Source of the DNA: a virus | Taxonomy: Duplodnaviria > Heunggongvirae > Uroviricota > Caudoviricetes | Reading direction: 5' to 3' (one strand) | Length of the DNA stretch: 8,171 bases | Virus record (IMG/VR): IMGVR_UViG_2778261420_000020 | Coordinates: 1 to 8,171 of that record | Shown: piece by piece, positions 1-8,171 of the stretch | How positions within the stretch are numbered: the first letter of the stretch is position 1 | How the letters are laid out: each line of letters starts with the position of its first letter | Translations under genes and position numbers: made by a program | The notes under the pieces: generated by a model | The model's input: the letters and a program-made list of their open reading frames with translations, nothing else | Databases searched by the model: none | What the model was told of the DNA's origin: nothing

Positions 1-744
1 TCAGATTCCCTGGTGAGTAAGAATTTTACTTTCTGAACTCCTCTGAGAGTATTGACTTGGAGAAACACCAAAATAACGTCTAAATACATAAGTAAAGTAT
101 GAGACACTGGCATAACCACAGACCTTAGCTACTTTACTAATAGGATAACAACGAGTGCTGAGTAAATATTCAGCCATTTGCATCCTCTCATCAAGTATGA
201 TCTTACTGAATGATATCCCCTCTTCTTTCAATTTCCTCTTTAGTAAACTTTCGCTGAGATATAATCTTGATGATATATCCTTAAGACGCCATGGTGCAGA
301 TAAATCCGTATGAATAATCGTTTTAACTTTAGCCCCTGTGCTTTTCAAACATCCAAACAGAAATACTCCAAATTGTTTTTCAGAAGAAAATGCAGAGAGA
401 CATGTAAAAGCAATAGACTCATCAAAAATTTCTATGTATTCAGCACAGTGATTAGCCCAACTAATTAATCCTTTAATTAAACTGAAGTCAGCAAAGTTTA
501 TTTTTAAATAAGATGGATATTCCCTACAATCAGAAATATCCCTTAAGTTATTAGCTTTCAAATAGCGACTAATAAACTCAGCGCCAAAATCCGCCACTAT
601 CACTCTTTCAGGATATGTCAGAAAAAAATCTCTAGAGCTAGAGTCGACAAGTACAGATGAACCTCTCTCCAGAAACACACTCTCTTTTCCGAAATAAACA
701 TCAAAGGACTCCAAAATCAATATAACTGAACATGTGGTTGCCAT
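1..744 (-). CDS. AraC/XylS-family transcriptional regulator (complete, 247 aa; stop codon is the first three bases of the window)
   Basis: The C-terminal ~100 aa carry the two helix-turn-helix units typical of AraC/XylS regulators (e.g. ...SRLYLSESLLKRKLKEEGISFSKIILDERMQMAEYLL... and ...ISKVAKVCGYASVSYFTYVFRRYFGVSPSQY). ATG start at 742..744. The gene is AT-rich and lies outside the tRNA-fragment boundary, so it is flank rather than prophage. Confidence 0.85.
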   Translation of the reverse strand: MATTCSVILILESFDVYFGKESVFLERGSSVLVDSSSRDFFLTYPERVIVADFGAEFISRYLKANNLRDISDCREYPSYLKINFADFSLIKGLISWANHCAEYIEIFDESIAFTCLSAFSSEKQFGVFLFGCLKSTGAKVKTIIHTDLSAPWRLKDISSRLYLSESLLKRKLKEEGISFSKIILDERMQMAEYLLSTRCYPISKVAKVCGYASVSYFTYVFRRYFGVSPSQYSQRSSESKILTHQGI

Positions 745-1328
745 ATCATCCGCCCAATTTAACTGAAACCAGGATGAAGTATATGCATATAAAGTTCACT
801 TTGCCAAACTTCAGTATAAAAAACCACATAAAAAATAGGGTGTGATAAAAAATACCGTAACAATAAAGCAAAGGATTATAAATTCCGTTACAGTTACAAA
901 TGATACTCAAGAAACAATTCCTTAGGAAAAACTTATTTACAGCCAATAAGTAAGACACTTATATGATATCAAGTTTTCATAAAACATAACTAGGCTAAAT
1001 AGCTGCGCCTAATACCGCTACACTTTTGCCAGCCCATGTTTGCCTCCGGGTATTGACCCCTTCTCTACGCAACTTCAGTTCCCACCACCAACTTTGCGGC
1101 AGCTTTGTAGGATAAATGTCTAAAAGAATAATGGTAACCGATAAGAAAACGACTGAATAACTGCAGATTTTCGCTCAAAACCTTCCTGTCAGATCCATAG
1201 CGAATCAAGTGCTGAATGTCACAGTATCGAACAGAAAACAGTGACGATCTAACCCTTCAAGAATATTCTACGATTGTTCTGTTTAGGAAAAGCAAGGCGG
1301 GAAGTCGGGAGATAAGTCATTGATAAAG

Positions 1329-1394
1329 TGGCGGAGAGAGGGGGATTTGAACCCCCGGTAGAGTTGCCCCTACTCCGGTTTTCGAGACCGGTCC
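1329..1394 (-). other. Partial tRNA-Ser(CGA) 3' segment (anticodon stem to CCA end), a putative prophage attachment-site repeat; not a functional tRNA
   Basis: The reverse complement reads GACCGGTCTCGAAAACCGGAGTAGGGGCAACTCTACCGGGGGTTCAAATCCCCCTCTCTCCGCCA: anticodon loop with CGA, long variable arm, T-arm GGGGGTTCAAATCCCCC, acceptor 3' strand and CCA. It matches enterobacterial serU as I recall it. The acceptor 5' strand (GGAGAGA...) and D-arm are absent upstream, so this is only the 3' part. Confidence 0.7.
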
Positions 1395-1474
1395 AATCAT
1401 CAAACGAAACATAAAATTAATTCACATTATGAGGAAAAGTATCTTTTTTGTACTATGTAAATTCAAAGACTTAG

Positions 1475-2344
<870 letters not shown>

Positions 2345-2404
2345 GTCTTTAAGTGATAAGCATAAACCGCAGCACGATCTTCTTGCATACGACGTGCTAC
2401 GGTT

Positions 2405-2815
2405 TCATTTATCTCCGACCGGAAACTTCTTATACAGTGTCGATATACCAACATCATAGATGATCGCCACCTTCTGGCGAGGAACGCCTGATGCAATTAA
2501 TCGTCCGGCCTGCTCCCATTGTTCTGGTGTAAGTTTGGGGCGACGTCCACCAATTCATCCCTGTGCGCGAGCTGCTTCCAGTCCAGCTTTTGTTCGTTCA
2601 ACAATCAGTTCACGCTCCATTTCAGCCAGGGCACCCATCACATGAAAAAAAAAGCGCCCCATTGGGGTACTGGTATCAATTGAATCCGTCAGACTACGAA
2701 AGTTGATGCCTCGTTCGCGCAACTCCTCCACCAGCACGACAAGATGCCACATACTGCGTCCCAGTCGGTCCAGTTTCCAGACCACCAGCGTGTCACCTGC
2801 CGATAATGTCCTATT
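2405..2815 (-). pseudogene. Serine DNA invertase remnant (Pin/Gin/Hin/Cin family): N-terminal ~47 codons missing, including the catalytic-serine region, plus an in-frame TGA at 2555..2557
   Basis: The translation RTLSAGDTLVVWKLDRLGRSM...GINFRSLTDSIDTSTPMGRFFFHVMGALAEMERELIVERTKAGLEAARAQG, then a stop, then IGGRRPKLTPEQWEQAGRLIASGVPRQKVAIIYDVGISTLYKKFPVGDK, is the recognisable Din-family invertase core and C-terminal HTH. The expected N-terminus (...GYVRVSTxxQ...) is not found in any frame. The TGA sits where these invertases have Arg (QGRIGG). Confidence 0.85.
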
Positions 2816-2872
2816 GAAATCAGTGTTAACCTCTACAACCAATTTGCTGGTATTGCCTGGCCTGAAGGTAAA

Positions 2873-3163
2873 ATGCTTGGTGCAGATAGCACTGGACTGC
2901 CCGCTTGGGTCGATGCGCCGCCTCCAACGCATGAAGAGCTTATTGAAATTACTCAATCAGAAAGACAGCTACTAATTAACCAGGCCAACGAATACATGAA
3001 CAGTAAACAATGGCCCGGTAAAGCCGCTATTGGTCGTCTGAAAGGTGACGAACTGGCGCAATATAATTTGTGGCTGGATTATCTGGACGCACTGGAACTG
3101 GTTGATACTTCCGGTGCGCCAGATATTGAATGGCCTACGCCTCCGGCAGTTCAGGCCAGATGA
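2873..3163 (+). pseudogene. Tail-fibre assembly protein, alternative copy (Tfa'/U'-like), 5'-truncated remnant; C-terminal ~96 codons (frame is open back to 2807)
   Basis: The C-terminus ...LWLDYLDALELVDTSGAPDIEWPTPPA matches the conserved Tfa C-terminal motif also present in the intact minus-strand tfa (...ALDYIDALTATDTSTAPDVIWPELPEA). It converges on and overlaps tfa by 29 nt. The remnant is too short to be a full Tfa and abuts the truncated invertase. Confidence 0.6.
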
Positions 3164-3737
3164 CATCCGGCGCGGTGCTGGTATCTGTTGCCGTCAACGC
3201 GTCAATATAATCCAGCGCAACGTTAAGCCGGGTGGTTTCTGCCTGCGTCAGCTTCCGCCCGGCCTGCAATTTCAACTGAATCAGACTAATGGAAACCATT
3301 GCAGCATCAATCAGTGACTGACGCTGTGCTTCTGCCGCGTCTACTGCGGCGCTATGCTGTGCCTCGGTATCTGTCACCCATTTCTCACCATCCCATTTAT
3401 CGTATGGAGATAAAGGGGCGATAGTGGTTGTATTTTCAGGGTAATCACCCGGAGCTGTGATTTCTTTTGATTCTCCTGTTTCAGTGCTATAGACCGTTTC
3501 ACCACGATGGTCTGGCACATATCCCCATGAGTTAAAATCTACAGAACGGCAGATAACATAACCCTCCCTATGTATACCAGGTGCATCCAGGCAGGAATAT
3601 GCCGGGATACCAACACCAACGGCAAGATATTCACTTGAAGTGGAAATATATTCCCGAGTTTCACCATCATAGTTATAAACAGTAATATCCCCTGCCTTCG
3701 TAGCAATAAACTCGCTATTTAATACAGCGTTATCCAT
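3135..3737 (-). CDS. Tail-fibre assembly protein (Tfa / Mu U-like)
   Basis: 200 aa with the conserved C-terminal motif (...LNVALDYIDALTATDTSTAPDVIWP...). It lies immediately downstream of the tail-fibre gene, and its start codon overlaps the fibre stop codon (TAATG). Confidence 0.85.
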   Translation of the reverse strand: MDNAVLNSEFIATKAGDITVYNYDGETREYISTSSEYLAVGVGIPAYSCLDAPGIHREGYVICRSVDFNSWGYVPDHRGETVYSTETGESKEITAPGDYPENTTTIAPLSPYDKWDGEKWVTDTEAQHSAAVDAAEAQRQSLIDAAMVSISLIQLKLQAGRKLTQAETTRLNVALDYIDALTATDTSTAPDVIWPELPEA

Positions 3738-4507
3738 TATGCAGCCCTCACAATGTAGTTAAATGCAACGTTCACCGGGCGAGTTTCATTGGCGGTATTT
3801 GCCACCCTTGACATATCGAAATCAAATGTTGTGACACCATGCCCTCCACTACCTACGCCTGTAACCGCTGTTAATCCAGTAGTCAGATAGTTATTACCGT
3901 TATGACGAAATGGACCATTGGTAACTAAATCTTTAAAAAGCTGAATTTTCCCTATTGAACCAGTGACGTTTTGCATTGCATGCTCCTGTGAAGCCAATAG
4001 AATCCTTCCGGGGTCAATGCCTCTCCCGTCATCCCAGCCACGAATAAACTCACCGCGTAAATCAGGCAATTTATTTGTCGGGTAAGCCTTTGCCAGTTCC
4101 GGGTATTCTTCAGCAGAAAATGCCGCACCGTTGCATTTCAGCCAGCCTGTTGGCGGAGTGGCGGAAGGCCACGGAACAGGCACACCAACGGGTAATGCCG
4201 AACCTTCTCCCAAACCAAGGTTTTCGAGAGCCGTTTTCACCGTGCCATCCGATTTGATATCGCCAAACGGATTCTTGCGGCTTAACAGCAGCGCATGAAG
4301 CGCGGTAAGCAACTGGTCGTTTCGCCCCTTCTCCAGGCTGGCACCGGATGCCTCCACCACGCCACAAAGCTCTTCCTGCAACATGTCAAAGTAGTCATCA
4401 TCAAGATCGGTGGCAGGCGTGCCAGTCTGGGGGTTACCACGGGTAAAACCGTTCTTACCCGCGCCGAACTTATCCTTCTGCGCGGTTTTCGTGTCTATGC
4501 GATGCAT
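3737..4507 (-). CDS. Tail-fibre protein (short side tail fibre with a phage tail-collar domain)
   Basis: A tail-collar-like motif block is present (...[45 protein letters not shown]...). The N-terminal region is typical of inversion-type fibre genes and contains a crossover-like site. Gene order is baseplate, then fibre, then tfa. Confidence 0.85.
4205..4230. other. Candidate invertase crossover site (hix/gix/pix-like 26-bp site) embedded in the tail-fibre coding sequence
   Basis: TTCTCCCAAACCAAGGTTTTCGAGAG contains the conserved AAACC-NN-GGTTT core of Din-family crossover sites (about 20/26 identical to hixL as I remember it). It encodes LENLGLGE at residues 94-101 of the fibre, the expected constant/variable junction. 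Confidence 0.5.
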
Positions 4508-4510
4508 GGA

Positions 4511-5095
4511 TTACTCCGGATATTTAAAAATTACGTAGGTATGCGACGGGCAGAGTTTGTTAAGCACACACTCGACAACGGTGTCACCCCAGATACGCAG
4601 TGCGGAATCACAGGGATCGCCACATGTCATCCAGGTGGTGTTGGTGGCGGCTGGCATGTTGACCTGCCAGTAATACCGCCATTCCGGCGCATTCACCGCG
4701 TCAGTACAGGCCGATGAGCAGGTGAAGGTGCTTTTATCGTATCGCGTGATGGTGGCGTCTTGTCTGCCCAGGGCAGCAAGCTGTGCAAGGTAAAAATCCT
4801 CATTGATGCCGCCCGCCAGGTTAACCTTCGCATCCAGCCGTTGCTGACGCTGGCGAAGGGTCTGCGTTCCCGCAGGAATGCATTCATCCGGCAGGCCGCA
4901 CAGACGCTCCCAGCGGTTTATCAGTTCGGTGGTGGTGCGCGGATCCAGCTCCCGCATCAGGGCATCCGCACGCTGATGAACGCGGGTTAATGACGGTGCC
5001 GCACCGGCAATCGCCGGATCGCTGGCTGACCACGCCGGACCGGGCGGCAACAGTGCCGATAACAGGCGGATGTAATCATCGTTTGTCACGTCCAT
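4511..5095 (-). CDS. Phage tail protein, Mu gp48-like / DUF2313 (YmfQ-like)
   Basis: 194 aa with the N-terminal motif ...[12 protein letters not shown]... characteristic of this family as I recall it. It sits between the baseplate-J-like gene and the tail fibre and overlaps the upstream gene by 10 nt. Confidence 0.75.
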
Positions 5096-6144
5096 GAAAT
5101 CGTCCCCAGTACCGCCAGTTCATTTTTTGCAATGGAGATATTGTCTGCCGGTGCAAGCAACTGATGGCTGTATTCCCCGTTCGCACCGGAAATCGCCTCA
5201 CTGATACGCGATACCTTCAGTTCTCCCTGCGGATAACCATCACGCAGCAGGAACGAACGCAACTCCGCGGTGATGGCAGCCCGTATTTCCGGTGTGTCCG
5301 GCGTCACGCGAATATGAAAATCCACCGTATGTGCCACCGGCCTGAACACATACAAATCAGAGCCTGCCACCGGGGCCAGTGGCCCGATATGTTGTCTTGC
5401 CGCCGTTTCCGTTGATTCTTCCGGAATGGGATTAATCAGGTCACTGCTGGCAATCATCACACCAACAGTTCCCGTTCCCATCCAGTGACGGTATGTCCAT
5501 GCGCGGGTAATGCCGGGCACTTCTTTAGCCCAGACGACATAGTCCCCGTCAGCCCCGCCCTGAGGCGTCCAGTAATAGCGCTCAATGACACGGGCGCGCC
5601 ACGTTTCCAGATCTTCAGTATCAAATCCGCCTGTCAGGGTATCTGCCACACCGGACGACGGCAGACCATTCACCGGCGTGACCAGGATTAATGCCGTACC
5701 GTCGTCAGCGTTACCGACCGCGCCTGCAGTTGAGCAGGCGATCGGCACGCGCAGGACTCCACCGGAGCTGGTTGCATCGGCAGTTGCCGTGTACTGAACC
5801 AGGTCATCGCGCTGAATAACACTCCCGGCGGTCACCTTCAGGCCATCGCTGACGCCTTCCCAGCGCATATACCCGCTGGCAGCTGTGGCACCCTTGCGCG
5901 GACACCGTTTCATCGCAGCATGTCGCGCCAGCCAGGACTCATCGCACAGGTCAGGCAGCATGTTCATTGCCAGATAATCGATGTAACCGTAAACCGTATG
6001 CAGCGCCGCCGCATACACCTTTGCCCGCACGTCTTCATCCATGCGCCGGAGCGTGTCGCTGACGTCCAGCCTGGCGAATAAATCGTTACGGAGCATACTG
6101 ATATTTTCTGCCAGCGTCGGGCGCTGAAATTCACTGTCCGCCAT
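5086..6144 (-). CDS. Baseplate J-like protein (Mu gp47-like)
   Basis: 352 aa; size and position (after the gp46-like gene, before the gp48-like gene) match the Mu-type baseplate order. High-GC coding region with overlapping start and stop codons with its neighbours. Confidence 0.8.
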
Positions 6145-6559
6145 GCGTTATCGCACTCCACAGATCATCAAAAGAAATCATTACCGGTCCGTCACGACGC
6201 CAGAGGGTGATACTGTTACCCAGTTCATTAATCCCGGTGCGGCGGATATCCAGATCAATACGGGACACCACGCCGTCATCAATCATCCATTGCAGGCATT
6301 CGCGGATATACCCCCTTACCGTCAGCACCAGCTGATTGGTCAGTTTGCTGCGCTGAAGCAGCCACAGTCGGGAGCCGTAACGGTCATTCTGTACCGCAGG
6401 CCAGGTATCCCCCCACCATCCCATCGGGACGTCGGCGTTGTCATCAGGCTCCGCCCGCCGCCAGGTGAACAGGGAAATCACCACGGCGCGGGTCAGCGGG
6501 TCCAGCGGTGCGCTGGCACTGGTGCGTTTGCCGTTCACCGTCAGCCACAGTTCCATCAT
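6131..6559 (-). CDS. Phage GP46-family baseplate protein (Mu gp46-like)
   Basis: 142 aa; size and position between the gpV-like and J-like genes. 4-nt overlap with the upstream gene and 14-nt overlap with the downstream gene. Confidence 0.75.
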   Translation of the reverse strand: MMELWLTVNGKRTSASAPLDPLTRAVVISLFTWRRAEPDDNADVPMGWWGDTWPAVQNDRYGSRLWLLQRSKLTNQLVLTVRGYIRECLQWMIDDGVVSRIDLDIRRTGINELGNSITLWRRDGPVMISFDDLWSAITHGGQ

Positions 6560-7104
6560 GCCTCCATCGCTTTATCAGGTTTGTCGGTGTTACTGCCCTG
6601 ACCGTTCTCTCTGTGACGATGCCCGTTATAGGCAAGCCGCATCGCTGACATGGTGGTACCGCCGGAGTCGCACAGGTCTTTCACCTGTCCGGTCACTTCC
6701 AGGTCCATTTCAAAACGTGCTCTGGGCGCATTGCGAAACGTGATCGTTTTACCTGCACCGTCCACCACGATCCCCTCCCGGGTCAGCGTCACAGACTGCC
6801 CCTGATCGTCATAGACAGCCACCTCACCCGTCTGCAGCCCTTTCAGGCGGTAGCGCCGGTCCGACACCGTAACAACCACCGCATGAGAACGGTCGCCATC
6901 CGGAAACAACACCACCGCTTCCGCACCGCTGTTTGCCCTTGCGGTAAAACCGTAGGGTTCAAGATGTTCAACCCCGGCTTTGGGTTCACCGGCAATCAGG
7001 GACACATCCACGGTCTGACATTTCGTGGCGGCACTGATGCTTTTCACCACTGCCCGCCCAATCAGGCCGAGAAGTTGTCGCTGCATGGCTTCAATCGTCC
7101 TCAT
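6556..7104 (-). CDS. Baseplate assembly protein V / spike (Mu gp45-like)
   Basis: 182 aa; N-terminus MRTIEAMQRQLLGLIGRAVV... and size are typical of gpV-like baseplate spike proteins. Start codon overlaps the stop of the upstream hub-like gene. Confidence 0.8.
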   Translation of the reverse strand: MRTIEAMQRQLLGLIGRAVVKSISAATKCQTVDVSLIAGEPKAGVEHLEPYGFTARANSGAEAVVLFPDGDRSHAVVVTVSDRRYRLKGLQTGEVAVYDDQGQSVTLTREGIVVDGAGKTITFRNAPRARFEMDLEVTGQVKDLCDSGGTTMSAMRLAYNGHRHRENGQGSNTDKPDKAMEA

Positions 7105-8171
7105 CAGAACGGGTCCTCCTGTACTCTGGCTTTTTTCTTTTTCCGCGCGCCGGGGGCTTCGGGTTCAGGCAGATAAGCATCAGGTGGGCCGACACGGATT
7201 TCCGTCAGGGTGCCGTTCTGGTCCTGAGTAAACGTGACTTCCGAGACAAGCAGTTCGGTATTGTCGAAACCACAGACCGGATCAAAGACAATCACCCGCT
7301 GGTTGGGCTGCCACAGCGTACCGTTACCCTGTCGCCAGCCCTGCACCACATAGGTGGTTTCATCCGTCCGCGCCGCCCGTTGTCGGGCTTCAAAGTCAGC
7401 ACGCGCAATACAACCTGCCCCCGTGGCCTGCCCTGTCTGCCTGATATACATCGGACGGTAACGGGCAATAAATGCGTCCTCTGTGCGGGCCCGCAGCGCG
7501 GTGGTGGTGGCCTCACCGAAATCATCGTCGTTTCCGGCACGCTGCCCCGCCACCTGGTAAACTGAAAACCGCTCCCGGATACTCTTCTCCGTATCACAGG
7601 AAAGGATGTTTTCCCCGAGTACCAGCGCGGTATGTGCCCGCGTTGAGCCAATACCGCCAATCACCAGCCTGCCGTGCGGGTCGTCGTAAGCCAGCGCCTG
7701 CTGCTGACCGAGTATTTTGTTGATTACCTCAATCACCGTTTCACCGTGATCAGGCTGAACATCAGGAATAACACCCGACGGCGCACCGCTGTTCACCACC
7801 TCAATGCCGAAAGGCGCAGCAAGCGCCTGCGCAATCTGCACCAGCGAGCGTCCGTTAAACTGTGTCGGTTCGGCTGCACAGTCAATCAGGTCAGCGGTCA
7901 GACTACGTCCGGCAATACCGGTGCTGACCGAACGGGCATCGTAACGAACGGGAGTCGCCTCCACCCAGCCGGTGATCACCAGCTCATCACCAATCAGCAC
8001 CTCCACTTTTGAACCGTTTTTAATGCGCGGCTGAAGCGTGGTGATACCCTCATCTCCCGGCCACTGGCGAGTGATCTCCACACTGAAATCCCGCGCCAGC
8101 CGTTCAATACCGGCACCGATGCGCACCGATGTCCAGCCATTCCACTCCCGGCCATTTACCCGTAGCGTGAC
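7104..8171 (-). CDS. Baseplate hub / late control D-like protein (Mu gp44-like); 5'-partial, reading frame open to the window edge
   Basis: The frame has no stop between 8126 and the window end (upstream residues VTLRVNGREWNGWTS...). The 'M' in the ORF track at 8124..8126 is an internal GTG. Position directly upstream of the gpV-like gene and size >355 aa fit a gpD/gp44-type hub. Lys-rich C-terminus. Confidence 0.7.
   Translation of the reverse strand, partial: VTLRVNGREWNGWTSVRIGAGIERLARDFSVEITRQWPGDEGITTLQPRIKNGSKVEVLIGDELVITGWVEATPVRYDARSVSTGIAGRSLTADLIDCAAEPTQFNGRSLVQIAQALAAPFGIEVVNSGAPSGVIPDVQPDHGETVIEVINKILGQQQALAYDDPHGRLVIGGIGSTRAHTALVLGENILSCDTEKSIRERFSVYQVAGQRAGNDDDFGEATTTALRARTEDAFIARYRPMYIRQTGQATGAGCIARADFEARQRAARTDETTYVVQGWRQGNGTLWQPNQRVIVFDPVCGFDNTELLVSEVTFTQDQNGTLTEIRVGPPDAYLPEPEAPGARKKKKARVQEDPF

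Follow-up and report, generated by a model that had tools for sequence, protein, structure and literature searches.

Does the serine tRNA fragment at positions 1329-1394 mark the place where a prophage ends and the bacterial chromosome begins? The original prediction, made on the 8171-nt stretch of viral DNA analysed here (hereafter the window), was that it does, and that an intact tRNA-Ser and an integrase would lie at the other end of the element. Our analysis assigns the fragment a different place in the history of this prophage. We consider it probable, at roughly 85%, that positions 1051-1570 form a fossil attR-type junction, nested inside a prophage that is bounded by thrW and left there after the capture of host DNA. 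The features of the window are collected in Table 1.

Table 1. Features of the window, with coordinates in window positions.
Feature	Position	Strand	Remarks
AraC-family regulator gene, 247 aa	1-744	minus	Pfam HTH_AraC and HTH_18; cargo of the module
Upstream region of the AraC gene, 250 bp	745-994	minus	Single sigma-70-like site at 807-778, weak
ISEc33 end (IS630 family)	995-1050	plus	Terminal 56 nt, internally cut at 1050/1051
B' arm	1051-1328	minus	278 bp of native yodB-serU spacer, downstream of serU
O segment	1329-1394	minus	3' 66 nt of serU tRNA-Ser(CGA), linear positions 25-90 including CCA
P arm of a former serU attP (ST64B type)	1395-1570	plus	Leads into the GIY-YIG gene
LEM-3-like GIY-YIG domain gene	1571-2344	plus	Pfam PF22945; first gene of the P arm
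pin-type serine invertase pseudogene	2403-2812	minus	Resolvase domain
Tail-fibre assembly, tail-fibre and Mu-type baseplate genes (SfV/ST64B-like)	3135-8126	minus	Pfam and gene calls

The identity of the fragment was as predicted. Both megablast and a direct alignment gave 66 of 66 identical positions between window 1329-1394 and nucleotides 25-90 of the 90-nt E. coli serU gene, which encodes tRNA-Ser(CGA). The O segment starts two bases before the anticodon stem and covers the anticodon stem-loop, the long variable arm, the T arm, the 3' acceptor strand and CCA. Read on the minus strand it runs GGACCGGTCTCGAAAACCGGAG...CTCTCTCCGCCA; as had been claimed, the 5' side (1394) points to the phage genes, and the CCA end is at 1329. 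The 22-mer of the anticodon stem-loop occurs once in the window, against none expected from 200 shuffles. A megablast search with the 66-mer matched 5422 of 5426 complete E. coli genomes, with full-length matches at 100% identity to annotated tRNA-Ser genes, K-12 included. A second copy of the segment, as expected from the original prediction, is thus present in nearly every E. coli genome, but this copy is the ordinary serU gene between yodB and mtfA and not the far end of a prophage.

An intact tRNA at this position would have contradicted the original prediction; there is none, and the fragment is without any tRNA role. An intact or cryptic tRNA at 1329-1394 was rejected on three observations: ARAGORN found no tRNA in the window, the Rfam scan returned no tRNA match at the fragment, and the 5' part of the gene is missing, its 24 nt not being found in the window at up to three mismatches. 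The 5' acceptor strand and D arm of a full cloverleaf are replaced by a phage arm to the right of 1394. Two Rfam matches overlie the same bases, one to the T arm of tmRNA and one to RF04351 ('Plastid-psbl-rps4 3'UTR') at 1332-1383 on the antisense strand of the fragment (40.9 bits against a gathering score of 68). We rejected both as true family members, and they are best read as tRNA-like side effects. That RF04351 matches the antisense strand of a bacterial tRNA-Ser suggests that the model overlaps a plastid tRNA gene, and makes it a source of misleading matches. In a related IMG/VR locus (UViG_2537561945_000005, L026), an insertion of about 1.3 kb splits the serU fragment at the equivalent of window 1342-1349. 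These positions are present on both sides of the insertion as an 8-bp duplication, which looks like the insertion of an IS element into the scar.

Beyond the fragment, the homologies on its two sides define the type of junction. We interpret 1051-1570 as a true P-O-B' (attR-type) junction made at serU by an ST64B-type integrase, because it combines a serU block, the native serU spacer and a P arm like those of ST64B and E-ge-1. The block itself is the tRNA 3' portion from the anticodon stem to the 3' end (serU 25-90). On its CCA side it is contiguous with 278 bp of the sequence that naturally lies downstream of serU, at 97-99% identity to the yodB-serU spacer. In K-12, the native order is yodB, a spacer of about 570 bp, serU and mtfA; window 1051-1394 is 97.1% identical to this locus (L005 3723-4066), and other native loci reach 98.8%. 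On the other side, the sequence to the right of 1394 starts AATCATCAAACGAAAC... and is homologous to the arm of the ST64B attP, which adjoins an integrase, and to that of a native serU attR in E. coli strain E-ge-1. The signature of an attachment junction that the original prediction had recognized therefore stands as far as an attR-type scar of serU insertion is concerned. What it could not include is that homology to the native serU locus runs on for 278 bp past the fragment (1051-1328).

The comparison with ST64B, an SfV-like phage of Salmonella that we take to integrate at serU, as the tRNA-Ser-like block adjoining its integrase also suggests, extends to gene order. The ST64B attP, which adjoins the integrase gene sb28, is 72% identical to the matched segment of window 1329-1502. 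As in the window, a tRNA-Ser-like block is followed by the P arm, there beside int, and the order of core, P arm, pin remnant, tail-fibre assembly gene, tail-fibre gene and Mu-type baseplate genes is the same. Unlike an attR of the ST64B type, the window junction has neither an attL nor a serU-type integrase as its counterpart, is nested within a thrW-bounded element, and retains a host flank of only 278 bp. In E-ge-1, this arrangement stands at the chromosomal serU locus itself: yodB is followed by the spacer and then by the serU fragment and P arm as in the window, with 94.6% identity over window 1051-1573 and 90.8% identity between the two P arms. Beyond the P arm come a decayed prophage, an integrase 83% identical to ST64B Int and an intact serU beside mtfA. 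Several other elements are found at serU, a much-used site for integration: Sp14 of O157 Sakai is reported there (PMC8190617), O55:H7 carries an EspJ-encoding lambdoid prophage at serU with a P arm different from that of the window, and in another genome a serU element duplicates the last 14 nt of the tRNA only.

On the left, the native sequence stops abruptly. Homology to the serU locus ends exactly at 1051, and the adjoining 995-1050 matches the end of an intact ISEc33 on plasmid pYS1718-1 at 53 of 56 positions (L016 2505-2560). The outer end of this ISEc33 remnant faces the AraC gene, whereas its interior is severed at 1050. The rest of the serU neighbourhood, beyond the 344 bp of 1051-1394, was absent from the related loci compared. 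By these alignments, 1050/1051 is an illegitimate (non-homologous) joint, and 1051-1328 is host DNA from downstream of serU. An inversion or recombination between serU and thrW prophages was also considered and was rejected: yodB and the remaining flank would be expected at the locus, and only 344 bp are present.

The right-hand side of the junction varies among relatives. Three versions of the P arm were found on an AraC-to-O block that is otherwise 98-99.6% identical, and all three diverge at 1390/1391. The first is that of the window. The second is an allele 91.6% identical to it over 1391-1570, with a GIY-YIG gene beyond at 96-99.7%. The third is the unrelated arm of the lambda-like phage ev099. 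Since the unrelated window-type and ev099-type arms are both found on the same O-B'-AraC block, one or more later exchanges at or near O have to be postulated. One reading of this pattern is that the serU core is a portable working site, either a secondary landing pad or a place of Int-mediated module exchange for serU-specific integrases of the ST64B and Sp14 types. Besides the shared breakpoint of the three arms, the intact core, identical to serU at all 66 positions, speaks for it. Yet the same breakpoints would be expected from ordinary homologous recombination, or from gene conversion, with a prophage resident at serU: because about 1190-1390 is identical between the module and the native serU locus, the breakpoints are equally compatible with Int-mediated and homologous exchange. 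Further points against a working site are that no prophage was found nested at the O of the module, and that the fragments of O157 and LR882050 each carry two T-loop substitutions, as neutral decay in a sequence free of tRNA constraint would lead one to expect. We therefore regard a working site as unlikely. If it were true, prophages at thrW or the lambda site could offer serU-type phages a place to insert, or a partner for exchanging the arms next to the tail-fibre genes, and this would help to explain why the AraC (patE-like) block is found on at least two unrelated phage arms.

A shorter variant of the right-hand junction was observed in E. coli ECO21 (L009 ~11995-12022), where the same P arm stands on only about 20 nt of serU, corresponding to the anticodon stem-loop. 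Beyond these 20 nt lie a type II restriction-modification system, an integrase fragment and a vat gene. This junction may be a secondary-site product or may reflect a shorter att core.

Where, then, does the present prophage end? If the fragment were the current attR of a serU prophage, as the original prediction held, the chromosome would start at about 1329 and an intact serU with an integrase would be found at the far end. In its anatomy the junction matches an attR exactly, the predicted arrangement is literally realized in E-ge-1, and the prophages at serU in O157 Sakai and O55:H7 show that the site is in use; against this stands what surrounds the junction in the source. Over its whole length, the window matches the terminal 8171 nt of contig NORX01000037.1 (GCA_002521845.1) at 100% identity. 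Past the 278-bp flank, this contig continues not with yodB but with the truncated ISEc33 end, the phage-borne AraC gene and, leftward from window position 1, an IS3-family fragment, a 46-nt 3' fragment of thrW, a LysR-gene fragment, paoD, paoC, paoB and paoA. Beyond paoA are DUF1440, CxxCxxCC and EcpD-type genes, which correspond to yagU, ykgJ and ecp of I4 and LR882050. The thrW piece spans window coordinates -530 to -485, is oriented like the serU fragment and likewise begins at the anticodon loop. By these neighbours, the border between prophage and chromosome in the source is a thrW attR about 0.5 kb outside the window, which places the serU fragment about 1.8-1.9 kb inside the element.

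The source contig stops at window position 8171, and the evidence for the far end comes from LR882050, the closest complete genome with an intact prophage among those examined. Here, a 56-nt copy of the thrW 3' end and its flank lies between the LysR-gene fragment and the IS3 fragment, to the left of the AraC gene. The prophage extends for about 38 kb to an integrase that directly adjoins an intact tRNA-Thr gene, thrW, and proA. Neither a matching attL with an intact serU nor a serU-type integrase was found at this prophage, and its integrase, with 23% identity to the ST64B integrase over 159 aligned residues, is unrelated to the serU type. The arrangement is that of a thrW prophage of the SfV group, in that the thrW repeat abuts the chromosome in the source, while the intact thrW with the integrase is seen in LR882050 only. 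LR882050, together with the thrW repeat at the near end of the source prophage, leads us to infer that its far end likewise consists of thrW and an integrase. In all genomes with the whole window-type arrangement that were placed in this way (O157:H7, I4, LR882050 and O128:H27), it lies beside thrW, on the side of pao, ykg and ecp, and never at yodB. The predicted element boundary at 1329-1394 and the predicted tRNA-Ser with its integrase at the other end are thus both contradicted, the latter by what relatives show, and a current serU attR has become very improbable, the more so as the same left-hand block is found inside the genomes of lambda-like phages.

The last point rests on phage genome records. 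Window 1-1390 is 98.9-99.2% identical to segments of the records of the lambda-like phages ev099, mEp332 (record host K-12 MG1655) and PhiR70_1. In ev099 and mEp332, the block lies between a tail-fibre-assembly gene on one side and IS fragments, attP, int and xis on the other, and the arm to the right of O, which starts ATGATACAGAG..., is unrelated to that of the window. In ev099, int is about 2.4 kb from the serU junction, beyond the AraC gene and the IS fragments. Prophages with the ev099-type junction are located at the lambda attachment site beside ybhB-bioA. A location within phage genomes, together with the fact that attP sites of tRNA-targeting phages carry a 3' segment of the tRNA, as in ST64B, might suggest that the fragment is simply the attP (P-O-P') of a serU-targeting phage, with phage P' DNA on the AraC side, but we give this next to no credence, since an attP shares the tRNA block alone with the host and here identity extends 278 bp past CCA, since no integrase gene adjoins the block (the ev099 int being as distant as stated), and since the ev099-type prophages occupy the lambda site.

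The block is common in E. coli. Among 5426 complete E. coli genomes, 541 carried the joint between AraC/ISEc33 and B', 437 carried the window-type joint between P and O, and 413 carried both. All inspected contexts among the joint-bearing genomes were either thrW/pao or the lambda site. In IMG/VR, 29 contigs had the exact 1050/1051 joint; a thrW repeat was present in 11 of them, and yodB or mtfA in none. The AraC/ISEc33 block was not seen at the native serU locus in the inspected contexts (a subset of the 541 genomes) or in these 29 IMG/VR loci. When one genome per species (GTDB representatives) was scanned for exact copies of the P-O joint, no match was returned, a result that is uninformative on spread outside E. 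coli.

Our preferred reading remains that the junction is a fossil attR nested in a thrW prophage. The anatomy and homologies of the block, its place in the source contig and its occurrence in phage genome records were read directly; from them we infer both the order of events and aberrant excision as their mechanism. In this proposed history, an ST64B/SfV-like temperate phage with an ST64B-type tyrosine integrase would first have inserted into the block of a chromosomal serU that reaches from the anticodon stem to the 3' end. This would have left the displaced 3' fragment of serU between the P arm, on the side of the GIY-YIG, pin and tail-fibre genes, and the native spacer B'. Illegitimate recombination would then have fused the spacer, at a point 278 bp away from the tRNA, to an internal position of an ISEc33 copy beside a phage-borne AraC gene, an event of the type that yields specialised transducing phages. 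The capture itself may have occurred by aberrant excision or, alternatively, by recombination of a serU-resident prophage with another element. The host DNA and the att scar would in this way have been added to the accessory DNA that separates the tail-fibre genes from attP. Subsequent recombination would have moved the block (IS3 fragment, AraC gene, ISEc33 end, serU flank and serU fragment) into phages with other integrases. Its present carriers are lambda-type phages at the gal-bio site and, at thrW, the SfV-like prophage of the window.

The comparison with lambda bio and gal transducing genomes is informative in both directions. As in those genomes, host DNA in the block is contiguous with an att core inside a phage genome; it is placed between the late genes and the integration module, and an illegitimate joint forms its edge. 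In agreement with aberrant excision, host DNA and att core are present together in the ev099, mEp332 and PhiR70_1 records, with the non-homologous joint inside ISEc33. Unlike the lambda bio/gal type, only 278 bp of non-coding host DNA are retained here, and the int-xis modules of the carriers look functional and are of other specificities, which implies further recombination.

To the right of the junction, the window continues with genes typical of the SfV group. The GIY-YIG gene, conserved as the first of the P arm, adjoins the att core in both SfV-like and lambdoid prophages, and a copy in the lambdoid prophage of ECO21 is 98.8% identical. The pin gene contains an in-frame TGA that changes Arg to a stop (...ARAQG*IGG...), its first ~50 codons are replaced, and its homology to pinE of O157 ends at about 2812. 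As a consequence of this pseudogene, the tail-fibre inversion switch of the prophage is probably frozen. Where the GIY-YIG and pin genes converge, Rfam gave a weak and partial match to CssrB, an sRNA of Shigella, at 2368-2427 on the minus strand (24.5 bits, E 0.099). The terminal hairpin alone was aligned, and the match probably reflects a shared terminator hairpin.

Window 4204-8171 is 97.4-97.5% identical to the Shigella phages SfV, SfII, SfIV and SfI. The segments for the C-terminal part and the assembly of the tail fibre (2813-4200) were 86-93% identical, or were rearranged or in opposite orientation. They form the sole strongly variable part of the window among genomes that are otherwise 97-99% identical, and this variability fits an invertible, shuffled host-range cassette.

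At the left end of the window, the AraC-family gene and its counterpart at this locus in O157:H7 differ at 3 of 744 nt. Judging from its location, it is probably patE (z0321, O-island 8 of O157:H7). In O157, patE is a regulator of acid resistance and of the LEE. PatE is encoded on OI-8 (PMC10877973). A scan of 700-1650 for promoters and terminators gave one promoter-like match, against 2.7 expected from shuffles, and found no terminator in this region.

The compound prophages at thrW in O157 share with the source the chromosomal neighbourhood on the pao-ykg-ecp side of thrW, and their AraC, GIY-YIG, pin and SfV-like tail genes match the window at 97-99%. In the Sakai strain, Sp1 and Sp2 are reported at thrW (PMC8190617). 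What sets O157 apart is a P4-like element, with an integrase of its own, that also occupies the thrW repeat. In O157:H7 (L001 6305-6330 and 19200-19246), this P4-like satellite, with integrase, primase, psu and ogr genes, stands in tandem beside the AraC block. A further partial thrW repeat lies at the far end of the satellite, and the thrW site there is a compound array. The literature that we searched on the O157 thrW prophages held no mention of a nested serU scar.

These results carry a caution for prophage annotation: a tRNA 3' fragment in the correct orientation, even when followed by a genuine host flank, need not mark the present edge of a prophage. A border called at 1329-1394 would drop the AraC gene, probably patE, from the prophage and would have the integrase sought at the wrong tRNA gene. 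The mechanisms that the relic illustrates, aberrant excision and modular exchange, are both known already. As a trace of phage history, it would record that the tail-fibre-proximal arm of this thrW prophage was once part of a serU-integrating, ST64B-like phage. A small piece of host DNA has since spread together with the regulator gene: about 10% of complete E. coli genomes, as well as lambda-like phages, now carry it.

Follow-up and report, generated by a model that had tools for sequence, protein, structure and literature searches.

Serine DNA invertases depend on an N-terminal active site, two crossover sites in inverted orientation, supercoiled DNA and an enhancer bound by Fis, and their nucleophilic serine sits in a YVRVS motif (Ser9 in Gin, Ser10 in Hin). 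Invertase genes are also known in decayed form, as in K-12, where pinH is annotated as an invertase pseudogene. In the G segment of Mu and the C segment of P1, inverted by Gin and Cin, inversion switches the C-terminus of the tail fibre together with its chaperone. The e14 P segment of K-12 is inverted by PinE (Plasterk and van de Putte, 1985; Mehta et al., 2004; both as cited in PMC4272514), and its layout runs from the constant part of the fibre gene through a crossover site to a tip with its tfa gene, then to tfa' with the alternative tip, a second site and finally pin. For Hin, the recombinational enhancer is a 65-bp element, separated by about 100 bp from the hin-proximal hix site (PMC3798978). 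Invertases also act on segments other than their own: PinQ of the Qin prophage inverts the e14 P segment in trans, and StfE2, a fibre chimera produced from the inverted e14 segment, blocks T2 adsorption (PMC12529663), while two invertases are described as acting on the Salmonella H segment in a reference cited in PMC4272514.

The DNA analysed here, referred to as the window, is a stretch of 8171 bases that carries the e14 P layout in damaged form. It very probably holds the pseudogene of a PinE-type, Fis-dependent invertase at the end of an E. coli prophage, where one deletion of ~0.67-0.70 kb froze a fibre switch and was followed by neutral decay. The locus is a decayed textbook system of the e14 P, Mu G and P1 C type, and its condition is ordinary prophage decay of an already known kind. 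While the Mu and P1 systems are functional, this one keeps a single crossover site and a single pair of fibre tip and chaperone.

The prophage end and its features

Over its full length, the window matches the end of a draft E. coli contig (GCA_002521845.1, NORX01000037.1; L012) at 100% identity. The chromosomal flank of this contig, with paoC, paoD and part of a LysR gene, matches many E. coli chromosomes at 99.8% identity, and the host of the prophage is E. coli. From left to right, the window contains an AraC-family gene, a tRNA-Ser fragment, a GIY-YIG gene, the invertase remnant, the tail-fibre cassette and Mu-like baseplate genes, with the following features:

1-744, minus strand: AraC-family regulator gene
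about 1320-1394, tRNA sense on the minus strand: 3' fragment of tRNA-Ser, 75 nt
1571-2344, plus strand: gene for a 257-aa LEM-3-like GIY-YIG domain protein, between the prophage end and pin
2405-2812, minus strand: pinE pseudogene remnant, codons 50-184 plus stop (2405-2407) of a 184-aa PinE-type serine DNA invertase
2555-2557, minus strand: in-frame TGA (CGA to TGA, R135*), separating the HTH domain from what is left of the catalytic domain
2555-2956, minus strand: mechanical hybrid open reading frame of 133 aa, 47-48 antisense tfa' codons fused to Pin residues 50-134
2747-2749, minus strand: R71W substitution (CGG to TGG) in the remnant
2811-2814: deletion junction, between 2812 and 2813; CT at 2811-2812 is a 2-bp microhomology found at both ancestral breakpoints
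2813-3163, plus strand: remnant of tfa', the tail-fibre assembly gene of the alternative orientation, without its first 79 nt and without the upstream tip gene
2813-4217: surviving part (about 1.4 kb) of a former ~1.86 kb invertible segment, now presumably fixed
3135-3737, minus strand: tfa, intact 200-aa tail-fibre assembly protein, expressed orientation
3737-4507, minus strand: tail-fibre gene, 256 aa with a Collar domain, constant N-terminal part and variable tip joined at the crossover site
4205-4230: sole surviving 26-bp crossover site, TTCTCCCAAACCAAGGTTTTCGAGAG, inside the fibre gene
right of the tail-fibre cassette: Mu-like baseplate genes gp48, gp47/J, gp46, gp45 and gp44

The tRNA-Ser fragment at 1320-1394 is 100% identical to annotated E. 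coli tRNA-Ser genes, ARAGORN finds no whole tRNA at this position, and the fragment is presumably the duplicate of an att site at the prophage end. The GIY-YIG gene is kept at the same position in O157:H7 and NCTC9041 and looks like a moron or accessory gene. In one metagenome contig (L014), the prophage end, from window position 1051 onwards, adjoins zinT and a cytochrome-b gene and not the AraC/paoD side, which suggests another insertion site or a prophage-mediated rearrangement.

Among complete genomes, the best relatives are E. coli O157:H7 strains, in which a prophage of ~35 kb sits at thrW, with a portal gene cut by an IS, and ends in genes annotated as GIY-YIG, pinE (555 bp), gp53-like, tfa, tfaE, tail fibre, YmfQ and baseplate J. 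We use three groups of relatives for comparison: the O157:H7 locus (L001), that of NCTC9041 (L002) and a set of P2-like E. coli prophages (L003, L005-L008 and L010). In this related O157:H7 prophage at thrW (L019, 25524-27445), the pinE switch is intact, the portal gene is truncated by IS1203 and an HNH endonuclease gene is partial, so an intact switch can sit in an otherwise defective prophage. The recombinase belongs to the same family as that of e14, as PGAP names the intact orthologues pinE and the DNA of K-12 pinE matches the remnant at 93%. The backbone of the window prophage has a Mu-like baseplate module and not that of e14.

The pinE remnant

Translation of the minus strand from 2812 to 2405 gives RTLSAGDTLVVWKLDRLGRS...PVGDK*, which aligns with residues 50-184 of the intact 184-aa PinE proteins of O157:H7 and NCTC9041 at 97-98% identity. 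The Pfam Resolvase profile is matched at positions 59-143 of 145 only (E = 4e-31), compared with positions 2-144 for the intact O157 PinE, while the HTH_7 profile is matched over its full length (E = 2.5e-14), and the Gin sequences of structures 3UJ3 and 4M6F align to the remnant from Gin residue 51 (E = 6e-41). The first-pass annotation, made from the sequence alone, had proposed an N-terminally deleted invertase remnant, and translation, Pfam and the alignments to Gin and PinE all bear this out. Its limits, with homology from about residue 48 and a span of 2405-2815, were correct to within 2 residues and 3 bases, the actual start being residue 50 and the actual span 2405-2812.

With both Resolvase and HTH_7 matched, the remnant clearly belongs, as judged from its sequence, to the Pin/Gin/Cin/Hin family of small serine recombinases by descent. 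Two features of a working member of this family are gone. Codons 1-49, and with them the N-terminal active-site segment, are absent, and the frame that should run unbroken across the catalytic and DNA-binding domains is interrupted by the TGA at codon 135. Alignment to intact PinE confirms the earlier claim that the catalytic-serine segment and the region upstream of it are missing. The possibility that an intact N-terminus had been overlooked because of a frameshift was also addressed by tblastn, where a search of all frames of the window for the missing 49 Pin residues returned only chance matches of 6-19 aa (E > 1); a hidden N-terminus of this kind is ruled out.

In addition to the truncation, which the earlier description had right, the remnant carries three changes relative to intact PinE that it had passed over: the in-frame TGA (R135*), R71W and A149E. 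Compared with O157 pinE, there are 3 non-synonymous or nonsense and 5 synonymous codon changes, against 5 and 24, respectively, between two intact pinE genes, a ratio that is consistent with relaxed constraint. By descent the remnant is a pinE gene, but one that should no longer function as an invertase. A run of nine A residues at 2642-2650, read as T9 on the coding strand, specifies FFF in the remnant and is prone to slippage, although it is in frame here; in O157 pinE, codon 104 is TTC and the run is shorter.

Upstream of the invertase homology, the frame continues for 47 more codons as the antisense of tfa', just as the first reading of the sequence had it. The resulting hybrid open reading frame (2555-2956) has a TTG start and, because of the TGA at codon 135, lacks a DNA-binding domain. 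A sigma-70 promoter scan finds no promoter-like site upstream of it on its strand, and look-ups of its product from the TTG start and from an ATG start return no recorded gene. It is probably not a gene.

The deletion and the tail-fibre cassette

The endpoints of the deletion were mapped by alignment to intact inversion loci (L001, L002 and L003), a kind of comparison that the earlier note had proposed with the inversion regions of Mu, P1 and e14. The junction reads ...GATAATGTCCT up to position 2812 and continues with ATTGAAATCAG... from 2813. Against O157:H7, window positions 1-2812 are collinear with L001 3001-5810 and window positions 2893-3768 with L001 6592-7467, so that with the block register kept about 704 bp (5811-6514) are missing. 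Against NCTC9041, window positions 1373-2812 correspond to L002 2227-3663 and window positions 2811-2939 to L002 4332-4460 (100% identity), leaving 668 bp (3664-4331) absent. The breakpoint registers in NCTC9041 are ATGTCCT before and GAGC after the left breakpoint, and TCAGCT before and ATTG after the right one, while a third relative (L003) gives the same right-hand breakpoint, 79 nt into tfa'. The size of the deletion is given as a range of 0.67-0.70 kb because the exact ancestor, with this pin allele and this cassette both intact, was not found in one genome. The proposal that a single deletion fused the interior of tfa' to that of the invertase therefore holds, with the junction between 2812 and 2813, although the loss amounts to 668 to ~704 bp and not to the ~1 kb first estimated.

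What disappeared is 49 codons (147 nt) of pin, the spacer upstream of pin, the crossover site proximal to pin, the whole of a gp53-like alternative fibre-tip gene and the first 79 nt of tfa'. A tblastn search of every frame of the window finds no credible coding remnant of the alternative tip (S'v). Relative to e14, then, the window has neither the pin-proximal site nor the alternative tip, and its pin gene is without codons 1-49 and has a nonsense codon. The promoter of pin was probably lost with them, and the position of the deletion implies that the recombinational enhancer would have gone together with codons 1-49 if it lay where it does in the related systems. Neither breakpoint resembles the 26-bp crossover site, and an illegitimate, microhomology-mediated event is the likeliest mechanism of the deletion.

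Intact relatives illustrate what the cassette once was. In each of L001, L002, L003, L005 and L010 there are two crossover sites in inverted orientation, the second of which lies beside pin, at the 5' terminus of the gene for the alternative tip; it falls within the deleted interval in O157:H7 (L001 6013-6038) and in NCTC9041 (L002 3865-3890), and a search of these two loci with up to 6 mismatches finds only the two genuine sites. The P2-like cassettes (L003, L005-L008 and L010) keep both sites, a gp53-like alternative tip of 123-138 aa, a full-length tfa' of 143 aa and an invertase of 185-197 aa, the gene for which is only about 80% identical to the remnant. The cassette of L003 (tfa' 143 aa, alternative tip 138 aa, invertase 197 aa) encodes a Tfa identical to that of the window, and window 2811-4229 aligns to L003 6927-5509 at 99.4% identity with no gaps. 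While the window cassette occurs in one orientation, the P2-like cassettes are found in both: in L005 and L010 (5529-7384 of each), the flanks are 99.9% identical and the same 1856-bp segment lies in opposite orientations, with switch points inside the 26-bp sites. These natural inversion isomers show that the complete cassette does invert in nature.

In the 8.2-kb window, the search for crossover sites gives a single match even with 3 mismatches allowed (0 expected by chance), and instead of two opposed pairs of tip and chaperone there is one complete pair (3135-4507). The locus should hence no longer be an invertible segment. With a single site, inversion should be impossible even if an invertase is supplied in trans, and since the alternative tip is also gone, the fibre gene (3737-4507) and tfa (3135-3737) should be permanently fixed. 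Both are intact open reading frames in the expressed orientation; the fibre gene matches the O157 'tail fiber protein' in length and location, and an identical Tfa protein occurs in many P2-like and Mu-like-tail prophages. A single orientation across the segment, collinear with the window, is found in 8/8 assemblies that bear the deletion, which is weak evidence as these assemblies are related. The first-pass annotation had expected the fibre to be locked in one orientation, and the one remaining site, the missing alternative tip and the collinear contigs support this at the level of sequence, from which an absence of inversion in living cells would follow.

The truncated tfa' (2813-3163) is recognized by the Caudo_TAP profile (E = 1.5e-27, positions 35-130 of 131) and is now silent cargo. 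It is a mosaic: 2811-2939 matches tfa' of NCTC9041 at 100% identity, and 2927-3176 matches, at 98%, the other tfa gene of that cassette, which points the opposite way. Recombination between the inverted homologies of tfa and tfa', with an exchange of their C-terminal halves, would be expected to leave such a mosaic.

Distribution of the allele and competing explanations

Nine loci carry the exact junction and, as L004 and L011 are one and the same contig, they represent 8 independent contigs, from 2 NCBI isolate assemblies, 2 Logan sequencing-run assemblies and 4 ENA metagenome assemblies. Carriers of the allele include GCA_002521845.1, GCA_017779625.1 and the sequencing runs ERR1987538 and ERR7365117. 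Megablast against 5426 complete E. coli genomes gives no contiguous match to the junction, the sole match covering at least 80% of the junction region being the intact NCTC9041 locus, in two pieces, and an exact scan for the 58-nt junction finds none in GTDB species-representative genomes. The deletion allele is real and confined to a minor lineage. Of the contigs with the deletion, L015 still reads CGA at codon 135, and L017, which carries the TGA, still reads CGG at codon 71. The deletion is thus the shared and oldest lesion, with the point lesions having come later. Three of the four possible combinations of R135* and R71W occur among the deletion-bearing contigs, which is not tree-like and calls for recombination, a recurrent C-to-T change or a chimeric metagenome consensus.

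These observations allow the steps of the decay to be set out. A single illegitimate deletion at a 2-bp microhomology would have joined pin codon 50 to nucleotide 80 of tfa', taking with it the nucleophilic-serine segment (YVRVST), the region upstream of pin, the pin-proximal site, the alternative tip and the start of tfa'. The recombinational enhancer would have been lost as well if, as in the Hin, Gin and Cin systems, it lay in the 5' part of the invertase gene. R135* and R71W would then have been added by neutral decay, leaving a fixed tail fibre and tfa that the invertase of another prophage could not be expected to flip.

Could the invertase instead be intact, with the truncation an artefact of a missed frameshift, a sequencing error or a misassembly across inverted repeats? 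The internal inverted homology of tfa and tfa' is of a kind known to confuse short-read assemblers, and the window does lie at the end of a draft contig. However, neither Pin N-terminal nor alternative-tip (S'v) sequence is present in any frame, the identical junction recurs in the 8 independent contigs, and the allele has gathered later mutations of its own, so that this explanation is almost certainly wrong. Slightly less remote, but still very unlikely, is a segment that can be inverted by a Pin-family invertase of another prophage. Action in trans is documented by PinQ on e14 P and, from the work cited in PMC4272514, by the two invertases of Salmonella H (see above), but it needs two inverted sites, of which the 8.2-kb window retains a single one even when 3 mismatches are allowed; in intact relatives the other site lies within the deleted interval, and no second fibre tip remains that could be expressed. 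The origin of the deletion might also be sought in the invertase itself, through recombination of a true site with a direct-orientation pseudo-site and not through illegitimate recombination. Under this scheme, the candidate sequences for Pin cleavage would be ATGTCCTGAGC or TCAGCTATTGA. Serine invertases occasionally make deletions on aberrant substrates, and the 2-bp overlap at both breakpoints has the length of the core dinucleotide. Nevertheless, neither breakpoint is at or like a 26-bp site with up to 6 mismatches in L001 and L002, and the genuine outer site is inside the deleted DNA and not at its edge. An invertase-mediated deletion at pseudo-sites is accordingly highly improbable, and we reject it on the grounds that the breakpoints are unlike the crossover site.

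There is likewise little chance that the locus was put to a new use, either with the 133-aa product acting as a dead Pin fragment that hinders or dampens other Pin invertases, or with the frozen arrangement domesticated for phage defence as a receptor-blocking pair of tip and Tfa kept by the host. In favour of such a role are the existence of the open reading frame, the retention of the helix-E region, which forms the dimer/tetramer interface in Gin (3UJ3 alignment), the precedent of StfE2 and its block of T2 adsorption (PMC12529663), and the persistence of the allele in several samples. Against it, the hybrid frame has no promoter-like site upstream, starts with TTG, has no DNA-binding domain, carries R71W and is recorded by no gene caller, while the lesions vary between contigs, as neutral decay predicts, and none of the 5426 complete E. 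coli genomes has the allele. The account of one illegitimate deletion followed by neutral decay is the one that we retain.

On this account, the correct annotation is a pinE pseudogene, with an N-terminal deletion and a nonsense codon, beside a truncated tfa', and the prophage is best regarded as having a monomorphic fibre. As an example of the loss of a host-range switch, the locus is clean and datable, with the deletion first and point lesions after, and the junction sequence, absent from the complete genomes and present in several draft and metagenome assemblies, is a handy lineage marker. Beyond correct annotation, its importance is small.

Decayed invertases at prophage ends are common, and the same prophage family offers further cases. 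The Gp45 baseplate protein is present in >16,000 blocks of the searched collection, and among other prophages with the same baseplate genes or Gp45 protein, L021 and L023 lack the invertase wholly, whereas L020 (14801-14992) and L022 (14527-14862) hold resolvase fragments of 63 and 111 aa. These two fragments occupy the same place as the window remnant but differ from it in their endpoints and carry independent lesions. Invertase decay in these four prophages is independent, and this prophage family has lost the switch repeatedly.

Follow-up and report, generated by a model that had tools for sequence, protein, structure and literature searches.

The C-terminal fragment of a second tail fibre assembly gene (tfa′) described here is very probably the edge of a single deletion that destroyed a two-fibre switch, leaving its other edge inside the neighbouring invertase gene, pin. 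The window (the whole 8,171-nt stretch that was analysed, whose numbering is used unless stated otherwise) is 100% identical to contig NORX01000037.1 of the NCBI E. coli draft GCA_002521845.1. It holds the fibre end of a prophage whose baseplate and tail genes are of the Mu type, with a minus-strand run encoding a Mu Gp44/GpP-like baseplate protein, a Mu Gp45-like protein (baseplate assembly protein V), GP46, baseplate J/Gp47 and Gp48.

In the order of events that we propose, the ancestor would have carried pin, a crossover site, the variable fibre exon S′v, tfa′, the convergent tfa, Sv, a second crossover site and Sc, arranged as a host-range segment of the Gin/Pin type. One illegitimate deletion of ~0.67–0.70 kb at a CT microhomology would then have fused pin codon 50 to tfa′ codon 27, probably taking the pin promoter and a Fis-dependent enhancer with it. 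The segment would thereby be frozen with Sc–Sv(B) and tfa(B) expressed, and the tfa′ and pin remnants left behind as putative pseudogenes, the latter drifting on.

A C-terminal remnant of Tfa facing an intact Tfa

The first-pass annotation had placed, at 2807–3163 on the plus strand, the C-terminal portion of a second Tfa. That frame is open for 118 residues before its stop, and its translation matches Pfam PF02413 (Caudo_TAP; E = 1.2e-27, 97 bits against a cutoff of 22.1 bits) over profile positions 33–130 of 131. Together with intact 143-aa alleles, the match shows that 116 residues remain from the C-terminal end of a second Tfa. The frame as bounded by stops is real, but position 2807 is just the first codon past an in-frame stop (2804–2806), and DNA homology to the tfa′ of an Escherichia coli C11 prophage (L003) begins at 2811. 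The remnant, of an allele that we call A, accordingly spans 2811–3163 (+) and comprises the last two bases of codon 27, codons 28–143 and the stop of a 143-aa parent.

Over 117 codons the remnant has no codon differences from the intact alleles of two other E. coli prophages (L003 and L004), and window 2811–3300 is 99.8% identical to the intact 143-aa tfa alleles of E. coli C11 and WEM25. The lack of substitutions fits a recent event and is also compatible with selection; it is uninformative between them, because functional genes nearby show the same closeness to their relatives. Aligning the two Tfa proteins of the window, as the annotation had proposed, confirmed that they are related: the remnant is 35% identical to the C-terminal 80 residues of the intact convergent Tfa (E = 2e-12).

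Compared with a complete Caudo_TAP coding sequence, the remnant lacks the native start and residues 1–27 of 143, and Caudo_TAP coverage drops from profile positions 20–130 in the intact parent to 33–130. No cognate fibre lies upstream: S′v is deleted, and the remnant borders directly on antisense pin sequence. Tfa proteins bind the fibre through a variable N-terminal domain, and a conserved C-terminal helical domain mediates trimerization and assembly (PMC9608196). A PDB sequence search with the remnant returned no matches at E ≤ 0.01, and what we say of Tfa domains therefore rests on Pfam and on that work. By these comparisons the remnant has retained the conserved part of Tfa and lost its partner fibre, and we regard it as a pseudogene fragment.

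The convergent tfa (3135–3737, minus strand; allele B) is intact, encodes 200 aa in the expressed orientation (Caudo_TAP E = 1.4e-31) and is annotated tfaE in relatives. Its 3′ end overlaps that of tfa′ by 29 nt (3135–3163). This tail-to-tail overlap, noted in the first pass, is a genuine property of such segments, recurring in intact ones (6834–6862 in the O157:H7 prophage L001 described below; 5325–5353 in L003; phage pro483 and a P2-like phage, 2743–2771). Flanking the overlap is an 18-nt inverted repeat (3073–3090 and 3199–3216), found in L001 and L003 too. It is a by-product of an LDY(L/I)DA motif, visible in the tfa alignment, that both tfa genes encode on opposite strands. Compared with L003, tfa(B) has eight codon differences, six of them non-synonymous; codons 63–95 hold five of these six and both synonymous ones, a cluster that may be a recombination patch or a diversifying change in the N-terminal fibre-binding domain.

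A probable deletion joins tfa′ to a truncated invertase gene

The first pass read the remnant as debris of a fossil invertible segment, and in this it was right; what it had not noticed is that the other edge of the deletion lies inside the invertase gene. The pin remnant (2405–2812, minus strand) consists of codons 50–184 and the stop, and as far as window position 2812 its nucleotides are 99.2% identical to L001. Its match to the Pfam Resolvase family (PF00239) covers profile positions 59–143 only. Alignment to the 184-aa PinE of O157 shows that codons 1–49 are gone (MLIGYVRVST..., with the VRVST motif and the catalytic Ser9) and finds five synonymous and three non-synonymous changes in what is left: R71W, R135* and A149E. 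The nonsense change is an in-frame TGA (2555–2557, minus strand) in place of the Arg135 codon CGA; a Resolvase-domain ORF runs from 2555 to 2956 on the same strand. Of the two features expected of an active invertase, the catalytic serine is deleted and the helix–turn–helix (HTH) domain is cut off by the TGA at codon 135, so that the invertase too is a fossil. A run of nine A residues at 2645–2653 (T9 on the coding strand, encoding FFF) is in frame here and is a potential slippage tract; the Phe-Phe-Phe motif, compared at the protein level, is also present in intact PinE.

The junction was defined by a three-way comparison of the window with L001 for the pin side and L003 for the tfa′ side. 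It falls at 2811–2812, a CT shared by both sides as a 2-bp microhomology: the window reads ...GATAATGTC-CT-ATTGAAATC..., the pin parent ...GATAATGTC-CT-GAGCAGC... and the tfa′ parent ...CTGAATCAG-CT-ATTGAAATC.... The two sides have only this CT in common. Missing between them are pin codons 1–49, the pin/S′v intergenic DNA, the invertase-proximal crossover site, all of S′v and tfa′ codons 1–26, a total of ~700 bp in L001 coordinates or ~670 bp when reconstructed with the A-type cassette of L003. The annotation had already listed S′v and the invertase-proximal crossover site as absent, and the full arrangement is indeed present in L001.

In Hin and Gin, the Fis enhancer lies within the 5′ part of the invertase gene. 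The Hin enhancer lies ~100 bp from a hix site (PMC3798978). By analogy, the Fis enhancer of pin would lie inside its deleted 147 nt (L001 5811–5957).

A single surviving crossover site

The fibre gene stf (3737–4507, minus strand; 256 aa, Pfam Collar domain) contains the sole surviving pix-type crossover site, which divides it into a constant part, Sc (4231–4507), and a variable part, Sv(B) (3737–4204). The 26-bp site (4205–4230, plus strand) reads TTCTCCCAAACC AA GGTTTTCGAGAG and has an exact copy in the left site of the intact O157 locus, where its partner is the inverted site at L001 6013–6038. Segments of the Gin/Pin/Cin/Hin type have two inverted sites, and the window has one. The search for an inverted copy, suggested in the first pass, found no second copy in the window when up to 3 mismatches were allowed (0 of 200 shuffles matched), and relaxing the limit to 9 mismatches gave no plausible inverted copy. 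Likewise, 12-kb loci of the same allele each hold a single site and no second one. With one crossover site and no inverted partner, the segment is predicted to be frozen.

A quasi crossover site is present at 959–984 (plus strand; TTATATGATATC AA GTTTTCATAAAA), upstream of a LEM-3-like GIY-YIG domain gene. Such a site is used elsewhere. In two independent assemblies with an intact Pin (L031, 1631–1645; L033, 1310–1324), the invertase-proximal site is joined to the quasi-site at the central AA, a join that inverts the block of pin and the GIY-YIG gene. Our search of the literature on invertase quasi-sites yielded nothing useful. In the window, the quasi-site stands in direct orientation relative to 4205–4230, and inversion would therefore not be restorable through it.

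That Pin-type enzymes in L031 and L033 act on a weak quasi-site raises the idea that the invertase itself made the deletion, by recombining the crossover site with pseudo-sites. The breakpoints do not look like its work. Compared with the 26-bp site they show 13–14 mismatches, which is also the background mode for random 80-mers of the window, and in L001 their distances from the crossover site are ~200 bp and ~470 bp. The dinucleotide at the junction is CT and not the AA core, and the invertase-proximal site is wholly within the deleted DNA, not at its edge. With breakpoint scores at background, we rejected a site-specific deletion by the invertase, which we regard as extremely unlikely.

The GIY-YIG gene (1520–2344, plus strand) lies to the left of the tfa′ remnant, convergent with pin; its place at the prophage end is one that we take to be the position of mom in Mu. 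The 775 bp before it (745–1519) hold short ORFs only, of at most 70 aa and with no family match, and beyond these lies an AraC-family gene (1–744, minus strand). An Rfam scan of the window gave no family matches.

Intact relatives carry the segment in both orientations

A megablast search of 5,426 complete E. coli genomes returned O157:H7 strains in which the entire window is matched at 97–99% identity, with ~700 extra bp. In one of these (L001), pinE (5403–5957, minus strand, 184 aa) is followed by S′v (5988–6398, plus strand), a Gp53-like C-terminal exon, then by tfa′ (6419–6862, plus strand, 147 aa), tfaE (6834–7436, minus strand) and the fibre gene (7436–8206, minus strand), with inverted 26-bp sites at 6013–6038 and 7904–7929. 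A sister assembly (L026) is the same except that 6040–7922 is inverted, exactly between the site centres. The two thus present both orientations of an intact segment homologous to the one from which the window would descend, and from this pair the intact system evidently flips in nature.

The O157:H7 region agrees with the window in its baseplate genes, fibre constant part, pin, GIY-YIG gene and AraC-family gene (97–99% nucleotide identity), in its identical left crossover site and in its tail-to-tail tfa/tfa′ pair with the 29-nt overlap. The window differs from it in missing ~0.7 kb and in carrying another cassette allele. An invertible host-specificity region of a Mu-like O157:H7 prophage has been described for Sakai Sp18 (PMC2669165). 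L001 and L026 represent that region here; L001 is a prophage of O157:H7 that has Mu-type tail genes and an invertible region, and it may be Sp18 itself.

Recurrence of the junction and order of events

A 96-aa Caudo_TAP gene, the called part of the remnant, is on record for 17 public contigs. We used this ORF to retrieve junction contigs from NCBI and Logan assemblies and from ENA metagenomes, and all 8 of the independent contigs examined have the identical 30-mer junction. All long-enough contigs with exactly the same Stf carry the deletion. The exact junction had no matches in GTDB species-representative genomes and was absent from the 5,426 complete E. coli genomes, in which the best contiguous matches start from query position 112 or come in two pieces with ~700 extra bp.

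Invertible regions often break assemblies, and many contigs with intact pin end ~30 bp before it, so that an artefact of assembly or sequencing, such as the collapse of an inverted repeat, has to be weighed. It is scarcely credible here, given that all 8 contigs, which come from different projects and assemblers, have an identical junction; two of the contigs (L009 and L011) have lineage-specific SNPs and are therefore independent samples.

The same contigs order the changes within pin. W71 and E149 occur in all deleted copies and in none of the six top intact cluster representatives. The stop R135* is found in seven of the eight deleted copies examined; in the eighth, L009, the deletion is present but codon 135 is still CGA, which places the stop later than the deletion. 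As read from these copies, the order was deletion, then drift (R71W and A149E), then nonsense (R135*).

A metagenome contig (L008) with the same tfa′/pin junction diverges from the window on its left flank at 1050/1051 (L008 2171/2172), where zinT and a cytochrome-b561-like gene replace the AraC gene. This may be either the end of the element at a second chromosomal site or a rearranged flank; tRNA scans near it found none.

Deletion or imported cassette

The A/B cassette of the window has close counterparts outside the Mu-type backbone. Window 2811–4223 is 99.2% identical to 5001–6413 of L003, a P2-like prophage of E. coli C11, and the similarity stops inside the crossover site, at 4223. This shows that cassettes are exchanged between unrelated phage backbones.

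The tfa′–tfa–Sv block could have been imported from a P2-like phage by one crossover at or near the conserved site and a second, illegitimate one inside pin, in which case a complete A/B segment would never have existed in this prophage. The 99.2% identity to the C11 cassette agrees with such an import, as do the Mu-type flanks of the window (75% identical to L003 in pin, or unrelated) and the cassette of the O157 relative, which differs from that of the window (90.8% identity in tfa/tfa′, with Sv unalignable at 3769–3994). Nor was an intact ancestor with backbone and cassette combined found. Nevertheless, Sv(B)/tfa(B) sit in this backbone in the WEM25 prophage (L013) as well, and identity is even along 3110–8171, at 97.5%; because L013 shares both, the combination is older than the deletion in the window. 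Import also takes two events, one of them illegitimate, where deletion takes one. We consider import unlikely, and the two routes lead to the same final anatomy and function.

Deletion from an intact ancestor is the parsimonious reading, drawn from relatives. We call it parsimonious and not observed because an ancestor with the exact backbone and the A/B cassette was found neither in the 5,426 complete E. coli genomes nor in the contigs examined. Searches through Stf protein look-up, a protein search with the pin remnant and the closest intact Pin contexts also found none.

Other members of the group have lost parts of the region differently. In L013, only the last 54 nt of tfa′ are left (L013 5511–5536, corresponding to window 3110–3163), followed by chromosomal DNA beside dacD, an independent and larger loss of the silent half. 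In GCA_012701365.1 (L017), an IS3-family element is inserted in tfa(B) at ~6154, corresponding to window 3354, in a prophage that is otherwise 99.9% identical.

The 96-aa reading frame

The first pass had suggested that an ATG at 2873 could still allow a 96-aa C-terminal Tfa fragment to be made. This ORF exists (2873–3163, plus strand), running from the first in-frame start after the 2804–2806 stop to the native stop. By alignment its ATG is Met48 of intact Tfa(A), and on the plus strand between 2344 and 2873 no promoter-like site is predicted. With a start that is an internal Met48 and no promoter-like site upstream, we judge translation unlikely: the ORF is most likely an internal-Met artefact and an untranslated pseudogene.

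It might instead be expressed, for example by read-through from the GIY-YIG gene, and act as a fibre-trimerization helper or as a dominant-negative protein towards incoming phage fibres. The frame is intact and unmutated, keeping profile positions 44–130 of 131 and with them the C-terminal helical domain, the trimerization and assembly part of Tfa (PMC9608196). A weak Shine–Dalgarno-like AAGG lies 4 nt 5′ of the ATG, and no plus-strand terminator-like site is predicted between the GIY-YIG gene and the ORF (2344–2873). Against this, Met48 is equally present in intact alleles, and the ATG is therefore not an acquired start. Besides having no promoter-like site, the fragment lacks the N-terminal part that binds the fibre and no longer has its cognate fibre exon, and the region is decaying, not conserved, as the 54-nt tfa′ of WEM25 and the IS in tfa of another relative attest. 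Expression in such a role is improbable. No better are the odds of a more elaborate proposal, in which the read-through product would be a domesticated Tfa domain, retained by the host perhaps to disturb fibre assembly in superinfecting phages with Caudo_TAP chaperones, and, separately, a trans-acting Pin of another prophage would excise the 3.2-kb block between 959–984 and 4205–4230.

Discussion

In the G segment of Mu (with Gin) and the P segment of e14 (with PinE), a constant fibre N terminus is joined to either of two variable C termini, each served by a Tfa of its own. These halves lie tail-to-tail between inverted 26-bp sites, and the invertase gene is adjacent. Inversion of e14 is documented (PMC4272514). 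The window follows the same logic as these segments, but as a dead switch, having one site, no invertase catalytic domain and one half deleted. Our comparisons therefore bear out the G/P-like, Gin/Pin-type part of the first-pass reading. Its term shufflon is misapplied, because the recombinase remnant is that of a serine invertase acting on a single two-site segment. The Rci-type shufflon of R64 has a tyrosine recombinase, Rci, and multiple sfx repeats, whereas the window retains part of a serine resolvase/invertase (PF00239) whose intact relatives have two principal sites.

Two other arrangements resemble that of the window. In Qin of K-12 (pinQ–tfaQ–stfQ), an invertase also stands beside a single stf/tfa pair, without an alternative half or local inversion, and the Qin fibre region is the same kind of decay product. 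The Qin invertase is intact and works in trans on e14 (PMC12529663), whereas that of the window is destroyed and a tfa′ stub is still recognizable. P2-like cassettes, in L003 and phage pro483, hold an intact 143-aa Tfa(A) that is the parent of the remnant; L003 differs in its P2-type backbone, in an invertase ~75% identical and in expressing the A half.

The finding is thus ordinary prophage decay of a known kind and not a new mechanism; its main value lies in annotation and in how prophage decay is read, and it raises no new question. On public contigs of this allele, the ‘tail fibre assembly protein’ of 96 aa and the ‘resolvase’ of 76 aa are two edges of one scar, both pseudogenes to be marked as such. 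Set side by side, the relatives form an erosion series: intact and flipping in O157, a 0.7-kb deletion and then nonsense in the window, near-complete loss of the silent half in WEM25, and an IS in tfa.

A mutation in the invertase alone is complementable, because enzymes of the Pin family work in trans; PinQ, encoded by Qin, inverts the P segment of e14 (PMC12529663). Here the defect acts in cis, with a crossover site and a fibre exon lost, so the invertases of other prophages would not rescue it. The loss of the fibre switch would thus not be complementable by the common Pin-family invertases of E. coli, unlike a simple invertase mutation. The prophage, if otherwise viable, would make just one of its two ancestral fibre types, with its host range presumably locked.

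Follow-up and report, generated by a model that had tools for sequence, protein, structure and literature searches.

The 26-mer at positions 4205–4230 of the window, by which we mean the whole 8,171-nucleotide stretch analysed here, is very probably pixL, the crossover site on the fibre-gene side of a P-type invertible segment that has since decayed. The prophage that hosts it combines a baseplate module resembling that of Mu with a fibre region resembling that of e14. As such, the finding is already known: it is the pixL of the e14-type P-inversion system, here in a decayed, orientation-locked copy.

The site TTCTCCCAAACCAAGGTTTTCGAGAG reads as TTCTCCCAAACC AA GGTTTTCGAGAG, and its half-sites, compared after reverse complementation of one of them, are identical at 9 of 12 positions; the symmetry is therefore imperfect. 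The inner half-site (4205–4216) faces the formerly invertible segment and the outer one (4219–4230) lies in the constant part of the fibre gene. Pix and other Din-family site sequences have been tabulated (PMC3241671), and we used the twelve published sites of that table as references. The window site is identical to the pixL of the cryptic prophage e14 at 26 of 26 bases, synonymous positions included, and agrees with pixR at 21, with hixL, cixL and cixR at 20 each and with gixL at 18 of 26 positions. Its core AA is the same as in the pix, hix and cix sites. The identical 26-mer is present in e14 stfP (ycfK) of K-12 MG1655 and in O157:H7. The first-pass annotation, which had proposed a Din-family crossover site here and suggested an alignment with the gix, hix, cix and pix sites, is thus borne out, the match to pixL standing far above a background of 17/26. 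Both the 12-2-12 architecture and the match to experimentally defined sites place the sequence in the Din family; recombination has been observed at the identical site in relatives (strains 141 and N8B7-2, and e14).

Could such a sequence be a chance palindrome? The bare 12-base core AAACCNNGGTTT is not enriched in the window, where 3 occurrences with 2 mismatches were found against 3.85 expected, and it is thus the full 26-base sequence that carries the case for the site. When up to 3 mismatches are tolerated, the 26-mer has a single occurrence in the window and was absent from all 200 shuffles. Together with the complete identity to a published site, this refutes a chance origin, to which we assign practically no probability.

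The site is spanned by codons 94–101 (LENLGLGE) of the minus-strand fibre ORF, as had been noted before and as a codon count from the translation confirmed, with the central AA falling within codon L97. This raises the alternative that the sequence was kept solely because it codes for LGLGE, a conserved motif on the border of a fibre domain, and that it resembles a crossover site only incidentally. The motif is common to fibres of unrelated phages at the protein level, and protein constraint alone would keep much of a coding site. Against this stand the agreement at all 26 bases, including synonymous positions, the invertase and second chaperone remnants, which are placed as expected for a decayed P segment, and the inversion of near-identical relatives exactly at this sequence. 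The motif-only explanation is effectively refuted and retains very little probability. The coordinates of the site and of the features around it are collected in Table 1.

Table 1. Features of the fibre region, in window coordinates.
Feature	Position	Strand	Basis or remark
Pin invertase remnant (pin), codons 50–184	2405–2812	–	Translated and aligned with K-12 PinE and O157:H7 Pin
Deletion junction 2812/2813	2811–2814		Shared dinucleotide CT at 2811–2812; O157:H7 alignment and three-way junction comparison
Second tail-fibre assembly gene remnant (tfa'), codon 28 to stop	2813–3163	+	100% identical to full-length tfa of E. coli C11
Tail-fibre assembly gene, TfaE-like, 200 aa	3135–3737	–	Paired with the expressed fibre tip
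Tail-fibre gene, 256 aa	3737–4507	–	ORF; Pfam Collar domain on identical protein
Variable C-terminal fibre tip	3769–4013	–	Gaps between BLAST pieces; unmatched in compared phages and O157:H7
Conserved fibre module directly inside the site	4014–4223	–	Per-locus BLAST and base-level comparison
16-bp inverted-repeat arm CCTTCTCCCAAACCAA	4203–4218		Repeat flanking the e14 P segment per PMC12529663, read in the window
pixL-type 26-bp crossover site	4205–4230		Two 12-bp half-sites, core AA at 4217–4218

Inversion at the site is seen in relatives. An O157:H7-type E. coli prophage shares 97–99% DNA identity with the window over most of its length. Strains of this type, for example N8B7-2 and 141, have the gene order and the pixL of the window. 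Unlike the window, they keep pinE, pixR, the alternative fibre end and a full second chaperone gene, and both orientations of the segment occur among them. In the cattle isolates 141 (locus L017) and N8B7-2 (locus L001) the flanks are 100% identical and the sole difference is a 1,903-bp inversion (L017 2118–4020 versus L001 6020–7922), whose joints lie in the two sites and overlap the arm CCTTCTCCCAAACCAA. For e14, inversion of the 1,797-bp P segment between CCTTCTCCCAAACCAA and its complement is experimentally established (Kirigo et al., PMC12529663). An inverted partner stands beside the invertase gene in the intact relatives, namely O157:H7 (25/26 to pixR), K-12 e14 (26/26) and a Salmonella P2-like phage (26/26).

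Of the components that a functional P-type segment has besides pixL, the second site, the invertase gene and the second fibre end with its chaperone gene are missing or incomplete in the window. Searching both strands for a second site, with the twelve published Din sites as references and a threshold of 16/26, returned 17/26 as the best other 26-mer in the window, a level also reached in unrelated DNA and hence background. The inner arm TTCTCCCAAACCAA has no second copy in the window even with up to 3 mismatches, and a partner site was also not found in the 12.8 kb of locus L004. The window accordingly holds no inverted second site on the same molecule. The adjoining serine invertase gene is represented by codons 50–184 only, with a TGA stop at codon 135 (2555–2557), a substitution R71W and the catalytic Ser9 region missing. 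Both parts of the earlier description of the site as an orphan, the absent partner and the lack of a functional invertase, hold on these data. In place of two opposed fibre C-termini, each with its chaperone gene, one fibre end and its chaperone gene are intact (3135–4216) and the second set is reduced to chaperone codons 28 to stop.

The pin remnant and pinE of e14 share 93% DNA identity, and a Resolvase domain is called on a 76-aa product in identical loci. A 133-aa ORF (2555–2956) was considered as a short invertase and rejected; it is a read-through across the deletion junction. The tfa' remnant (96 aa) shares 29 bp with the end of the intact tfa gene, an overlap also present in e14.

Why the site is an orphan can be read from the alignment to the O157:H7 strain N8B7-2. 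Window positions 1–2812 and 2893–3768 align to L001 3001–5810 and 6592–7467, respectively, and L001 5811–6591 is without counterpart in the window. This block carries pin codons 1–49, the beginning of the second assembly gene, the alternative fibre C-terminus and, in inverted orientation, a site that agrees with pixR at 25/26 bases (L001 6013–6038). The 80 window bases unmatched to L001 (2813–2892) are 100% identical to another assembly-gene allele, that of E. coli C11, from codon 28 onward; these bases are therefore not foreign and the junction lies at 2812/2813. Here pin codon 50 is fused to tfa' codon 28 with 2 bp of microhomology. What was deleted, about 0.7 kb, comprises pin codons 1–49, including the catalytic serine, pixR, the alternative fibre C-terminus and tfa' codons 1–27. 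The site is orphaned because this deletion took away pixR. We considered whether the invertase itself had made the deletion and rejected this, since neither side of the junction is pix-like and the joint has only the 2-bp microhomology. The evidence points to an illegitimate deletion, not an invertase product.

In an intact system, a Pin/Din serine invertase pairs pixL with the inverted pixR next to pin, cuts at the central AA and flips a segment of about 1.9 kb. Each flip joins the constant fibre N-terminus (codons 1–97) to one of two C-terminal parts, both of which have an assembly chaperone of their own. Within this family an invertase dimer occupies each site and acts with a Fis-bound enhancer on supercoiled DNA, cutting at the central dinucleotide and rotating (PMC3798978). 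According to the same source, the Hin enhancer is located about 100 bp away from hixL, the wild-type enzyme shows no activity in the absence of the Fis/enhancer element, and intramolecular inversion is the exclusive outcome that the invertasome allows (PMC3798978). The pin stretch equivalent to the Hin enhancer position falls in the deleted L001 5811–6499, so that the enhancer in the 5' end of pin was probably also removed. With these parts gone in the deletion of about 0.7 kb, the segment is locked with a StfP-type N-terminus joined to a StfE-type C-terminus. A single site is left in the window; inversion is therefore impossible and the fibre locked, and we infer that the site is inactive at present. 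It persists as a relic because the same bases code for the fibre protein. Its continued conservation says nothing about function, given that deletion-bearing copies are 99.7–100% identical overall and that the site is coding. For the prophage, the tail fibre is fixed on one receptor-binding end, and a decay step of a well-known phase-variation switch is dated; the significance is small beyond correct annotation.

Only a look-up by exact protein identity, which returned 13 contigs, recovered the deleted form. Among the matches listed (8 places) are three NCBI draft assemblies, four ENA metagenome assemblies and one Logan assembly of a public sequencing run, and contig NORX01000037.1 (assembly GCA_002521845.1) contains the window sequence with 100% identity. 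A scan of one genome per bacterial species gave no match to the exact deletion junction (35 bases), and among 5,426 complete E. coli genomes there was none with an unbroken match across it. In one gut metagenome contig (L007) the deleted P region is present and, past the point corresponding to window position 1051, cytochrome-b561-like (PF01292) and ZinT-family genes replace the AraC-family gene. This end of the prophage is thus not invariably joined to the DNA that lies left of about position 1051.

The gene content around the site is that of a tail-fibre region downstream of a baseplate module. A run of Mu-type baseplate genes on the minus strand, from about 8126 down to 4511, encodes homologues of gp44, gp45, gp46, gp47/J and gp48/YmfQ. 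In the fibre gene that follows, the constant N-terminal part comprises codons 1–97 (4217–4507) and the variable C-terminal part codons 98–256. At the DNA level, the conserved module directly inside the site is 92–96% identical to fibre genes from P2-like phages, to HK97 stf and to e14 stfE. Among 60 sampled rows, E. coli WEM25 (H131) alone covered the fibre tip over the stretch queried, 3900–4013. The TfaE-like assembly gene is 91% identical in DNA to tfaE of e14 and O157:H7, and Caudo_TAP domains are found on the identical protein. Beyond pin lie a LEM-3-like GIY-YIG gene (1520–2344, plus strand) and an AraC-family regulator gene (1–744, minus strand), separated by about 775 bases without a long ORF; e14 has mcrA there.

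The position of the site coincides with a sharp mosaic border. Twenty-five phage records were listed in which the match runs from the assembly genes up to window positions 4218–4229 and no further. For E. coli we took 60 evenly spaced records from the 3,058 that match 3900–4530. In this sample 49 of 60 matches end within 4198–4229 (23 start at 4198–4219 and 26 stop at 4218–4229) and the remaining 11 cross the site without a break. Per-locus BLAST and base-by-base comparison show that K-12 stfP matches the window from 4203 rightward. K-12 stfE, HK97 stf and P2-like fibres of Escherichia, Salmonella and Klebsiella match from about 4014–4029 to 4221–4229 and diverge in the outer half-site. At the protein level, phage homologues form two sets, one matching residues 1 to about 109 and the other starting at about 90–106 and running to the end; only 2 of 792 records cover 80% of the protein, and homologues with only the N-terminal or only the C-terminal part both exist. 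Two further mosaic borders were seen in the fibre gene, at about 4014–4029 and 3769–3790, bounding the conserved module and the variable tip.

The suggestion that the site marks the junction between the constant and the exchangeable part of the fibre is upheld by these phage and E. coli genome matches, which start or stop inside it, and the predicted loss of similarity near residue 100 of fibre homologues proved to be a mosaic break at base resolution. It had further been proposed that the receptor-binding part could be swapped here by recombination with related phages. The sharpness of the borders lends good support to exchange having taken place at the site in the past. Future site-specific exchange from the orphan site is weakly founded, since the wild-type enzymes of this class reportedly work within one molecule only and require a Fis-bound enhancer (PMC3798978).

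These data bear on two more active roles for the site. One is that it is still a substrate, paired by trans-acting invertases of other prophages with a distant pix-like site, which would give large inversions or cassette capture. PinE, PinQ and PinR have each been reported to invert the e14 P segment, PinQ doing so from another prophage (PMC12529663). E. coli genomes commonly carry pix-type sites, with as many as 9 matching places in a single genome, and mosaic borders fall inside the site at base resolution even in HK97, which has no invertase. However, a partner was found neither in the window nor in the 12.8 kb of L004, the 5' end of the local pin gene, where the enhancer would be expected, is deleted, and wild-type Hin is reported to be inactive without the Fis/enhancer element and to invert exclusively within one molecule (PMC3798978). 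We regard continued activity as highly improbable. The other is that the orphan pixL could serve as a docking point, at which a co-resident phage or prophage with an active Din invertase and its own pix-type sites could, in rare cases, deliver a new receptor-binding cassette by site-specific recombination at the AA core. We consider this improbable; if true, it would explain the base-resolution cassette borders inside the site in P2-like, Mu-like and lambdoid phages. A decayed pixL remains our preferred reading. Sandmeier and Arber are said to have described, for Min and Cin, invertase crossover sites as borders of horizontally exchanged fibre cassettes. The population data presented here are a clean base-level illustration of this old idea, which is already in the literature.

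The closest known system is the e14 P-inversion system (pixL, pixR and pinE, with stfP/tfaP and stfE/tfaE). The two share the identical site at the same position in an orthologous fibre gene, the location of this gene downstream of a ymfQ/gp48 homologue and a TfaE-type chaperone gene. Whereas e14 has pixR, the alternative fibre end and the 5' end of pin, the window is without all three and no inversion is possible. Compared with the K-12 e14 reference, the window is in the opposite orientation, with the StfP N-terminus joined to a StfE-type C-terminus, a combination termed 'StfP2' (PMC12529663). It also differs from e14 in the fibre tip, in its intact baseplate genes, whereas e14 jayE is annotated as a pseudogene, and in the AraC-family and GIY-YIG genes at the place of mcrA.

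Like the window, HK97 has one pix-like site in its stf gene, located at the same point of the protein and lacking both a partner and an invertase. This site, TTCTCCCAAACCAAGGTTTGTGCGAG (L012 3638–3663), agrees with pixL at 23 of 26 bases, and DNA homology to the window stops inside it. In the HK97 stretch examined we found neither a partner site nor an invertase gene, none being left beside the fibre genes. Unlike the host element of the window, HK97 is a lambdoid siphovirus with a different fibre N-terminus. Given its single pix-like site, orphan sites of this kind are therefore not unusual. The phage vB_EcoM-689R6 (L015 4001–6282) has the same baseplate genes and a fibre gene, annotated with only 171 codons, whose similarity to the window extends across pixL as far as about 4026. 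Next to it come an mcrA-like gene and one for a DNA invertase, and only one pix arm was found in the stretch examined.

The 12-2-12 architecture of the window site is shared with the Mu G segment (gix/Gin), the P1 C segment (cix/Cin), the Salmonella H segment (hix/Hin) and the p15B Min system. The half-site sequences of these systems differ from those of the window and, in contrast to it, the systems are intact. Hin, unlike the P-type invertases, switches a flagellin promoter and not a fibre end. Mu and P1 likewise have the site between the constant and the variable parts of the fibre.
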